Assembly: GCA_965223265.1 (NCBI GenBank)
Contig: OZ244999.1
Span: 8,768,001-8,832,000 of the forward strand
DNA from: Planctomycetota bacterium
GTDB taxonomy: Bacteria; Planctomycetota; UBA8108; SXIK01
Direction of reading: 5' to 3'
Length of the DNA: 64,000 nt
In this document: positions 1 to 64,000 of the stretch, piece by piece
Position numbering within the stretch: the stretch's first letter is position 1
Layout: each line of letters opens with the position of its first letter
Position numbers and translations under genes: made by a program
Notes under the pieces: model-generated
What the model was told of the DNA's origin: nothing
Seen by the model: only the letters and a program-made list of their open reading frames with translations
The model's database searches: none

Positions 1-1277
1 CAGGCGCGCTGTTTGGCTCCCAGCATCGACAATCCCTTCTTGTATGGGTCGCTCTTGTCGTGCATTTGACGCTGGCCACGCGTGTCGAGCATGAAGAAGT
101 CGCAGTTGCTGACTGCGAAGCGGTAGTACGACAGACGTCCGATGGAGTAACTTTCTACGCCGTCTGCGGGCGGCGCCGGTGAGACGCGGATACGGTTGGC
201 GTCGATGACGTTGACGATCTCATACACACCGGCGTTCGGCGAACCGCCGACGCCGTCGAGCGCGTTGTCGTTGACGCCGGCCGTCTCCGTGCCCCAGTGG
301 ATGTGAAGGTTGTTCGTTTGGTCTAGATCGAGCTGTGAGAAATCAGCACGTGGATCAACGAGGATGTCGTTTCCGGCGCGTAGCTCGCCGATGCCAAAGT
401 GGATAGGCTGCGTAAAGGAGGTCGGATTGCTCCATGCGAGGTAGTCGTACCAGGCGCGAACGCCGATGTCTCTGAACACGGCGCGGCGGTCCCGAAGCCC
501 GGGAGTTCCCGCGCCCCACACGTCATTGAGGATTTCGTGATCGTCGTACGTGAAGAACGTGGGCATGACGCGATGCCACCGCGTCAGGTTCTGCCCCTTG
601 CTCAGAAAGTGCTTATAGTTCTGCCAAACCCCGACGATGGTGGGAGCGACACGGACGATCTCTGGACGCTCGTCGAACGCGATGCCCACCTGCGATGCCC
701 ACTGCGCCGGCGAGTACGAACGCTGCGCTTCGTAGAGCCAGTCGCCGTTGAGAATGGCGAAGTGAATCTTGTCGACGATTTCGCGCTGCATCGTCGCGAA
801 GGTCGGCAGCGCGGCGCCGCTGCTCTGGCGTGGATTTTGGTTGTTGCCGCAAGCGAACTCAAAACTGAAGTTGAAGAGGCCGCGCGGGTTCAACTCTGCG
901 TGTACGTAGTCCTGAGGGCGAGGTAGCGTGCGGAACCGGCCGCCCAGCCCGGTGCGTTCGTCGGTGCCGGGAAGCACGAGTTCGTAGTGATAGACCGTGT
1001 TGGGTTCAAGCTGCGACAGTTCGACCCAGCCGGTGTTGTCGTGATCGAGCCGAGTCGATTGATCTGGGCTTTGTCGAGTCAACCGCTCGGGCGAGCGTCC
1101 ATAGCGCACCGCGAAGGAACCGGGCTCTGCAGTCCGCGCCCAGACGCCGACGCTCGACGCCGTCAGCCGCCCGAGGATCGGTCCGTGGGTGACGTAGTTG
1201 AGTTCGTCCGCAGCGCTGGTTTGAAGCAGAGCGAGACTGAGGAGCATGCCACAGCGAAGGATTGATTGCTGATTCAC
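1..1277 (-). CDS. Alkaline phosphatase D (PhoD)-like metallophosphoesterase, secreted; 3' end outside the window
   Basis: Not in the ORF track because it has no stop in the window. Hand translation from GTG at 1277 (AGGAGA upstream) gives MNQQSILRCGMLLSLALLQTSAADELNYVTHGPILGRLTASSVGVWART, then FEFACGNNQN, FAILNGDWLYE, FFTYDDHEILND, FFMLDTRGQR and MLGAKQRA, all PhoD-type motifs; start and window-end motifs are in the same frame. Confidence 0.9.
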   Translation of the reverse strand, partial: MNQQSILRCGMLLSLALLQTSAADELNYVTHGPILGRLTASSVGVWARTAEPGSFAVRYGRSPERLTRQSPDQSTRLDHDNTGWVELSQLEPNTVYHYELVLPGTDERTGLGGRFRTLPRPQDYVHAELNPRGLFNFSFEFACGNNQNPRQSSGAALPTFATMQREIVDKIHFAILNGDWLYEAQRSYSPAQWASQVGIAFDERPEIVRVAPTIVGVWQNYKHFLSKGQNLTRWHRVMPTFFTYDDHEILNDVWGAGTPGLRDRRAVFRDIGVRAWYDYLAWSNPTSFTQPIHFGIGELRAGNDILVDPRADFSQLDLDQTNNLHIHWGTETAGVNDNALDGVGGSPNAGVYEIVNVIDANRIRVSPAPPADGVESYSIGRLSYYRFAVSNCDFFMLDTRGQRQMHDKSDPYKKGLSMLGAKQRA

Positions 1278-1355
1278 GGTGTCTCTCCTGGCGTGGGTTG
1301 GGGCGATCGTAGGGCGTGGTGATGCTCGTGTGCGAGCTGTCCGAGTCCGCTTGCG

Positions 1356-1549
1356 GTGTGAGTGTGAGTGTGAGTGTGAGTGTGAGTGTGAGTGTGAGTG
1401 TGAGTGTGCGGTCGTTCGTACGCTGCCCTCCTCCCTCACCGTCTCCTGTGTCTGCCTCTGCTTCCGTCTCCGTCTCTGTCTCTGTCTCTGCCTCTGCCTC
1501 TGCCTCTGCCTCTGCCTCCGTCTCTGCCTCTGTCTCTGTCTCTGTCTCC
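1356..1549. repeat. Two-block hexamer array: (GTGTGA)8 then about 16 x TCYGYC
   Basis: Read directly: GTGTGA block 1356-1408, TCTGTC/TCTGCC/TCCGTC block 1451-1549; intergenic. Confidence 0.95.
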
Positions 1550-1561
1550 ACCACCTCTTCG

Positions 1562-2701
1562 CTACTCAATCTCATCGAAAAAAGACAACTGCCTCCCCCC
1601 AGGCGGTCGAAAGAGTTTCGTCGTCAGCTCCAACCGCGCTCGCGACAATCCGGCACTCAGGCAGCCGAGGTCGAAAAGGCGTGCGATTTGTTCGGCGAAG
1701 ATTCCTTCGCCACGCATCCGCTTCTGGAAGCGTGTGTCGTTCAGCTTGCCGTCACGCAGGCTACGAATCCGACTGAGGATCTTTACCTTGCGATCGGGAT
1801 AGTGGTGTCCGAGCCACTCTTCGAAGAGTGGCCGCACCGTGTGCGGCAATCGCAGCACGATGTAGCCGGCGTGGCGGGCGCCTGCGTCGGCGGATCGTTT
1901 GAGGATCGAAGCGATTTCGTGATCGTTGAGAGCCGGGATCACCGGCGCGACGAGGACCCCGACGGGAATTCCAGCGTGGCTGAGTTCCCGGATCGCCTCG
2001 AGACGCCGCGCTGGTTGGCAGGTGCGCGGTTCGAGTTGGCGGTGGAGCTCGGGGCGGAGTGTCGTGATCGAGAGGAACACCGCGCAGAGTTTTTGTGCTG
2101 CGAGCCCGCTGAGGAGATCGATGTCACGTCGCACGAGGTGATTCTTGGTGACGATGACCACGGGGTTACGGAACTCAGCGAGCACCTCCAAGACCCGGCG
2201 GGTCAGGCGCAGTTTGCCTTCGATCGGTTGGTACGGATCGGTGACCCCGCTGAGGGCCAGCGGCTGCGGTGTCCACTTCGGCGCGGCGAGTTCGCGCCGC
2301 AGCAGCTCGGGCGCGTTCTCTTTGACGAGGACTCGAGTCTCGAAATCCAGCCCGGCAGAGAAGCCGAGGTATTCGTGCGTCGGTCGAGCGTAGCAGTAGA
2401 TGCAGCCGTGCTCGCAGCCGCGGTAAGGGTTAACGCTGGCGGAAAAGCCGACATCTGGGCTGCTGTTGTAGGAGATGACCGTGCGCGAGGTGTCGCTTAG
2501 AAACTGCGTGCGCGGCCTCGGCTCGGCGTCGACCTCGGGATCCAGACGGTCGGCCTCGAGCGTCTCAGGGTCGACCTCGTACGCCAAGGGGAGAAAGCGA
2601 CTAGCGGGGTTGCTTGCCGCGCCGCGGTTCCGCACGGGACGGGTCTCGCTCGGGTTCCCATGCTCAGAACGACTATGTCCCGAAGCGGGGCGTCCTGCCA
2701 T
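1562..2701 (-). CDS. Radical SAM protein, PA0069/Rv2578c (spore photoproduct lyase-like) family
   Basis: NPYRGCEHGCIYCYARP (CxxxCxxC), AGLDFET, SGVTDPYQPIE, LRLP motifs; AGGAG upstream of ATG 2701. Confidence 0.92.
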   Translation of the reverse strand: MAGRPASGHSRSEHGNPSETRPVRNRGAASNPASRFLPLAYEVDPETLEADRLDPEVDAEPRPRTQFLSDTSRTVISYNSSPDVGFSASVNPYRGCEHGCIYCYARPTHEYLGFSAGLDFETRVLVKENAPELLRRELAAPKWTPQPLALSGVTDPYQPIEGKLRLTRRVLEVLAEFRNPVVIVTKNHLVRRDIDLLSGLAAQKLCAVFLSITTLRPELHRQLEPRTCQPARRLEAIRELSHAGIPVGVLVAPVIPALNDHEIASILKRSADAGARHAGYIVLRLPHTVRPLFEEWLGHHYPDRKVKILSRIRSLRDGKLNDTRFQKRMRGEGIFAEQIARLFDLGCLSAGLSRARLELTTKLFRPPGGRQLSFFDEIE

Positions 2702-2754
2702 TGGCAACGACTCCTACGTGCGCGAGGTGTCCGCTCCTGAGAGAACCAGGTCGT

Positions 2755-3435
2755 TCAGGCGGTGTCCTGATTCATCTGGGCGATAAAGGCGTTCGCTTCG
2801 CCGACTGCTGCTTCCATCTCCTTGACGAGATCCGAAACCTCGTCTTCGATCTCAGTGAGCTCGTTTTTTAGCGACGAAATCGCCTGCGCGTTGAGGTGAT
2901 GCCGAAGAAACAGCACTTGGTCCTTGAATCTGTCGAGGACTGGCGGCATGCGACTCTCGGCTTTCCGCATGGCTCCGACGAGCTGTTGATATCTGTCTTT
3001 AGTGGTCTCAAGCTGTTCCGCGCTGAGACGCCGAAGCTTGCCGTCTGAGTATTCGTTGAGCTCGTTCTCCCACTCCGCGAAAAGATCTCCCGCGACGCCC
3101 TCAACGCTGGCTATCCGTTTACTGACCGCCTCGGCGCGGGAGAGGCTGCGCTCGTAGGCGCTGTTGAGTTCTTTGTACTTGGCTTCGAGCTCGCCGCCAT
3201 CGAAGTTGACGACACTACTAAACTTTTCGAGCGCCGTCTTGAACTGCTCCTTCGCCTCTTCTTGGCTGTCGCGAGCTTCTTCGACGTTCTCGACGAGTAG
3301 GTGCCGTTTGTCGTAACCAAGCATCTTCCACGCCCCGTAGCCGATACTCTTACACCCCACGCCTAGCAGTAGCAGACCAATAATGAGTGCACACGATGTG
3401 GCTTTGAGCACTGATTGACACGTTGTTTCGTACAT
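2755..3435 (-). CDS. DUF2959 family lipoprotein
   Basis: Lipobox GVGC; KRHLLVENVEEARDSQEEAKEQFKTALEKF and FKDQVLFLRHHLNAQAI motifs. Confidence 0.85.
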   Translation of the reverse strand: MYETTCQSVLKATSCALIIGLLLLGVGCKSIGYGAWKMLGYDKRHLLVENVEEARDSQEEAKEQFKTALEKFSSVVNFDGGELEAKYKELNSAYERSLSRAEAVSKRIASVEGVAGDLFAEWENELNEYSDGKLRRLSAEQLETTKDRYQQLVGAMRKAESRMPPVLDRFKDQVLFLRHHLNAQAISSLKNELTEIEDEVSDLVKEMEAAVGEANAFIAQMNQDTA

Positions 3436-3501
3436 GGATATGTCTACTCTGTTGTTCCTTTTGCGTGTTGGTTCAGAAAAGGTTGCGGCTGTCCGTTCTG
3501 T

Positions 3502-3849
3502 TCACGGAGATCCGTTCGCAGAGTTCACCGCAGAGACGTGCGGTTCGAGAATGTAGTCACTCTCGTGACCGTGAACAAGAATCACACCTTCTCCGACTTC
3601 GAAAACCTTACTCCGCTCCGAGTCGAAGCGCAAGGTGACACGGCAGCCTGACTTGCCGATCACCGTCGCGAGGCCGTCCTGGAGCGGTTGGAGGTTGTCT
3701 GTGCTCAACCCCTCGACCTTGACGATGCGCCCTTGAGTGACTGCATAGCCTTTGATGTCCTCGGCGTATTGGGTCGATGTCGTACCGCACGCCGAGAGGA
3801 ACGCCGCAGGCAAGATCAACCCACACAGGATCAAGAGGCGTCGCTTCAT
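3502..3849 (-). CDS. Hypothetical lipoprotein
   Basis: MKRR plus hydrophobic stretch and LSAC lipobox; ATGA overlap with the upstream TAXI gene. Confidence 0.75.
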   Translation of the reverse strand: MKRRLLILCGLILPAAFLSACGTTSTQYAEDIKGYAVTQGRIVKVEGLSTDNLQPLQDGLATVIGKSGCRVTLRFDSERSKVFEVGEGVILVHGHESDYILEPHVSAVNSANGSP

Positions 3850-5222
3850 GAAATCGCGTCTCCTTGTTGTTGCGTCGATGCAGCGCTGCGCACTTTGCGC
3901 CGCACAAGGTCGAGGTGAAGTCTCAAATGGTAGGCTTCGTCAGCGTACGACAAAGGCACCGAGACGTGCTCGATTTCCTTCTCGATCGTCGCGAGTCGAT
4001 CAAGCTGTCGGTTGACGTTCGCTTCGGAAGCATCCTCTGCGATACTCTTCTCGGCGGCTTCGAGTTCGCCGTACCAGCGATAGATTTTCGAGCGGACTTT
4101 CCATCGGTAAGTCGGCGGGACGATTTTGAAGAGCGGAATGAGGAGCGTCAGCAGCGGCAGAATCATGAACTTCAAACGATCGATCAGGTTTGCCGCCCAG
4201 AACGGGAGATATCTCTGCAAGAATGGAGGGCCAGACTTGAAATAGCGCACCGCTTCTTTCGGCAGCGGAAATCTCAGATACTTTGGTGACGGGAACTCCC
4301 CGTGGGCCTGCAGGACACTGGCACGCGAGTGTGTTTCGGTGGCGGCTTGAAGGAGAAGGCTCATGAGCGCGGGATGCAGTTCGGCGCGCGCCAGGAGAGT
4401 CGCCGCGGGCGCTATAAGAATCGTGTCGTGCGGCGGCAGGTCCGTTGCTGGATCGACGGTCCCCATCGGCAGCTCGACGCGCGAGAGGAAACGGTGCCGG
4501 CGAGTGTACGCCTCGGCGCGTTCGAGACTCATTAGATGAACTCCCGGCGTTGCGAGCAGCTCTCCGACGATCGGCGTGTCGATGGAAGCGACGAAGAGAG
4601 CGGCGTCGATGCTGCCGTCACGCAGCGACTTTGTCGCCGCCGCGGCGCTGAGCGGCAGTAGCGTGGTCGTCTCAGCCTCGATGCCGCAGTCGGTCAGCAG
4701 CAGGTCGGCCAGCGCCCGAGAGCCGCTACCTTCCAGGCCGACCGCAACGCGGCGACCACGAAACTCGGTGAGACGACTTGCGCCCCGATCCAGCCGGTGA
4801 AAAACCCATAGTGGCTCGAGATAAAGGCTGGCGAGGGAGACGATGCCCTCGTCCGCTGCGGGCTCGCCGAGTCCGCCCTGCACGATCGCGATGTCGACCC
4901 CCTCCGGCGCCTCAAGCTGTTGCAGGTTCTCCTCGGCGCCGTCGGTGGGGACGAGCTCGAGCTCTATGCGCTCACGCTCCAAGAATTTGCGGTATTGGAG
5001 TCCGACGCGGTGGTAGTGTCCTTCCGCGGCACCGGTAGCCATACGGATACTAGAAGGCGGCGCCGGCTCGACAAAAAGAAACGCGACGACGAGCGCGACG
5101 GCGGCGATGATCAACGTCGGCAGAAAGACTTTCAGTGAGTCGGAGTGGCGCGCGGTCTTGCGGGCACTGGGCGCGTTTGATCTCGACGGCGTCGGCTCTT
5201 TGTTCTCTTGCTTTTTCTTCAT
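3846..5222 (-). CDS. TAXI family TRAP solute-binding protein with C-terminal TM and coiled tail
   Basis: IRMATGAAEGHY, TDGAEENL, SLYLEPLWVF, GLEGSGS, GPPFLQRYLPFWAANL; start moved to ATG 5222. Confidence 0.85.
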   Translation of the reverse strand: MKKKQENKEPTPSRSNAPSARKTARHSDSLKVFLPTLIIAAVALVVAFLFVEPAPPSSIRMATGAAEGHYHRVGLQYRKFLERERIELELVPTDGAEENLQQLEAPEGVDIAIVQGGLGEPAADEGIVSLASLYLEPLWVFHRLDRGASRLTEFRGRRVAVGLEGSGSRALADLLLTDCGIEAETTTLLPLSAAAATKSLRDGSIDAALFVASIDTPIVGELLATPGVHLMSLERAEAYTRRHRFLSRVELPMGTVDPATDLPPHDTILIAPAATLLARAELHPALMSLLLQAATETHSRASVLQAHGEFPSPKYLRFPLPKEAVRYFKSGPPFLQRYLPFWAANLIDRLKFMILPLLTLLIPLFKIVPPTYRWKVRSKIYRWYGELEAAEKSIAEDASEANVNRQLDRLATIEKEIEHVSVPLSYADEAYHLRLHLDLVRRKVRSAASTQQQGDAIS

Positions 5223-5486
5223 CCCTGTCCAGCAGGCTGTAAAGCGTCCCCGCCGACGACGAACAGCGCGCATCTCTCGTTGCGCAGGCTCCTAGCCGAG
5301 CGACCAATCAATGAGCTGCGGCTACGAAGCCCACACTCTATCCCAAAGCCGGAACAACAGGGCTCAGGAATTTCCCGAAGCGCCGCGAGCAGTTCGCCGG
5401 TCGCCGCAGCCTCGGTGCCGGGGCTGCGAATGGGAGTACATCCTCGCGAGGCTGCCTTCCCAGGGCTGCTCGAGTTCGACAGTCTG

Positions 5487-6815
5487 CTAGCCTAGGAGTC
5501 CGGGGATACCCTGCGTCTCGTCGATGACGCCGGTGGCGTGCAGCTCTTCGAGATTGAGCCCCAGAAGATCGAAAACGCTCGCGACCAGGTTTCCAGGTGT
5601 GACGGGTTCCGTGATCGGATACGCCGCGTTTTCGTCGCTCGCACCAATCACTTGGCCGCCTGGGATGGGACCTCCGGCAAGCACGAAGGAGTAGACGTAT
5701 GGCCAGTGGTCGCGCCCGCGCGCGCTGTTGATCCTCGGCGTGCGTCCAAACTCGCCGGCAAGGAGTACGATCGTCTTCTCAAGGAGGCCGCGCTGCTTGA
5801 GGTCAGAGAGCAGCGCGCTCACGGTCTGGTCGAGCTGTGGAAGCTGGCGATCCTTCAGCTTGCGAAAGTTGTCGCTGTGATTGTCGAAGCCATAGTCCTG
5901 GATGGGATGTTCGCGCCAGTTGACTTGCACGAACCGGACGCCAGACTCGACGAGGCGGCGCGCCATAAGCACGCCTTGGCCGAACCTGTGACGACCATAG
6001 CGTTCTCGCGTGCCCGAGCTTTCGCGGGTCAAATCGAAAGCGCGTTTGGCTTCAGGGCTTGTCACCAGATTGAACGCTCGGCTATACGCTGCGTCGAGAA
6101 CACGCGTCTGATCGCTCTCGACGTCTCGTTGGAAATCCGTGATGGTGTCGAAGAGTCGCTGACGCTGCTGAATACGCTGCGCAGCAAGGCTCTGAGGTGG
6201 CGACAGCGAAGCGATCTCTTCGATCGGCTTCGACGCATCGACGACGCGCAGCGGCGAATGTCCGTTACCCAGGAAGCCGCCGTCCTGCCCGCGTGGTGTG
6301 ATCGGCTGGTCGATGAGACGCGGCCCGACGACGACGCTGCCGAGAGGTGCCTCGGCGGGGACGCCGAACTTGCTCACCGTCGCACCCATGTTCGGCCACT
6401 CTTTACCACGGATCACCTGGTTGCCGGTCATCATGAAGTGCGCCGCGCGCGGGTGTTCTACCTCTTCATGATGCGCTGAGCGAACGATGGTATAGAGATT
6501 CGCGATGCGTGCGAGCTGCGGCAAGAGTTCGCAGATCCCCGTGCCCGGAACACTCGTCGGAATCGGTTTGTAGGGGCCACGGAACTCCTGCTTCGCATTC
6601 GGTTTGAGATCAAACGTCTCTTGTTGCGGAGGTCCACCCCAGAGGAAGATGCTGATGCAGTTGAGGTCGCTCGACCTGTCTGCGATGCCGATCTCTTGCG
6701 CGCGCAGGAGACCAGGGAGCGAGAGGCCGAGAAAACTTGCTGCGCCGATCTGGAGGAATTCGCGGCGTTCGACGCCGGCGCAGGTGCGTTGTTCGTCTTT
6801 GCCGATCGGAATCAT
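5487..6815 (-). CDS. DUF1501 domain protein
   Basis: RREFLQIG, FLWGGPPQQETFDLKP, ARRLVESGVRFVQV, GEFGRTPRIN..GRDHW. Confidence 0.92.
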   Translation of the reverse strand: MIPIGKDEQRTCAGVERREFLQIGAASFLGLSLPGLLRAQEIGIADRSSDLNCISIFLWGGPPQQETFDLKPNAKQEFRGPYKPIPTSVPGTGICELLPQLARIANLYTIVRSAHHEEVEHPRAAHFMMTGNQVIRGKEWPNMGATVSKFGVPAEAPLGSVVVGPRLIDQPITPRGQDGGFLGNGHSPLRVVDASKPIEEIASLSPPQSLAAQRIQQRQRLFDTITDFQRDVESDQTRVLDAAYSRAFNLVTSPEAKRAFDLTRESSGTRERYGRHRFGQGVLMARRLVESGVRFVQVNWREHPIQDYGFDNHSDNFRKLKDRQLPQLDQTVSALLSDLKQRGLLEKTIVLLAGEFGRTPRINSARGRDHWPYVYSFVLAGGPIPGGQVIGASDENAAYPITEPVTPGNLVASVFDLLGLNLEELHATGVIDETQGIPGLLG

Positions 6816-6911
6816 CTGTTGTCTCGATTCTGGCCGCGACGCGCCGTCGCACGATCGCCGCGAGCGCGGATATTCTCCCTCAAAGTGCAGTCTGATGTTG
6901 CCATGTGCACC

Positions 6912-9251
6912 TCAGAATGCGAAGAGGAATTCCTTGGTGTTGAGGAGCGCCCAGAGCACGTCTTGAAAGAATTGGCGTCGTTGCCGGTGCGCTGGAACGT
7001 TCGAGCCCGCCGGACTGTCAGCGTCTTGCAGCGTACTAGAAGCTTTTAGCTGCGCAAGAATGCGTGCGCGTTCGGCCGGCCGAGGTGGACGCGAGAGCGA
7101 CCGCAGATAAATCGCGTCGAGCATCTCGGCGTCGTCCATTCCCGCTTGCAAGAGCTCATCGACAAGCTTGCCATCGGCGCTCACCATCGCATTCAGGAGC
7201 TCGCTGTTCATCAGCTCGAGCGCTTGGATCAAGTTCGGTTCCTGGACTCGTTCGCACTCGCACGAAGCCAATCGCCGGAGGGGGCGTCCGAAACTGTCGA
7301 GAAACGTCGAGGTGAACTTCGTGTCGGGTAGCTGCTGCGCGCGGAAATGGGCCGGCACGCCAGCGAACGATTCACGCTTACCTGTCACGTCCCCAAGTGC
7401 GTCGAGCAACTGCTCCGCCGTCATTCGTTGTGGTAGGTGATGGGAATAGAAACGCCTGTCGCCTCGATTCACCGCGGAAACTTGCGAACTCAGTTGATAA
7501 ACCTGTGAGTTCAAGATGCGTCGAATGAGGTGGCGCACATCGAATTCGTGCGCCTCGAAATCGCGGGCGAGCGCGTCGAGCAGTGCTTCGTTTGACGGCG
7601 GGTTCGAGGCGCGAAAGTCGTCGACCGGCTCGACAAGGCCGACCCCCATGAAATGGCGCCAGATGCGGTTGGCGGTCGCGCGCGCGAATTGCCGTCGTCC
7701 TGTCGTCGTGATCCACGTCGCGAGCTGTGCGCGGCGGGGCACGGCGGCTTCAGGAACGAATTCTTGGGCGCCGAGCGGTCGCGGTGGCATCGGGCGACCG
7801 CGTCTGGGATGATCGATTTCACCCTCATTGCGATCATGGATCACGAGTCCCGCAGGCGTGTTCTTGTTTCCCACTTGAGAGAAAAAGCTCGCCATGGAGT
7901 AGTAATCGTCCTGAGTCCACTTTTCGAACGGGTGATTGTGGCAGCGTGCACACCCGATCTGCACACCGAGGAAAACTTGTGACGTGGTCTCGGCGGCAAC
8001 CAGGGGCCACAGTTGTTGTTGGTTATAGACGCGCTGCAGTCGATAGTACGCAGCGCCACCGCGCTCTGAAACGTTTCCCGTACCGCTGATGAGCTCGCGC
8101 GCGACGACATCCCACGGTGTGTTGTTTTCGAAGTGTCGGCGCAAGAAACGGTTAAACGACCAAATCGCCTTTTCACCGATCCATTCCCTGCTGACGCGAA
8201 AAACGTCGCTCCACTTCTGCGTCCACATGTCGACGAACGCTCGGCTTTCGAGGAGCCGATCGACGAGGGTGGCTCGCTTATTCTTGCTGTCCTCCTTGAC
8301 GAACGAGGCCACGTCACGCGGGGTCGGTAGTTTGCCTGTGAGGTTGATGAAGACGCGGCGCAGAAACGTCGTGTCGTCACTCTGTGCGGACGGTTCGAGG
8401 CGTAGGCTTCGCCATTCGTCGATGACGATGTCATCGATGTAGTTGGTGCGTGGTAACGCGTCATAGTCGACTTTGGCAGCGGACTGAAATGGTACGCTGA
8501 TCTCCGCTGCAGCGACGACCCCTCGAAATTTGGCGCTGATCGCAGCCTTGCCTGGAGACCGCGCTTTCGCGATGCCGTCGGTGGTTACGGTTGCGACCTG
8601 AGTGTCATTGGTGTCATAGAGCGCCCACTCGGTGACGTCGCGTACGACGCCATTGGATAAGTACGCGTTGACACGGAGTTGAACAGTTCCCCCGATGTCT
8701 GTTCGCTGGCGTGACGGAGCGACCTCGAGGCGCACGACATGTGGGTCGGTCGCCTCAGGTGGTCGAGCACCTTGACGAATCCACTCGCGAACGATCGCGT
8801 AGCCATGTCCATCGCGCGGCAACACACGGCCGCCCTGATGCGGGAGAGTAAGACTTGACTTCAGTAAGATGAGGCTGTCGTCGGGCGACGCCGAGTTGAC
8901 GCGTCGGTCGAACAGATCGTGCGTGAGCGATGTGTAGTCGAGCTCTGGCGCGAATCCTTTCACCGACAGCAGGAGCCCTCCCTTTCCCGTCCGGCTGGCA
9001 TGACAACGTCCCTGGTTGCACCCCGCTTTCGAGAGGACTGGGAGGACGTCGGTGACAAACGAGAGACGACGGTTCTCGAGCTTCCCTGCCCCTTCCTGGA
9101 ACGCAGCAGCACGAGGGGCAGTCTCGGCGCGTGCAGTTCCCGGTGCTTTTGACTGGGCCGCCAGCCATGCCACCACGATGAGAGCCACAGCAGGAATCGT
9201 CGCGCAGCGACGACTTAACTGAGAGATTCGTTGAGACATTCCAGGGGTCAT
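6912..9251 (-). CDS. DUF1549/DUF1553 (PSD1) protein with Ig-like domain
   Basis: SKAGCNQGRCH, CARCHNHP, ANRIWRHFMGVGLVEPVDD, WALLNTKEFLF. Confidence 0.92.
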   Translation of the reverse strand: MTPGMSQRISQLSRRCATIPAVALIVVAWLAAQSKAPGTARAETAPRAAAFQEGAGKLENRRLSFVTDVLPVLSKAGCNQGRCHASRTGKGGLLLSVKGFAPELDYTSLTHDLFDRRVNSASPDDSLILLKSSLTLPHQGGRVLPRDGHGYAIVREWIRQGARPPEATDPHVVRLEVAPSRQRTDIGGTVQLRVNAYLSNGVVRDVTEWALYDTNDTQVATVTTDGIAKARSPGKAAISAKFRGVVAAAEISVPFQSAAKVDYDALPRTNYIDDIVIDEWRSLRLEPSAQSDDTTFLRRVFINLTGKLPTPRDVASFVKEDSKNKRATLVDRLLESRAFVDMWTQKWSDVFRVSREWIGEKAIWSFNRFLRRHFENNTPWDVVARELISGTGNVSERGGAAYYRLQRVYNQQQLWPLVAAETTSQVFLGVQIGCARCHNHPFEKWTQDDYYSMASFFSQVGNKNTPAGLVIHDRNEGEIDHPRRGRPMPPRPLGAQEFVPEAAVPRRAQLATWITTTGRRQFARATANRIWRHFMGVGLVEPVDDFRASNPPSNEALLDALARDFEAHEFDVRHLIRRILNSQVYQLSSQVSAVNRGDRRFYSHHLPQRMTAEQLLDALGDVTGKRESFAGVPAHFRAQQLPDTKFTSTFLDSFGRPLRRLASCECERVQEPNLIQALELMNSELLNAMVSADGKLVDELLQAGMDDAEMLDAIYLRSLSRPPRPAERARILAQLKASSTLQDADSPAGSNVPAHRQRRQFFQDVLWALLNTKEFLFAF

Positions 9252-9297
9252 CTTCGCGTCGCTCTGGACCTGAGTGGGACGACTCTTGGCTCCTGCG

Positions 9298-10761
9298 TCA
9301 GGCGAGGATTTTCGTCACCACCGACCCGCCTACGTCCGTCAGTCGCACGTCGCGTCCCTCGTGCCGATACGTCAACTGCGTGTGGTCGATTCCCAAGCAA
9401 TGCAGAATCGTTGCTTGCAGATCATGCACGTGGACCCGCGACTCGATCCCATGATAGCCGAGTTCGTCGGTTGCGCCTACGATCTGTCCGCCACGAACGC
9501 CGCCGCCCGCCATGAGCATCGTGAACGCGAACGGGTGATGGTCCCTTCCCTCGCTGCCGGGGGCGAAACCGCGACGGACCTCGTGCATCGGAGTGCGTCC
9601 GAACTCTGCGCCCCAGATCACCAACGTGTCGTCGAGGAGGCCTCGCTGCTTGAGATCCCTGAGTAGCGCCGCCGCCGGGCGGTCCGTCATGTCGCAATTG
9701 GTCTTCAGATTTCTGTTCAGGTTGGAGTGATCGTCCCAAGTCGAGTGGTAGAGCTGGATGAAGCGAACGCCGCGCTCAGCCATGCGCCGCGCAAGAAGGC
9801 AATTGCTACCAAACCAGCGCGTCCTTTCATTGTTCAGGCCGTACATTCGCAGCGTTGAGGGAGTTTCGCGCGAGAAGTCGACGAGCTCCGGCGCGGCCAT
9901 TTGCATGCGAAACGCTAACTCGTAGGATGCGATCCGTGAGGCGATTTCGGTGTCGCCCGTGGCACTGAAGCGTTCTTTGTTCAGCGCCCGTACAGCGTCG
10001 AGCCGTGCCCTCTGCGCTTCCCGGCTGAGTCCTTCGGGGTTCGAGAGGTGAAGAATTGGCGTCCCCTGACTACGGAACGTGACGCCGCGGTGCTTCGCCG
10101 GCAAGAATCCATTCGTCCAAAGGGACGTGCCCCCGTCGACGCCGTGACCTGAGTTGGACAGGAGAACGACGAAGCCTGGGAGATCGTCGGCATCGCTACC
10201 AAGGCCGTACGTCAGCCACGCGCCCATCGACGGATGGCCGAAGAGGATTGTGCCGCAGTTCATGAGTAACTGCGCCGGATGGTGGTTGCTCACGTCTGTG
10301 TGCACTGCGCGCAGCATACAGAGATCGTCGGCGTGCGTGGCGAGGTGGGGCAGGTAGTCGGAGAAGTCCATGCCGCACTGGCCGTGCTTGGTAAACGTGC
10401 GCGGACTGGCCCAAACGCGGGCGCTGCCTTTGATCAGCGGATCGTCGAGATCGGTGAGAAACGACGTCGGGACCGGCTGGCCGTGGAGCTTCGCCGTTAA
10501 GGGCTTCGGATCGAAGAGATCCATCTGACTGGGGCCACCCGCCATGAAGATAAAGATGACACGCTTGGCCAGTGGCCGCACCGTGGCTGACGACGCTACG
10601 GCGGCAGGGTCAACGAGCCCCGTTTCTGCCTGCAGCCCGTCCTGTGCAAGGAGCTGCGTCAGCGCCGCGACCCCGAGGCCGCCTGTGCAATCGCGAAGAA
10701 AGCGCCTGCGGGCTTCGAGTGCAAGAATATCTGGTACGACCATGGCGTTCTTTTTCCGCAC
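9298..10761 (-). CDS. DUF1501 domain protein
   Basis: RRRFL, AKRVIFIFMAGGPSQMDLFDPKP, WDDH, EFGRTP, GRDHHP, RLTDVGG. Confidence 0.93.
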   Translation of the reverse strand: MRKKNAMVVPDILALEARRRFLRDCTGGLGVAALTQLLAQDGLQAETGLVDPAAVASSATVRPLAKRVIFIFMAGGPSQMDLFDPKPLTAKLHGQPVPTSFLTDLDDPLIKGSARVWASPRTFTKHGQCGMDFSDYLPHLATHADDLCMLRAVHTDVSNHHPAQLLMNCGTILFGHPSMGAWLTYGLGSDADDLPGFVVLLSNSGHGVDGGTSLWTNGFLPAKHRGVTFRSQGTPILHLSNPEGLSREAQRARLDAVRALNKERFSATGDTEIASRIASYELAFRMQMAAPELVDFSRETPSTLRMYGLNNERTRWFGSNCLLARRMAERGVRFIQLYHSTWDDHSNLNRNLKTNCDMTDRPAAALLRDLKQRGLLDDTLVIWGAEFGRTPMHEVRRGFAPGSEGRDHHPFAFTMLMAGGGVRGGQIVGATDELGYHGIESRVHVHDLQATILHCLGIDHTQLTYRHEGRDVRLTDVGGSVVTKILA

Positions 10762-13169
10762 CTATCCGCGTGTTATGAACTCGTGAAGGTTGAGCAGTAC
10801 GCTGCTTAGTCCGGTCCACACCGCCAGCTCGCGTGCTACGGAGTGTGCACCGTCCAGCGATTTCGCTTCCTCCTCGACGATGCTTCGCTGTTGATCGAGG
10901 TAGGCGAGCATCGCCTTGACCTCCGGGGCACGAGGCGGACGCGCTAATGTAAGTCGAAACGCGTACTCAGCGCGTTCAGTTTCGTCGGCGAGGTCAAGCT
11001 GCAGCAGACGCTCTGCCATCGCCTCGGCTGCTTCGAAGAACACCGGATCGTTGAGCAGTTGCAGCGCCTGGAGCGGGGTGTTCGAGCGTTCGCGTTGGGG
11101 GCACGACTCGCTCGGGTTTGGAGCGTCGAAGTTGATGGTTTGCGCGAACGGCGAAGTGCGCTGGATGAAAGTGTAGAGCCCGCGGCGGTATCTATCTTCG
11201 CCAGCGCTAACCTGCCATTTGTTACCGTAGGCCTCTTGGGTGACGCTTTCCGGCTGCGGGGGACGTACGCTCGGGCCGCCGTACTTGCGACTCAAGAGGC
11301 CGCTCGTCGCAAGTGCGGCGTCACGCACCAACTCGGCGGAGATGCGAAGACTCGATTGACGTGCAAGCAGCCGATTGTCCGGATCGACCTCGACAAGGTC
11401 GACGCGCGCAGCGGACGATTGCCGGTAGGTCGCCGACGTCACGACCAGGCGAAGAAGCGTTTGACGCTCCAGCCTTGGCGTCGAAACTCAAGTGCCAACC
11501 AATCGAGTAGCTGCGGATGCGTGGGAGCTTCCCCGCGGACACCGAAATCTCCGGGCGTGCGAACCAAACCATGACCGAAGAGCTCCTGCCAGAAACGGTT
11601 CACCGTGACGCGGGCGGTCAGTGGGTTTTCAGGCGAGAGGAGCCACTCGGCCAATCGCAGCCGCGCGTCTGGATCCACCGCGATTGACTCGGTGTTCGAA
11701 TGCTCTCCGACGAGATCCGCGCGCGGCAGTATCGCCGGCGTGCGGGTCTGAACGACTCCGCCGCGATCGCGAAAACTTCCACGCACATGGATGTAGGTGG
11801 GGCGCTCGACGAGCGAGTTGTGCATCGCTGGAGCACGGGTCATCGGCGGCAAACTCTTCTTCAAGTCGACGAGCTTTGAATTCACCTGATCGAGTCCGAG
11901 CTCTTTCCAGCGCGCGGGATCGATCACCGAACCGCTACGAAGGAAGTAGTCGAGGAGCCGCTCCTTTTGCAGTGTGGTTCGCTGAAAGACTGGAGTTTGG
12001 ACAATTTCGGTCCCTTCCAGCTGCCCCTCACCTTTGCCGCCTCCCCAAACGAGGCCGAGCAGCTCCCACTGTCGATCCCATACATGATCTTCGCCAGGGG
12101 AGGCGAGGGCGGCGAGCAGTTTTGCTTCCCACAGGGCCTGCAGACTGTCGATCTCCGCGGCGAGCGGCGCCAGCACTCTTTGGCGTTGGTCTTCGTACTC
12201 TTTCCGTGCCGCTGCGTAGGGCTCCTCTTCGTCGCGTCGCGGCGCGTCGATGTTGATTTCTGCGGCGTTGTTGAAGAACGCGTAGAGCTCGTAGAACTCC
12301 TTCTGGGACAGCGGGTCGTATTTATGGTCGTGGCAACGGGCGCAGCCAACGGTTAGGCCTAACCACACCGTGCCGACAAGCCGCGTCCTCGCGACGGTCT
12401 GCTCGACACGGAATTCTTCAAGGTCGGCGCCACCCTCACGATTGCTGAGGGTATTGCGCAGGAAGCCAGTAGCGATCTTCTCCGAGATGCCGGGATCCGC
12501 GAGTCGATCGCCGGCGAGTTGTTGCGTCGTGAACTCGTCGAACGGGAGATCTCGATTGAGGGCATCGACCACCCATTGTCGATAGCGCCACGCGTACGGC
12601 CGCGGTTGATCCGTCAGATACCCGTCAGTGTCGGCGTAATAACAGAGATCGAGCCAGTGGCGGGCCCATTTTTCACCGAAGTGGTGTGATGCCAACAGGC
12701 GGTCAACCGCGCGTTCGTACGCATTGGGTGATCGATCGTTCACGAACGCCGTGACTTCGTCGAGCGTCGGTGGAAGACCGACGAGGTCGAGACTCAAACG
12801 ACGCAGGAGTGTGTGGCGGTCAGCCGCCAAGGCGGGACGCAATTGGTCGCGTTCGAGTCGTGCTAGGACGAAATGGTCGATGGGATTCCGCGCCCACGAT
12901 GCGTCTTGCACGGCCGGGAGCGGTGGTGACGAGACTGGCCGAAAGGCCCAGTGTTTTGCGGTCGATTCTCTCGTCGCCGTTGTGGCTGCGGGCTCAGCAG
13001 ATGTCGCGCCGGTGGACGTCGCCGTTGTCGTCTGGTCGGTTTCCCTTTGTGCCGCGGTGTTTGCGGTCACCTGCACCGAGTCGCGTGTCGAACGCGTCGG
13101 CTGACAACCAAACGTCGCCACAGCGCCAACGATGCATGCAGCGAGACCTAAAGAAAACTGAGTCCACAT
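10762..13169 (-). pseudogene. DUF1549/DUF1553 protein split by a 1-bp frameshift near 11458 (true lesion or sequencing error)
   Basis: ORF 11439-13169 ends GWSVKRFFAWS and ORF 10762-11442 begins at TSATYRQSS; adding one base restores the family motif GWSVKRLLRLVVTSATYRQSS. Confidence 0.85.
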
Positions 13170-13172
13170 CGG

Positions 13173-14279
13173 TCAGGCGGTTTCAAAGCCCCAAAGATAG
13201 GCTGCGTTGCGTCCCAAAATCTTTTCGCTGTCTTCTTTTGAGAAAACTGGAATTCTGCGAATCAGATCGATCTCCTTGTCCAGTGACGGACGGCCGAATT
13301 CAGCGCGTGCACCGCCCGGGTATCCGGTGCCCCACAGGAGGCGATCCGGACCGAACGCCTCGTAGAGCCGCTTCACCCACGGGTAAGCGTCTGTGAAAGG
13401 GTACTTGCCGGATTTCGACACCGAAGTGAGCTCCGACACCTTCACCCAAACGTTCGGGTAGCGCGCCATCGCTAGGAGCAACTTGAAGTCCGGCTCGGGG
13501 TTCTCCTGGCCAAGGTCCATTTGACCGATGTGGTCGATGGTGATGCGTACGCTCGGGTGCGCCTTGACCATGTCTTCCAGTTTGGGCAACTGGATCGGGG
13601 CGATGAAAAAATTGAACACCGCTCCAAGCTCCTCCGCTTGACGCCACAGCTTGTGCGTTTCGGGCGCATTGATCCAGCGGTCGCCACCGTGATTCCCGTT
13701 TCGATAGTAGATGGCGCTGAAACGCATTCCATGGAGGCCGTGTTCTTTGACCCAGTACTCGAGCTTGTCGGCTACTTTGGGGTCGGTTGGATCGATCAGA
13801 CCGTGCGCCTTGAGTCGCTTGGGGTAGCGTTTGACGCAATCGGCGACGTAGGTATTGTCCCAGCCGTGGTAGATCACCTGGACCAGAACGGAGTGCGTAC
13901 AGCCGTGCTGATCCATGTCCTTTATGAGCATCTCGAGCGTTCCTTCGTGCTCCGGTCCTTCCCAGTTCTTGTTGTACGGGTGAGGGAAGGGGTAGCGCTT
14001 TGGCTCGTTGGCCCAGACGTGCATGTGGGTGTCGATGATCGGGTGCGCGGGGGTTTTCTTGTCGCCCGCGTCTGCCTCTGAAGCCAGGCCGACGCTCAAC
14101 GCCGACGCCGCGCTGACGCTGACCGCTGCAGTCGTCGCGCGTCTGAGAAAGTCACGGCGGTTGATGTCGTCTCGGCTTGAGGGCGTGGATCCCTCCGGGT
14201 TACGCGACGCGGCTCGAGGCGTGAACGGTATCATGTTTTTGTTTTTGCCGGTGTCGGTGTCGTTGTCGGTGTTCCTCAT
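13173..14279 (-). CDS. Amidohydrolase family (Amidohydro_2) protein with Tat signal
   Basis: RRDFLRR signal, IIDTHMHVW, IDHIG, FGPDRLLWGTGYP; GGGAG upstream of ATG 14279. Confidence 0.9.
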   Translation of the reverse strand: MRNTDNDTDTGKNKNMIPFTPRAASRNPEGSTPSSRDDINRRDFLRRATTAAVSVSAASALSVGLASEADAGDKKTPAHPIIDTHMHVWANEPKRYPFPHPYNKNWEGPEHEGTLEMLIKDMDQHGCTHSVLVQVIYHGWDNTYVADCVKRYPKRLKAHGLIDPTDPKVADKLEYWVKEHGLHGMRFSAIYYRNGNHGGDRWINAPETHKLWRQAEELGAVFNFFIAPIQLPKLEDMVKAHPSVRITIDHIGQMDLGQENPEPDFKLLLAMARYPNVWVKVSELTSVSKSGKYPFTDAYPWVKRLYEAFGPDRLLWGTGYPGGARAEFGRPSLDKEIDLIRRIPVFSKEDSEKILGRNAAYLWGFETA

Positions 14280-14492
14280 GTCAGCTCCCTGGCGGCGGTC
14301 TGTGACGGTGGAAATCAACGGGACGACCTTCAGTGTCACCGTGCGGTCGAGAGACTTCAACGATAACTCGCGTTGATCCTTGAAGGCACTACTGCAAGGT
14401 CATCCCTGCTGGATCTTTCGCCATGCGATTTCGGCGTTCGTACGCCATCGCAGTCGGTGATCTGCAACCGTATCCGACGCCACCAGGTGAGG

Positions 14493-15130
14493 TGGAGACA
14501 GATGCAGAGACAGAGCCCAACGTTGCAAAAGAGACGCGCCTTAAGACCGTGCGCGATTGCGATTGAGTGAGAGTTTGCGTGTACGTTTGCGTGTGAGTGT
14601 GCGTGGGCGAGGGGGAACACCGCACACCGTCAACCTCACCAAACGTGAGGTCCGCCACGACGTCCCTCAACTGCCGATCGAACCTCAGGGAAAGGGTTTC
14701 TCCGCCCTACCTGCGAAAACTTATGCAACTGTCGGGACAGAGCCGGAGACAGAGCCGGAGACAGACGCAGAGCCGGTGACGGAGGCGTGAAGCCGAGACA
14801 GACTGAGAGAACGCCCACGCGAACGCAACGGGAACGGCCGACGCGCACGCTGACGACCGAGCGTCACACGGAGAGACCGTGAGTTTTTGGCACGCGGTCG
14901 TGACTCACGGCACGGTCACGGTCCACGCTCCACGGTCACGTCCAGAACGGCACACGGTTTTGCCTGCTCGTTTGGACGGTCTTCCTGCGTTGACTTGGTT
15001 TCCTTTCGTTCAACTCTTGTTCTGATCTTTTGAATCTTGAACAGAAGCAAACGAAGATCAGGCAGAGAAGCGGCAGGCGCTCGAGGATCCACGCCCACGC
15101 ACTCGCCTCTCCGCCTCACGCAATCGCAAA
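14493..15130. repeat. Composite degenerate hexamer/heptamer arrays in an ~890-bp intergenic spacer
   Basis: GAGACA/GATGCA at about 14493-14517, GTGTGA/GTTTGC at about 14555-14608, GAGCCG/GAGACA at about 14735-14785, CACGGT/GTCCACG at 14906-14943, CCCACG at about 15088-15100. Confidence 0.8.
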
Positions 15131-15173
15131 TGGGCGCCGAGGCACCCATAGACTTTCCGTCGAGTCAGTCCCG

Positions 15174-18100
15174 TCAGGCAGACGGAACGCAGAGAACGCG
15201 CCACAACGCCGCGTACCAGCGCCGGCTATCTTTCGAGATGCGTTTAGTGGCGCGGCGGTAGGTCTCGAGCATGTCCGTTTGGTCGGGGGCATGGAGCCAC
15301 GGGTATGACTTTCTTGCCAGCCTGAGATGACGCATCGCCTGACGCAGGCGTCGGTCGCCACGTGGTATGACGAGAATCGCGCGGAAGAGATGTACGAGAA
15401 ACTCATAGTACGGAGTCTCGGGGACTGCCGCGACGCGCGCCATGTATCCTTCCGCTGCCTCGATTTCACCGGTGAGGGCAGACTCGAGGGCGAGGTAGAT
15501 GAGATGGCCGTCGGTGGTGTGGTCGCGCGGAAGTTCGATCGCGCGCGAACTCAGTTCGATCGTCCGCCTCCACTGACCGAGCTTGCGCCACGCGATCATA
15601 AGGTTGAACAGCGCCCGCGGTGTGACGTCGCTTCGTGTCTCCCAATCCGCGAGCCATTGCGCTGCTCTTCTGTACTTCCCAACGGTCAGATAGGCGTACC
15701 CGACAGCGACCCACGTGTCGTTGGTGTTTCTCAGATCCTCGGTGTTCTTTCCGATCCGCTTAAGGACGCGCCGCGGTTTGGAGTTGTCCGCGAAAAACTC
15801 GATCGCAGCAGCCACCGCTGGTGCCATGCGAGCGTTCTGTCTCCACTTTTCGTAGAGATCCTCGAGTTTGGACAATTTCTTCGGCTCTGCGAAGTGGTCG
15901 ATCCAGTAGCACGCCGCCAGCGGTTGCGCGGACTCAGAGTCGGTGTCCACGTTCACGAGGAGCGTGTGCTCGCACTCGCTCGCTTTGCCTGCTTGGACGA
16001 GCGCCTCTCCTGCCATTCCCAGCGACCACGCAGTGGCATCTTCGGCACGGCAGAGCTCGCCAAAGTGTTCGATGGCTTCCTGGGGAGTGCTTCGCTTGAT
16101 CGCCAAACGAACGTCAAACGCCAGCAGCGCCGCCTGCGCGTCATGAGCCCGCATCAGTCGCAGCGCCGAAGCGGCTTCCTCGACTTCGTCGTCTTCTAAG
16201 TGTAGATCGAAGAGGCTCACACCAGCAAAGAAGTACCCGGGTGAGAGGTCCAACGCGCGCCGAAACTCGACCTTGGCGGCGCCGCGATCGCCACGTCGTA
16301 AATGTGCGTCTGCGGCGTGTCCGTGCGCAAGCGCATCGTTTGGAGTCAGTCGAGTCAGCCGCAGTGCAGCGCGCTCGTAGCCGGCATCGTCCCCCGTGTG
16401 ATCGTACCAATCGGCAAGCAGCTGCCAACCAGAGCAAAATGACGGATCGTCGCCAACCACTTTTTCGATGAGTTCGATCGCGCGAGAGAGATCGCCACAC
16501 ATCGCATGCACCCACGCCTGTCGCGCCCGCAAGATCACGGGCAGCTTGGCGCCGCGAAGAGCTGGCGGCTCGCAGGCCGCAAGCGCTTCCTCCGTACGGC
16601 CGTTGGTCGCGAGCAGCTTCGCGTGGAGATCGTGGGTCTCGACGCACCTCTCGTCGATTTTAAGAGCGTGCTGAATCGCTCCAAGCGCTTCGTGCTCGTC
16701 CCCGAGCCCGGCGAGGATTTGGGCGCGGACGCGCCATGAGCGCGTTTCACCCGGACGTCGATCCGTCAGATCGTTGGCGAGCTCGAGCGCCGCCTCCGGC
16801 CGCTCGACTTGCTGCGCCCACTCGAGGAGGAGCTGCCAGCCGGACGCCTGGTCGGAGTCGAGAAGAAGAGCGCGCCGCAGCTGCTCGAACGCCGCACTCT
16901 TCTTGTTGGACTTCCAGAGGAGTTCAGCGAGATAGCCGCGGTTCGCCGGGTCGAGCGGTGATCGTGCGACGGCGGAATTCAAAAGCTGACGGGCATCCGC
17001 AAGGTTGCCTTCACGTTCGAACAGGAGCGCCAGCTGACGGACGGCCGGGCCGTAGTCGGGCGACACCTCCAGCGCATGGCGCAGCGCCGCTCGCTCACCG
17101 TCGAAGTCGCGACGCGCCTGGTGGACAGAGGCGAGATCGAGCCACAGTCGCGGTAGGAGTCGAAAGCGGCTTGTCGCATCGCTTGCGAGCGCTAGCGCCG
17201 TGTCGAGCTGCCCCATAGCGACGTGTTGAGTTATCGTGGCGGACCAGGCATGCCAAAGATCCGGGCGAGCCGCCAAGATCTCCTCGAGGACTTCGACCAC
17301 CGTGCCCGCATCGAGTGTTTCGCACGCCAGCGCCTGAAAGACGATGAGCGCCTCGCCACGGATGACTTGCTTGACGAGCTCGTCCTGCACGAAGGCGAGT
17401 TCAGCTTCGCGCTCGGTGGGAGTCTCGCAGGCGCGGAGCAGGTTCTGGAGCGCGAAGTCGTGATCCACTGAAAGGTGAAGTGCGGCGCGGAAGAACTCCT
17501 TCGCCTCGAGTTTGTCGCCACGAAGCGTGGCGACGTAACCCCGAATCGAGTGACTTGCCGGAGAGGTCGGATCGACTTCAAGCGCGTGGTCCGCAGCTTC
17601 GAGAGCTTCGTCGAAGCGATGAAGAGAAGCCAGAGTCAGCGCCAACTCTCGAATCGTCCAACCGTCCGCCGGATGGATTCTGAGGAGGTGCCGGATCACT
17701 TCTTCCGCTCTCTGCGGATCCTCGCTGCTGTGGTGTTCGATGAGTAGTTGGTGGACGCTGTAATTGTGAGGGTAGGCTTCGGCGACCGTCGTCAGATAGT
17801 TGGCCGCGGCGTCATGTCCGGCGGTCGAACTGAGCAAATGGCTCACGGCGCGATGGGCGTCCATCGCGAGCGGTTCTGCGGTTGCGATCTCTTTCCAGAG
17901 CTCGAGAGATTCTTCCAGTCGCGCGTCGTAGAGTGCGAGCGCTGCAGCCGTGCGTTGCCAGGACGCGGCGCGGGTGCAGTCCTCTGCGCGCGCTAGTAAT
18001 CGTTCTCCCTCGGCGGTGTTTCCATAGCGAGCGTGGGCATCAGCCGCGAACAGAAGTAACTCACCGTCGCTCGGTCTGTGTTCAAGCGCTGTCTCGAGTT

Positions 18101-20144
18101 GACTGAATGCCTCGTCCGTATCGTCGACGGCGCTGTAGGCCCAGAAAAGCGTCTGGCCGGGGTATCCAGATTGCCTTGCGAATCGACGGAAGCGCCCGTG
18201 CAGAAACTCGAACACTTCGGCGGTGCGATCGAGCGGTCGAGACGCCACGAAGTAGTCCTGCGCGAACTTTTCGTTGTGACGATCCAAACACGCAGCAAAT
18301 CGAAACAGACGAAAGCCCTGGTCAAACTCGCGCCGCGACCAGTGGATCGTCGCTAGCGTCGAAAACAGGCTTGCGTCCTCCGCACGCGTGCGAATCGCGC
18401 GACGAACGATCCACTCGGCGCGCTCGAGTTGGCGTGGGTCCTCTGCCAGCTCTTGCGCGTACTGGTGCCAGAGGATCGGATCTGAGCTCTCCGAATCGAA
18501 AATCTCTTTCAACAGCTCCAGGCGTTCCTCTCGACTGGCAAGCTCGCGGAGATACGAGAGTTTCGCAAGAAGGAGATTCGCGTCTCGAGGAAACTTTGAC
18601 AGCAGGGCTTCCAAGGCCTGCAGGCGCTCGGCCGGATCGGCATCGTAGTCGGCGAGCGACAGCCGCGCGCGTAGCGTCATCGCGTGCTCGGGTCGAGCTT
18701 CATGAAGCCGCGTTAGGCAGTCGCCCGCGGCGTCGCGATCGTGTCGCCGGAGAGCCGTCTGCAGCTGGTAGCTCGAGTCGAAGAGGTCGCTGTCGGTGAG
18801 CTCGAGATCGGCGAGCCGATCTGCTTCCTCGGAAGGAACCATGGCCATGCCCCGCGGCCCGGTGGAAGCATAGCGCTCAAGCGTCTCGTCGGCGTCAAAC
18901 TCGAGGTCGTGGCGGTGGAACGGATCGCGAATGATCAGTGATCCGCGGCGTGTATCGTATCCGATGACTGCCTGCAGGTGCGCGTTTCCCGGATCGACAG
19001 TCGTCAGAGTGAACGGAATGCCGCGATCGATGAGCTCGCGCACGCTCTTTTGCGTGATCGTGAACTCCCGGACCTCCCAGCCATTCTGAGTTGCCCAGTC
19101 CCGTTGGCTGTGGTGCGGAGTGCCGTCGTAACAGATCTTCTCTGCCACCTCTAAGTGGTCGACTTCTTTCGACCAGTATCGTGCGATCGTCGTCAGTGTC
19201 GCGGGTGCGCACGTCAGGTGATGCTGCCGAATGAAACCGACGGGCAGAACGACTCTCTTGCCGTTCGGTGATGCCTTGACGCGCTCGGCGACGCGACGCC
19301 ACACCTCACCACCGCGCTGTGCCCATTGGTCGAACTCAGTGAGGTCATTAGCGCGGTAGGCCGAGTCGGCAAGTCGACCGGCCAGCCATTCTTGGCCGCG
19401 ACGATCGAGAAGCGGCGCCAACTCCCCGAATCGCTCCCACGCTGTGCGACTCTGCTCGAATTCACCGCGTGCGGAGTGCATCTGCCCCAGCTGCGAGAGG
19501 ATGGTGCAGCACTCCAAACGGCTTGCCGCCTGAGAAAGCAGCTCGATCGCCTCGTCCTCAAGTCCAAGCAGCTCGAGAATGTGTGCGACGGCTTGCACCC
19601 CCGGTCGGTACCACGGTTTCAGCTCGAGGGAGTGTCGTGCCGCCTCCAGTGACTCCTCGTAGCGGTCCTCGGCTTCCAAGATCCATGAGCGTTCAACGGA
19701 GATCCACGGGCGTACGGGACCCAGCTCTGCGGCGCGCTCGATCCACTCATGAGCCAGGTCGAAGTCGCGGAGCCGTGCCGCAGTGCTGGCGCGCAGTGCG
19801 AACCAATCGGCCCTGGTGAAGTCGTCAGCGCCTTCGAGGTCGCGGTGGCGAGACATGAATTCCCAACCGTCGAGAAGGCCGCGAGCATCGATGAGTGCGC
19901 TGGTCGCGAAGTAGATCGCCTCGGGATCGCCGGGGTCGTCGCGATGGGCAAGTCGATGCAGGACGCGGCCGAGTTGGGGCGCACCAAGGTTGTACGCCAA
20001 CCGACCCGCGAGAACACGTTCACGCGTGCCGCGCCAGTGGCGAAGCTCACCCAGTTCCTGACCAGCCTCGAGCGCGCTGACGTACAGGCCTTGATCGTAG
20101 AGGGCTTGCACCTTGGCCAATGCCGTTGCCACCGCTTGCGACAT
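15174..20144 (-). CDS. Large TPR protein with internal C39-like (papain-fold) peptidase domain
   Basis: IRQHHLTCAPATL (Q...C) and GNAHLQAVIGYD (H...D) flanked by many TPR-like helical repeats; GGGAGA upstream of ATG 20144. Confidence 0.85.
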   Translation of the reverse strand: MSQAVATALAKVQALYDQGLYVSALEAGQELGELRHWRGTRERVLAGRLAYNLGAPQLGRVLHRLAHRDDPGDPEAIYFATSALIDARGLLDGWEFMSRHRDLEGADDFTRADWFALRASTAARLRDFDLAHEWIERAAELGPVRPWISVERSWILEAEDRYEESLEAARHSLELKPWYRPGVQAVAHILELLGLEDEAIELLSQAASRLECCTILSQLGQMHSARGEFEQSRTAWERFGELAPLLDRRGQEWLAGRLADSAYRANDLTEFDQWAQRGGEVWRRVAERVKASPNGKRVVLPVGFIRQHHLTCAPATLTTIARYWSKEVDHLEVAEKICYDGTPHHSQRDWATQNGWEVREFTITQKSVRELIDRGIPFTLTTVDPGNAHLQAVIGYDTRRGSLIIRDPFHRHDLEFDADETLERYASTGPRGMAMVPSEEADRLADLELTDSDLFDSSYQLQTALRRHDRDAAGDCLTRLHEARPEHAMTLRARLSLADYDADPAERLQALEALLSKFPRDANLLLAKLSYLRELASREERLELLKEIFDSESSDPILWHQYAQELAEDPRQLERAEWIVRRAIRTRAEDASLFSTLATIHWSRREFDQGFRLFRFAACLDRHNEKFAQDYFVASRPLDRTAEVFEFLHGRFRRFARQSGYPGQTLFWAYSAVDDTDEAFSQLETALEHRPSDGELLLFAADAHARYGNTAEGERLLARAEDCTRAASWQRTAAALALYDARLEESLELWKEIATAEPLAMDAHRAVSHLLSSTAGHDAAANYLTTVAEAYPHNYSVHQLLIEHHSSEDPQRAEEVIRHLLRIHPADGWTIRELALTLASLHRFDEALEAADHALEVDPTSPASHSIRGYVATLRGDKLEAKEFFRAALHLSVDHDFALQNLLRACETPTEREAELAFVQDELVKQVIRGEALIVFQALACETLDAGTVVEVLEEILAARPDLWHAWSATITQHVAMGQLDTALALASDATSRFRLLPRLWLDLASVHQARRDFDGERAALRHALEVSPDYGPAVRQLALLFEREGNLADARQLLNSAVARSPLDPANRGYLAELLWKSNKKSAAFEQLRRALLLDSDQASGWQLLLEWAQQVERPEAALELANDLTDRRPGETRSWRVRAQILAGLGDEHEALGAIQHALKIDERCVETHDLHAKLLATNGRTEEALAACEPPALRGAKLPVILRARQAWVHAMCGDLSRAIELIEKVVGDDPSFCSGWQLLADWYDHTGDDAGYERAALRLTRLTPNDALAHGHAADAHLRRGDRGAAKVEFRRALDLSPGYFFAGVSLFDLHLEDDEVEEAASALRLMRAHDAQAALLAFDVRLAIKRSTPQEAIEHFGELCRAEDATAWSLGMAGEALVQAGKASECEHTLLVNVDTDSESAQPLAACYWIDHFAEPKKLSKLEDLYEKWRQNARMAPAVAAAIEFFADNSKPRRVLKRIGKNTEDLRNTNDTWVAVGYAYLTVGKYRRAAQWLADWETRSDVTPRALFNLMIAWRKLGQWRRTIELSSRAIELPRDHTTDGHLIYLALESALTGEIEAAEGYMARVAAVPETPYYEFLVHLFRAILVIPRGDRRLRQAMRHLRLARKSYPWLHAPDQTDMLETYRRATKRISKDSRRWYAALWRVLCVPSA

Positions 20145-20352
20145 GGGTCGTTCTCCCGCTCGAGTTGAGTCCGCCACAGGCTTCCGCCCGAACACTGCGG
20201 CCGATGGCACAGGACAGAGCAAAGAAGTCTACCCCGGGCGACGGTGTCGCGCGTCGCCGACCGAGATATCGGCTGACCAGGCCTTGGTAAGTTTTCTGAT
20301 AACGCGAGAACACCCCTGCGGCCGGTGCTATAGAGTCAGGTGGAGCAGGGGC

Positions 20353-20450
20353 GGAGACAGAAACGGAGACAGAGGCAGCGACGGAGTCAGATAACGGAGT
20401 ACTGGTACTCCCACTCCCACGCTCACTCACACCCACACCCACACCCACTC
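20353..20450. repeat. Two-block hexamer array (GAGACA-like then CCCACA-like)
   Basis: GGAGACAGAAACGGAGACAGAGGCAGCGACGGAGTC followed by CCCACTCCCACGCTCACTCACACCCACACCCACACCCACT. Confidence 0.85.
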
Positions 20451-20611
20451 GGGTCTGTCTTTCCGGCTCGCCTGCCGTCCATCGCGCCCTGAATCCGTCG
20501 CATGGCTCAGTGCCGACGTCTCAGTCCATCCTCGTTCCCTGCGATCGGTCTCGACGGCCGCTCGCCTCGGCTCACATTCCGCATACCCATTCTGTTCAGC
20601 TCCACCGATCG

Positions 20612-20620
20612 TGCTACAAT
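20612..20620 (+). promoter_or_regulatory. Candidate extended -10 promoter (TGcTACAAT)
   Basis: TGnTAnAAT match 48 nt upstream of the likely ATG at 20669; motif match only. Confidence 0.4.
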
Positions 20621-20668
20621 GGCGTCTGGTCGGAAGGTGGTCGAGATGAGCTCACAGAGGAATCACGG

Positions 20669-23600
20669 ATGGTGTTCGATCGCACTTCGTTGTTCGTTTT
20701 TGTGCTACTGTTGAACGCCACGCCTTTGTTTGCGCTTCGCATCACGGAGATCATGTATCACCCGTCCGATGCGCAAGGGGATCTCGAATACGTCGAGTTA
20801 TTCAACGACGAGTCGACTGCGCTCGACCTCAGCGGTTATCACTTCTGCGACGGGATCGACTACGCGTTCCCGGACATGTTTTTGGAGCCGGGTGCGTATT
20901 TGGTCGTGGCGGCAAATGCCACGGCTGTGCAGCAGGCTTACTCGATCGTTAATGTCGTTGGCGACTGGGGGGGCACCGGTGGAAGCTCGCTGAGCAACGG
21001 TGGTGAGGCGATAGAGATCTGCGACAACGCTGGAGTCGTCCGCGCACGCGTTGAGTACAACGACGTCGGCAAGTGGCCAGCAGGGGCGGACGGCGCGGGG
21101 CATTCGTTGGCGATTGATGCAGCGTTCGCGCCGCAGAGCGATACCGATCGCTGGTTCTTGAGCGGCGAGCTGGGTGGATCACCCGGCGTTGCAAACGATG
21201 TTTCATTGGGAGCGATGCCCGTGTCGCTCAATGAGTTGCACACGCGTGTCGCAGAGGGCGAAGCGCGTTGGCTCGAGATCTACAACGGCGGCGACGCCGA
21301 AATCGATCTCAGCGGCTATCACGTCAGCACTGATCGGGACAACCTGCAGATGGCGTCGCTGCCGGCGGGCACCATGCTGCCGCCGCGGGGATGGCTGCGA
21401 TTGGACGAAGCGCAGCTTGGACTGTCGCTCGAGATGCCAGCGCCTGACGAGAAGTTCTTGGTCATTCTATCGATGCCTGGGGGCGCGCGGGTCGTCGACG
21501 CGGTGAATTTCCGGCCGACGCTGGTAGCGCACAGCGAAGCGCGCGTGCCGGACGGCAGCCGCATACTGTCGCGTGCAGCGCAGCCCACTCCGGAATCGGC
21601 GAATCTCACTGACGTCACGAGCTCCGTCATCATCAACGAGATCCACTACCACCCGATCGACGACGACGAGATGAAGGAGTTCGTGGAGATCTACAACCGC
21701 GGGGGAGAGCCGGTCGATTTGTCGGGATGGGCGTTGACCGAAGGGGTGCGATTTGACTTTCCAGCCATCGTCTTGAGCCCCGGAGAATACCTCGTCGTCA
21801 CGCCTAATCCGGAAGGCCTACGACAAACGTACGAGCTCGCGGCGGAGCGTGTTGTTGGACCCGCAACCGAAGAATCGCGGCAGCGCTTCGGTCGTCTCTC
21901 GAATGACGGCGAGCGTGTGACTTTGCGTGACGCGAAACGGAACATCGCTGACACTGTCGCTTACCGCGACGGGGGCGAGTGGTCCCATTGGGCCGACGGT
22001 GGTGGGTCGTCGCTCGAGCGCATCGATCCACGGCAGGACGGCGAGAGCGGCCAGGCTTGGGATGCGAGCGACGATTCCGCGCGTGCCCCGATCACCGAAA
22101 TTGACTACTTCGGGACATCAACCACCAGCGAGGGCGAGCTTCACCTCGTGCTCCCGGGACGGGGAAAGACTCTGGTGGACGAGATCTCTTTGGTCACACC
22201 GCTGACGATCTTCGTCGAAGAGCAGCCGTTCGCGACGTTTGACGGCGAGTGGAAGTACTTTAGGGCGACAGAGGCTCCCCCCGCAGACTGGCAACTGCCG
22301 TCTTTCGACGATGCCACCTGGCTCGACGGACATGGCACGATCGGATACGGACGCGACGACGAAGATGTCGTACTCGAGGACATGCAGAATAACTTTGTCG
22401 CTGTCTACTTTCGCCGCCGCTTCGTTGTGGGTGACCCGAATCAGATTCAGGGGCTCAACTTGAAGGTCGATTTCGACGATGGGTACGCGGCTTACCTGAA
22501 CGGTACGGAGATTGCTCGCACTCAGCTGGCCACGGATGCTACCTGGGAGGTGGGCGCGACGCGCTCGGCTCGCGCCGGCTTCATCGATGACGTGGACGCA
22601 TCGGAGTTTGCCAGCGCACTCGTGCAGGGCGAGAACGTTTTGGCAATCGAGGTCCACAACCTGAGAGCCAGCAGTAACGACTTTCGGTTTAGCGCATCGT
22701 TCGCGTCTGGAGAGTTCGTTGTTGATGACACCATCAATTCCCTTGTCGACGGCGACTTTGAAAGCGAAGAGTCGACTTCCTTCTGGCGCATCCAAGGGAC
22801 GCACGTCTATTCGGGTCGCGTGACGGACGGGGCGATCAGCGGCTCGGGGTCTCTGAGTGTGATCTCCACCGGAAACGGTGACAACAAGGTGAATCGCATC
22901 GAGACCATGAACGAGGGGATCGTGCCGCTGATCTTCGGCGCGGAGTATCATGTCACGTTGAAAGCGCGGTGGCAGGTGGGTGTGCCGACTCTTCTAACTC
23001 ACGGCCAGTATCAGAGCAGTCGTGTGCCCCCGTTTGCTGCGTCGCATCCCCTGGCTCTCCCGGACCGTTTCGGAACGCCGGGAGCTGTGAACTTTGTCAC
23101 CGAGCGTCAGATAGCTCAGACTGGATCAGCGAACATCGGTCCGGTGATTTCGAATGTGCGTCATTCTCCAGCCGTGCCTGGGGACGGCGAGCCCGTCCGC
23201 GTCGAGGCGTACGTGCAGGATGCGGACGGCGTCGAATCGGTGACGCTGGTCTACAGTCTCAACGACCCGCTTCCCGACGGCGACACGGGTCAGGTATCGG
23301 TCGTCATGCAATCTGTAGGCGATGGGCGTTTCGTCGCAGAGATTCCTGGGCAACCGCTGAACACTCGCGTCGTTTTCTTTGTGACCGCGCGCGATTCGGT
23401 CGGTGCGAGGGGGCGCTTTCCGCTCGACCACTTGGCGCGCACGCATCCGATGCGGGCGCGTCCTGACCTGTCACCGCCGGCTGACGATCTCTACGCGATC
23501 TACGCGCATGCTGCTCCAAAGACTGAGGCAGTCTTTCACTCATATCGCGCCTACACCCACGATAGCGCCCAGGCGACACTGTCGTCACGGGCACTGCATT

Positions 23601-25231
23601 CGAATGACCTCATCGACGCGACGTTTATCTTCAACGATCGTGACGTCTACTACAATTCGAAGATACGTTTCAGTGGAAGTCCATTCGCGCGCGGCGCTTG
23701 GGGAAGCTTCCGCATACGCATGCCTGACGATCGACCACTCCACGGTGAGATTAAGAAGTTCGGTTTGGAGTCGCATCAAGGCGATGGAGGACGTGACGCT
23801 CGCGAGCGCATTTCTCACTATCTGATCCGGTTTAACCAGGGGACAACGCAGGTGCCGTACTCGCGTTTGTGGTTGACCGATCTACGAGTCAATCAGCGTG
23901 TGAACGGTTTTCGCACGCACTACGCGAACCCTAATCGGGAGTTCCTTGAGAAGTGGTTCCCCGGCGATCAGAACGGGCCGTTCTTCGAGGTCGACGACCG
24001 CTTCACCATCAGTGATTCCGGCGCTCGCACTGACAGCAACGACGCTCGTTTGCTCTATCCGCCGTATGGCCCCGCGTCGCTGGGCGGCGATAAGGAGATG
24101 TACCGGTACTTTCTCAATTCACGCGGCGGCAATCCATTCGACGAGTGGGACGATGTGATCGAACTCGCCAGGATCCTTTCGCCGCGCGAGACACCGGCGG
24201 AGATTTTTGACGAAGTCATTTGGGATGTCATCGACGTCGAGGAATTCCTTCGCATTTGGTCGGTTCGGTTGAATACCGACGATTGGGACACTTGGGGCGC
24301 GCGTAGGGGGAAAAACTGCTACCTATACAAACCGACCCAAGGACGGTGGGTGCTCCTTGCGTGGGATATGGAGCTCACCTACGCCGACTCAGGATCGTTC
24401 CGGCCGCCAGTGATTTCGGGCGGCAGAAACTCCACATATTCGCTCGGCTTCACTGAAGTCACGCGCTTGATCAATCGCCCGCAGATCAAGAGAAGGTACT
24501 ACGGCATTCTGAACGAGATGCTCGAGGGCCCGTTCAACTCGGAGTTCTTGACTCCCTACATGGAGAAGCTCGACGAGGCCGGCATGTCGAGCTCGTCGAC
24601 GCGCCATGGGAAGCCGAGCGGATTCGTCGACAGTCGCGGCCGCCTGCTCCTGAGGGCGGTGGCTGGAGCACTTCTTTCGGAGATCGGCTTTCGCGTGACG
24701 ACGAACGCTGGCATGCCGTTCGTCAGTGAGATCCCGCAGATCATGCTCACCGGAGTCGCCGGCGTCGAGGTGCGGGACATCGCCGTCAGCGTAGACGGAG
24801 TGCAGTCCACGTCGTGGCAAACACGGTTTTCAGGCGACGACATGTTCGTCTGGCTTGCCGGTGGCGAGCTCGATCCCGGTGCTCATCGGATCGATTTCGT
24901 CGGCTTCGACTCGTCGCAGAACCCGGTGGCTCAGACGAGCATCGAAGTGACTGTCGGCGAACCGACGGAGCGGTTTCTTCGTGGCGACGCGGACTCGAGC
25001 GGTGACCTGGATATCAGCGATCCGATCCGCATTTTGCTGCACCTGTTTGCGTCGTTCGATGTCGGGTGTCGTGATGCGGCAGACGTCAGTGATGACGGTA
25101 TCGTCGACCAGGCTGATGCCATTGCGCTTCTTATGTATCTCTTCGAGCCCGGACCGCCGCCGGCGGCTCCGTTCCCCGAAGTTGGCACTGATCCGACTCC
25201 CGATTCCCTAACGTGCTTTGTTGGCCTGTAG
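20669..25231 (+). CDS. Secreted lamin-tail-domain / CotH kinase-like / dockerin protein
   Basis: Signal peptide; repeated ITEIMYHP/LNEL/INEIHYHP lamin-tail starts; CotH-like DDWDTWG..KNCYLY..WVLLAWDMEL; C-terminal FLRGDADSSGDLDISD..AADVSDDG dockerin; AGAGGA upstream of ATG 20669. Confidence 0.88.
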   Translation: MVFDRTSLFVFVLLLNATPLFALRITEIMYHPSDAQGDLEYVELFNDESTALDLSGYHFCDGIDYAFPDMFLEPGAYLVVAANATAVQQAYSIVNVVGDWGGTGGSSLSNGGEAIEICDNAGVVRARVEYNDVGKWPAGADGAGHSLAIDAAFAPQSDTDRWFLSGELGGSPGVANDVSLGAMPVSLNELHTRVAEGEARWLEIYNGGDAEIDLSGYHVSTDRDNLQMASLPAGTMLPPRGWLRLDEAQLGLSLEMPAPDEKFLVILSMPGGARVVDAVNFRPTLVAHSEARVPDGSRILSRAAQPTPESANLTDVTSSVIINEIHYHPIDDDEMKEFVEIYNRGGEPVDLSGWALTEGVRFDFPAIVLSPGEYLVVTPNPEGLRQTYELAAERVVGPATEESRQRFGRLSNDGERVTLRDAKRNIADTVAYRDGGEWSHWADGGGSSLERIDPRQDGESGQAWDASDDSARAPITEIDYFGTSTTSEGELHLVLPGRGKTLVDEISLVTPLTIFVEEQPFATFDGEWKYFRATEAPPADWQLPSFDDATWLDGHGTIGYGRDDEDVVLEDMQNNFVAVYFRRRFVVGDPNQIQGLNLKVDFDDGYAAYLNGTEIARTQLATDATWEVGATRSARAGFIDDVDASEFASALVQGENVLAIEVHNLRASSNDFRFSASFASGEFVVDDTINSLVDGDFESEESTSFWRIQGTHVYSGRVTDGAISGSGSLSVISTGNGDNKVNRIETMNEGIVPLIFGAEYHVTLKARWQVGVPTLLTHGQYQSSRVPPFAASHPLALPDRFGTPGAVNFVTERQIAQTGSANIGPVISNVRHSPAVPGDGEPVRVEAYVQDADGVESVTLVYSLNDPLPDGDTGQVSVVMQSVGDGRFVAEIPGQPLNTRVVFFVTARDSVGARGRFPLDHLARTHPMRARPDLSPPADDLYAIYAHAAPKTEAVFHSYRAYTHDSAQATLSSRALHSNDLIDATFIFNDRDVYYNSKIRFSGSPFARGAWGSFRIRMPDDRPLHGEIKKFGLESHQGDGGRDARERISHYLIRFNQGTTQVPYSRLWLTDLRVNQRVNGFRTHYANPNREFLEKWFPGDQNGPFFEVDDRFTISDSGARTDSNDARLLYPPYGPASLGGDKEMYRYFLNSRGGNPFDEWDDVIELARILSPRETPAEIFDEVIWDVIDVEEFLRIWSVRLNTDDWDTWGARRGKNCYLYKPTQGRWVLLAWDMELTYADSGSFRPPVISGGRNSTYSLGFTEVTRLINRPQIKRRYYGILNEMLEGPFNSEFLTPYMEKLDEAGMSSSSTRHGKPSGFVDSRGRLLLRAVAGALLSEIGFRVTTNAGMPFVSEIPQIMLTGVAGVEVRDIAVSVDGVQSTSWQTRFSGDDMFVWLAGGELDPGAHRIDFVGFDSSQNPVAQTSIEVTVGEPTERFLRGDADSSGDLDISDPIRILLHLFASFDVGCRDAADVSDDGIVDQADAIALLMYLFEPGPPPAAPFPEVGTDPTPDSLTCFVGL

Positions 25232-25317
25232 AACAGAGCAGTTCGAGTCAAGAGAACGCCAGCGCGCAGTCGATTTGACCCGCGAAGCTCACCGGCGTCC
25301 GGCAATGGAGGTCCGTC

Positions 25318-27897
25318 ATGGAAGGGAGACGTCCACGGAGGCTCAGTCGTCCTCGGGTCTTCGCAGCGCTCGTGGCTTGTGCTGGCGTCGGGCCGTTCAT
25401 TGCGGCTCAGGATTCGCTCCCTGCGTTCCCGGGCGCAGTGGGATTCGGCGCTGTATCCGTCGGTGGCCGGGGCGGTGACGTTTATCATGTTACAAGCTTG
25501 CTCGACGACGGTTCGCCGGGCACGCTGCGCCACGGAGTCGAGACGGCGACTGGGCCGCGTACGATCGTCTTCGACGTCGGCGGCACGATCGAACTTGGCT
25601 CGGTCCTGACCATCACCGCCGACGCTATGACGATCGCTGGACAGACGGCGCCCGGTGGCGGCATCACGGTGGCTAAGTATCCTACCGCGATTGCCGAATC
25701 GACCGACATCGTCGTGCGGTACATGCGTTTTCGTACGGGTGATTTCAACGCGCAGTTTCCGGGCGAAGACGGCGGGGTTGGGACGCCGGGAGTCGGTAAC
25801 GGCAACGGCGATCTGATAGGCAACAACGCGGACGCACTTCGCGTTGGAGTCGAGTCTGACCGCGTCATGATCGATCACGTCTCGACTTCGTGGAGCATGG
25901 ACGAGACGCTATCCGTTACCCGAGCGAGAAACGTCACCGTGCAGCACTCGATCATCTCCGAGAGTCTCAACGATTCGTTTCACGACGGCGGACCCCACGG
26001 CTTGGGTTCCTTGGTGCGAGGCGAAGTGACGCCGGAAGATCAAGCGAACGAGACGGGCGGTTACACGTTTTACGGAAATCTGTACGCCCACCATACGGCA
26101 CGCAATCCGGGCGCTGGACCCCAGCAGACGCTTGATCCCGGACAGACCGAAGAGGAGCGACGTTCCATTGATCTCGATTTCGTCAACAACGTGATCTACG
26201 ACTGGGGCTTTCGAGCTAGTCACACGCTCGGCGCTAAGGGGCGGATCAATTACGTAGGAAACTACCTCATCGCCGGCTCAAGCACCGCGGCAGACCAGAC
26301 GAATGTCGCTTTGCGTGCGAACGCTGCCTTCGAGGTGTTCGTCAGCGGTGTCATGATCGATAGCGATCAAGATGGCGAGAACGATCCGCTCGTCGCTGGT
26401 TCAGGAGCCTTTGTCGCAACCCTGGTGCCGCAGCCGTTTGCGGCGCCGCCGGTTGACGCGCTTGCAGCGGACGTCGCTTACCAAAGAGCTCTCGTGCAAG
26501 TCGGCGCGTCCCGCGTTCGCGACGCGATCGACGCGCGCGTCGTAGATCAGGTGATGGCCCGGACCGGCGGAGTCATCGATTCGCAGTCGCAGGTAGGTGG
26601 ATTGGTACCTATAGCAGGTGGTCCCGCACCGCTTGACTCCGACGGTGATGGCATGCCGGACGCGTTTGAATTGGCAAACGGTCTGTCGACCAGCGATCCG
26701 GAGGATCGCAATGGCACGTCACTTTCACCCGATGGATACACCAATCTCGAGATTTACCTGAATTCAATTGTCGACACTGGCGAGTTCGAGCCCTTGGCAG
26801 CGTCGTTTTCATTCGCCCTCATCGGGGAGAATGAAGCTCAGTTCAATGCCACGGCCTCGACGACCCAGGAGGGGCATTCGATCATCTCTTATGCGTGGGA
26901 TTTCGGCGACGGCATGTCGGGGAGCGACGTTGTCAGCAATCACGTCTACGATGGGCCGGGACTCTACACGGTGAAGCTCGAGGTCACCGATGACCGCGGA
27001 TTGATCTCGGCTGTTCAAGAGGAGTTGATGGTACCACTCACGGCAGGCGACGTGTCGCCCTGGACCGCCGTCGACATCGGTTCTCCTGTTTTCCCCAGCG
27101 GCGCCCGGTTCGACGGTGACTGCCTTCTGGTTTCCGCGGGCGGCCGTGGCATCACGGGTGTGAACGACGAGCTTCACTTCCTTTACCAACCCGTGCGTGG
27201 CAGCTTTCGTCTCACGGCTGAGGTCTCGGAGGTATCAAGCCAGGTGAGCGGAGCTCGGATCGGTCTCATGCTGCGAGAGAGCCTTGAGCGCAACTCGCGT
27301 AACGCAGGCGTCTTTGTCACGGCGGCTGACCCACCGACGGTGGTTTTTAGCGCACGGCGTAGCAGTGCGACGTCTACAGTAGCCGTCGACAGCGAACATC
27401 GCTGGATTCGTCTTGAGCGCGTCGGCGACGAGCTCATCGGCTCGTCGAGTGCAGATGCAGTGACATGGACTGAGATCGGTCGGCGCACGGTGGTTATGCC
27501 CGTCGAGATTCTGGGGGGCGTTGCCGCCACGGGTTCAGATCGTTTCGACGAAGGCCAGTCACTGTTCGGCAGCGTCTGCAGCATCACGACGGAACCGATT
27601 CCGGTGACATTCGTGCGTGGCGATTGTAACGGCGATGGCGAAGTGGCGGGGAACGTCTCAGACGCCGTGTTCCTCCTCCTGTTTAACTTCGGCGTCGGTG
27701 TCGAGCCCGGCTGCCTTGCGGCGTGTGATGCCAACGGCGACGGTGAGGTCACTGGCAGCGTCACCGACGCGGTATTTCTTTTGGAGCACAGCTTCCTCCT
27801 CGGCCCCAGCCCACCCGCGCCTTACCCCTCGTGCGGCCCGAGGGTCGGTGAGCTCGAGTGCCTTTTGCCGACGCCGGGGTGTGGGATTGCCGAGTGA
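25318..27897 (+). CDS. Pectate lyase (PL1-like) with PKD, beta-sandwich and dockerin domains
   Basis: AFPGAVGFG..GGRGGDVYHVT, IDHVSTSWSMDE, YAWDFGDG (PKD), FVRGDCNGDG..ACDANGDG dockerin. Confidence 0.9.
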   Translation: MEGRRPRRLSRPRVFAALVACAGVGPFIAAQDSLPAFPGAVGFGAVSVGGRGGDVYHVTSLLDDGSPGTLRHGVETATGPRTIVFDVGGTIELGSVLTITADAMTIAGQTAPGGGITVAKYPTAIAESTDIVVRYMRFRTGDFNAQFPGEDGGVGTPGVGNGNGDLIGNNADALRVGVESDRVMIDHVSTSWSMDETLSVTRARNVTVQHSIISESLNDSFHDGGPHGLGSLVRGEVTPEDQANETGGYTFYGNLYAHHTARNPGAGPQQTLDPGQTEEERRSIDLDFVNNVIYDWGFRASHTLGAKGRINYVGNYLIAGSSTAADQTNVALRANAAFEVFVSGVMIDSDQDGENDPLVAGSGAFVATLVPQPFAAPPVDALAADVAYQRALVQVGASRVRDAIDARVVDQVMARTGGVIDSQSQVGGLVPIAGGPAPLDSDGDGMPDAFELANGLSTSDPEDRNGTSLSPDGYTNLEIYLNSIVDTGEFEPLAASFSFALIGENEAQFNATASTTQEGHSIISYAWDFGDGMSGSDVVSNHVYDGPGLYTVKLEVTDDRGLISAVQEELMVPLTAGDVSPWTAVDIGSPVFPSGARFDGDCLLVSAGGRGITGVNDELHFLYQPVRGSFRLTAEVSEVSSQVSGARIGLMLRESLERNSRNAGVFVTAADPPTVVFSARRSSATSTVAVDSEHRWIRLERVGDELIGSSSADAVTWTEIGRRTVVMPVEILGGVAATGSDRFDEGQSLFGSVCSITTEPIPVTFVRGDCNGDGEVAGNVSDAVFLLLFNFGVGVEPGCLAACDANGDGEVTGSVTDAVFLLEHSFLLGPSPPAPYPSCGPRVGELECLLPTPGCGIAE

Positions 27898-27909
27898 GCC
27901 GCTCGCGGT

Positions 27910-28300
27910 GAGCGTGTGCGATTGCGATTGCGATTGCGTGTTGTGCGTCTCCTAACCTAACAGCCTGTTGAAAAAGTGCTTCGAGCTGAAAACTGGTCGC
28001 TTCGCGTCCAGATCGGCCGCGGCGAACGCAGGTAATCTCCGAGATTTTCGAGGCTCGCCGCGGCTGATCTGGGCGTGAAGAGGCCGGTTTCTCAGCCGAA
28101 TGACTTTTTCAACGGGCTGCTAAAGTAGCAGGCACGGGCCGCGTGCGTCCGGTCTGCAGCAAGGAGGTGCGTGTGCGTGCGGGTCTGCGTGTGCGTGGGA
28201 GTATCAGTACGCTGCGTCTGCCACTGCGTCCGGATCTGTGAGGGGGGGAGGAGAGCAATCTCCTTCCCCTACCTCGATTCTCTGTCTCCGTCTCGTCTCT
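27910..28300. repeat. Degenerate two-block hexamer array (GTGCGT/GATTGC then TCTGTC) interrupted by a MITE
   Basis: GTGTGCGATTGCGATTGCGATTGCGTG left of the MITE, GTGCGTGTGCGT...GTGTGCGTGGGAGT right of it, then TCTGTCTCCGTCTC near 28281-28294. Confidence 0.7.
27961..28119. mobile_element. 159-bp palindromic MITE with IS5/IS1182-like ends and CTAA target duplication
   Basis: Terminal repeats CAGCCTGTTGAAAAAGT / ACTTTTTCAACGGGCTG; CTAA directly flanks both ends (27957-27960, 28120-28123); the interior folds as one long hairpin. Confidence 0.85.
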
Positions 28301-28325
28301 CGCCAAGCGAGCAGCCCGTCTCCGC

Positions 28326-31300
28326 CTAAGCGATCAGCTGGCGTTCGACGAGCGACAACCCAGTCTCGAACGACAGCTCCGTGCCGGATTCCCAGGCGCG
28401 GTCGAACTCCGCAGTGCCTAGACGGTCGCGTGCGGCTTCAGGCGTGGCGGACTGCTGGCGACGGAGGCTCTCAACCAAACTCGTTTCGGTCTTTCGGAGC
28501 GTCCAAGCGAGGCCGTAAAGCTGTGCTGCCAGCTCGTCCTGAGCGCGGCTCAGTGCGACATCGCCCGCGGCTTCGAGACAGAGGATACCGACAGGCACTG
28601 GCCCCAGCTTGCCTGCGAGTTCGACACACTCAGTCAGCGTGGCGGTGGTCTCAGCGCCTTCGTTTAGCCGTGCCAGCACCGTCGTCAAATCGGCGAGATT
28701 GATTCCAACGCCGACGTGGTCGCGTAGTTCGCGACGAAAGCCGAGGCTTTCCTCGAGTGTCCGGCGGGCGCTCTCGCTGTCACCTTCGCGAAATCGCAGC
28801 AGGCCCAGGTTTCCGAGCACCCAGCTGACACCACCACGCGCGTTCAGCTGACGAAAGATGTCGAGGCTGCGTTCGAAGTGCCCGGTCGCGGCGGCGTAGT
28901 CACCTTGATCCAGTTCCATGAGACCGAGGCTGCTCAGGGCCGTGGCAACGCCGTGTTGGTCGCCCAGGGATTCGCGCGTCGCGAGCGTCTCGTCGTGGAG
29001 CTCTCTCGCTTTTTCGATGTCGCCACGGCGCTGCGCGATCCAGCCGATCGTGTTCAGAGCGTTGGCGATACCGCGTCGGTCCCCAAGCTCACGGTAAAGC
29101 TTGAGACACTCATCGAGGATCGGCTCAACCTCCTCGATGGAGTAACGTCGGCTGAAAAGCTTCACCATGGCGAGGCTCGAGAGCGCCTGAGCGACGCCGT
29201 CGCGGTCGTCGATTTCGCCGGCCATCGCCAGCGCCTCTTCGAGTCGACTCTCGGCCGCCACGTAGTCGGCCTGGTAGCGCAGCAAGACACCTGCTCCCGT
29301 CAGCAGCTTGACCCGGCTGACACTTGGCGGGGCTTTGAGGCTTAGTGCCGCTTCGGTCAATTGCCTGCCGGAGGCAAAGTTTCCCAGCACCGTCCAGAAA
29401 CGCCAAATCGGTCCAATCAGCTGCGCAGCCGCCTCCCCTGCGGGGAGCGCGCCGTCGGGATCATCGCGGCGATCTGACGTCGCGGCGTTCGCAGCGTTCG
29501 ACGAGCACCACTCGAGCGCGGCACCGATGTTGCCACGCTCCGCCTGCAGTTTGACGAGCCACTCCTGTTGGCCGTGACCCACGAGGTGTGGCTCCGCTTC
29601 GGTGGCCAAACGAGTGAAGAATGCGAGGTGCCGCCGACGCAGCTCGTCCTGCCCGCCGCGGCGAAGAAGCTCCTCCAAACCATACTGCCGTCCCGTCTCA
29701 AGCAGGCGGTAGCGACTGTGACCATCTTGCGTCTCCGAGTACGTAACGAGCGACTTCTCCACGAGGGCTGTCAGCACGTCGATGACTTCGCATTCGCCGA
29801 AGCATGGCTCGTCTGGACTGGCGGCCGAAGGCAGTTCACCGCACACGCTCTCGGCGGCCTCGAGCGAGAATCCACCTGCGAACACTGCTAGGCGGGCGAA
29901 AAGCAGCTGCTCGACATCACTGAGGAGGCGAAAACTCCAATCAAATGCGGCACGCATCGTTTGTTGCCGCGGTAGGGCCGTGCGTCGCCCCCCGGTTAGC
30001 AATCTGAAGCTTTCCGACAGTTTCGCTGCGATTTCTTCCGGTGTCATCGAGCGGACGCGTGCAGCGGCTAGCTCGAGTGCCAGTGGCAAACCGTCGAGAC
30101 GTTCGCAGATGCGTGCAATGTGCGGTGCGTTGTCGTCGGAGAGGCGAAAGCCAGGCTTGGCGGCGCGAGCACGTTCGACGAAGAGCTGGCCCGATTCCGA
30201 CGTCTCCAGCGCTGCTGCGGTAGCGTTTTCGACCGCCGAGTAGACGCTGAGCGACGGCACTAAGAACAGTGTCTCGCCGGCGATCGACAGCGCTTCACGG
30301 CTCGTCACCATCACCTTGACGTTGGGGCAGCGCTCGAGGACTTGCTCGACGAGGTCAGCGCAGGGAGCCGAGAGGTGCTCGCAGTTGTCGAGGATCACGA
30401 CACACTCCTTCGTCGCCAAACCTTCGAGAATGGTCTCGCGTGAGGAGTGTTTTCCATCTTCGCGCAGTTTCAGCGCCGCCATGAATGTCGCGTCGATCCG
30501 CTCTGGATCCATAATCGCCGAGAGGTCGACCAGCCAGGCACCGTCCGTGAATTCGGGCAGGATGTCGCGCGCGACTTGAAGCGCGAGTCGTGTCTTACCC
30601 GAGCCGCCGGCGCCGGTGAGGGTCAACAGTCTGGTCTCGCCAAAGAGCTCGGTGACCTGCTCAAGTTCGTGCTGCCGACCCACGAACGAGCTGAGAGAGC
30701 GCGGGAGGTTGTGGGGTGTCTCGCCGACGCGTTCACGCTCGACGCGGACACTCGTGGGTGTACCAAGAGCTGCGTCGATGGCGGCGTGCGCTGACGCCGC
30801 ATCCGTCAAGCGTTCGTCTGCGTTTTTCTCGAGGCAGCTCCTCAGCAGCCGTCGGATGCCCTCAGGTACATCAACAACGGCGTCCCAATTCGGCTGCGAC
30901 TGCAGTGTCGCAGCGATCAGGTCACTGAGGGTCTCGCCGCGAAATGCGCGTGCGCCCGTGAGACACTCGAAGAGGAGGCAACCAAACGCGAACAAATCGC
31001 TGCGTTGATCGACGTCGCGACCACGAATTTGTTCCGGACTCATGTAGCTCGGTGTCCCCATGATCGTCCCGGCTTGTGTCTGGAACGAGACATCGGCGCT
31101 CTCGTACGTCGGTACTTCGGTCGTCGCGACGGTAATCGTCTCGCCTGCCTCTGCAGGTTCGCCGGCGAAGGGCGAGTGGACAGACTTTGCGAGTCCGAAG
31201 TCGACGACCTTCACGACGCCTTCTAGGTTGATCAGAACGTTGTGTGGTTTGAGATCGCGGTGGACGATTCCCCGACTGTGTGCTGCGACGAGTGCTGCCG

Positions 31301-31652
31301 CGACCTGCTGGCAGATGACAAGTGCCTCCTTCGTTGCCAGGCGTGATCGCGCCAGCCTGGCGGCGAGGCTTTCGCCCTCAATCAATTCAAGAACGAGGAA
31401 TTTGCCGCCGTCCGCCGTCTCGTCGAAGCCGTAAATGGCTGCGATGTTGGGGTGGTTGAAGCGGGCGAGAAGTTTGGCCTCGCGCACGAAACGCGACAGC
31501 TGCACCGCGTCGCTGGCCAGCGACTCAGAGAGCACCTTGATCGCCACGGGACGATCGAGCCGCGGGTCGCGGGCGCGGTAGACGACGCCCATACCGCCGC
31601 GCCCGAGCTCGGCGTCGACAGGGTAGCGACCGATGGTTTCTGGGAGCGTCAT
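28326..31652 (-). CDS. Ser/Thr protein kinase fused to STAND-type ATPase and TPR repeats
   Basis: LGRGGMGVVY, VAIK, HRDLKPHN, DFG, GTPSYMSPEQ; Walker A GAGGSGKT, Walker B VILDNCEH, GLPLALELAAAR; C-terminal TPRs. Confidence 0.93.
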   Translation of the reverse strand: MTLPETIGRYPVDAELGRGGMGVVYRARDPRLDRPVAIKVLSESLASDAVQLSRFVREAKLLARFNHPNIAAIYGFDETADGGKFLVLELIEGESLAARLARSRLATKEALVICQQVAAALVAAHSRGIVHRDLKPHNVLINLEGVVKVVDFGLAKSVHSPFAGEPAEAGETITVATTEVPTYESADVSFQTQAGTIMGTPSYMSPEQIRGRDVDQRSDLFAFGCLLFECLTGARAFRGETLSDLIAATLQSQPNWDAVVDVPEGIRRLLRSCLEKNADERLTDAASAHAAIDAALGTPTSVRVERERVGETPHNLPRSLSSFVGRQHELEQVTELFGETRLLTLTGAGGSGKTRLALQVARDILPEFTDGAWLVDLSAIMDPERIDATFMAALKLREDGKHSSRETILEGLATKECVVILDNCEHLSAPCADLVEQVLERCPNVKVMVTSREALSIAGETLFLVPSLSVYSAVENATAAALETSESGQLFVERARAAKPGFRLSDDNAPHIARICERLDGLPLALELAAARVRSMTPEEIAAKLSESFRLLTGGRRTALPRQQTMRAAFDWSFRLLSDVEQLLFARLAVFAGGFSLEAAESVCGELPSAASPDEPCFGECEVIDVLTALVEKSLVTYSETQDGHSRYRLLETGRQYGLEELLRRGGQDELRRRHLAFFTRLATEAEPHLVGHGQQEWLVKLQAERGNIGAALEWCSSNAANAATSDRRDDPDGALPAGEAAAQLIGPIWRFWTVLGNFASGRQLTEAALSLKAPPSVSRVKLLTGAGVLLRYQADYVAAESRLEEALAMAGEIDDRDGVAQALSSLAMVKLFSRRYSIEEVEPILDECLKLYRELGDRRGIANALNTIGWIAQRRGDIEKARELHDETLATRESLGDQHGVATALSSLGLMELDQGDYAAATGHFERSLDIFRQLNARGGVSWVLGNLGLLRFREGDSESARRTLEESLGFRRELRDHVGVGINLADLTTVLARLNEGAETTATLTECVELAGKLGPVPVGILCLEAAGDVALSRAQDELAAQLYGLAWTLRKTETSLVESLRRQQSATPEAARDRLGTAEFDRAWESGTELSFETGLSLVERQLIA

Positions 31653-32108
31653 AGAGTTGTGCCGTGTTCGTAAGTCGTGTGGTGACCATCGCATCGCTCG
31701 GCCAGAGAGACGAGCGATTCTCGTAACGAGGCGTCCATGCTGCGCGCCTCGGCCGACTCCGGGGCCGGCGCGGAACCTTGACTATACCGCCGGGCAGCGT
31801 GAGATCCATCCTGGCGGCAAGCCCCAGATCGGTCGCTCCGCGTCCGGTCGGCCGGGGTGTGACCATCGATTTCGAGCTTTCGCCAGCGTGGTCACCTCCT
31901 CGGCAGGCTGTTTCGACCGTGCAGGGTCGAGATCGCAGGGCAGAATACCCCTGGACGACGACTCACTTTCCACTGAGAATATCCGCCTCGTTCCCGCCGA
32001 GTCGGCTCGGAATGGCGACCAATTGAACATCGAGAGCCGAAGCAGCGGACGGACGGCTGAAGAAAGATTTCGACAAATACCTCCGACGGAGAGACGGTGA
32101 GACGAACG

Positions 32109-32975
32109 ATGAAGACGAACCAAGTGGCTGTCTGGGTTTCGTTGTTGATGCTAGCGGTTCTGGGCGGGAGTGCGTGTGAGAATGGAAGCGCACCGACTGA
32201 CGACAAAGCGACGGGTGCGGACACGACCACGGGTGATGCGAAGGCGAAGGCTGACGCCGCTGCCGGGGACGCCGTCAAGACGACGGAAGACGCTGCTGCG
32301 AAAGCGAGTGCTACCGCTGACGACGTCGTCAAGGCGAGCAAAGATGCGGCGGCGAAAGCTGTCGAGGAATCGAAGGCGAAGGTGGAACCAGTGATTCAAT
32401 CGATTGAGACGTTCATCGGTCAGGCCAATGTCGACAAAGAGAACTCCAACTGGCGCACGTCGCTTCCGAAACCGCCCAAGGCCACGTTTCCTGAGGGCGC
32501 GACCTATTTCTGGAATCTCAAAACGAACAAAGGTGACATCACCGTGAGTCTGATGCCGAATGTCGCTCCGATGCACGTCACCAGCACGATTTACCTGACG
32601 CTGCTTGGGTTCTACGATGGGCTCATCTTTCACCGTGTGATTCCTGGGTTCATGGCTCAAGGCGGCTGCCCGCTCGGGAGGGGCACCGGCGGACCGGGTT
32701 ATCAGTACCAAGGTGAGTTCGACCGGTCGGTGCGCCACGACCGTCCCGGTCTTCTCAGCATGGCGAACGCCGGACCAGGAACCGACGGCAGCCAGTTCTT
32801 CTTGACGTTCGTGCCGACGCCTCATCTCGATGGTAGGCACACGATTTTCGGCGAAGTCACGGCTGGACTCGAAACCCTGAAGGCTTTAGAAGCATTGGGC
32901 TCTCGCTCTGGCGCCACGAGCGAGCGGCTGGTGATCGAAAAGGCGACGATCACGACGGGGGACGACGCCCGCTGA
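32109..32975 (+). CDS. Cyclophilin-type peptidyl-prolyl isomerase, lipoprotein
   Basis: FHRVIPGFMAQGG, LSMANAGPGTDGSQFF, HLDGRHTIFG; N-terminal GSAC lipobox and Ala/Lys/Asp linker. Confidence 0.93.
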   Translation: MKTNQVAVWVSLLMLAVLGGSACENGSAPTDDKATGADTTTGDAKAKADAAAGDAVKTTEDAAAKASATADDVVKASKDAAAKAVEESKAKVEPVIQSIETFIGQANVDKENSNWRTSLPKPPKATFPEGATYFWNLKTNKGDITVSLMPNVAPMHVTSTIYLTLLGFYDGLIFHRVIPGFMAQGGCPLGRGTGGPGYQYQGEFDRSVRHDRPGLLSMANAGPGTDGSQFFLTFVPTPHLDGRHTIFGEVTAGLETLKALEALGSRSGATSERLVIEKATITTGDDAR

Positions 32976-33452
32976 AGAGCGGCGGGCTCGCGCCTCTCCG
33001 AGGGTCCGGTCGGCAAACAGAAGGAACGCAACCGTGGGCCCGGAGGCGGGGCTCGTCGGCAGCAGGTACACATTCAGACTCTGCGCGGGGCGAAGCCTCT
33101 ACCGCCATCGTGCGGACTCTTGGGACCTCGAAATCGCTACCGGTCGGTCGGCGAGCCATGTTCGATCGCAGGCCCTCCATGGGCTGGCAAGGTGACCACA
33201 CAGGGGGTCTGCGTTCGGGGCCGGCGCGCTGGCTCCTACCCGATCACTTCTCGAGATTTTCTCGGTCGCGTCCCATAATCTCTTCAGGCTCTCGTACCTT
33301 CCAGCCGAAGAGAAGGTTCTCGGAAGGCGCCTGCGTGAGGCGATCTTCCGGAAATCCTCGGCTGTCTCTTGCCGCACGCGGCGCGTGCAGGATCAGCGCA
33401 GAGCGGCCGGAGTCTGACGACTGTCGGAATGGTGAGCTGATCGGAGGAGCGC

Positions 33453-34610
33453 ATGGCTTGGCAGACGATCAACGAGGCGGGCAGGCATCGAGTCGTTGTC
33501 ACGCGCGATCTACCTGGAGAGAGGTGGCGGCAGACACTCATCGACGCCGACTGCCGCATCGAAGTGAGGCAAGAAGAGGAAGGCTCGATGCGACCTTTGG
33601 GTACCGATGCGCTGAGAGCCGCCATCGGCGAGCGCTGTGACGCCGTGATCGGTCAACTCAATGAGCGCTGGGACTTCGAGCTTTTCGAAGCACTCCGGCG
33701 TGCAGGCGGCCGCGTCTACAACAACTTCGCGGCGGGGTATGACAACGTCGATGTCGTTGCAGCGACGGCCCGCAAGATCGCAGTCGGCAACACACCTTCG
33801 GTGCTGACTCGAGCTACCGTCGAGCTCGCGGCGGCGTTGACATTTGCTGCGGCGCGGCGGTTGGGGGAGGCGGAAGTCTATCTGCGCGTCGGTAAGTTTG
33901 ACGGTTGGTCCCCGAAGCTATTTCTCGGCAAAGAGCTTTACGGGGCGCGGCTAGGAGTCGTTGGAGCAGGACGCATAGGAAGTGCTTACGCTCGACTCAT
34001 GGGCGGCTGCGGCATGAACGTGTCGTATTTCGATGCCGAAAGAAACCTCGAGCTCGAGAACTACTTCACTCGCTGGAGCGAAATCGTCACGTCGCAAACG
34101 GCGCCGAGGTCCGTGTGCACCTTTGTTCCTGATCTCGATCAACTCCTCGCCGAGAGCGACGTCGTGTCGCTCCACGTGCCGCTTGAGGAGAGCACGCGTC
34201 ACTTGATTTCTGCGGAGCGCTTGGCGCGCATGAAGCCCGACGCGATTTTGATCAACACGAGTCGCGGAGCGGTGATCGATGAGGCCGCATTGGTTGCTCA
34301 CCTACGCGCTTGCCCCGAGTTTCGTGTCGGGCTCGACGTCTTCGAAAACGAGCCAGCACTCGAGCCGGGGCTCGACGAACTACCGAACGCGGTTCTCTTG
34401 CCGCACGTTGGCAGCGCGACAACACGGGCTCGTGAAGGGATGGCTGTCGTCGCCGCGGCCAACGTCGCGTGCATCCTACGCGGCGATCCGGTAGCGACGA
34501 CGGCGGTCTCTGAGAATTACGGCGAGGAAGAAACACCGCGGGCGGCGCCTTCGATCGTCAACTGCCGTGAGCTCGGCCTCGAGATCGTCCAAACCAAAGA
34601 GAAGGCGTAG
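33453..34610 (+). CDS. D-glycerate dehydrogenase / hydroxypyruvate reductase (D-2-hydroxyacid dehydrogenase family)
   Basis: GAGRIG Rossmann motif, NTSRG, GLDVFENEP, PHVGSA. Confidence 0.9.
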   Translation: MAWQTINEAGRHRVVVTRDLPGERWRQTLIDADCRIEVRQEEEGSMRPLGTDALRAAIGERCDAVIGQLNERWDFELFEALRRAGGRVYNNFAAGYDNVDVVAATARKIAVGNTPSVLTRATVELAAALTFAAARRLGEAEVYLRVGKFDGWSPKLFLGKELYGARLGVVGAGRIGSAYARLMGGCGMNVSYFDAERNLELENYFTRWSEIVTSQTAPRSVCTFVPDLDQLLAESDVVSLHVPLEESTRHLISAERLARMKPDAILINTSRGAVIDEAALVAHLRACPEFRVGLDVFENEPALEPGLDELPNAVLLPHVGSATTRAREGMAVVAAANVACILRGDPVATTAVSENYGEEETPRAAPSIVNCRELGLEIVQTKEKA

Positions 34611-34734
34611 CCGCCGCTCCAGACAGCACCCGTGCGCGACGGCGCGATCGCGTCCGGTTCAGCTTGCGCGGGGGAGTCCGTATGTGCCACACTGGCTCCC
34701 ATCAGTCTCCCCCGACCAGATGAGAGAGGATTTC

Positions 34735-35997
34735 ATGCTGAGAATGAGCCGCAGTGGTGAACGTGCACCTCGACTTTTGCTTTCGATCATTCGTTTCGCC
34801 GTCGTCCTTGTCACGGGCGTCGCGGTATGTCTCTCGGACACCGTCGCGTCTGAGTTCGCCATCCGCGTGCAGGCGGGAAATCACGATCGCTCCGCGACAC
34901 CCGTGCGCGTTGATCTGCCGGACGGACTCCAGCTTCGAGGCGAGTATCGATTGATCTCCCCCGACAGCGGCGATGCGGTTGCCGTGCAGCTGGTCGCCGA
35001 CGGCAGAGCGATCGAATTCATTCTCGATCAACCGCTCGCTGCGGGCGCTGCGCGAACGTATCGTCTCGAGAAAGGCATCTCGACGCACGGCCTCGAGCTC
35101 ATCGATCGTGACGGACGCCAAGCGCTCTTTCGTTACGGCGGGAAGAACATCCTGCGCTACAACTACGGCACGATGGAGCCGCCGGAGGGAATCGAACCGA
35201 TCTATGCGCGAAGCGGATACATTCATCCGCTATGGAGTCCTTCCGGGCGTGTGGTGTCGAACGATTTCCCGCTGCGCCATAAGCACCACCACGGAGTCTG
35301 GTTTCCTTGGACGAAGACCGTCTTCGAAGGCCGCGAGGTCGACTTCTGGAACATGGGTGCCGGCAAAGGACTCGTCGAAAGCGTCGGCGTCGACCGTCGC
35401 TACAGCGGCAATGTCTTCGCGGGGTTCACAGCGCGTCACCGCTTCATCGATTTGAAAGCACCGGACGGACCGAAGCCCGCGCTCAACGAGGTTTGGGACG
35501 TCAAGGTCTACGCCCTGGACCGTTACTTCGTCGTCGATTTCGAATCGATCCAGGAGTGTGCTTCGGATTCCCCGCTCGAGCTCAAGCAAAACCGCTACGG
35601 TGGATTCGGGTTCCGAGGCTCCGGTGAATGGGAAGGCGAGACCGGCTGTGCGTTTCTCACTAGCGAAGGCAAGACGCGGCTCGACGGTCATGCTACCTCG
35701 GCGCGCTGGTGTGCGATCTACGGCAAGGTCGATGGCGCTGACTGCGGCGTCACATTCTTTGGCCATCCCGAGAATTTTCGCGCGCCGCAGCGCATGCGCC
35801 TCCATCCTAAGGAGCCGTTCTTCAACTTCGCGCCGTGTCAGAACGGTGATTTCAAGATCAAGCCGGGAGAACCCTACCGCTCGCGCTATCGCTTCGTCGT
35901 CTACGATGGTCGTCCCGAGGTGGCGGAGATGGAACGGCTGTGGTACGACTACTCCGAGCCGCCAGTTGCCGCCGTGGTGCTGTCGTCCAAGCAGTGA
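34735..35997 (+). CDS. DUF6807 / 'PmoA-like' family exported protein (not a true methane monooxygenase)
   Basis: RSGYIHPLWSPSG, HKHHHGVWF, YGGFGFRG, HPENFRAP; AGAGGA upstream of ATG 34735. Confidence 0.8.
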   Translation: MLRMSRSGERAPRLLLSIIRFAVVLVTGVAVCLSDTVASEFAIRVQAGNHDRSATPVRVDLPDGLQLRGEYRLISPDSGDAVAVQLVADGRAIEFILDQPLAAGAARTYRLEKGISTHGLELIDRDGRQALFRYGGKNILRYNYGTMEPPEGIEPIYARSGYIHPLWSPSGRVVSNDFPLRHKHHHGVWFPWTKTVFEGREVDFWNMGAGKGLVESVGVDRRYSGNVFAGFTARHRFIDLKAPDGPKPALNEVWDVKVYALDRYFVVDFESIQECASDSPLELKQNRYGGFGFRGSGEWEGETGCAFLTSEGKTRLDGHATSARWCAIYGKVDGADCGVTFFGHPENFRAPQRMRLHPKEPFFNFAPCQNGDFKIKPGEPYRSRYRFVVYDGRPEVAEMERLWYDYSEPPVAAVVLSSKQ

Positions 35998-36045
35998 GCC
36001 GCGGGGGCAGAACGTGCGACGCGTGCGGAGAGAGGTGCTCTCTCC

Positions 36046-36342
36046 TTACTCGAACAGAGCGGCGGTTTCTTCGTCAGTGAGAAAGACGAACAGCTCCTCA
36101 TCGTCAGGAACGTCGTCGGAGAGGATGCCGAGTTCTTTCAAGAACGACACCGACGGAACGTTGTAGGCGCCGCGAAGTTCGAGGAGCGCCTTGCCGTCGA
36201 GGTCGCCGTCGACGTATCTCAGGCCGACCGCGAACGGGCGTTCAATCGACAGAATCTTGTAGATGGCTTCGTTGTGGATCAGAAATTGACCAGCCCGGAC
36301 GCAGTCGGCCGGGAGGCGCTTCATCGCGCGTGCTGTGATCAT
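36046..36342 (-). CDS. Small hypothetical protein
   Basis: 98-aa ORF with globular-looking composition and acidic C-terminus; start uncertain. Confidence 0.6.
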   Translation of the reverse strand: MITARAMKRLPADCVRAGQFLIHNEAIYKILSIERPFAVGLRYVDGDLDGKALLELRGAYNVPSVSFLKELGILSDDVPDDEELFVFLTDEETAALFE

Positions 36343-36485
36343 CGCTGGTTCCGGTGGTGGAGGGGCTTGAGGTGGGGAGGGCGAGGGAAAACAGGCTAGG
36401 TAAGGAGTCGGAGATCTCTCAGCAGTTGTAACGAGCAAGCACCGTACCGGTGTTTTCGTGTTTTCTTAGCCAGGGGTGAAACAGC

Positions 36486-36583
36486 CGGCGAAACGCAGTC
36501 TCTTGAGAAAGTTCTCCGAGGTTGCTTGTGTCTTGCTGGGCGTGAACGAGCCAGTTTCTCGAACTAGTTTCGTCCACAGCTGC
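36486..36583. mobile_element. Decayed partial copy of the 27961 MITE
   Basis: Shares, in order, GGCGAA(A)CGCAG, CGAGG, CTGGGCGTGAA..GCC.GTTTCTC and terminal GCTGCT with the MITE right half. Confidence 0.55.
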
Positions 36584-36698
36584 TCGTGCTGCACGACTGC
36601 GGTGTGTCCAGTTGATGGACACCGGAATTCCGCGGACGAACGTCCAAGTCTTAGACGTCCGCAAACGTGGCGAGTACGCGCGCCGAGTTTCTGCGGGT

Positions 36699-38654
36699 TC
36701 AGCGGTGCTCTTCGCCGCGCAGGAGCGGCTTGACGCGCCAGTCGGCGCGTTCGCCGAAGCGGAAGTTTTGACCCGCGTGACCGGCGTGTTGGTCTCGATA
36801 AATGGCCCGGATAGCGGCTGTCTCTAAGGGCGGGACGACCAGGAAGCAGGCTGCGAGAGCCACGACGGCCAGGCGCAGCCGGCCGCGGAAATCGGTCGCT
36901 TGCTCCGGCACGTCGATCTTTTCACGCTCCGGAAGCGTGAACAGCAAGAGGGTGCAGATGAGCGCGTTCATCAGGATCACCCATTCGGTAAGGAGTCGCT
37001 GTGGGTGAAAGGAGACGATCGCCTTTGTTGCGTTGCCGATCGTGAAGACCCAAAGGAGAAGAAAGTATGCCAGCTGCCCTCGACCCAGCCAGGTCATGGA
37101 GAAGATTCCCAAAGGCCGGTGACAGTGAAGCCAGAGGACGATCCCCGCGACGACGAGGGCCGTCCAGGCGAAGGAGTTGAACCAGAAGAGCGCCGACGGC
37201 GCGGCATCAAAGAACTCCTCGAGCTTGATCAAGGGAGGATGCATGCTGGCTGGAACGGACTTCGCTCTCGTCCAGTCGTTGACGTTCTTCACCATGTTGA
37301 CGTAGATCACGATCGGTAGTGCGAAGAAGATCGCGAAACCTTCCGTCCACCGGCTGCGCGGGGCATGGTCGTTCAGCGGGCCTGTGCGATTGACGAGGAG
37401 CGCCATCGCGATCGCGACACCGACGCCGTTGACGAAACCGTAGGACTGTTCGAGGAAGCTGTGCCAGTTCTGGTGTTGCCAGTGTTGCCACGCCTCGACG
37501 ACTGCAGGGTCGCTGACAATGTTTGGATTGCCAAACGAAACCAAGACAAGTTTCAGCCACACCATGCCAGAGAAACCGATGCCGCCGATCAAGCCGCAGA
37601 CCACGGAGGCGTACACGATCGAACGGAGGCCGCTACGGAGAAAGTAGATATAGGCCCCGGCGACAAGTCCGAGGACTCCAGCCCAGTTGTCACCACGCGG
37701 CTCGGTCATGCGTAGTCCGAGCAGGACTGGCAGCAAAAGGAACACCGCAAACCAACCGAGGCACATGTGCAGAAAGAGAGAAGATCCGCAGCGGAATTTG
37801 CCATACCGGCAAAAGTAAACCGCGACACCAACGATCGCACCGAGTCCCCAGCCGATGTGAGCCTTTGCATGAGTCAAGAAAAGCGGCCAGTTCGTCACCA
37901 AGCGGGCCTTCTCGAACTGATCGCTGTCACCATGATGCCGCGTCAGCAAATCGGCGATGACTTCTGAGAGCCCGACCACGCTGAGGAGCCTGTGAATGAT
38001 GAAGCCGAACACCGCCCCGAGGGCAACGAAGAGCGCGAGACGGCCAAGGTTGTCGCCGCGTCGATTCCACACGTCGAATACGAGGAGTGCAGCAATGGCT
38101 GCTAAGACTTGCAACCAATCGCTGTCGAGCCAATAGAAGGCTCGTTCGTGCCTTCTCAGTCCCTCCAAGGTCTCTTCCGGGGTCCATTTCAGTTCGAGAG
38201 TGTTCAGCACACCGTCGCGGAAGAAATAGAGAAAGATCTGGGCTGCGATGATGAAACCAAGCGGCTTGAAAAGCTCCGTGAGAGCGCGTCGTTCGAGTAC
38301 TGCGGGGAGGGCGGTCCCGGCGCCACCAAGGGATGCCCACAGATAGCCGAGAACGAAGAGCATCGCGAAGCCGTACGCAACGCTTTCGCGATGCCCAGAG
38401 TGGGTATAGGAAACGACCTGCATGTACGAGAATGAGCCGCCGAGTCCCCAACCGACAGCGCCGAAGAAAGCGAAATACGCGACGCGCTGGCGCCAGTCTT
38501 GCCTTCCGGAGAGAAGGCAAACGGCGATCGCAGTCAGCGCACCCGGTAGCATGGCGCCGAATTCGTGACCGTAGTTACCGCGGATTCCCCAGCCGATCGA
38601 AAGCGACAGCGCCGCGAACAGGATGTGGGTTGGCTTGAAGAGAGGGTTCATCAT
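36699..38654 (-). CDS. Hypothetical polytopic membrane protein
   Basis: 651 aa with many hydrophobic segments; GWGIRGNYGHEFGA N-terminal motif. Confidence 0.8.
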   Translation of the reverse strand: MMNPLFKPTHILFAALSLSIGWGIRGNYGHEFGAMLPGALTAIAVCLLSGRQDWRQRVAYFAFFGAVGWGLGGSFSYMQVVSYTHSGHRESVAYGFAMLFVLGYLWASLGGAGTALPAVLERRALTELFKPLGFIIAAQIFLYFFRDGVLNTLELKWTPEETLEGLRRHERAFYWLDSDWLQVLAAIAALLVFDVWNRRGDNLGRLALFVALGAVFGFIIHRLLSVVGLSEVIADLLTRHHGDSDQFEKARLVTNWPLFLTHAKAHIGWGLGAIVGVAVYFCRYGKFRCGSSLFLHMCLGWFAVFLLLPVLLGLRMTEPRGDNWAGVLGLVAGAYIYFLRSGLRSIVYASVVCGLIGGIGFSGMVWLKLVLVSFGNPNIVSDPAVVEAWQHWQHQNWHSFLEQSYGFVNGVGVAIAMALLVNRTGPLNDHAPRSRWTEGFAIFFALPIVIYVNMVKNVNDWTRAKSVPASMHPPLIKLEEFFDAAPSALFWFNSFAWTALVVAGIVLWLHCHRPLGIFSMTWLGRGQLAYFLLLWVFTIGNATKAIVSFHPQRLLTEWVILMNALICTLLLFTLPEREKIDVPEQATDFRGRLRLAVVALAACFLVVPPLETAAIRAIYRDQHAGHAGQNFRFGERADWRVKPLLRGEEHR

Positions 38655-38971
38655 CGAAATCGGGCAGGGTGCTCTCCCCGGGGTTCGCCATAGCTTCGGA
38701 AGCTTTGTGTAGCCGAGTATAGTTGAACTCGTTTGGCGAAGCTTGCTGCATCTCGCCCGCGCAGAGTCTTGTCCCGAATAAAGGTCTAACTCGTGATGTC
38801 TCGTTCAGCGTTCTCGATCGGGCATGGGGCGGACGTCCGGGCCGCCAGCCGAAGACGTCGCGAAGGATCGCGCCCGATCGAGAACCCGTCGGCCCTGCAC
38901 TCGTGTGCCCTTGGATGCCACGGTGCGACCTTTCTCGGAGACGTCTTCGGAGCGCGACCCAGCTTGTCGCG

Positions 38972-39748
38972 TCACGAAACGCGCGAGCGAATCCTCGCAT
39001 AGGCGTCGCGTGCGGTTTGGATCATGTAACCGAGCTCGCCTCCGACCTGCAGCCACTGACACCCAATGGAAGCGGCGTAGACGGCGAACTCGGGATCAAC
39101 GTCCATACCACTGCCCACGTATCGACCCGCGGCGCGGGCGCGACTGACGATGGATTCGATCGCTTGCCTGACTTCCGGATCGCCGAGCTGGCCGGGCTTA
39201 CCGAGAGAGAACGCGAGGTCGTGAGGGCCGAGCGCGATCGAATCGAGTCCATCGATCTGGAGGATTTCATCGAGGGCGTCGTAACCGCCGCGATTCTCGA
39301 TCTGCACGGCGACGAAGAGCTGGGCGTTGGCCTCAGCGAGGTAGGTCTCGTTCGCCACGTGACCGTAATTCGCTGCGCGTCGTGGCCCGTAGCCACGGCT
39401 GCCCTGCGGCGTGTAGCGACACGCTTCGACGACGCGCCGGACCTCCTCGGCGGAAGTGACTTGCGGCACCAAGACTCCGGGCGCCCCGGTGTCGATCACG
39501 CGCTTGATCATGCCGATGTCACTGGACGGCACGCGGACGATAGCGGGAGTTACGGTCGCGCGCGCCGCCATGAGGTGCGCCTGGAGGCTCTCAAGTCCGA
39601 GCGGCGTGTGCTCGAGATCGAGCCAGACGAAGTCGACCACGGGACCGAGCGCCTCGGTCACCGCTGGATCTGAGACGGAGATCCCAGAGCCAAGACAGAG
39701 GCGTCCAGAGTCAAGGTCGGCGCGAAACTTCTTCATCGCTGCAAACAT
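38972..39748 (-). CDS. HpcH/HpaI aldolase family protein
   Basis: WLDLEH, VRVP, YTPQGSRG, QIEN, GPHDL. Confidence 0.92.
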   Translation of the reverse strand: MFAAMKKFRADLDSGRLCLGSGISVSDPAVTEALGPVVDFVWLDLEHTPLGLESLQAHLMAARATVTPAIVRVPSSDIGMIKRVIDTGAPGVLVPQVTSAEEVRRVVEACRYTPQGSRGYGPRRAANYGHVANETYLAEANAQLFVAVQIENRGGYDALDEILQIDGLDSIALGPHDLAFSLGKPGQLGDPEVRQAIESIVSRARAAGRYVGSGMDVDPEFAVYAASIGCQWLQVGGELGYMIQTARDAYARIRSRVS

Positions 39749-39835
39749 GTGAAGATTCCTTCGTCTTGGTTGTGGTGTGTCCGGATCGAGGGTGCGCGGG
39801 TTGTGATTGGGCCACCCGTCGGAGAGCGCCCCTGA

Positions 39836-41257
39836 TTAGAGCAGTCCCCGTTTCATGGCTTCGGAGAGTGCCAAGCAGATGAGGATGATCAGAACGGATC
39901 CGAGGAGAAGGGAGGCGCCGACTCGCCCCATGCGGACGCGGCGATCCGTCTGGAAGGCGATCCAGCAGATCGCTAGCATCAGAACGGGGGTGTTGAAGAT
40001 GCCCGCGAGGTATTGTCCAAGTTTGACAATCTTTCCTGGATTCTCCGAGGCGACGAAAAAGTGCACGACGAGAAGGAACAGGAGAAACACGGCCTGTACG
40101 ATCTGGTGGCAGCGCTGCCGCGACCGCTCGTTGTCCCGCGCCAGGACGCCGAGGCTGGCAAGGAGATCAGCCCACATGCGCCCCGTGGCCGCTGTGGCAA
40201 CGACGAGCGTCGAAAAGAGGGTACAGAAGGCGCCGGCGTAGAAGATGCCGCGCGCCCAACCGCCATAGGTCGTCGTGTAGATGCTCGAGAGCTCGTCGAC
40301 AACCGCGGGGCCTTCTGGGGTGATTCCCTGGCGAAAGAGAATCGCCGAGCCAAGGAGAAAGTACGCAGCGGTGACGATCGTCGCGAGGAGCGTAGCAAAA
40401 CCGGCGTCGTAACGGATGACCCGGATCCAGCCTCGGGCACGCTCTTCCCATCCAGGCGACCCCGCCTGACCGATGAAGCCGTGGTAGCCTTTTTCGAGGA
40501 TCCAGTAGGGGTACATGAACAGTTCGTTCGCCGTCGTCCCGAGCGCCCCCATAAGGCTGATGACCGCGAACGCGGCCTCCGCCTTGTACTCGCCGAGCGA
40601 GAACGTCAGACCAGAAAACACCTCTTCGGAAGTCACCGCGTGTTCCGTGCCTTGAATCAGCACCAGGCCAACGGCCACGGAGACGCTGAACACGCCGACG
40701 AGGACCGCAACCAAGCGTTCGAGGTGGTGGTAGATGCTCTTCCACAGAATCAGGAGCGTGAAGAGTAGCAGGGCGACGGCCCAAGCATCGCGGCCGGCCC
40801 TCTCGGCGTTCTCGGCGTTGCCTTCCCCCGCAGTAAGTCCCAAGAACTCTACAAAGGAATCCAGCGGTATTAGAGTGCTCAAGAGTCCCGCGATGGCGCT
40901 CAGAATCGCTCCGATCGTCACCATCGAGATCATGTAGAAAACCATGAACACGATGCCGATCCACGAGGTGTTGAAGAGGCGTGGGCCGGGACAGAGGTTG
41001 AGCGCTTCGAACGTCGTGCGGTTGTGAATCAGCGCGTGGCGAGCGATCTCTACCTGCAGGAAGTACTTGATCACGCAGGCGATGATCACGACCCAGAGGA
41101 GTACGAAACCGAACTTGGCCGCCTGAAGCGGTGTGTTGATGATCTCTCCGGCGCCCATGACCGATCCGGCGACGACGATCGCGGGTCCCGAGGCGGCCAA
41201 GGTCAAGAAGAAGCCACGCGGCGCATTGCGCACGTAAGGTTCGGTGGGCTCACTCAA
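39836..41257 (-). CDS. Nramp/MntH-like (APC superfamily) transporter
   Basis: GPAIVVAGSVMGAGE, FGFVLLW..IKYFLQVEIAR, about 11 TM segments; TTG 41257 with GAGGAG upstream. Confidence 0.8.
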   Translation of the reverse strand: MSEPTEPYVRNAPRGFFLTLAASGPAIVVAGSVMGAGEIINTPLQAAKFGFVLLWVVIIACVIKYFLQVEIARHALIHNRTTFEALNLCPGPRLFNTSWIGIVFMVFYMISMVTIGAILSAIAGLLSTLIPLDSFVEFLGLTAGEGNAENAERAGRDAWAVALLLFTLLILWKSIYHHLERLVAVLVGVFSVSVAVGLVLIQGTEHAVTSEEVFSGLTFSLGEYKAEAAFAVISLMGALGTTANELFMYPYWILEKGYHGFIGQAGSPGWEERARGWIRVIRYDAGFATLLATIVTAAYFLLGSAILFRQGITPEGPAVVDELSSIYTTTYGGWARGIFYAGAFCTLFSTLVVATAATGRMWADLLASLGVLARDNERSRQRCHQIVQAVFLLFLLVVHFFVASENPGKIVKLGQYLAGIFNTPVLMLAICWIAFQTDRRVRMGRVGASLLLGSVLIILICLALSEAMKRGLL

Positions 41258-41491
41258 GCTGCCGTTCTCCTCGGGGGCGATCGGAGGCGTTCGTTCAAGG
41301 TTCGTCGATCGAACCTCGACGCGGTCGCACGGGACGAGCGACCATTGTCGCGAGGCGACGGGGAGATGTCGAGGGGCAGGCCGATCCGATCTGGACCTCA
41401 AGGCGCAAGACCTTACGTCATGCAGCTGCCGCAGAACCCACAGAAACAGAGGTCGCTGATCGACGCAGGCGCGAGGGCGATGTGCCGGCTG

Positions 41492-42487
41492 CTATCTCTT
41501 CTCAGACTTCGGATGCGTCCGCGCTTCGGGATAGAACGTCCGAAGCGCGAAGTAGTAGCCGCTGATGCAAGTGACGCCCTTGAGTTCCGAATCGCAGTTG
41601 AGTACACGCTCAGCGGCGTCGTAGCTCAACTTGATGCGCCTTCGACCGACGCGGACGATGGCCCGCTTCTTCGCCGGCGGCAGGTGCGTGACCGGAACGA
41701 TGAGCGCATCCTTGCCGATTTCAATGAGTAGCGACCACGCTTTCGTGGGGACACTTTTGTCGCTATGTTTGACCGGAAAGAAGAGACGCGGCGACTCGGC
41801 GTAATCGGCGTACGGCGTGCGGCGGTAGTCGCGGCGGAACCCGGTCTCGGTCGACAAGACCTGCGCCTTCGACGAGCGTTTGAGCGCTGCACCGAGCGTC
41901 TCGAGGCGCGACGGAATCACCGTGAGCTTGAGACCTTTGTGTTTTCCCGTGACGCCCTGTCTGAGAAGCTGGGACCAAAGCGAGTCCGTTTCGCGATCGT
42001 AGAGGAGGACGTCACTTTGATACAGCAGGCCTGAAACACCGAACGTCAGAGTGTTGTCGCGAACGCGACGTGAGAACACCACACCAGTACCGCAAAGCGG
42101 GCAGTACGTAACGGAGATCGGCGTCTCGTCAATCGTGTCGTTGACGATTTCGTGCCAATTGAGTACGGCGAGCGGATAGAACTTGGTCGCGTCGCCCTCG
42201 GTCACGACTATGCCGCGTTCGTTCGCACCATAAAGCGTGAGTCCGGACTCCGCGGAGATGAATTTGGGCTCGTTGATCGCCGGGATCCCGTCGCGGGGTG
42301 GGCCGCCGCCAAGGATCTCGCTGCGCGGTATCAGGCTACCGGAGAGGTCGAAGCCGTTGGGGCGGTCGCGACTGTCCTGGGCTCTGATGCCGCCTACGAC
42401 GACGAGCGCCGCGGCGCCGAGGGCAAGCCAGACGATCGCGCGGCGCTGGGGCCTCTTGGTCAGGCGAGAGAAGCTCGAACGGTGCAT
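41492..42487 (-). CDS. DUF3179 domain protein
   Basis: GGPPRDGIPAI, WHEIVND, TYCPLCGTG, FGVSGLLY, YDRETDSLWSQ. Confidence 0.9.
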   Translation of the reverse strand: MHRSSFSRLTKRPQRRAIVWLALGAAALVVVGGIRAQDSRDRPNGFDLSGSLIPRSEILGGGPPRDGIPAINEPKFISAESGLTLYGANERGIVVTEGDATKFYPLAVLNWHEIVNDTIDETPISVTYCPLCGTGVVFSRRVRDNTLTFGVSGLLYQSDVLLYDRETDSLWSQLLRQGVTGKHKGLKLTVIPSRLETLGAALKRSSKAQVLSTETGFRRDYRRTPYADYAESPRLFFPVKHSDKSVPTKAWSLLIEIGKDALIVPVTHLPPAKKRAIVRVGRRRIKLSYDAAERVLNCDSELKGVTCISGYYFALRTFYPEARTHPKSEKR

Positions 42488-42501
42488 GGACTGACGGAAA
42501 C

Positions 42502-42684
42502 TCAATAGTTTCTGGAGCCGGAGCCGCTCGGGCGGGATCGCGTCGGCTTTGACGTTGGCTCCGTTGAGGTCGGCTCGCCGACGTGCGTTTGGTCGTCGGT
42601 GCCGGGGCAACCCACGAGCGCCAAAGACAGCAGAGCGGGCAGGAGGACTGCAAGGAGTGCGGCTTTGCGTGTGCGCAGCTTCAT
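42502..42684 (-). CDS. Small (60 aa) lipoprotein
   Basis: GGAG then ATG 42684: MKLRTRKAALLAVLLPALLSLALVGC followed by a Pro/Ser/Thr-rich tail. Confidence 0.65.
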   Translation of the reverse strand: MKLRTRKAALLAVLLPALLSLALVGCPGTDDQTHVGEPTSTEPTSKPTRSRPSGSGSRNY

Positions 42685-42704
42685 CTCGAAATCTCCGGAG
42701 GGAT

Positions 42705-42930
42705 AGCCCCCATTTCTCACCAGAATCCTACTGCGGTCCGTAAGTCGCGCTTTCGTCCTCCCTCCTCGGTCGGACTCAACTACGTCAGACTTCACGATTC
42801 GATCCTCAATGTGCAGGAGGCACCTTCGCCCTCCCGCCTTGGTCGGCCTCAGCGGTCGCATCGCAAAGTCTTCCTTGCCACGACACGACTTACGGCTCCT
42901 CGCTACGGATTCTGGTGAGAAATGCGGGCT
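42705..42930. mobile_element. 226-bp MITE-like element with long terminal inverted repeats
   Basis: AGCCCCCATTTCTCACCAGAATCC (42705-42728) matches the reverse complement of 42907-42930 at 23/24, extended by CCGTAAGTCG/CGACTTACGG; no clear target duplication. Confidence 0.75.
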
Positions 42931-43027
42931 GGGTTTTTCGCTGGCGCCGACTCCCGGCCTCCAGCGGGCCGGCACGCCCTAGAAAAGAAAACGACTCTCG
43001 AGCGCGATTCGTTCCCGAACCGTGATC

Positions 43028-43036
43028 TGATATGAT
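43028..43036 (+). promoter_or_regulatory. Candidate extended -10 promoter (TGaTATGAT)
   Basis: Motif match 27 nt upstream of ATG 43064, followed by AGGAGA/GAGG. Confidence 0.35.
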
Positions 43037-43063
43037 CGGCGCGTAGGAGAGAGAGGTGTAGTC

Positions 43064-46000
43064 ATGATGCAAAATGTGTTGCTGCGTCGCCATGGTGGCC
43101 TTGTTCTTCAAGAGCGTCGGGCGCGCTTGACGGACCCGGCGGGACGGCGGAGAGTCTTCCGTCACGTGGCTTTTTGTCTTCTATCGTGCTTTCTGGCGAG
43201 CGCTGCGACAACATACGCCGCCGACTGGCCGACGTTTCGCGGCGACATCGCGCGCAGCGGTGCCACCCCGGAGGCCGCGCCGAGGCAGCTCGAAACCCGC
43301 TGGGTCTACACGGCGCCAGCAGCCCCGAAGATCGCTTGGTCGGGTCCGGACGGTCGTACCATAGAAGGCAAGGAGCTCCGACACCGCGTCGACTTCGACG
43401 CCTCCCTCGGGGTTGTCGTTGCCGAGGGACGCGCCTTCGTGAGTTCATCTGTGGATCACCAAGTGCACGCGATCGACGTTTCAAGCGGCGAAGAGGCGTG
43501 GACCTTTTTCACCGGCGCCCCAGTGCGACTCGCCGCCACGGTGTGGCAGGGTCGCGTCTTCTTTGGTTCTGATGACGGTCATGCGTATGCGCTCGATGCA
43601 GCAAGCGGTCAGTTGATTTGGCAGGTTCGCGCCGGCCCGGAGGATGATTGGCTACTGGCGCGCGGGGAAATGATTTCACGTTGGCCAGTTCGTACGAGTG
43701 TGCTTGTCGACAAGGGTGTTGCCTACTTTGGCGCCGGGATTTTCCCCCACGAGAACATTCAGATCTACGCGGTGAGCGCCAGCAGCGGTGAGGTGATCTG
43801 GCGACGCGACGACATCAGTCAGTCGAACGCCGGCCGCAACGACCTCTCGCCCCAGGGCTACTTGCTCGCCACGCAAGATCTCCTCTTCGTGCCTTCGGGA
43901 CGTTCACTGCCGGCGGCGGTGACTCGAGCGACCGGAGAGCTGCTTCACAAACGCATCCACGGGTGGCGGCGCGACGCCGGCGGTGTGGTCGGCGGCGCGC
44001 GTGCTCTTCTCGTGGATGGTCAGCTCTTCGCCGCTGGCACCCATCACATGCTCGCCCTCGACCAAAATACGGGAGACGTCGGTCACGGCTGGTTCGCCGG
44101 ACGACAAATGGCGGTAGCTGGCGAAGCCGCTGCCGTCGCCACGGGCACGGAGATTCGTCGTCTGGATCGAAAGACTTATGCATTAGCCAGCCGCGAGCGA
44201 CACAAGCTTGAGGTCGAGATTTACGACGCGACGAGGAAGCTCCGCAGGCTCGAGGACGAGTCAGAGAAGAAGACACTGCGCGCTGCCATCGAGGAGAAGA
44301 AAAGCGCCCTCAAGAAGATTGAGAACGAAGGTATCGTCTGGAGGGTCCCGTCCGAGCTTCAATCCGACGTGATCATCGCGGGTGACGTGGTTGTCGCCGG
44401 TGGCCAGGAAAAGGTGACGCTGCATGACATGGCGAGCGGCAGAGAGATCGCGCAGGTCGCGGTCGACGGGGATGCCCGCGCTCTCGCGGTTGCCAACGGC
44501 TGCCTCTTCGTGACGACCACCCGTGGAAAAGTCTACTGTTTCGCAGCGAACCCAGAACAGGCCGAACGTGTCGCCGATTCCCGCGGCGCGCCCACCGCGA
44601 CGCGACAACCGTTTGCGCAAGACGAGTGGACGGAAACCTACCGCCATGCAGCGACGGAGATTCTTGAGCAGAGTGGCGTCCAGCGCGGGTTTTGCCTCGT
44701 CGTCGACAGCGACACCGGACGACTAGCGTATGAGCTGGCGCGTCAGAGCGACCTGAAGATCTACGCCGTCCATCGTGATCCACAGAAAGTTGCGACGGCG
44801 CGACAAGCGCTCGCTGAAGTCGGTCTCTACGGACACCGCGTCACGTTTCACGTCGCCGAGTCGTCACGTCTTTCCTACTCGAACTACTTCGCCAACCTGA
44901 TCGTCTCTGAACGTTTCCTAACGACTCGCCGGCCGCCGGCGTCCCACGAAGATCTGATGCGTCACCTCAAACCGTGCGGCGGCGTGCTCTTCCTTGGCCA
45001 ACCGACTGTGGCCGGCTCCGCAGCCTCACCACCGCCATCGCTTCGCGACTGGGTGGCACGAGTTCAGCTGGAGGGGGAGGCTGTCGTCAGCGAGTCCGGA
45101 CCCTGGATGTCGCTCGTCCGCGGCCCACTGCCGGGAGCGGGAGACTGGTCGCATCAGTACGGTGAGCCAGGCAACACGGCGTGTAGTAACGACCAGCGCA
45201 TCAAAGGTGGGCTGGGTGTGCTCTGGTACGGCGACCCTGGGCCGGGGAAGATGGTCAATCGTCATGAGGGAGCCGTCGGTCCGGTCGTGGTCTATGGGCG
45301 ATTGTTCGTCCAAGGAGAGAACAGTATCCTCGCGTACGACGCGTACAACGGCGTCTTTCTATGGGAGCACAAGAATCCGCTTTCTCTGCGCACCGGTGTC
45401 TTCAAAAACGAGAATCCGTCCAATCTCGTTGCGGGCGACGACAGCGTCTTCTACATGGTTGGCGCCAAGTGTGTCGAGCTCGAGGCGGCGACCGGCAGCG
45501 TCAAAGCTGAGTACGGGTTGCCGCTCGCGAAGAGTTCCGGCGAGTACGAGTGGGGCTATCTGGCTTACAACTCTGGACGCATTTTCGGCAGTGCGACGAT
45601 TCGGAAGCGTCTCGAAGAGAAGTTGATTCGCCGCGGTAAACAGACGGACGAATTCACTGACGCGGTCTTCGCGATTGACGTACGTAGTGGGGAACATCTG
45701 TGGACCTACGAAGGGCAAAGCGTCGAGGCGCAGACGATTGCGATCGATGCGCGCCGAGTGTTTTTCGTCGACAGCACCGTCACAAGCGAAGAGCGCGAAG
45801 CGATCTTGCGCCGGGATAAGAGCGAGCTCGTCGGCCTCGAAGGAGAGGAGCGCGAGCTCGCCGAGAAGCGACTCAAGGAGATGGATGTCCGGCGCGTCGT
45901 GTGCTTGGACGCGAAGACCGGTGAGAAGCGTTGGTCGCGAGCGGTCGACGTCACCGACTGTAGCGAAATTGGAATTGGCGGCGGGAAGCTCACCGTAATG

Positions 46001-47113
46001 GTCCACGACGGAACGATTCTTCTCTGCGGGGCGAACGCCAACGGGCACTACTGGAAGCAGTTCTTGGCAGGCGAGTTTTCTCGCCGTCGCCTGGTCGCGC
46101 TCTCGGCAGCCGACGGGTATCAGCTCTGGGCCAAGGATGCGAACTACCGTCATCGCCCGATCATCGTCGGCAACCGCGTCCTCGCCGAGCCGTGGGCGTT
46201 TCGGCTCGACAGTGGTCAGGAGATTCAGCGTGACCATCCACTGACAGGCGCCAAGGCTCCATGGAGCATGATTCGCCCGGGTCACCACTGCGGCATGATC
46301 TCCGCGTCGAGCAACATGCTCCTGTTTCGGTCTGGCTACACGGGATTCTACGATCTGGAAACCGACGATGGGACGCGCCACTTTGCCGGCCATCGACTGG
46401 GGTGCTGGATCAATGCGATTCCTGCAGCTGGTCTTGTGTTGATTCCTGAAGCGAGCGCTGGCTGCGTGTGCCTTTTTTCGATCGCTTCGACGGTCGCTCT
46501 GCAGCCGCGTCAAGCCCGAAGGCCATGGACGATCGTCAGCGCGGTCGGTCCTGTGCAGCCGGTGAAACATATGGCGCTCAATCTCGGCGCGCCCGGCGAT
46601 CGCCGCGACGTCAACGGGAATCTCTGGCTTGCCTATCCGCGTCCCGCACTACGTCGGGAAACCGGACTCGACTTGGCGTTCGAGGTGAAGACGGAGTTTG
46701 CCGAAGGCGGCGGCTTCTCGGATTCCGAAGCTGCCCCGAAGGATATGGCCACGCCGGAGCCGGCATGGCTCTATCAGTCCGGTGCGCGTGGACTGCAGAG
46801 CTGCGTCTTGCCCCTGATCGGCGCAGCCGATGAGACAGCCGCTGTCTATTCGATCACCCTTCACCTCGTGACAACGGCGGAAGCGAGCGCGAAGAAGTCG
46901 CCGGAGTATTCGGTTCGTGTCCAGGGGGTGACCGTTCCACTCGACGGCGTGCAGGCGGCGCAGGATTCCGAGGGCTCTCGTGTGTTGGTGCACTCCGTTG
47001 ACGGTGTCGACGTCGAGCACGACCTAACCGTCGAGTTGGTCGCGGATTCTTCGAGTGCGAACGTCCCCGTGCTCTGTGGCGTCGAGGTGAGGAGGACATC
47101 AGGCGACGAATAG
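43064..47113 (+). CDS. Large PQQ-like beta-propeller repeat protein with central methyltransferase-like domain
   Basis: DWPTFRGD, repeated A.D..SG...W blades, GFCLVVD..GRLAYELA, RPGHHCG, RLGCWINAIPA..EASAGCVC. Confidence 0.88.
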   Translation: MMQNVLLRRHGGLVLQERRARLTDPAGRRRVFRHVAFCLLSCFLASAATTYAADWPTFRGDIARSGATPEAAPRQLETRWVYTAPAAPKIAWSGPDGRTIEGKELRHRVDFDASLGVVVAEGRAFVSSSVDHQVHAIDVSSGEEAWTFFTGAPVRLAATVWQGRVFFGSDDGHAYALDAASGQLIWQVRAGPEDDWLLARGEMISRWPVRTSVLVDKGVAYFGAGIFPHENIQIYAVSASSGEVIWRRDDISQSNAGRNDLSPQGYLLATQDLLFVPSGRSLPAAVTRATGELLHKRIHGWRRDAGGVVGGARALLVDGQLFAAGTHHMLALDQNTGDVGHGWFAGRQMAVAGEAAAVATGTEIRRLDRKTYALASRERHKLEVEIYDATRKLRRLEDESEKKTLRAAIEEKKSALKKIENEGIVWRVPSELQSDVIIAGDVVVAGGQEKVTLHDMASGREIAQVAVDGDARALAVANGCLFVTTTRGKVYCFAANPEQAERVADSRGAPTATRQPFAQDEWTETYRHAATEILEQSGVQRGFCLVVDSDTGRLAYELARQSDLKIYAVHRDPQKVATARQALAEVGLYGHRVTFHVAESSRLSYSNYFANLIVSERFLTTRRPPASHEDLMRHLKPCGGVLFLGQPTVAGSAASPPPSLRDWVARVQLEGEAVVSESGPWMSLVRGPLPGAGDWSHQYGEPGNTACSNDQRIKGGLGVLWYGDPGPGKMVNRHEGAVGPVVVYGRLFVQGENSILAYDAYNGVFLWEHKNPLSLRTGVFKNENPSNLVAGDDSVFYMVGAKCVELEAATGSVKAEYGLPLAKSSGEYEWGYLAYNSGRIFGSATIRKRLEEKLIRRGKQTDEFTDAVFAIDVRSGEHLWTYEGQSVEAQTIAIDARRVFFVDSTVTSEEREAILRRDKSELVGLEGEERELAEKRLKEMDVRRVVCLDAKTGEKRWSRAVDVTDCSEIGIGGGKLTVMVHDGTILLCGANANGHYWKQFLAGEFSRRRLVALSAADGYQLWAKDANYRHRPIIVGNRVLAEPWAFRLDSGQEIQRDHPLTGAKAPWSMIRPGHHCGMISASSNMLLFRSGYTGFYDLETDDGTRHFAGHRLGCWINAIPAAGLVLIPEASAGCVCLFSIASTVALQPRQARRPWTIVSAVGPVQPVKHMALNLGAPGDRRDVNGNLWLAYPRPALRRETGLDLAFEVKTEFAEGGGFSDSEAAPKDMATPEPAWLYQSGARGLQSCVLPLIGAADETAAVYSITLHLVTTAEASAKKSPEYSVRVQGVTVPLDGVQAAQDSEGSRVLVHSVDGVDVEHDLTVELVADSSSANVPVLCGVEVRRTSGDE

Positions 47114-47140
47114 CCGATCCCAGCACCGCAAGGCAGAAAC

Positions 47141-48151
47141 CTACGGTGTCTCCCACTGGCCCCTCTCACTAGAGAGAAAGAGGGCGTCGATGACCTTCAT
47201 GTTGGCGATCGCGTCTTCGAGCGGAATAGGAACGTCGGTGTCGTCGAGAATCGCCTGCGAGAAGCGGTCACCTTGGACGGTGTACTGGTCGCACATCTCG
47301 AATATCTGCGTCTCGATCTTTGTGCCGAGAATGTCGCCGTCGTCAATGAAGATTCGGCACGGCCGATCGAATGGCGCGTTGAACGGAATCTCGATCTCAA
47401 TCCTGCCCTTCGTGCCAACGAAGTGCATGCGCTGGTACGGAGCGAGCTGTGTGCTGCACATGAACGTCGCTTGCCCGCTCGGAAAATCGAGAATCGCCGA
47501 ACTCAGACGATCGGTGTGCATGTTCGGGTCGCGCTCGAGCAGGCTGACGACGCGCGTCGGCTCCTCCCCGAAGACAAGACGCGACGTCGTGATGGGATAG
47601 CAGCCGATGTCCATGAGTCCGCCGCCACCGTACTCCAGAATGTTTCGAATGTTTTTCGGGTCGACGTTGTAGTAGCTGAAAAAACCTTGGACGGCGCGGA
47701 GGTCGCCGATGCGCCCCGAGCGGACGCGTTCAACCGTTCCCAACCATTGCGGATGAGTCTTCACCATGAAGGCTTCCTGCATCTTGACGCCCGTTCGATC
47801 CCTGACGGCGATCAGTTGCTTGGCCTCATCGCTCGTGAGGGCGATTGGTTTCTCGCAGAGGACGTGTTTGCCCGCTTCAGCGGCTTTCGTCGACCACTCG
47901 ACGTGCATGTGATTGGGTAGCGGGTTGTAGATGGCCTCCACGTGTGGATCGGCGAAGAGTTCGTCGTACGATCCGTAGGCTTTGGGGATGCCGAGGTCGT
48001 CTGCGACGGCCTGAGCTCGGGAGAGGTCGCGCGATGCGATCGCAACGACCTCCGTCAATTCTCCCTCCTGCATGGCAGGGATGACTTTCTCTGTGCCGAT
48101 CTTGGCGACACTGATAATTCCCCATCGGACCTTACGGCTCATTCCGATCAC
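47141..48151 (-). CDS. Gfo/Idh/MocA family oxidoreductase
   Basis: YNPLPNHMH, GKHVLCEKP, GGGGLMDIGCY. Confidence 0.93.
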   Translation of the reverse strand: MIGMSRKVRWGIISVAKIGTEKVIPAMQEGELTEVVAIASRDLSRAQAVADDLGIPKAYGSYDELFADPHVEAIYNPLPNHMHVEWSTKAAEAGKHVLCEKPIALTSDEAKQLIAVRDRTGVKMQEAFMVKTHPQWLGTVERVRSGRIGDLRAVQGFFSYYNVDPKNIRNILEYGGGGLMDIGCYPITTSRLVFGEEPTRVVSLLERDPNMHTDRLSSAILDFPSGQATFMCSTQLAPYQRMHFVGTKGRIEIEIPFNAPFDRPCRIFIDDGDILGTKIETQIFEMCDQYTVQGDRFSQAILDDTDVPIPLEDAIANMKVIDALFLSSERGQWETP

Positions 48152-48194
48152 CCTCTCAATCGTTTGACGCTGGACTCTGTCCGAACTGATGAAG

Positions 48195-48632
48195 CTACTC
48201 GCCAGCGAGCGCTTCCACTGTTGCTGTCACGGTGACCAAACCATGGAGCGCCTTGGAGATCGGACACAGCGTTTCTGCTTTCTCAATCGCGCGCTGCGCC
48301 CGCTCGATCTGGCTTGGTTCCCGTACCACGATGCGGGGCGAAATCTCAACTCCCGTCACCGCGAAACCCCCCGTTTCCTTTGTCATGGTGCATGTTGCGC
48401 TCGACTCGTAGGAGGCAATGTCGATTTTTGACGCCTGCGCTACGATGAGGAACGTCGCTTGAACGCACGTTGAGGTCGCCGCCGCGAGCAGGTGCTCGGG
48501 GGTCCACTCGCCGCCGGACCCACCGAACTCGCGCGGCACGCCGAACGGTACGGCGGCGCTGACACCGTCAGCCGTCAACTCGCCGCTCAAGCCGCCGGTG
48601 GAGGTGTTCTGCACCGTGAATGTGTGGGCCAT
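48195..48632 (-). CDS. OsmC/Ohr family protein
   Basis: PREFGG..WTPEHLLAAA..TC and AETLCPISKAL two-Cys pattern. Confidence 0.9.
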   Translation of the reverse strand: MAHTFTVQNTSTGGLSGELTADGVSAAVPFGVPREFGGSGGEWTPEHLLAAATSTCVQATFLIVAQASKIDIASYESSATCTMTKETGGFAVTGVEISPRIVVREPSQIERAQRAIEKAETLCPISKALHGLVTVTATVEALAGE

Positions 48633-49136
48633 CTGGTCTCCTCCGCTGTTTGTCGTGGCGCGCGCCGCAGGTTCGGTTGGCGATCGTTGCGAACGTGCGC
48701 GCGATTCTATATCGCGTTGGGATCAATTCAGTGGGAGTTAGGGTATCAGAATGCGTGTGCGGATGCCGCCGTCTTGCAGAGAGCCGCCGCACTCGCGAAG
48801 AGCGTTCGTCATCGACAGCGAACCGCTTTCTGCCGTTTTGTGGCGAGTTCGGCGAGCAGACGGACTTGGCGTGGAAGTAGACGACGGTCGAGTCGGGACA
48901 GGGGAGACGCGCACACGGAGCCGAGGCCGAGAACGGGTACGGAGCGAACGACGAGCGTCGGCACGGAATGTTTCTTGAGCGCGCGCGGTTCAAAAACTGG
49001 CAAGTCGGTTCCGAATCGCGCGCCCTTCGTGATACCCTACACCTCATACACCCGAGCGGCGTGCCACCTGATATGAACGCCATTTTTTCGGGTCGAAGAT
49101 GAGATCTTCAATCAATCTCAGGGAGGTCGACGCATC

Positions 49137-49886
49137 TTGAAGTCTTTAGCAGTCGAAATCGTGCTGGTCCTAGGGCTCGCGGCGGTGGCCGGAGTGGTCG
49201 CGAACCTATCGCGTGGGAAGGAATCGGAGAACTACTTGCCTTGGACGACCGACATCTACTCGACTTCCGCGCGCGCGCCGGAAACTGCTTCCGGCAAGTC
49301 TCCTGCAGCGACGACGAAGACGTCGGGTGGCGGTACTGGGCCGTCTACGCCCGACGGCGGCTCAACCTTGGCCTCGACACCAAAGAGTCCGAATCCACCG
49401 GTCCTGGGCGCTGGCGGCGTTCCCGACGAGTCGAGTGTGCCACAAAGTTCTGGCGATTCGACGATCAGCGACGGTGCGCCAGCGGACGGTGCGCCAGCGG
49501 AGGATGGCGAGTTTCGCCGCATCGAGCTGGCAGAGGCAAAACAGGCGTTTGAAGACTTCGCAACATTTGTCGACGCGCGCCGCACGAAGGAGTACGTCAA
49601 GGGACACATCACAGGGGCCTACTCCATGTCGCCGTATGAGCAAGGCACTCTCGCTGACAAGGTCGTGCAGCTCCAGGAGGAAGTGCCAGAAGAATCGCAG
49701 ATCGTCGTCTACTGCACAGCGAGCGCCGACTGTGAGGACTCCCTTTTGATCGCACGTCAACTCGCCGGTGCCGGGTTTGTGTCTGTCGAGATCTATAAGG
49801 GCGGTTTCCCAGAGTGGAACGCGAAGATCACCGAAGGGCGAGAAGTCTACATCACCGTTGGCGAGGAGCGCGGCGAACGGCCATGA
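49137..49886 (+). CDS. Membrane-anchored rhodanese-like domain protein
   Basis: FVDARR..YVKGHITGA, IVVYC....C, YKGGFPEW. Confidence 0.88.
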   Translation: MKSLAVEIVLVLGLAAVAGVVANLSRGKESENYLPWTTDIYSTSARAPETASGKSPAATTKTSGGGTGPSTPDGGSTLASTPKSPNPPVLGAGGVPDESSVPQSSGDSTISDGAPADGAPAEDGEFRRIELAEAKQAFEDFATFVDARRTKEYVKGHITGAYSMSPYEQGTLADKVVQLQEEVPEESQIVVYCTASADCEDSLLIARQLAGAGFVSVEIYKGGFPEWNAKITEGREVYITVGEERGERP

Positions 49887-50371
49887 ACTTTCTGAAGAAC
49901 AAATGGTTGACGCGTATCTGCGCTTGGGTGCTTGGGGGGTTCTTCCTCTATGCCTGCTGGCACAAGATTTTCGATCCGCCAGACTTCGCCAAAAGCGTCA
50001 ACAACTACAAGATCCTTCCCAGCGAGCTCGTCAACCTCGCGGCGATTGTGTTGCCGTGGCTGGAGCTTTTCTGTGGCCTGGCGCTCCTAACCGGGCTCGG
50101 ACGACGTGGAGCGGCGCTGATTTCGGGAGCTCTGTTGACTCTGTTCATCGTCGCGTTGTGCTACAACTTGGCGCGCGGCGTCCCGACGATCTGTGGCTGT
50201 ACACTGAGTTACGAAGAGTCTCTGAAATTCACGGACGAAGAGAAGTTTCGCCAGATGAAGATCGTGATCGCGCGCGACATTGGATTGTTGCTGCTCGCCG
50301 TGCAGGTCTTCTTCGCGACGTGCTGCAGCTGCTGCACTCCGGATCAAGAACGGACGCCTGCAGCGTCCTAA
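49883..50371 (+). CDS. MauE/DoxX family membrane protein
   Basis: FLYACWHKIFDP..F...VNNYKILP, LPWLE, ICGC, IARD; ATGA overlap with the rhodanese gene. Confidence 0.88.
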   Translation: MNFLKNKWLTRICAWVLGGFFLYACWHKIFDPPDFAKSVNNYKILPSELVNLAAIVLPWLELFCGLALLTGLGRRGAALISGALLTLFIVALCYNLARGVPTICGCTLSYEESLKFTDEEKFRQMKIVIARDIGLLLLAVQVFFATCCSCCTPDQERTPAAS

Positions 50372-51525
50372 TTCTGAAAACCGTTTTGCGGGCGCGGCGC
50401 CGAACAGCGCAGCACGGTGTAACCACGTTTCCCACGCCATGTGCGCTCAGCGAAGTGTCGTTCACAGATGGCCTGGGCTTTCTCTGTCGCCTTGGTGACA
50501 CACCAGTAGGCGCCACCGGGTGCCAAGACGTGTGCTGACTCGCGGCAGAAGTGTTCGAAGATACGAAAATCTCCGAAGTACGGCGGATTGGCGAGGACGA
50601 CGTCGACGCTCCTCGGCTTCAGCGAACCGAGATCGTAGGCGAGGAGCGGTAAGACGTTGTCGCACGCACAGCTTTTGGCGTTGACTGCGGCCTGCTCAAC
50701 GGCGCGGACGTTCGAGTCTACGAGGATCGCGTGACCCGCGCTGGCGACACGGGCTGCGGCGATGCCGAGAGCTCCTGGACCGCAGCCAAGCTCTACGACC
50801 CGCGAGTCGGTTTCGATCGCCGCGAAGTCCGCAAGCGTGCGAGCGCCGTCGTCCAACCGGCCGTGGGCGAAGACGCCGGGCCGGGTGACGTAATCGATCG
50901 CATGACCGAAAAGCTGCGCAGCGATCCGACGGGTGAAGTCGCGGCGTCGCAGCTGACGGTCGCGCTGTCGACGCGCCACGTAGACGACGCCGCCCCGAGA
51001 TCGGTCGTGGATCGTCGCGTCGCCAAAAATGTCGACGACGCGCTCGCGCAGCCAACGGTCTGACCGGTTGTCTGTAGCGGTCAGTAGCTTGCCTCGTGGC
51101 CGGAGGGCCTCAAAACACTGCCGCAGTAGCTCTCCGGTCAATCGTGCGTCAGCAGTGTGCGGCGCCGCAAAGACAACCCAGTCGAATGCTCCTCGCGGCA
51201 AATCCGACGCGAGATGCGGCGTGACTGCAGCGATATGATTGATCCGGAGGCTCTCGCAGCCGCGGTGGAACTCGTACGCGTCCATGTCGAACGAGTGGAC
51301 GTTCGCACTTGGAAAAAGGAGTCGGACGGCCATGGCGCCGACGCTTTCCGGACTGAGAACGACGAGAATATCTCCTGCCATGGGTTGATCCAGCGCCGCC
51401 AGCAAAACCCGCTGGGCGCGTTGAAGCCCGCGCGCTGAATGGATCTCGATGCGGCCACCGAGGAGAGTCTCACGCCGCCGTGCTTTCGATGGGTTGCCCA
51501 GTGTGACGACGTGTTTCTCAGTCAC
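50368..51525 (-). CDS. RsmC-like class I SAM methyltransferase
   Basis: TRPGVFAHGRLDDG, VELGCGPG, LANPPY; start uncertain. Confidence 0.85.
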   Translation of the reverse strand: MTEKHVVTLGNPSKARRRETLLGGRIEIHSARGLQRAQRVLLAALDQPMAGDILVVLSPESVGAMAVRLLFPSANVHSFDMDAYEFHRGCESLRINHIAAVTPHLASDLPRGAFDWVVFAAPHTADARLTGELLRQCFEALRPRGKLLTATDNRSDRWLRERVVDIFGDATIHDRSRGGVVYVARRQRDRQLRRRDFTRRIAAQLFGHAIDYVTRPGVFAHGRLDDGARTLADFAAIETDSRVVELGCGPGALGIAAARVASAGHAILVDSNVRAVEQAAVNAKSCACDNVLPLLAYDLGSLKPRSVDVVLANPPYFGDFRIFEHFCRESAHVLAPGGAYWCVTKATEKAQAICERHFAERTWRGKRGYTVLRCSAPRPQNGFQN

Positions 51526-51761
51526 GATTCTTCTATGTTGAGGCTGGGGGCCGATGGACGCTGGTTGGGATCCTGCCGCGATGGCGCTCGCACGCCTTGG
51601 TTGTACATGAACCGCTGACGGCAGGATGGTGGCAAGACCCGACAAGCCGTGAACGCCTTAGTGTTGTTCACGACAGTTGGTACATCAACGCACTCGTGAC
51701 CGGAAAGTGAGGCCATGCCTACGAACTCAAGGCGCGGCGGGTCTGAGGGGAGGCAGAGGCG

Positions 51762-52042
51762 GAGACAGAGACAGAGACAGAGACAGAGACAGAGACAGAG
51801 ACAGAGACAGAGACAGAGACAGAGACAGAGACAGAGACAGAGACAGAGACAGAGACAGAGACAGAGACAGAGACAGAGACAGAGACAGAGACAGAGACAG
51901 AGACAGAGACAGAGACAGAGACAGAGACAGAGACAGAGACAGAGACAGAGACAGAGACAGAGACAGAGACAGAGACAGAGACAGAGACAGAGACAGAGAC
52001 AGAGACAGAGACAGAGACGGGCCGCCCACGCCCACGCCCACG
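51762..52042. repeat. Perfect (GAGACA)42+GAGAC microsatellite followed by (CCCACG)3
   Basis: Counted from 51762 to 52018; CCCACG block at 52025-52042. Confidence 0.97.
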
Positions 52043-52105
52043 CACAGCGGTGCGGCGGCGATCGCGCCGACGGCAGAGAAGAACTCTGCTGCTCTGGGCG
52101 ATCAT

Positions 52106-52229
52106 GCGGCGGCGGTTTTGTCGATCTTAACCGAAGCCGAGCCGGCCTCAAGGGTGCCCTCGCTGCGCTCGGCGCTTCGCGCCCTTGACCCCGTCTCTGC
52201 TTCGGTTGGCGGCAGTGAAACGCCGCCGC
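52106..52229 (+). promoter_or_regulatory. Conserved structured leader of four-helix-bundle gene 1
   Basis: Nested stems GCGGCGGCG/CGCCGCCGC, AACCGAAGC/GCTTCGGTT, TCAAGGG/CCCTTGA; 41-nt core 52148-52188 shared with the leader of gene 2. Confidence 0.75.
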
Positions 52230-52274
52230 GTCGGGCGTCGGCGACAGGTCACTGGGCCGTTACCGGAGGCACAC

Positions 52275-52598
52275 ATGGGCTTTCTTGCTCTGGATCACAC
52301 TTTTGGCATCGTTCGTCAACTGCGTCCCCTGGTCTCGAGCATCCGTCGTCACGACTCGAAGCTGGCCAATCAGCTGCGCGATGCCGGTTCGTCTGTGGCG
52401 CTCACCCTCGGCGAGGGCAATCGGCGTCAGGGGCGTGACCGCGGGCATCTTTGGCGCGTTGCTTCGGGCAGCGCCGAAGAGGTGCGCACGGCGCTTCGCG
52501 TTGCTGAAGCTTGGGGCTACATCGACCAAGCCGAGGCTGCTGCGGTGCTCACGGACATCGATGAGCTGCAGGCGATGCTTTGGAAGTTGACGCGCTGA
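52275..52598 (+). CDS. Four-helix-bundle protein (23S rRNA-IVP / bAvd-like)
   Basis: 107 aa from ATG 52275 (GGAGG upstream); QLRDAGSSVALTLGEG and RVASGSAEE match the family pattern QxRRAxxSxxxNIAEG...ARGSxxE. Confidence 0.9.
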   Translation: MGFLALDHTFGIVRQLRPLVSSIRRHDSKLANQLRDAGSSVALTLGEGNRRQGRDRGHLWRVASGSAEEVRTALRVAEAWGYIDQAEAAAVLTDIDELQAMLWKLTR

Positions 52599-52660
52599 CG
52601 CGGGAGCTTTGGCCCGCCGTGCGCTATTTGGCGCGGCGGGTTTGACGGGGAGGCAGGGGC

Positions 52661-52791
52661 GGATACGGATACAGAGCCAGAGGCAGAAGCAGAGTCAGAA
52701 CCAGAGTCAGATACGGATACAGAGCCAGAGTCAGAATCAGAGTCAGATACGGATACGGAGTCGGAAGCAGACTACCACGCCCACGCTCACG
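52661..52791. repeat. Degenerate two-block hexamer array (GGATAC/AGAGTC/AGAGCC then CCCACG/CTCACG)
   Basis: About 18 RGANNC units followed by ACCACGCCCACGCTCACG, between the convergent genes. Confidence 0.9.
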
Positions 52792-52861
52792 CGCGTCGCT
52801 TCATTGGAAACGGCAAGAGCTTGCGCCCGCCGCGGATACGGCGGGCGCGGGTGGCTCATGC

Positions 52862-53185
52862 TCAGCGGGTGAGCCCGCGAAGAAGTGCTAGCAGGCGATC
52901 GAGCGTCTTGAGCGGAGTGGTGACGTCTTCGTTCTTGAGAACGCCCCAGGCCAGGGCCAGTTGTAGCGCCGTTTCGACCTCGCGCGCACTGCCGCGCGCG
53001 ACGCGAAAGAGGTGCTGGCGATCTTTCCCGGAGCGCTCAGCGCCTTCCGAGAGGTTGAGCGCGACCGAGGAAGCAGCGCGCCGGATCTGCCGGTGCAGGT
53101 CGGGATCGAGCCGCCGAAGCCGCACCAAAGGAGCCCGCAGGTCGCCGATCAAACCGAGACTGACGTCGAGAGCGATGAAGCGCAT
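52862..53185 (-). CDS. Four-helix-bundle protein (23S rRNA-IVP / bAvd-like)
   Basis: 107 aa from ATG 53185 (GGAGG upstream); QIRRAASSVALNLSEG, FRVARGSAREV. Confidence 0.92.
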   Translation of the reverse strand: MRFIALDVSLGLIGDLRAPLVRLRRLDPDLHRQIRRAASSVALNLSEGAERSGKDRQHLFRVARGSAREVETALQLALAWGVLKNEDVTTPLKTLDRLLALLRGLTR

Positions 53186-53231
53186 GTGAAGCCTCCGAAG
53201 AAAAGGTGAGTCAAGAGCCGCCGCGTCCGAT

Positions 53232-53347
53232 CGGCGGTACCTCACCCCCAATGCGGAGCGGAGGGACTGTCAAGAGCGCGAAGCGCCGAGCGCAGCGAGG
53301 GCACTCTTGACAGTCCTGAGCACGGCGTACCATCGACACAACCGCCG
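53232..53347 (-). promoter_or_regulatory. Conserved structured leader of four-helix-bundle gene 2
   Basis: 13-bp perfect stem GGACTGTCAAGAG/CTCTTGACAGTCC (53264-53316), outer CGGCGGT/ACCGCCG; core 53270-53310. Confidence 0.75.
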
Positions 53348-53373
53348 TACGGTAAACCGTGTCACAGCTCACA

Positions 53374-53436
53374 CACGGTCACGGTCCACGGTCCACGCCC
53401 ACGCCCACGCAAACGCCCACGCAAACGGGAATCGGG
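53374..53436. repeat. CACGGT / GTCCACG / CCCACG / CAAACG short-repeat array
   Basis: Read directly, upstream of the leader of gene 2. Confidence 0.85.
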
Positions 53437-53645
53437 AGGCCAGCACGGACCGCCAGCCCCGTCCACACACCGAATCTGCGGGCTTGTTTTGCTTCATGTC
53501 ACGGCGCGAGTCCACCAGGCAGCCTACTCTCTGCCTGCCCTGTTCAGCGCGAGGCACTTCTTCAAGCCTCTGCCTCGAAGTCCATGCCTTCCGTTGCTCT
53601 CGTGGATGCCATGCGATACGATCTCGCTCCATGGGAGATCGCAGT

Positions 53646-54731
53646 ATGACCTCAGCGGCGCAGACATCGGCGACGATGCGTGCCGTGGTTTGTGTGGCGA
53701 ACGGCAAGACGGTTTTCGAGCGTCGAGCCGTTCCAATCCCGGCGCGTGGCGAGATTGTTCTACGCCTTCGCGCCTGCGGTCTTTGCGGCACCGATCTTTT
53801 CAAGCTCGCACATCGGAGCGTGCCGAGCGGTACTGTGCTCGGACACGAGGTCGTCGGTGTCGTCGACAACGTTGGCGAAGGTGTCGACCAATTCGAGCCG
53901 GGCGACCGCGTCGTCGTCCCGCATCACGTCGCTTGCGGGAAGTGTCGGTTGTGCCGGCTCGGTAGCGAGACGATGTGCGCGACGTTTCGTGAGAATTTGA
54001 TGGAACCGGGCGGCTTTAGCGAGCGCGTCCTCATCCGCGAGCGCGCCGTGCGCTTGGCGGCGCGTCGACTGCCTGCGAGTGTCAGCGACGCGGCGGCGGT
54101 GTTTATGGAGCCGGCCGCTTGTGTCCTTCGCGGTCTACGCCAAGCGTCGATCGGCCCGGTCGCTGGCGACGACGACCGGCCGCCGGTCGCGGTCATCGTC
54201 GGAGCTGGAAGCATGGGGCTCCTCCATTTGCTCGTCCTTCGTGCATGGCGGCCTGAGGTCAGAATCGTCGTTGTCGATCCGATCGCAGAGCGATGTGATC
54301 TGGCGCTCGAGCTCGGCGCTCAGGTGGCGGTCACTCCAGGGGAAGACGTCGCCCGTCGCGCGGTCGACGAGCAGAGCGGTGGGCTCGGAGCCGATGCAGC
54401 TTTTGATACTGCGGGAGGCCCAGGCACACTAAATACTAGCCTGTCGCTTCTTCGACCTGGTGGTTCGGCCGTCCTTTTCGCGCATGCGCCAGAGGGTGGT
54501 CCGGCGAACTTCGATCTCAACGAGCTCTTCAAGAACGAACAACGCGTGCTTGGGACCTATTCGGGGGGATTGACCGACCAGGCTGAAGTCTACGAAATGA
54601 TCGCGAGCGGTCGCCTCGACGCATCATGTTTGGTCACGCACTCTCTACCCCTCGAGCGCTTCGACGCGGCCGTCGATCTCGTCAGGCGACACGAGGCTCT
54701 GAAAGTGCTTCTGGTGGCTCAAGAAGGATAG
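53646..54731 (+). CDS. Zinc-dependent alcohol/polyol dehydrogenase (MDR)
   Basis: CGTD, GHE, CGKCRLC..C, GAGSMG; start moved to ATG 53646 (GGGAG upstream). Confidence 0.9.
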   Translation: MTSAAQTSATMRAVVCVANGKTVFERRAVPIPARGEIVLRLRACGLCGTDLFKLAHRSVPSGTVLGHEVVGVVDNVGEGVDQFEPGDRVVVPHHVACGKCRLCRLGSETMCATFRENLMEPGGFSERVLIRERAVRLAARRLPASVSDAAAVFMEPAACVLRGLRQASIGPVAGDDDRPPVAVIVGAGSMGLLHLLVLRAWRPEVRIVVVDPIAERCDLALELGAQVAVTPGEDVARRAVDEQSGGLGADAAFDTAGGPGTLNTSLSLLRPGGSAVLFAHAPEGGPANFDLNELFKNEQRVLGTYSGGLTDQAEVYEMIASGRLDASCLVTHSLPLERFDAAVDLVRRHEALKVLLVAQEG

Positions 54732-54750
54732 CCGTATCGGGTCGCGTACC

Positions 54751-55797
54751 ATGGAACTACCGTCGACACAGCGAGTCGTGCACTTGCTTGGTCCCGAGCG
54801 CGTCGAGCTCAGGGACGTGACGCTGGACCAGCCCCGCGGCGGAGAGCTCCTCGTCCAGATTCAGGCCGCCACAACGTGCGGTACCGACGTCAAGGTGTTT
54901 CGTCGTGGAGGCCATCCGCGCATGCTCCAGGCACCGACGCCGTTCGGACATGAGTTCGCCGGCACGGTCGTAGCGCATGGCGAGCGGGCGAGGGAATGGC
55001 GTCTCGGCGATCGTGTCGTGGTGGCGAATTCTGCTCCCTGCGGGGACTGCGACTACTGCCAGTGCGGTCGGGAGAATCTGTGCCGAGATCTTAATTATCT
55101 CAACGGCGCGTTCGCTGAGTACTTGTTGATTCCCGAGCGCTTTGTTGCCCGCAACACTCACCTCCTGCCGGACGCTCTGCCCTTTGAGCGCGCCGCACTC
55201 GCGGAACCACTGGCGTGTGTTTTGCATGGCGTGGATGCCTGCGAGCTCAGCGGAGAAGAGGAGGTGCTGGTCTACGGCGGCGGTCCAATCGGGCTCCTGT
55301 TTGTTGCTGCGCTCGCCGATCGTGGTCACACCGTAGCCTTGGCCGACCCAAACGAACCTCGGCTCCGCGTTGCCAGGCAGATGGGAGCTGCACAGACCGT
55401 GCGCATTGAGCGTGGTGGTGGGCAAGCCGCTGCGGTGAGACAACACTGTTCGTGTCCCGACGGATTCGCCGTGGTGGTCGAGGCGACGGGGGTCCCCGCC
55501 GTGTGGGAGGACGCGCTGCAGTCGGCGCGACCGGGCGGACTCGTCAATCTGTTTGGCGGCTGCGCCCCGGGTACGACCGTGGAGCTTGACACGCATCTCC
55601 TCCACTATAGCGAACTGACGATCAAGGGCGTCTATCACCACCGTCCGGCGACGTTCAAGCGAGCTCTCGCGCTTCTGGCGAGCGGTACGTTCGACGTTTC
55701 GCCTCTTCTCAGTACCGAGCGACCGCTCGAAGAGCTCGATGCTGCGCTCCGCAGCATGATGGCAAAAGAGGCGCTCAAGGTCGTGATGCGCCCCTGA
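54751..55797 (+). CDS. Zinc-dependent alcohol/polyol dehydrogenase (MDR)
   Basis: CGTD, GHEFAG, CGDCDYC..C, GGGPIG. Confidence 0.92.
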   Translation: MELPSTQRVVHLLGPERVELRDVTLDQPRGGELLVQIQAATTCGTDVKVFRRGGHPRMLQAPTPFGHEFAGTVVAHGERAREWRLGDRVVVANSAPCGDCDYCQCGRENLCRDLNYLNGAFAEYLLIPERFVARNTHLLPDALPFERAALAEPLACVLHGVDACELSGEEEVLVYGGGPIGLLFVAALADRGHTVALADPNEPRLRVARQMGAAQTVRIERGGGQAAAVRQHCSCPDGFAVVVEATGVPAVWEDALQSARPGGLVNLFGGCAPGTTVELDTHLLHYSELTIKGVYHHRPATFKRALALLASGTFDVSPLLSTERPLEELDAALRSMMAKEALKVVMRP

Positions 55798-56020
55798 CCG
55801 GTTGCTTGCTAAAGCAGCTTGGCCAACCTTGAGCTAGCAGCTCTCTGAAAAACGGCGTCCCAGGTGAGGCTGTTGGTTGGAACCCCCTTCGTTTGCTTTG
55901 TTCGATCTCGAAACGAAGAGAGAAAGGAAGGACCGACGCGCGAAACGGACGCCAGAGGTAACAGCGGGGACGACTTACTTTGGCCTTCGGCTCATTAACC
56001 GCCCAGTCTATGAAACTAAG

Positions 56021-57151
56021 CTAAGCTTTCTCCGTGATGATCTCCGGCTCATAGTTGAGCTGCTGAAGATCCGCTGGAAGAAAGAGGCCGTCTTTACGCA
56101 CGAGTTCGTCGTCGAAGTAGATCTCTCCACCGCCGTAGTCAGGCCTCTGGATGGTCACTAGGTCCCAGTGAACCTGCGAGCGGTTGCCATTGTCCGCTTC
56201 TTCGTAGGCCTGGCCAGGTGTGAAGTGGAACGAACCGGCGATTTTCTCGTCGAAAAGGATGTCCATCATCGGATGCAAAATGCGTGGATTGAACCCGAGA
56301 GAAAACTCACCGATGTACCGCGCTCCCTCATCCGAATCCAAGACGTCGTTGATGCGTTTTGTCTCGTTCGCGGTTGCTTCGACAATCTTTCCCTTTTCAA
56401 AGGTTAGTCGAATCTGATCGAAAACGAAGCCGAGGTAAAGGCTCTGTGTGTTGACTGCCAGAGTGCCTTCAACTGAGTCGCGCACCGGGCAAGTAAACAT
56501 CTCGCCGTCAGGAATGTTTCGATCCCCTGCGCAGCCGACGACCGGTATGCCGTCGATCGAGAAGCGAAGATCGGTTCCAGGGCCGACGATTCGGACGTTG
56601 CGTGCAGCGGTCATTCGTTCCTGGAGTGGATTCATTGCTTCGGCCATCGCCGCGTAGTCGACCGTACAGACGTCAAAAAAGAAGTCTTCGAACGCTTCAG
56701 TGCTCATCTTGGCTTGTTGTGCCATCGAAGCGGTCGGCCACCTGAGGACGACCCATTTCGTCCGCGGCACACGCACTTCCATGTGCACTGGATGCATGAG
56801 ATGCTTCATGTAGATCTGCATCTTTTCCGAGGGGATGTCAGAGAACTCGGTGGCGTTGTGGCTGCCGCGGACGCCGACGTACGCTTGCATGCCTTCCATC
56901 AGATGCCGCTCGACCTCACCCCAGAACTGCAGCTGTTCCACCGTGGCTGAACGGTAGATCTCCCGAAGCACCCGATTCTGTTTGGTCACGCAGATCGGCA
57001 GCCCGCCGGCCTCTACGACGGTGCGAACGAGGAGAGCGGAAAACTCTTCCGGAATGTCGAACGTTTCGATGAGGACTCGCTCTCCCGCCTGCACGCAGCA
57101 GGAGTGGTGGACGATGAGCTGCGCCAGTTTTTCTTGTCTCGGATCAGCCAC
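56021..57151 (-). CDS. Aminopeptidase, peptidase M29 family
   Basis: NIPDGEMFTCP, IGEFSLG, LFDEKIAGSFHFTPG, NRSQVHWD. Confidence 0.93.
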   Translation of the reverse strand: MADPRQEKLAQLIVHHSCCVQAGERVLIETFDIPEEFSALLVRTVVEAGGLPICVTKQNRVLREIYRSATVEQLQFWGEVERHLMEGMQAYVGVRGSHNATEFSDIPSEKMQIYMKHLMHPVHMEVRVPRTKWVVLRWPTASMAQQAKMSTEAFEDFFFDVCTVDYAAMAEAMNPLQERMTAARNVRIVGPGTDLRFSIDGIPVVGCAGDRNIPDGEMFTCPVRDSVEGTLAVNTQSLYLGFVFDQIRLTFEKGKIVEATANETKRINDVLDSDEGARYIGEFSLGFNPRILHPMMDILFDEKIAGSFHFTPGQAYEEADNGNRSQVHWDLVTIQRPDYGGGEIYFDDELVRKDGLFLPADLQQLNYEPEIITEKA

Positions 57152-57240
57152 GTCGTATCTCCAGATCTTGAGAGTTCGTCTGGCACAGAAGATCGCCAGG
57201 CTTCGCGACGCCGACAGATCGGCGCCATGGTACGGACAAT

Positions 57241-58533
57241 CTATTCGACGCCGACCTCATCCGCAATTCGCTGCGGCTGCCACGGACCTGAGTCCGGACT
57301 TTCGAGCCGTCTTCGAGCGGTGCAGCTGGCGGCGAGTGTTTTGACCTCAGGCCGCTCCTGCATGTCCTCTGGAAGCATGGCGAGGTGTTCGAGCGCGGTC
57401 TCGAACCGTTCGAGTTGAGCCAGACACTCTCCGAGTCGCAGTCGTGCCATAGCGAAGGTCGGGGCGATGGCGAGGCAGGATCTCAGATGTGGCACGGCTT
57501 CCTCTACGCGGTCTGTTCGCGCGCATTGGAGGGCAAGGTCGTAGCGAAGGTCGGGATAGCCGGGCCGAAGAGTCACCGCCTGCGCGAGATGGTGTTCGGC
57601 ACGGATTTCGTCGCCGTTGGCGCTATAGAGGTGCGCCAATTGCTCGTGCGCACGGGCGTAGTTCCCGTCGCACTCGAGCGCTTTCTTGAGCCAACGTGCG
57701 GCGCGATGATGGTGTCCGCTGAGAAACTCCATCCAACCAAGGAGGGTCGCAAAAGGTGCAAAGCGCGGATCGTGCGCAAGCATCTTCTGCAGCTCTGCTG
57801 TGGCCTCCCGAGTCTTCCCCGACATATACAGCCATCGCGCGGTCTCGCAGTGGATCTCGGCGAAGCCAGGCAGTGTCGAGACCGACTCGATTTCGGCCAC
57901 GAAGCGCTCGACGTCTAGTGCCGCGGATTCTTTGACTCCAAGTCGCTCGTAGGAGTCGACGCTGCCACCCTGGGCTCGCGCGCTGTGGAGCAACCACCGC
58001 TGTGCTTCTCGCAGGCGTTCTTCTTGGCAAAGGAGGTACGCGCCCCAGTGGCGAGGCAACGGATGATTCGCATCGAGTTGCGCCGAATGATAGATCGCGT
58101 CCCAGGCGGCGCTCCTCCGTCCATGAAGATAGCAGAGTCGAGCCATGTCGACGAAACGTCGTACGGGATCGTCCGATCCCTTCGCGATGCTCGCCATCAG
58201 GTCGACGGCGCCGAGAAAATCTTCTGACGCAAGAGCGAACGCCAGGTTTGTGCGCGCCTGCTCGTAGCGGGAGTTGCGAGATAGCGCCGCGATGAAGTCT
58301 TTCTTCGCGCCACTGACGTCACCCATGTGCAGCTTTAGGATGCCGCGTCGATTGAGGAGGTCCGGATATGACGGAGTTTGCGCGAGCAAGCCTTCGATTT
58401 CGGCCAAATACTCGGCGTATAAATCGCGGCTGCTGGTGCGTTCGGCTTGGATCTCGTCGCGGTTGGACATCGGAGAGTCGAATCTTTTCACGCCGTTGGT
58501 CGGAAGCGTCCAGGGGGACGACTCCATCTCCAT
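57241..58533 (-). CDS. Tetratricopeptide repeat protein
   Basis: Repeated P.YPDL / A..NL / A...LG TPR patterns; true start may be the downstream MSNRD. Confidence 0.85.
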   Translation of the reverse strand: MEMESSPWTLPTNGVKRFDSPMSNRDEIQAERTSSRDLYAEYLAEIEGLLAQTPSYPDLLNRRGILKLHMGDVSGAKKDFIAALSRNSRYEQARTNLAFALASEDFLGAVDLMASIAKGSDDPVRRFVDMARLCYLHGRRSAAWDAIYHSAQLDANHPLPRHWGAYLLCQEERLREAQRWLLHSARAQGGSVDSYERLGVKESAALDVERFVAEIESVSTLPGFAEIHCETARWLYMSGKTREATAELQKMLAHDPRFAPFATLLGWMEFLSGHHHRAARWLKKALECDGNYARAHEQLAHLYSANGDEIRAEHHLAQAVTLRPGYPDLRYDLALQCARTDRVEEAVPHLRSCLAIAPTFAMARLRLGECLAQLERFETALEHLAMLPEDMQERPEVKTLAASCTARRRLESPDSGPWQPQRIADEVGVE

Positions 58534-58650
58534 CGGAACATGGCGCCCAAAGATGAAGGCACAGGCACACGCAGGGGTCGTCGGTGAGGTTTATCAGCCC
58601 TGCCGGGCGAATCTCGCGGTGCCCGACACGTCCCGGTAAAGATAGTTGCT

Positions 58651-59628
58651 CTATGTGCGCTCGATCGGGAAGGGTAGGACGTCGTCGATGTGGTTGGCGC
58701 CCGAGAGCAACATCAAAAGGCGGTCCAATCCCAGAGCCACGCCCGACGCTTCCGGCATTCCTTGCTCGAGCGCTCGAAGGAAATTCTCCGGTAGCGACAA
58801 AGCGTCTTTGCCTTGACGCTCGCGTTCCTCGTTGGCGGCAATGAATCGGCGTCGCTGCTCGACGGGATCTGTCAGTTCGCGATAGCCGTTCGCTACTTCG
58901 ATCCCATCGATGAAGAGTTCGAAACGTTCCGCCACTCTCGGGTCGCGAGGTGATTGTCGTGCCAAGGCGGCTTGGGACACCGGGTACTCAGTCACAAACG
59001 TCGCTCCCTGCCGACGCAGTTCAGGCTGGACGAGCTCTGAGAGGATCAGATCAAGCCACGCGTCTCTGGGTTGCTCTGTAAAGGAAGATGAAACGTCGAT
59101 ACCTCTCGTCTCGGCGAGTCGCGTCAGCGCCGTGACGTCAGCCGTCAGCGGATCGAGACCGGTGATCTGGAGAAACAGTTCGCTGTACGTTTGACGTGTG
59201 GTCGCCTCGAGGGTGCGTGGAGACCTCAAGCGCTCAGCCACGAACCCGACGTAGGCACCCACCTCGCTCATGAGCTGATCGACGCCGAAATCGGGGCGAT
59301 ACCACTCGAGGAGAGTGAACTCGGGGCTGTGAAGGCGTCCCCGCTCGCCGCTGCGGAAAGCCCGGGTGATCTGGTAGATCGCTCCGGTGCTGCCAACCAG
59401 CAAGCGCTTCATGCAGAGCTCGGGTGAGGTCATCAAGGAGAAGTCGTCAGACCCGTGTGTCGGCGACGCACCGATGGCACGACCCGAAACCGCGATCGGA
59501 TCGATGTGAGCGTCGACGGCTCCTTCGCGGCAAAGAACCGGCGTCTCGACTTCGAGCACACCGCGAGCAGCGAAGAACTCTCTGGATGCGGCGAGTAAGT
59601 CTGCCCGGCGCCGAAGAGCGTCGATCAT
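58651..59628 (-). CDS. epmA: EF-P lysine aminoacylase
   Basis: TSPELCMKRLL, FRSGE.G.LHSPEFTLLEWYR, AERFELF..GIEVANGY.EL, SGVALGLDRL; adjacent to efp. Confidence 0.95.
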   Translation of the reverse strand: MIDALRRRADLLAASREFFAARGVLEVETPVLCREGAVDAHIDPIAVSGRAIGASPTHGSDDFSLMTSPELCMKRLLVGSTGAIYQITRAFRSGERGRLHSPEFTLLEWYRPDFGVDQLMSEVGAYVGFVAERLRSPRTLEATTRQTYSELFLQITGLDPLTADVTALTRLAETRGIDVSSSFTEQPRDAWLDLILSELVQPELRRQGATFVTEYPVSQAALARQSPRDPRVAERFELFIDGIEVANGYRELTDPVEQRRRFIAANEERERQGKDALSLPENFLRALEQGMPEASGVALGLDRLLMLLSGANHIDDVLPFPIERT

Positions 59629-59650
59629 CCGGCTCGAACTGCCGGCACCG

Positions 59651-60226
59651 TCAGGATTTGACTTTGACCCGCTCGACATACTCGCCGGTGCGCGTGTCGA
59701 CCTTGATGAAATCGCCCTGGTTGATGAAGAGCGGAACACCAACTTCCGCTCCGGTTTCGAGGGTCGCCGGTTTCATCACGTTGGTTGCCGTGTTGCCGCG
59801 AGCTCCTGGCTCGCAGTATGTGATCTCCAGGACGACATGGTTCGGAGGCGTCACGGAAATGGGCCTTTCGTTCCAGAACACCACGTCGACCATGGTGCCG
59901 TCCTTGAGCCAGTTGTACGAGTCTGCCAACATGTCGCGGCCAAGTTCGTACTGCTCGAAACTCTCCGGATCCATGAAGTACCAGGTCTTTGAGTCGTTGT
60001 AGAGGTACTGGAGTCTCGATTCACTGACGTCCGCCGCGTCGATCTTATCGCCGCTGCGATAGGTGCGGTCGAGCACGTTCCCGCGAAGCAGGTTCTTAAG
60101 CTTCGTGCGATAGACGGCTTGTCCCTTACCGGGCTTCATGAACTCCGTCTCGACCATGAGGTATGGCTCGTTGTCGATGAGGACCTTGATGCCCTTCTTG
60201 AACTGGCTGGTGTTGTAGGTGGCCAT
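59651..60226 (-). CDS. efp: Elongation factor P
   Basis: KPGKGQA loop, PGARGNTA, KPATLETG, VPLFI, KVDTRTGEYVER. Confidence 0.97.
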   Translation of the reverse strand: MATYNTSQFKKGIKVLIDNEPYLMVETEFMKPGKGQAVYRTKLKNLLRGNVLDRTYRSGDKIDAADVSESRLQYLYNDSKTWYFMDPESFEQYELGRDMLADSYNWLKDGTMVDVVFWNERPISVTPPNHVVLEITYCEPGARGNTATNVMKPATLETGAEVGVPLFINQGDFIKVDTRTGEYVERVKVKS

Positions 60227-60415
60227 CGGTTTTACGGTGCTCGTCGTCGCTCTAGTGACTTGTCCATCACTTGCCCCGGATTGTCGGGGCGCCATGATAC
60301 TCCGTTGACTACAATTGTCCCAGCGATTTCGCTCTTCGACAGACTGTTCGGCGTGCCAGGACGCTGTGCAGTGGCGATCTCGCTGGCCGCTGAGAACTAT
60401 CTCGACGAGACCGCC

Positions 60416-61423
60416 GTGAATCTTTCGATTTCTACTGAAACGACGACGACCAATTGGAAGAGCGCTCTGGCCGACGCGATTCGCGACCCTGACCAGCTCA
60501 TCGCGCGTCTCGGACTCCCTGACACTTTGCGTTCAGCGGCGCGCCGAGCCGCCCAAGACTTTCCACTGGTCGTGCCGCAAAGCTTTCTCGCGCGTATGCG
60601 CTTTGGCGATCCAGAGGACCCACTGCTGCGCCAAGTCCTACCGCTGCAGGCCGAGACGGAGTGGACCGCAGGCTTTTCGGAGGATCCCGTGGGTGATGCC
60701 GCTGCGGAGCGGGCACCCGGTCTTCTTCACAAGTACCACGGTCGCGCCCTCTTGGTCGTGTCGGGGAAGTGCGCGATCAACTGTCGCTACTGTTTTCGAC
60801 GCCACTATCCCTACGAGCAAGTACCGCGGTCGATGGCGGCCTGGCAGCCGGCGATCGACGCCATCTTGGCAGACAATTCGGTGGCCGAAGTCATCCTTAG
60901 TGGCGGGGATCCACTTGTGCTCACCGACGCCGTCCTTGAACGTTTGATCGATGCGCTCGAATCGATTCCTCACGTGCGGCGCTTACGGATCCATTCGCGA
61001 CTGCCCATCGTGTTGCCGGAGCGGGTCACCCTCGAGCTCTGCCAGCTGCTCGCTAAGACCAAACTGACGTGCGTCTTCGTCCTGCATTCCAATCACGCTG
61101 CTGAGCTCGTGGGTGACTGCGCGGCCGCGATCGTGCGTCTTGCCGATCATGGACTTCAGCTGCTCAACCAGGCGGTGCTACTACGCGGCGTGAACGATCG
61201 ACACGACGTGCTTCAGCGACTCTGTGAGCGATGCATCGAGCTGCGGATGATGCCTTACTACTTGCACCAGCTTGACCCTGTCGCGGGTGCCGCTCACTTC
61301 GCCGTTAGCGAAGCGGAAGGCAAGGAGCTGATAGAGCAGCTGCGGCGGACGCTTCCTGGTTACGCCGTGCCGCGGTTTGTGCGCGAAGTGCAGGGTGCTC
61401 CGAGCAAGACGTTGCTCGTGTGA
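60416..61423 (+). CDS. epmB: EF-P beta-lysylation lysine 2,3-aminomutase
   Basis: LLHKYHGR, CAINCRYCFRRHYPY, SGGDPL, NQAVLLRGVND, PYYLHQLD; divergent from efp; start approximate. Confidence 0.93.
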   Translation: MNLSISTETTTTNWKSALADAIRDPDQLIARLGLPDTLRSAARRAAQDFPLVVPQSFLARMRFGDPEDPLLRQVLPLQAETEWTAGFSEDPVGDAAAERAPGLLHKYHGRALLVVSGKCAINCRYCFRRHYPYEQVPRSMAAWQPAIDAILADNSVAEVILSGGDPLVLTDAVLERLIDALESIPHVRRLRIHSRLPIVLPERVTLELCQLLAKTKLTCVFVLHSNHAAELVGDCAAAIVRLADHGLQLLNQAVLLRGVNDRHDVLQRLCERCIELRMMPYYLHQLDPVAGAAHFAVSEAEGKELIEQLRRTLPGYAVPRFVREVQGAPSKTLLV

Positions 61424-61523
61424 TTCGCGCGCCGTTGCGACCGTTCGATTCGGCGCAGGAAGCGGTATCCCGACTCCTGCATTCGGCGTGAATCCGAGCG
61501 AACGTTCCGCCTCACGTGCTCGC

Positions 61524-64000
61524 TTACAGCACTTCCGCACGCTTCTCTGATGCCCGCAGACCGAGGTTTCCATAGCGGTGGTAGTCGTTCGAGATCGACT
61601 GCTCTCGCACGTACCAGAGAAGTTCGATGCGTCCGTTCGAGACGACGTTGGTTCTCGCGACGTAGAGCGCAGACTCATGCGCTGCTTGCAGTACCCCCAT
61701 TGGGGCTCTCTCCGGCGCTGCGTAGCGAACTCTTTCCGTCTGCAGATCGCGAATCGCCTGAGTGAGGGCGTCGTCGGTCTCGTCGACGAATTCGATGGCT
61801 GCGCCCCACGGTTCCGTCTGGATGCGCAGGGCGTCCAAGGCAGGCGAGCGGAAGCCAGGCGGAACACTGACGGTGATCCGACAACCCGCCGTCTTCGCCG
61901 CACAGACACGTCCGTAGAGATCGAATAGAGTGTCGTCCGGGTGCAGGCGTATCCTTAACTCATCCACTGATCGGTAACGACGAATATTGTCCTGACCTAC
62001 GAGCTTGACGTCGTCGTGCTGCACGCCGAACTCCTGTTCCATCCATTCGTCGTAGCTTTCAATTGCGGCCACCACGCGTCGCAGCTCGGCCGGCGGTAGT
62101 TGCTGCCGAGCTCGTGCTAACTCCGCGAGCTGTGTCTTTAGGGTCTGCAGGTCTGAGTCGGCGACGTCACGATCGCGAGGCCGCGCGTCTGTCTCGTCGA
62201 AGCGCATGAACTGGGAGACGTAGTTGGGGCCACCGGCCTTGATGCCCGGGCCAAACGCCGACTTCCCCATGCCGCCGAATGGTTGGCGTAGGACGATTGC
62301 GCCGGTGGTGACGCGGTTGATGTAGAGGTTTCCGGCGGGAACTTGATCGAGCCATGACTTCTGTTCGCGGTCATCCAAACTTTCGAGGCCGGACGTGAGG
62401 CCGTAGCCGGTTCGGCGCACGAATTGGACCGCCTCATGAAGACTCTTCGCCTTCATGACTCCGAGCACCGGGCCGAAGAACTCCGTGGTGTGCGTGTAGC
62501 TGCCTGGTTGAACGTCCCACTTGACGCCAGGTGAATACAGACATGGGTTGCCCTCGAGTTGACGTGGCAGAACCGCCCACGATTCGCCGGGTTCGAGCTC
62601 TTTGAGGGCCCTCTCTAAGTCGCCGCTCGGCGGGCGGATCATCGGGCCGACGCGATTCTCCAACTTCCAAGCGGAGCCGACCGTGAGGCTCTCGACGGCA
62701 TCGCACAGAGTTTCCTTGAAGCGTGGATCGTCGTACACTTCCTCTTCCAAGATCAGCAGCGATGTCGCGGAACACTTCTGACCGCTGTGGCTGAACGCTG
62801 AATGAATGATGTGCTTGATCGCTTGCTCGCGGTCGCTCAAGGCGGTGACGATCGTTGCGTTCTTGCCACCCGTCTCAGCGAAGAGATCCATGTCCGGCTG
62901 CGCTCCCAACATGTGCAGAGCCGTCTCCGTTCCACCCGTGAGAATCACCGCGTCGACGTCCTTGTGCGCGACCAAATGGGCACCCACCGAGCGTCCTGGC
63001 GCTGGCATGAACTGAAGCACTTGTTTTGAGATTCCTGCGCGCCAGAAGCAGGCGCAAAGCGTGTAGGCGACGAGCGCACTGTCGGATGCCGGTTTCAGGA
63101 TGACATTGTTGCCAGCCGCAAGTGCCGCTGCGATGCCACCACACGGGATCGCAATCGGGAAGTTCCATGGCGAGACGATGACCACGACACCCTTGCCGTG
63201 CTGTTCGACGCCGCGCAGTCGTTCGAATGCGACGGCGCTACGCCGGTAGTACTCAGCGAAGTCGATAGCCTCTGATACTTCGGCGTCGGATTCAGTGAGA
63301 GTCTTGCCGCCGTCAGCCAGGGCGGCGCCCATGAGCTCGGCACGCGCCCTCCTGAGTTGATCTGCAACGCGTGCCAGGAGCTCCGAGCGCTCGACTGCGC
63401 TCGTGCTGCGCCATCCCTCTTGATCACGCTTCGCGCACGCGACGGCGTGGTCTGCATCATCCGATGTGGCATGCCGAAAGTGCGCCACGACGATGTCGGG
63501 GCGAGACGGATCCGAGGAGTGCCGCACTTCACGGTCCTTGAAGATCTCTTTCCCGTCGACGACTAGAGGGACGTCGAGGGCTCGATCTCCTTGCCGCGCC
63601 TCCCAGTCTTCGAGGATGCTTTTTGCCCAGGAAACATTGACGGACAAGCAGAAGTCAGTATCGGGTTCGTTCTTGAACGTCTCGTATTCATGGTCCACTG
63701 CCTCAGTTTGAGCGACTTCGTCGAGTCGCGATTGAGTGCGCCGTGGCGTTTCCGGTAGCGTCTCGATGGCGCTAAACGACTCCACGAACCCTGCTTCCAG
63801 TCGTTTCCACTCCGGAGAATCAACGGTCACCTTGAACGCGTGGCGCAAAAAGTTATCAGGCCCGGTGTTCTCGTCCAGACGCCGGATGAGGTAGCCGATG
63901 GCATTGATGAAGTTCTCCTTGCGTGTCGCTGGCGCGTAGAGGAGTAGATTGCTCGAGACTTCGAAAAGCGCACGGCGTTGATGGTTCGCCATGCCTTCGA
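61524..64000 (-). CDS. putA: Bifunctional proline dehydrogenase / P5C dehydrogenase; 5' end outside the window
   Basis: EGMA and YLIRRLDENT (PRODH end), SPWNFP, AETGGKN, GQKCSA, EFFGP, RQPFGG. Confidence 0.93.
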   Translation of the reverse strand, partial: EGMANHQRRALFEVSSNLLLYAPATRKENFINAIGYLIRRLDENTGPDNFLRHAFKVTVDSPEWKRLEAGFVESFSAIETLPETPRRTQSRLDEVAQTEAVDHEYETFKNEPDTDFCLSVNVSWAKSILEDWEARQGDRALDVPLVVDGKEIFKDREVRHSSDPSRPDIVVAHFRHATSDDADHAVACAKRDQEGWRSTSAVERSELLARVADQLRRARAELMGAALADGGKTLTESDAEVSEAIDFAEYYRRSAVAFERLRGVEQHGKGVVVIVSPWNFPIAIPCGGIAAALAAGNNVILKPASDSALVAYTLCACFWRAGISKQVLQFMPAPGRSVGAHLVAHKDVDAVILTGGTETALHMLGAQPDMDLFAETGGKNATIVTALSDREQAIKHIIHSAFSHSGQKCSATSLLILEEEVYDDPRFKETLCDAVESLTVGSAWKLENRVGPMIRPPSGDLERALKELEPGESWAVLPRQLEGNPCLYSPGVKWDVQPGSYTHTTEFFGPVLGVMKAKSLHEAVQFVRRTGYGLTSGLESLDDREQKSWLDQVPAGNLYINRVTTGAIVLRQPFGGMGKSAFGPGIKAGGPNYVSQFMRFDETDARPRDRDVADSDLQTLKTQLAELARARQQLPPAELRRVVAAIESYDEWMEQEFGVQHDDVKLVGQDNIRRYRSVDELRIRLHPDDTLFDLYGRVCAAKTAGCRITVSVPPGFRSPALDALRIQTEPWGAAIEFVDETDDALTQAIRDLQTERVRYAAPERAPMGVLQAAHESALYVARTNVVSNGRIELLWYVREQSISNDYHRYGNLGLRASEKRAEVL

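Follow-up and report, generated by a model that had tools for sequence, protein, structure and literature searches.

Twin Avd-like four-helix-bundle genes among hexamer arrays in a Planctomycetota genome: a locus that may be one site of a proliferating cassette related to 23S rRNA IVS

The stretch of Planctomycetota DNA analysed here (64,000 nucleotides; hereafter, the window) contains at positions 51722-53427 two convergent genes that encode 107-aa proteins of the S23p / 23S-rRNA-IVS / Avd-like four-helix-bundle family. Each gene has a folded leader of about 170 nt and a GC-rich 3' hairpin, and hexamer arrays lie between and outside the two. The locus is located between a methyltransferase gene and an ADH gene, i.e., outside the 23S rRNA gene, and the question that it raises is what this composite structure is and how it came to be there. 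The neighboring genes encode a GFO/IDH/MocA oxidoreductase, OsmC, a rhodanese, MauE/DoxX, the methyltransferase, two Zn-ADHs, and an M29 peptidase. An Rfam scan of 51400-53800 detected no rRNA or other family, its only match being at chance level (E 0.12), and a consensus scan of the locus yielded 0 canonical terminators and 0 sigma-70 promoters. A first-pass annotation, made from the letters alone, had read the order as array, leader, gene on the forward strand, hairpin, array, hairpin, gene on the reverse strand, leader, and array, which is confirmed by the coordinates; it had also noticed that no transposase, integrase, or RT adjoins the twins, and indeed none was found within about 5 kb of the locus. 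The features are as follows:

51722-51749, forward strand: relic consisting of the 3' half of an A-type 3' hairpin and the fixed lead-in of a purine-type array (GGCGCGGCGGGTCTGAGGGGAGGCAGAGGCGGA), recognized by its close likeness to 52630-52668, the stretch after the hairpin of gene A
51750-52018, forward strand: purine-type hexamer array, (GAGACA) x44.8 (TRF, 98% matches, score 517)
52023-52043, forward strand: short C-type hexamer array, (CGCCCA) x3.5 (TRF)
52060-52274, forward strand: gene A leader, an interrupted long hairpin (52129-52207) whose core is near-invariant and after which come a GC hairpin and the SD GGAG (fold and covariation; nhmmer match at 52110-52277; A copies conserved from about -215)
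52275-52598, forward strand: gene A (gene 1), 107-aa S23p / Avd-like four-helix-bundle protein (TIGR02436, PF05635, AF2 model)
52611-52642, forward strand: gene A 3' hairpin, 12-bp GC stem with a weak TTT tail (fold; conserved after A copies)
52650-52775, forward strand: degenerate purine-type hexamer array (GAG/GAT-NCR units) between the twins (sequence inspection and TRF, which reports degenerate CAGAGT-type hexamers at 52672-52760)
52776-52797, forward strand: short C-type hexamers, TACCACGCCCACGCTCACGCGCG (sequence inspection)
52823-52848, reverse strand: gene B 3' hairpin, 11-bp GC stem (fold, -34.2 kcal/mol)
52862-53185, reverse strand: gene B (gene 2), 107-aa paralogue 49% identical to A (BLASTP, TIGR02436, PF05635)
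53186-53350, reverse strand: gene B leader, whose core hairpin (53264-53316) is the same and which also has a GC hairpin and, as a possible pairing partner of the SD, a CUCCG stretch (fold and covariation; nhmmer match at 53183-53347)
53374-53427, forward strand: hexamer/heptamer arrays (CACGGTC; CCACGC/AAACGC), G-rich in the direction of gene B (polarity analysis and TRF, with the listed units CACGGT / CCACGC / AAACGC)

The two 107-aa proteins align without gaps and share 52 of 107 residues, an earlier count with which BLASTP agrees. Both score well above the curated cut-offs of TIGR02436 (54.2 bits for gene A and 57.2 for gene B; cut-off 24) and PF05635 (53.6 and 56.9 bits; cut-off 33.8). 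A profile search against solved structures retrieved 2GSC (E 4.8e-12), and the AF2 model (pLDDT 95.6) is composed of four helices (2-24, 28-48, 53-79, and 85-106) that Foldseek aligns as an up-down four-helix bundle with 2RLD (TM 0.90) and 2GSC (TM 0.86), the structures of BT_0352 and XCC0516, respectively. Foldseek also relates the model to Avd (TM 0.82 to 4DWL and 0.86 to 8UB7, i.e., Avd in a DGR RNP) at 13% sequence identity, and thus the Avd-like fold that had been attributed to the family holds. The family is widespread, the solved relatives of the Avd-like bundle protein are pentameric, and, to our knowledge, no function has been assigned to the S23p / 23S-IVS proteins since 1993, as had also been stated.

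The arrangement is beyond chance because the same module is found 36 times in the genome (G000, 9.18 Mb). These intact copies, all of 107 aa, belong to two paralogous types (17 A and 19 B) and occupy about 29 sites, seven of them convergent pairs; TIGR02436 has 38 matches in the genome and, separately, six fragments were found besides the 36 intact ORFs. The 16 further A copies are 86-94% identical in amino acids to the A protein of the window, and the 18 further B copies are 84-90% identical to its B protein. A profile of the leader has 46 matches, of which 35 precede intact genes by position; the remaining 11 are relics, one of them a cassette without a gene (G000:8664742-8664963). The leader hairpin has been lost in one of the 36 intact genes. 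With these counts of intact copies and leaders, the earlier proposal that leader, gene, and 3' hairpin form a modular repeated unit is sustained. The unit is self-contained, consisting of a structured 5' leader, a selected 107-aa ORF, and a GC-rich 3' hairpin, and the bundle protein is its sole ORF.

The ORFs are under purifying selection, as dN/dS is 0.144 for A (134 pairs) and 0.13 for B (170 pairs). The mean dS of about 0.5 indicates that most copies are old, and the 92-98% identity of six pair loci over about 1.8 kb indicates that duplication is ongoing. Homology among these six loci ends at the outer arrays. At one pair of loci, the shared sequence extends 3 kb further into the flank (98% identity); this stretch is made up of a recombinase element, the rest of the B leader, and its arrays, and the homology there ends about 3.34 kb from the B gene. 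The recombinase that is found near cassettes belongs to a serine-recombinase element present as a separate insertion at six B leaders, and the fixed insertion point of this large-serine-recombinase element in the B leader defines a natural attachment site.

So many dispersed copies are atypical for a defense gene, and this bears on the idea of an anti-phage or CRISPR-associated role for the twins. PF05635 genes do occur in cas loci (18 genes; PMC3936711), and the family scores high in a 'defence-island' association analysis of DGR components (PMC10053308). On the other hand, neither protein matched any of the PADLOC models, the neighbors are housekeeping genes, and no relatives of the cassette protein were found on viral contigs in the searches for related loci, which used the closer-relatives alignment as query; a search of plasmids was also negative. 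We regard a defense function as the least probable of the readings considered here.

The upstream regions of A and B are alignable and share a 41-nt core (TCAAGGGTGCC...CCCTTGA), in which the only differences are at two positions that compensate each other. The leader hairpin core is better conserved than the protein, since it is 90% identical between A and B versus 54% for the CDS. The region upstream of gene A folds at -82.7 kcal/mol (z -3.95) and that of gene B at -69.7 kcal/mol (z -3.49), and none of 200 shuffles folded as well in either case. In the leader hairpin, both sides have changed in 16 of 34 pairs; doubly changed cells number 111 versus 42.9 +/- 4.5 in shuffles (0 of 500 reached the observed value), and 83.9% of the cells are paired versus 37-48% with slid partners. 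The sense strand is favored for the leader RNA, given 69 G.U cells versus 20 A.C cells. No leader matched the Rfam 15 covariance models at E <= 1, and the conserved leader is a candidate new structured RNA. In the units of the window, the long covarying stem precedes the ORF; the main hairpin does not include the start codon, and the sole potential pairing partner of the SD is a short anti-SD stretch. In distant relatives, the SD, ATG, and first codons are all buried within a hairpin of 60-80 bp. Strong folding is also a property of the leaders elsewhere, where the 150 nt upstream of the gene have a median z of -5.47, with z <= -3 in 68% versus 10% of controls.

Of the 3' hairpins, that of gene B folds with z -5.98, versus z -1.74 for that of gene A, which 12 of 200 shuffles equalled, and both are devoid of a U-tract. 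A 16-mer of the A hairpin has 47 genome matches outside the cassettes. It was discarded as a general terminator module, since 44 of them look like chance matches to GC-rich coding sequence; only 51722..51749, the gene-less cassette at G000:8664940, and a degenerate copy at G000:906864 appear to be cassette-derived.

The association of the cassette with hexamer arrays is quantitative. An array of the period-6 family lies near 35 of the 36 genes versus 7.6% of random windows, and a strict array occurs in 17 of the 22 cassette-flanked intergenic regions of at least 400 bp versus 80 of 886 controls (77% vs 9%). Among metagenome loci, 57 of 80 carry an array (14 of 16 where at least 350 bp are present on both sides), with a density of 1.44 arrays/kb near the gene versus 0.24/kb far away. 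The arrays are also oriented: purine-type arrays precede 14 of the 17 A copies and G-rich arrays precede 12 of the 19 B copies, whereas G-rich arrays upstream of A copies and C-rich arrays upstream of B copies number 0. In this genome, the arrays on both flanks of each gene share direct polarity, and among the array units listed for the metagenome loci, judged by eye, reverse-complementary units on the two sides occur only in L140. The hexamer arrays are the outer part of the repeated unit, with a polarity that is fixed relative to the gene. Other family members thus do carry the leader and the arrays, and the array enrichment that the first-pass annotation had anticipated at family genes turned out to be real, oriented, and general.

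The link extends to whole genomes. In a comparison of seven related genomes, partly sampled, strict period-6 arrays per Mb number 27.9 in G000, 220 in G007, and 20 in G014, which have cassettes, versus 2.5 in G001, 0 in G002, and 3.7 in G009, which have none. G005, with one cassette, showed 0 strict arrays in the 327 kb sampled, and its only cassette abuts a (CGGACT)n array. Of the 256 strict arrays in G000, 216 are separated from the nearest cassette by more than 700 bp, and hence the arrays are not simply cassette ends; away from cassettes their density is 23.7 per Mb in G000, and a 400-kb sample of G007 without hits has 220 per Mb. The units are highly diverse, both inside a genome and from one genome to another. 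Two main array families and two protein types occur in G000, mostly one protein type and several array families in G007.

These distant arrays could be taken as a sign of coincidence, the arrays being ordinary lineage-specific microsatellites and the genes being paralogues spread by segmental duplication, with both sharing long intergenic regions at gene 3' ends. In fact, arrays favor convergent intergenic regions generally (48 of 119 array-bearing, cassette-free intergenic regions versus 973 of 5219 of all intergenic regions), and the locus pair with 3 kb more of shared flank resembles a segmental duplication, although that flank is the recombinase element with B leader and arrays. Nevertheless, the length-matched control still leaves 77% against 9%, array polarity is tied to gene type, and the association is repeated in the 57 metagenome loci, in a Haliangiales MAG, and in a single-copy genome. 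Furthermore, the homology of six pair loci stops at the outer arrays, and MutL is present in all six genomes tested, so that mismatch-repair loss, judged on MutL alone, was rejected as the cause of the array-rich genomes. Coincidence is already disfavored and seems to us improbable.

Two other roles for the arrays were also rejected. Rho-utilisation sites are not suggested by arrays just after stop codons, which in the examples seen are often purine- and G-rich in the sense strand. If the gene A stop were read through, the arrays would be translated as (E/D)(T/A/S/P) or (H)(A) tails, and in this copy the frame fits; however, a conserved frame is unlikely given the indels that A copies have in their 3' hairpin.

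The nearest genera searched have no cassette, either at the syntenic site or anywhere else in the genome. The spacing between methyltransferase and ADH genes is 132-163 bp in three related genera (G001, G002, and G003) versus 2.1 kb here, a comparison that concerns one site and genera that are only 48-62% identical in the flanking proteins. Comparing this interval, as the first-pass annotation had proposed, thus revealed a cassette-free site in all three, and the locus is no fixed syntenic pair. A second test, at an A copy (L016), gave no synteny: its left flank is part of a multi-copy family, and what lies on its right is not adjacent in relatives. The distribution is patchy and sporadic, as TIGR02436 was found in 6 of 40 relatives and in none of the three same-family genomes. 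In a genome of another family, the family model has 13 matches and protein A has 18; many of these lie at contig ends, and the leader is the same. Metagenomes and another phylum also show this gene subfamily together with arrays, a hairpin leader, and strictly inverted twins. A single-protein scan of genome contigs gave no match, and no like cassette was found in the literature searched.

The orientation of the twins is a further constraint. Of 24 adjacent pairs in metagenome loci, 17 are convergent and 7 divergent, with 0 in tandem, and these strictly inverted, never tandem twins argue for a cause at the level of DNA or RNA. At the junctions between arrays and unique DNA of seven pair loci, neither terminal inverted repeats nor target-site duplications could be seen; the unique DNA there is directly adjoined by arrays, which vary in length and could mask short duplications. 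In four sequencing runs with the locus, the contigs are short and break at the repeats, one 538-bp contig being identical to 52466-53003 in all four, and the joints listed in read contigs look like cross-mapping between copies; these contigs gave no sign of movement or excision.

The genes could also serve the host. According to this reading, A and B would be abundant ring-shaped nucleic-acid-binding proteins that act on the arrays genome-wide, with one 6-nt unit of RNA or ssDNA per subunit, the leader being an autoregulatory operator and the copies providing dosage or specificity. TRAP and Hfq are known to bind periodic short repeats. In agreement with such a function, the gene and the arrays go together at the level of the genome even at a distance from any copy (23.7 and 220 versus 0-3.7 per Mb in three gene-less genomes), two main array families accompany two protein types in G000, and the leader core is more conserved than the CDS. 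A gene family of benefit to the host would also be compatible with 36 intact copies on which purifying selection acts. The match in sequence and fold to 2GSC, 2RLD, and Avd points in the same direction, XCC0516 being a homopentameric toroid according to PMC4990558. However, widely differing array units are hard to reconcile with specific recognition, and G007 combines mostly one protein type with several array families. Heteromer partners or dosage copies would usually be arranged in tandem or in operons, against 0 of 24 here, and a selfish element accounts better for the relics and the patchy distribution. For these reasons we consider a host function rather unlikely.

Since Avd is an accessory factor of retroelements, we have also considered that the genes are Avd-type accessory factors of a trans-acting RT, DGR-like or other, which would retro-copy a transcript of leader, gene, and hairpin and generate the arrays by slippage. 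Non-LTR elements are known to make microsatellite tails. The fold match to Avd in the DGR RNP (8UB7) and to 4DWL, the extent of the unit, which resembles a transcript, and the presence of four RT genes in G000 would agree with it. These four RT matches, however, have identical scores (127.7 bits each, E 1.9e-36 to 2.0e-36), lie nowhere within about 5 kb of the locus, and look like one multicopy element, perhaps a group II intron. Moreover, arrays flank the unit on both sides, and RVT_1 has no match in G017 or in G007, a genome with 13-18 cassettes and the densest arrays (89% complete). The RT is not co-distributed with the cassette, and we judge retro-copying very improbable. The overall reading of the first-pass annotation is supported in part, namely in its modular unit, its presence/absence variation, and its oriented, general array link; self-movement of the unit, binding or generation of the arrays by the protein, and a catalytic partner in trans are putative. 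No catalytic partner for the cassette was found, and neither RT nor transposase nor mismatch-repair loss was found that accounts for it.

The reading that we favor, with a little more confidence than doubt, is that a lineage-specific cassette, intergenic but related to the ORF-bearing 23S rRNA IVS, has proliferated to about 29 sites, and that the locus is one of the seven sites with convergent twins. The cassette would behave as a selfish element, its ORF being selected at the level of the element or through a benefit to the host. The leader would be an RNA that gates translation by sequestering the SD or the start codon in the manner of the IS10 fold-back, and a likely target of RNase III or of the cassette's own protein. 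New copies might arise without a cassette-encoded transposase by ectopic recombination or gene conversion between hexamer arrays, for which the hundreds of period-6-family arrays dispersed over the genome would be substrates. Template switching at hairpins may also make copies, and it is proposed as the reason why neighboring copies are always inverted.

A bolder form of this proposal, possible if tentative, is that bundle protein, hairpin leader, and short-period arrays constitute an undescribed self-propagating element. Its ring-shaped protein would recognize 6-nt-periodic nucleic acid and promote template switching or recombination, the arrays would be seeded and used as landing pads, inverted copies would form at hairpins, and the rRNA IVS would be cassettes that landed in rRNA helices. 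If so, the 36 copies would provide a tractable model for the 30-year-old question of the role of the IVS ORF. This genome is a natural experiment: outside rRNA, it has 36 copies that are intact and under selection, some of them recent duplicates (92-98% identity), besides relics, a copy without a gene, and a leader RNA better conserved than the protein, and the quantitative link between cassette and hexamers holds in cis, across genomes, and across phyla. If that link is causal, it would explain the origin of the dense intergenic hexamer arrays of some bacterial genomes and reveal a mode of gene spread that needs no transposase.

Several known systems resemble the cassette in part. REP/BIME, MITEs, and the cyanobacterial STRR heptamer arrays are non-autonomous intergenic repeat elements that, like the cassette, are multi-copy, intergenic, biased to gene 3' ends, rich in hairpins, devoid of their own transposase, and prone to break short-read assemblies. 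The cassette differs from them in its conserved, selected protein gene with its own leader, and in being flanked by microsatellite arrays and no defined end sequence. IS10 and IS50 limit translation of their transposase by fold-back inhibition. The distant relatives are similar to them in having upstream a complement of the SD, ATG, and first codons, so that a read-through transcript from outside would fold into the 60-80-bp hairpin that hides the start, unlike the A and B units of the window, whose start codon is outside the main hairpin. Avd of diversity-generating retroelements is, like the cassette protein, a small basic protein with the four-helix-bundle fold, but the two are 13% identical and the cassette has no adjacent RT.

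ORF-bearing IVS are known in Leptospira, Coxiella burnetii, Xanthomonas, and Brucella, where they are inserted in helix 25 or 45 of the 23S rRNA gene and their terminal stem is cut by RNase III. They share with the cassette the protein family (PF05635/TIGR02436), a very stable long stem beside the ORF, and a sporadic distribution that suggests horizontal spread. PMC4990558 describes a Coxiella IVS whose terminal stem is 28 bp long and whose S23p ORF is immediately preceded by GACAGAT heptamer repeats that vary in number between strains, comparable to the GAGACA-type hexamers of the cassette, and treats the IVS as a mobile element whose ORF serves mobility as a hypothesis still open. The IVS, however, resides in rRNA, and the cassette in ordinary intergenic DNA in 36 copies; the IVS stem encloses the whole ORF, while that of the cassette subfamily precedes the ORF or buries its start. 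The cassette arrays are tens of units long and also occur without a gene, and its copies are found as inverted twins. Finally, the cassette ORF is clearly under purifying selection, in contrast to the Coxiella ORF, which PMC4990558 argues to be decaying.

The twin locus is arranged as the first-pass annotation had laid it out, with arrays, leader, gene and hairpin followed by their mirror image; both a reading of the sequence and the ORF listing bear this out. Two kinds of array recur, a purine type (GAGACA-like) and a C-type (CGCCCA-like, whose complement is G-rich); gene 1 is referred to as A-type and gene 2 as B-type.

Features of the twin locus (window positions; the first two called by TRF, gene 1 from the ORF listing)
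51750-52018, hexamer array (GAGACA)x44.8
after this array, short hexamer run (CGCCCA)x3.5
between the C-type run and gene 1, non-coding stretch of ~215 nt
52275-52598, + strand, gene 1
directly 3' of gene 1, GC-rich hairpin
~52650-52775, degenerate hexamer array, then a few C-type hexamers
between these hexamers and gene 2, second GC hairpin
52862-53185, - strand, gene 2, with its upstream region
53374-53427, further hexamer/heptamer arrays beyond the upstream region of gene 2

The two proteins have 107 aa each and share 52 identities over 107 positions without gaps, the same count as before. Both score above the curated cut-offs of TIGR02436 and PF05635, which upholds the family assignment, and the family profile matches the solved protein XCC0516 (2GSC) with an E value of 4.8e-12. 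The AlphaFold model consists of four helices (pLDDT 95.6), and its predicted fold agrees with the proposed likeness to Avd, with a TM of 0.82-0.86 to the Avd of the Bordetella diversity-generating retroelement (DGR) (4DWL, 8UB7) and of 0.86-0.90 to 2RLD and 2GSC. The genes within ~5 kb are housekeeping genes, in line with the statement that no transposase, integrase or RT adjoins the twins, and a consensus scan found neither a sigma-70 promoter nor a canonical terminator at the locus. The stretch just ahead of the first array (51722-51749) holds what is left of an A-type hairpin, its 3' half, with the lead-in that also precedes the array after gene 1, and thus the first array looks like the remnant tail of a third, lost cassette. 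The frame of gene 1 stays open past its TGA through the following array (52599-52800), reading (E/D)(T/A/S/P) and then (H)(A) dipeptide repeats; a translated tail was judged a coincidence because indels in the 3' hairpin shift this frame among copies. Elsewhere in the window, gene-free intergenic hexamer arrays lie at 1356-1548, 14500-14940, 20407-20450 and 28167-28197, in the same two flavours, GTGTGA/GTCTCT (purine-type complement) and ACGC-type.

The genome containing the window (G000; 9.18 Mb, single contig, 60.8% GC) has 38 matches to TIGR02436. By tblastn and translation, it encodes 17 ORFs of the A type, which share 86-94% identity with gene 1, and 19 of the B type, with 84-90% identity to gene 2; all 36 are intact and exactly 107 aa long, and there are six fragments besides. 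In flank alignments, conservation begins ~215 nt before the ATG and reaches across the 3' hairpin, and a leader profile finds 46 matches, 35 preceding intact genes and 11 that are, by position, relics; the idea that leader, gene and hairpin form a modular unit is well sustained by these counts. One relic (G000:8664742-8664963) has kept leader and 3' hairpin and lost the gene, and an intact A gene at G000:5176239 has no leader hairpin, a 125-nt deletion that runs from one short repeat to another having removed it. Pairwise comparison gives dN/dS values of 0.144 (A) and 0.13 (B), with dS averaging ~0.5, from which we infer that the family is old and that every copy is maintained functional; residues 81-95 (helix 3-4 loop and start of helix 4) are relaxed, positive selection not being clear. 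Convergent A-B pairs occupy seven sites and the remaining copies are solitary. Six pair loci are 92-98% identical over ~1.8 kb, which shows that duplication continues. Among five pair loci compared (7189-7190k, 7450-7451k, 8303-8304k, 8370-8371k and 9141-9142k), the ~220-bp spacer between the convergent genes is flipped in two relative to the other three, with 88-97% identity in opposite orientation, suggesting that the two facing 3' hairpins may recombine with each other.

When the two window leaders are aligned, two compensating changes are the only differences in a 41-nt core. Their RNA folds are far more stable than those of shuffled sequences (z -3.95 and -3.49); no Rfam family matched the leaders. 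Forty leaders, 35 from G000 and five from G007, a relative of another family, were aligned for covariation. The long leader hairpin shows changes on both sides at 16 of its 34 pairs, and doubly changed cells number 111, against 42.9 +/- 4.5 in column shuffles, none of 500 shuffles reaching 111. Paired cells amount to 83.9%, versus 37-48% with slid partners. G.U cells exceed A.C cells (69 to 20, one invariant pair supplying 38 of the 69), so that the structure is better on the sense strand of the gene; on this covariation, the leader is most probably a structured RNA of that strand. Between A and B the core keeps 90% identity, although their coding sequences share only 54%; the lower stem, with an A-B identity of 31%, is free to covary. 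In the minimum-energy fold of unit 2, the SD is paired to a CUCCG sequence in the 3' arm, and the leader hairpin would compete with this anti-SD pairing.

TRF reports 719 period-6-family arrays in G000. The proposed link between genes and arrays stands firm: 35 of the 36 genes have an array no farther off than 500 bp upstream or 300 bp downstream, compared with 7.6% of equally sized random windows. With strict arrays (period exactly 6, at least four copies), the figures are 27/36 and 2.6%, and most of the nine genes missed have, on inspection, arrays reported by TRF with period 12. Among intergenic regions of at least 400 bp, on our own crude gene calls, a strict array is present in 17/22 cassette-flanked and 80/886 other regions; arrays are generally commoner in convergent intergenic regions of this genome. 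Their polarity is tied to the gene type, since purine-type arrays lie upstream of 14/17 A copies and G-rich arrays upstream of 12/19 B copies; among the 36, A copies never have a G-rich array upstream, nor B copies a C-rich one. A layout in which the arrays enclose the ORF as inverted arms does not apply to these 36 copies. The sequence shared by the seven pair loci ends on its outer sides in the arrays, which lie directly against unique DNA, some ending ~0-15 nt from the apparent stop codon of the neighbour; no terminal repeats or duplications are visible at these junctions. A REP-like hairpin family (..AAGTAGCA GGCACAC-N3-4-GTGTGCC GTCCGG..) has 272 copies in G000 (e.g., 2061727-2062591, 4167667, 524932), 104 of them within 200 bp of a strict array; the sequence was found five times in the G005 sample and not at all in those of G001, G002, G007, G009 and G014. 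In the 7450k pair, the region ahead of the B leader (~7449.6-7450.3k) has at least four tandem copies of a 115-bp unit, which consists of (CCCACACGGACT) repeats and one REP-like hairpin.

The methyltransferase-ADH interval, proposed as the place to look for empty sites, measures 163, 132 and 135 bp in three same-family genomes and 2.1 kb in the window; these genomes are of other genera (48-62% protein identity), and thus the sites are empty only in a loose sense. No TIGR02436 match was found in these three, and 6 of 40 relatives have one. In G001, one of the three, methyltransferase and ADH stand in tandem instead of divergently (G001:C4:7207360-7209655), so that a local inversion separates the genera. 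Synteny with relatives at another G000 copy was uninformative. In G007, one of the six, the family model matches 13 times and protein A 18 times, in many cases at contig ends; this genome has the same leader as G000 and hexamer arrays of its own, (CCCGTN)n and (CAGAGA)n.

Cassettes and strict arrays by genome
G000: 36 cassettes; 27.9 per Mb (23.7 away from cassettes)
G007: 13-18 cassettes; 220 per Mb, in 400 kb without any cassette match
G014: 3-5 cassettes; 20 per Mb
G005: 1 cassette, abutting a (CGGACT)n array; 0 in 327 kb
G001: no cassettes found; 2.5 per Mb
G002: no cassettes found; 0 per Mb
G009: no cassettes found; 3.7 per Mb

Array density and cassette presence cut across the family tree, and this genome-level link is only suggestive because the genomes are kin and partly sampled, and the comparison does not amount to a statistical test. 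All six genomes tested have MutL.

Eighty metagenome loci encode relatives 39-64% identical. A period-6-family array lies within 450 bp in 57 of them, and in 14 of the 16 that extend 350 bp or more to either side; close to the gene there are 1.44 arrays/kb, farther off 0.24/kb. The structured leader is found here too: for folds of the 150 nt before the gene the median z is -5.47, and z is -3 or lower in 68%, versus 10% of controls. The closest loci have a leader of the same family as G000, and in distant relatives a near-perfect 60-80-bp hairpin takes in the SD together with the ATG and first codons. Two loci titled Haliangiales MAG present the same syndrome. Adjacent family genes form 24 pairs, 17 convergent, seven divergent and none tandem. 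In the tree, some twins are mutual sisters and others split into two clades, each with one member of every pair, a mixed pattern indicating that twinning is both recurrent and long-lived.

Four RVT_1 matches occur in G000 (1895554, 3424405, 3516453 and 5913461), scoring alike (E 1.9e-36 to 2.0e-36, each at 127.7 bits); they resemble copies of a single element, perhaps a group II intron, and RVT_1 has no match in G007 or G017. Relatives of the cassette genes were not found on plasmids or viral contigs, and PADLOC gave no matches. At six G000 sites the B leader is interrupted at the identical point by a 2.72-kb element, whose copies are 97-99.8% identical. One site is 8835385-8838122, 3.4 kb beyond the end of the window; the others are 2581199-2584372, 6779080-6782253, 7186418-7189595, 8597398-8600856 and 8979136-8982474. 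The insertion point is in the 5' arm of the leader hairpin, next to TCAAGGG, and the element encodes a 696-aa large serine recombinase, residues 1-272 matching the Resolvase and Recombinase domains. Since it adjoins B genes of two different subfamilies, it appears to target the B leader rather than to carry the cassette, and the leader looks like its attachment site.

A selfish cassette, similar to the intervening sequences (IVS) of 23S rRNA, fits the data better than a plain gene family, because its distribution is patchy, it is an insertion relative to kin, relics of it occur and its copies break assemblies, and because of how the leader is built, the oriented array link and the strict inversion of neighbours. 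Such a cassette would spread via recombination between hexamer arrays and template switching at hairpins; what the protein might bind is likewise a presumed part of this scheme. The literature searched on the family names and on Planctomycetes hexanucleotide repeats yielded no description of repeat-flanked intergenic cassettes. Genes of PF05635 are known within cas loci, as mentioned in PMC3936711, and the likeness of the family to Avd is on record in a passage of PMC10053308. The sections of PMC4990558 concerned with IVS leave the function and mobility of their ORF open, and describe a stem, an S23p ORF and, in the Coxiella IVS, variable heptamer repeats before the ORF.

Follow-up and report, generated by a model that had tools for sequence, protein, structure and literature searches.

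A branched, covarying hairpin preceding Avd-like four-helix-bundle genes in Planctomycetota looks like an undescribed RNA leader

The 64-kb window (the whole stretch of DNA analysed here) carries, on opposite strands, two copies of a 41-nt core that caps a long hairpin in front of a small four-helix-bundle gene, and the element looks like an undescribed RNA leader. Based on predicted folds and on analogy with the Avd proteins of DGRs, we put at about an even chance that the core belongs to a 5′ leader that is transcribed and regulates in cis, and to which the protein encoded downstream may bind; that the hairpin is transcribed, that it has a regulatory effect and that it has this partner are all points that we infer.

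Results

The core and its copies

Copy A of the core lies at 52148–52188 on the forward strand and copy B, a reverse-complement copy, at 53270–53310 on the reverse strand. The two differ at 2 positions, which together make one compensatory change of a G-C to an A-T pair in the TCAAGG/CCTTGA stem; an earlier reading of these letters (the sequence-only reading) had claimed as much, and every feature that it described is present. The upstream box that it placed before both cores, CGGCGGTTNTGTCGAT, occupies 52110–52125, 22 nt 5′ of core A, and a counterpart precedes core B. Start codons at 52275 (+) and 53185 (−) lie 86 and 84 nt past cores A and B, the distances given earlier, and on the antisense strand the letters are indeed GCGC-GAA-GCGC and GC-GCA-GC. 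The lower stems, described as divergent yet paired, pair with one C-T mismatch in copy A, while in copy B the 6-bp inner stem is sound and the outer stem is weakened by 2 mismatches relative to its own family consensus.

The inner 29-mer of the core is matched twice in the window against 0.00 expected and 39 times across the 9.18-Mb genome at no more than 3 mismatches, and a reversed control pattern gives 0 matches; because these counts stand so far above expectation and control, chance is excluded. The two copies first reported are real, but they are members of this 39-copy family. Reading the region between core and ATG as an N-terminal extension from a TTG at 52185, or as a leader peptide, is ruled out by 1-nt indels there among the type-A copies.

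The encoded proteins

Gene A (52275–52598, +) and gene B (52862–53185, −) each encode a protein of 107 residues, the two being 49% identical with an identical 29-nt core in front of both. Proteins A and B score 53.6 and 56.9 bits against PF05635 (E 2.9e-14 and 2.7e-15; cut-off 33.8) and 54.2 and 57.2 bits against TIGR02436 (E 1.4e-14 and 1.7e-15; cut-off 24), and a sequence match to PDB entry 2GSC has an E-value of 2.4e-12. The AF2 model of protein A consists of four helices (pLDDT 94.7), for which Foldseek gives query-normalised TM-scores (TMq) of 0.86–0.90 to 2RLD and 2GSC and of 0.84–0.86 to bAvd in 4DWL and in the DGR RNP 8UB7. By profile score and predicted fold, A and B are assigned to PF05635/TIGR02436 as Avd-like four-helix bundles; PADLOC returned no match for either. 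Proteins of this family are common and often multi-copy, and the available text of PMC11270868 and PMC10053308 gives them no known function or partner outside DGRs.

A long stem with a branched, covarying apex

In predicted folds a three-way junction (P3, P3a and P4) tops a long stem, which agrees with the branched shape proposed earlier, and covariation of this structure is seen in other genomes as well. In copy A the 5′ strand of the outer helix P1 (TGCGGCGGCG, 52105–52114, within the upstream box) is predicted to pair with the 3′ strand (CGCCGCCGCG, 52221–52230), both by RNAalifold on 12 distinct type-A leaders and in the single-sequence MFE fold. The lower stem P2 joins 52129–52145 to 52191–52207, with compensatory changes among paralogues, and within the core P3 is formed by 52148–52153 and 52183–52188, followed by P3a at about 52158–52172 and P4 at 52172–52182. 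A Shine-Dalgarno-like (SD) GGAGG at 52265–52269, 5 nt before the ATG, lies outside P1. After gene A a GC-rich hairpin followed by TTT (52611–52644), kept among type-A units, ends the repeat unit and is a likely terminator that a simple terminator scan leaves uncalled because it has fewer than five T. All of these features lie on the forward strand.

Copy B has the same layout on the reverse strand. P1 would pair CGGCGGTT (53330–53337, within the upstream box) with ACCGCCG (53232–53238), by RNAalifold on 13 distinct type-B leaders; one type-A copy without the upstream box was left out of these leader alignments. The lower stem, placed by folding and by comparison of paralogues, has its 5′ arm, including a conserved GTGCTC, at 53311–53331 and its 3′ arm at 53251–53269; GTGCTCG is kept in genomes G007 and G021, in the planctomycete family f19 and at one Myxococcales MAG locus. 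P3, P3a and P4 are recognised in the copy B core from sequence and fold. The SD-like GGAGG at 53192–53196 is predicted in the MFE fold to pair with CUCCG directly past the hairpin, and a GC-rich hairpin kept among type-B units (52823–52848) ends the unit after gene B. The leader hairpin has no trailing T run, and the terminator scan of 51950–53450 called 0 sites, so it does not qualify as an intrinsic terminator.

Taken over 12 genomes, 44 copies show 87.1% of cells paired, a share that drops to 31–42% once partners are slid. Both sides change in compensation at 17 of 24 pairs, and none of 500 shuffles reaches the covariation score of 0.447 (0.119 in shuffles). Because copies from the same genome are related to one another, these statistics overstate the support. 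In the own genome alone, 78.9% of cells pair, against 32–46% with slid partners. A model-free alignment of 29 f19 leaders (MAFFT and RNAalifold) recovers the stems, with compensatory changes at 13 of 25 pairs. Alignment A2 comprised 26 of the 39 own-genome copies, those left out being three type-A copies with a 12-nt insert, five type-B copies with a recombinase element and five without a locus or row; four antisense echo rows of alignment A5 were dropped by way of a lower E-value to give A6. P4 varies as whole pairs, with GGCGC/GCGCC in the own genome, GGCGAC/GTCGCC in G007 and GTCGC/GCGAC in L113, and P3a has a tandem pyrimidine mismatch in the own genome and is a perfect 6-bp helix in L157, L186, L190 and L114.

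On the 3′ side of P3, TTGAC is more strongly conserved than the strand it pairs with: of the 44 aligned copies, 6 have TAAAG on that opposite strand, whereas in TTGAC the first T is replaced by C or G in 4 rows and the second by G in 2. From the alignment, this conservation beyond pairing suggests a sequence-specific role. Such a role might be that of a promoter or operator, with TTGAC(A) as a −35 box, the junction as the site of a regulator or alternative sigma factor and the symmetry as that of a dimeric DNA-binding protein. No other promoter was found by a scan upstream of the leaders, the conserved sequence 5′ of type-B leaders is very short, and TTGACA faces outward in the G173 insertion sequence described below. 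The scan nevertheless gave 0 sigma-70-type sites, and no −10-like hexamer lies at 16–18 nt in any clade, the expected position being taken up by the covarying 3′ arm of P2. Neither covariation at this many pairs over ~90 nt nor an asymmetric junction is predicted by a dimeric operator, and a transcript started there would, in f19, lack the anti-SD strand of P1, which is located 5′ of TTGAC. We consider a promoter or operator quite improbable. A sigma-54 reading of the core, made by eye from a GG-N10-GC spacing, was dropped when GG proved absent from the G155 copies.

The length of the paired region, ~30–40 bp of P1, P2 and P3 with small internal loops, raises another possibility, namely that the transcribed stem, long and nearly perfect, is a substrate of RNase III or a similar double-strand-specific RNase, whose cleavage would free or destroy the mRNA; the leader would then serve processing and stability and would not be a protein-specific switch. 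Stems of 23S rRNA intervening sequences (IVSs) are RNase III substrates. The available text of PMC11270868 places the PF05635 family in such intervening sequences, and other family genes have simpler leaders, perfect 29–34 bp hairpins with the SD in the 3′ arm (G005, G017, L074, L078, L090 and L126). A processing or stability element would leave unexplained why ~17 unpaired or mismatched junction bases and the GUGCUCG and CUGCGC loops are kept across families, and we regard it as unlikely.

Gene linkage, distribution and mobility

In the own genome, 36 of the 39 copies precede a PF05635 gene, always in the orientation of the gene, which bears out the tie to four-helix-bundle genes proposed at the outset. 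The gene is likewise found at 11 of 12 inspected loci in G007, 3 of 3 in G021, 6 of 6 in G155 and 3 of 3 in G177, and of the f19 loci inspected, 19 of 26 have it downstream, with contig ends truncating three of the seven that lack it. Covariance-model searches of genomes, the check suggested with the sequence-only reading, gave matches in other planctomycete families, again before PF05635/TIGR02436 genes, and at four MAG loci labelled Polyangia, Myxococcales, Thermoanaerobaculales and Rickettsiales. A minimal element in L115–L119 is matched by model R1, not by R2 at E 1e-4, and was not counted; matches in L201, L192 and G168, which lie inside other sequence, look like chance.

A match to a motif already described, named earlier among the results that would refute the reading, did not appear in Rfam 15: the 64-kb window gave 0 matches at the gathering score, the segment 51900–53500 only four unrelated weak matches (E 0.08–7), and 10 loci from other genomes only three weak miRNA-model matches. 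Within the limited set of literature searched, we found no description of a leader motif for PF05635/TIGR02436 genes.

Units occur on both strands, singly or in 7 convergent pairs, and are dispersed over the chromosome. Within each type, copies are very alike along the whole ~600-bp unit, and some copies have chimeric, mismatched lower stems, both of which could point to recent duplicates homogenised by gene conversion, with a core that looks conserved while having no function of its own. Set against this are the identity of the core between types A and B, whose proteins share only 49% of their residues, and its recurrence, with compensatory changes, in other families of the phylum and at the four MAG loci with other labels. 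Given that recurrence, gene conversion as the whole account is already hard to hold, and we think it very improbable.

Conserved sequence in type-B units starts only ~8 nt before P1, beside variable microsatellites. A microsatellite lies upstream of 26 of the 39 units and downstream of 11; microsatellites were rejected as a part of the motif, as only 43 of the 289 merged period-6/12 arrays in the genome fall within 200 bp of a unit.

The units are patchy among relatives, with 37 family genes in the own genome, none found in three genomes of the same family and 7 of 61 relatives positive. Together with microsatellites, the A/B pair of the window fills 2.1 kb between two genes that are directly adjacent in G002 and G003. 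A 2.78-kb element encoding a 696-residue large serine recombinase is inserted at an identical point in five type-B leaders, between the 5′ arm of the lower stem and P3, and a sixth copy adjoins a truncated unit. In G173, a look-alike of the hairpin (38 bits) occurs in 28 copies of an ISL3 element, facing away from the transposase gene and unaccompanied by any four-helix-bundle gene; for a G173 copy, folding is far more favourable on the opposite strand (−47.0 kcal/mol, compared with −31.0).

RNA or DNA

The sequence-only reading had left open a single-stranded or cruciform DNA site and a 5′ UTR RNA, and of the two the evidence favours the RNA. Four sequencing runs, all from one study, contain this stretch, and none of them is recorded as RNA. 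In the MFE folds of f19, at least 5 SD bases are predicted to pair with a segment 5′ of the hairpin in 25 of 26 scored leaders, and the flanks of this helix differ between genomes; in predicted folds the SD is paired with P1 in 2 of 5 scored leaders of the own genome and in none of those scored in G007 (4) and G021 (3). Of 29 f19 leaders, 28 retain a U-G wobble, and the leaders of the own genome, G007 and G021 taken together have 73 G-U and 6 A-C in sense folds, against 15 and 19 in antisense folds. Strand stability is more even: in f19 the sense strand is the more stable in only 11 of 29 leaders, with 125 G-U pairs against 99, and among 44 bare hairpins the MFE is better for sense in 25 and for antisense in 19. 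The model-fitted alignment gives raw counts of 16 G-U and 39 A-C; pairs 17/111, 22/106 and 23/105 contribute many of these A-C cells, and there the B-type structure probably does not suit the type-A rows, to judge from the pairs as a whole. Pairing of the type-A P2 3′ arm with the SD was considered and dropped, since changes in the arm are unmatched in the SD region.

Read as DNA, the hairpin would present a cruciform or a branched single strand for recognition by a recombinase, a transposase or the four-helix-bundle protein, and would serve spread or rearrangement of the cassette. The mobility just described speaks for this: multi-copy and patchy units, a pair set between genes adjacent elsewhere, lower stems that are chimeric as if recombined inside the core, a recombinase element placed exactly in the hairpin and a copy within an insertion sequence in the other orientation. 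Large serine recombinases act on double-stranded sites, though, and use as a target is not the same as the sequence's own function. DNA mini-hairpins of the type d(GCGNAGC) are very stable, and the antisense loops GAA and GCA match them, which the sequence-only reading took as pointing to single-stranded DNA; the GNA-triloop rule holds in the own genome and mostly in G007 but fails in f19, where the sense P3a and P4 loops include GGG, AGG, GGAG and GGGG. The palindrome stops at the SD in 25 of 26 f19 leaders, an arrangement that makes sense for RNA and would serve no purpose in DNA. The orientation to the gene is fixed (36 of 36 in the own genome), the occurrence of units on both strands and in convergent pairs leaves no replication-strand bias, copies are dispersed and form no array, and the only Y1-transposase match is weak and far from the units. 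We therefore rate a site acting as DNA as improbable, and retain the 5′ UTR RNA as the preferred reading.

Comparison with known systems

According to the available text of a preprint (bioRxiv 10.1101/2023.10.23.563531), bAvd recognises a stem-loop of 11 bp that has flipped-out bases, and 207 of 278 DGRs contain stem-loops of this kind. Like the Avd/Spacer RNA pair of the Bordetella phage DGR (8UB7, 4DWL), the system described here combines a homologous pentameric four-helix bundle (TMq 0.84–0.86) with a hairpin adjoining the gene, which by analogy is a candidate cognate RNA. The Avd stem-loop, with its ~9–11 bp stem, unpaired or flipped-out bases and small cap loop as that preprint text gives them, is a further likeness. 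The leader hairpin differs in being larger, branched and present in 39 copies per genome, in lying upstream of the gene where the DGR stem-loop lies downstream of the template repeat, and in having no reverse transcriptase nearby. A DGR context was rejected, as no DGR is near and all four reverse-transcriptase genes of the genome (PF00078 matches at 1.90, 3.42, 3.52 and 5.91 Mb) are far from any unit.

With the 23S rRNA IVSs, the units share PF05635 proteins (PMC11270868), a gene tied to a long RNA stem and the patchy distribution of an apparently selfish element; here the stem precedes the gene, whereas an IVS stem encloses it. The single 23S gene (2007925–2010917) has normal length and holds none of the 38 PF05635 matches.

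Leaders that sequester the SD, such as ribosomal-protein leaders and translational riboswitches, resemble the f19 leaders in the predicted pairing of the closing helix with the SD (25 of 26) and resemble the element generally in holding conserved unpaired bases within a covarying scaffold. They differ in that no Rfam 15 family matches the element and in that the SD of the own genome lies outside P1.

Integron attC sites and REP/BIME elements are likewise imperfect inverted repeats beside small genes, with variable stems that still pair, and are recombination targets, as the leader is through the serine-recombinase element. In the attC consensus, conserved R boxes sit at the stem base and the apex is variable. 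The leader is instead conserved at the apex and variable at the base, its 39 copies lie dispersed, singly or in convergent pairs, and form no cassette array, and it keeps a constant orientation and distance relative to the start codon, nearly every copy being linked to a single gene family; it was rejected as an attC site. An origin in REP/RAYT or IS200/IS605 ends was also rejected, as the genome has one weak PF01797 match (27.3 bits, 4.21 Mb), far from the units, and all but three of the 39 hairpins accompany a PF05635 gene.

Discussion

We propose that the core is the apex of a structured 5′ leader of ~110–190 nt belonging to stand-alone Avd-like PF05635/TIGR02436 genes. In the proposed anatomy, the outer helix P1 encloses the long, variable stem P2, whose internal loops would present conserved bases, GUGCUCG on the 5′ side and CUGCGC on the 3′ side; atop P2 stands the conserved stem P3 (UCAAGR/YCUUGA), followed by the three-way junction with the small hairpins P3a and P4. 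The leader would be co-transcribed with the gene and act in cis on the mRNA, controlling its translation and perhaps its stability. In f19, a lower-GC planctomycete family, P1 is predicted to be an anti-SD:SD helix, because of which the folded leader would hide the ribosome-binding site, while in the own genome P1 is predicted as a GCGGCGGCG:CGCCGCCGC-type helix with the SD ~45 nt further on. The conserved unpaired bases may be the docking site of a trans factor, for which we prefer, by homology, the encoded Avd-like pentamer itself acting in feedback control, because in DGRs the homologous bAvd holds an RNA stem-loop by bases that are flipped out.

If the leader is as proposed, it is a candidate RNA family absent from Rfam 15, and a conserved, covarying, gene-specific leader offers a testable handle on protein binding and translation switching. 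The PF05635 genes that follow it behave as dispersed cassettes, and the serine-recombinase element homes to the leader.

More tentatively, and with the balance somewhat against it, the branched hairpin may be the cognate nucleic-acid ligand of stand-alone Avd-like pentamers, the protein gripping the junction of its own leader. The ~600-bp unit would then be a self-recognising protein-RNA cassette that multiplies and moves within genomes and serves as an attachment site for other mobile elements. Should this be true, the hairpin would be the first defined partner for the large orphan PF05635 family, and the result would suggest that the grip of Avd on Spacer RNA in DGRs is either derived from or ancestral to a module independent of reverse transcriptase.

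Leader hairpins of the window and its genome

The 41-nt core recognized in the sequence-only reading is present at 52148-52188 (+), before gene A, and reverse-complemented at 53270-53310 (−), before gene B. As had been claimed, the two positions at which the cores differ jointly turn one G-C pair of the TCAAGG/CCTTGA stem into A-T; the reported second box, CGGCGGTTNTGTCGAT, was located 22 and 21 nt 5′ of the cores, and the start codons, at 52275 (+) and 53185 (−), lie 86 and 84 nt 3′ of them. Within the window the inner 29-mer has two matches, versus 0.00 expected. Genes A and B (PF05635/TIGR02436) each encode 107 aa, with only 49% identity between their products. Long ORFs through (GAGACA)n at 51522-52438 (e.g. 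51677-52438 and 51715-52188) were rejected as repeat artefacts.

The earlier observation is confirmed and greatly enlarged. The genome, a single 9.18-Mb contig of 60.8% GC, holds 39 copies of the 29-mer (up to 3 mismatches) versus none of a reversed control; sorted by downstream gene, 16 are type A, 20 type B and three orphan or truncated. Since 38 PF05635 matches were found in the genome and 36 of the 39 copies are gene-linked, nearly all of its PF05635 genes have this leader. Each repeat unit spans ~600 bp: the upstream box comes first, then hairpin and gene, and a GC-rich hairpin closes the unit. Convergent A/B pairs occur at seven loci, one of them in the window.

Structure and covariation

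Comparison with other genomes shows that the core is a three-way junction, in keeping with the branched site that had been proposed, and that the 5′ strand of the outer helix P1, with the junction after it, makes up the second box. P1 encloses the whole element and is formed by GCGGCGGCG:CGCCGCCGC in type A and GGCGGCGGT:ACCGCCGCC in type B. The conserved stem P3 (TCAAGR/YCTTGA) covaries from G-C to A-T in the window's genome and to T-A in the relative G048; beneath it lie a 7-bp stem, an internal loop in which GTGCTCG and CTGCGC are conserved, and an outer stem. Of the small junction hairpins, P4 reads GGCGC-TTC-GCGCC in the window's genome, GGCGAC-TNN-GTCGCC in G007, with one whole pair more, and GTCGC-TGC-GCGAC at locus L113, while P3a (CCTCGC-TGC-GCTCGG) carries a tandem pyrimidine mismatch in the window's genome and is a perfect 6-bp helix at L157, L186, L190 and L114.

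The stems flanking the core vary in sequence among copies of the window's genome with pairing maintained, the copy at 8370691 having a wholly different lower stem. Across 26 such copies 78.9% of cells are paired, versus 32-46% with the partner slid. Aligned to R2, a covariance model based on 27 copies from several genomes, 44 copies gave 87.1% paired cells versus 31-42% slid, both-side changes at 17 of 24 pairs, and a covariation score of 0.447 versus 0.119 in shuffles (0/500 as high), figures that overstate the signal because the alignment was fitted to R2 and same-genome copies are kin. Independently of the model, MAFFT with RNAalifold on 29 leaders of f19, a lower-GC planctomycete family, returned the same stems and showed compensatory change at 13 of 25 pairs. 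A neutral, homogenised repeat is very unlikely in the face of these compensatory changes; several copies do carry chimeric, mismatched lower stems (e.g. 8372069, 8304556 and 7451786), which look as if copies had recombined within the conserved core. Three type-A copies (G000:C1 906382, 7190528 and 8370691) have a 12-nt insertion directly 3′ of the core that breaks the P3 3′ strand.

Distribution and gene linkage

R1, a model built from the window's genome, matched 4 of 61 genomes in the set of relatives: that genome, G007 (14 matches), G021 (3) and G048 (1). R2 matched 6 of 151 genomes in an even sample of the phylum and 16 of 41 genomes (10 of 18 genera) in f19. The gene family is itself patchy, being found in 7 of the 61 relatives and not in three same-family genomes that are 80-96% complete. 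In G007, like the window's genome a planctomycete and of the same taxonomic order, the motif stands before a four-helix-bundle gene and is oriented with it at 11 of 12 inspected loci, and it does so at 3/3 loci of G021, 6/6 of G155 and 3/3 of G177. The same holds for 19 of 26 inspected f19 loci, the seven misses comprising three cut by contig ends, two orphans and two apparent chance matches; the sole G048 match has no such gene. Four MAG loci labelled Polyangia (L105), Myxococcales (L114), Thermoanaerobaculales (L113) and Rickettsiales (L135) also carry the motif 5′ of homologous genes.

RNA or DNA

Our best explanation, given about even chances, is that the hairpin belongs to a structured, cis-acting 5′ leader RNA that precedes stand-alone Avd-like genes, is as yet undescribed and may bind those genes' own product. 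Rfam 15 holds no such family, and the literature searched contained no description of a leader motif for these genes. Several features were counted for RNA. In f19 the hairpin is followed 22-30 nt later by the start codon, and 25 of the 26 leaders scored have at least 5 Shine-Dalgarno (SD) bases paired, in their MFE folds, with the segment just 5′ of the hairpin; the sequences flanking this helix vary between genomes. The U-G wobble of the CGUGC/GCGCG step is conserved in 28 of 29 f19 leaders, and pooled leaders of the window's genome, G007 and G021 give 73 G-U versus 6 A-C mismatches in sense folds and 15 versus 19 in antisense. Simpler leaders of other family genes follow the same principle, being perfect 29-34-bp hairpins with the SD inside the 3′ arm; hairpins that sequester the SD appear characteristic of this gene clade in general. 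In the window's genome P1 does not include the SD, which was counted as against RNA or undecided. An RNA element serving processing only is judged unlikely. Perfect hairpins occur at L137 (G005), L140 (G017) and L074/L078/L090/L126, and Myxococcota loci L071-L111 have another leader class, a ~150-nt hairpin with conserved GCGCGCGTCACGG.

TTGAC, on the P3 3′ side, is better conserved than its pairing partner. A sequence scan revealed no promoter upstream of the leader, the four sequencing runs (one study) found to contain the stretch included none recorded as RNA, and strand tests were mixed, both in f19 and on bare hairpins; all of these were also counted as against RNA or undecided. A promoter or operator is quite improbable. 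G173 has 28 identical look-alikes (38 bits), carried within a 1.6-kb ISL3-family insertion sequence (L153:163-1771) without a four-helix-bundle gene, ~113 nt 5′ of the transposase start, in opposite orientation and pointing away from that gene; the other strand folds better, again counted as against RNA or undecided, and this look-alike may be either homologous or captured. Set against the features counted for RNA, a recognition site acting as a DNA hairpin or cruciform has a low probability in our estimate.

Mobility and surroundings

A 2.78-kb element, present in six copies at least 98% identical along its length, carries the gene of a large serine recombinase of 696 aa with Resolvase, Recombinase and Zn_ribbon_recom domains. 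In five type-B leaders a copy is inserted at exactly the same point, after the 5′ arm of the lower stem and before P3 (TCAAG); the element is seen at G000:C1 ~7186370-7189138 (L205), and the sixth copy (~8835395-8838170), just past the window's end, lies beside a leader fused to a truncated gene. At 51474-53646 of the window, 2.1 kb of microsatellites and the A/B pair separate methyltransferase and dehydrogenase genes (empty-site comparison, L211, L212 and L214), whose orthologues in G002 and G003, of the same family, lie side by side across a short spacer; in G001 the methyltransferase gene is inverted. These insertions and this neighbour comparison show the units behaving as cassettes that insert and multiply, with the conserved leader used as an attachment site; such use does not establish the leader's own function.

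Long microsatellites of hexamer units occupy 51760-52019, 52650-52800 and 53375-53430; they are (GAGACA)n, often accompanied by tracts of the (ACGCCC)n type. TRF found 289 merged period-6/12 arrays in the genome, only 43 within 200 bp of a four-helix-bundle unit, and similar period-6 arrays, (CCGAAC)n, (GGATTC)n and (CGGACT)n, precede homologous genes in other phyla.

The encoded protein

AF2 models protein A with confidence as a four-helix bundle (pLDDT 94.7). In structural comparison this model most resembles 2RLD and 2GSC; next comes bAvd, the Avd of the Bordetella phage DGR, in the ribonucleoprotein 8UB7 and in 4DWL (query-normalised TM-score 0.84-0.86). No reverse transcriptase was found near the units in the window's genome. 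The bAvd pentamer is described as holding an 11-bp Spacer RNA stem-loop via flipped-out bases, and such a stem-loop is reported in 207 of 278 DGRs with Avd homologues (bioRxiv 10.1101/2023.10.23.563531). By homology, a stem with conserved unpaired bases beside the gene is a plausible candidate ligand of the protein encoded there.
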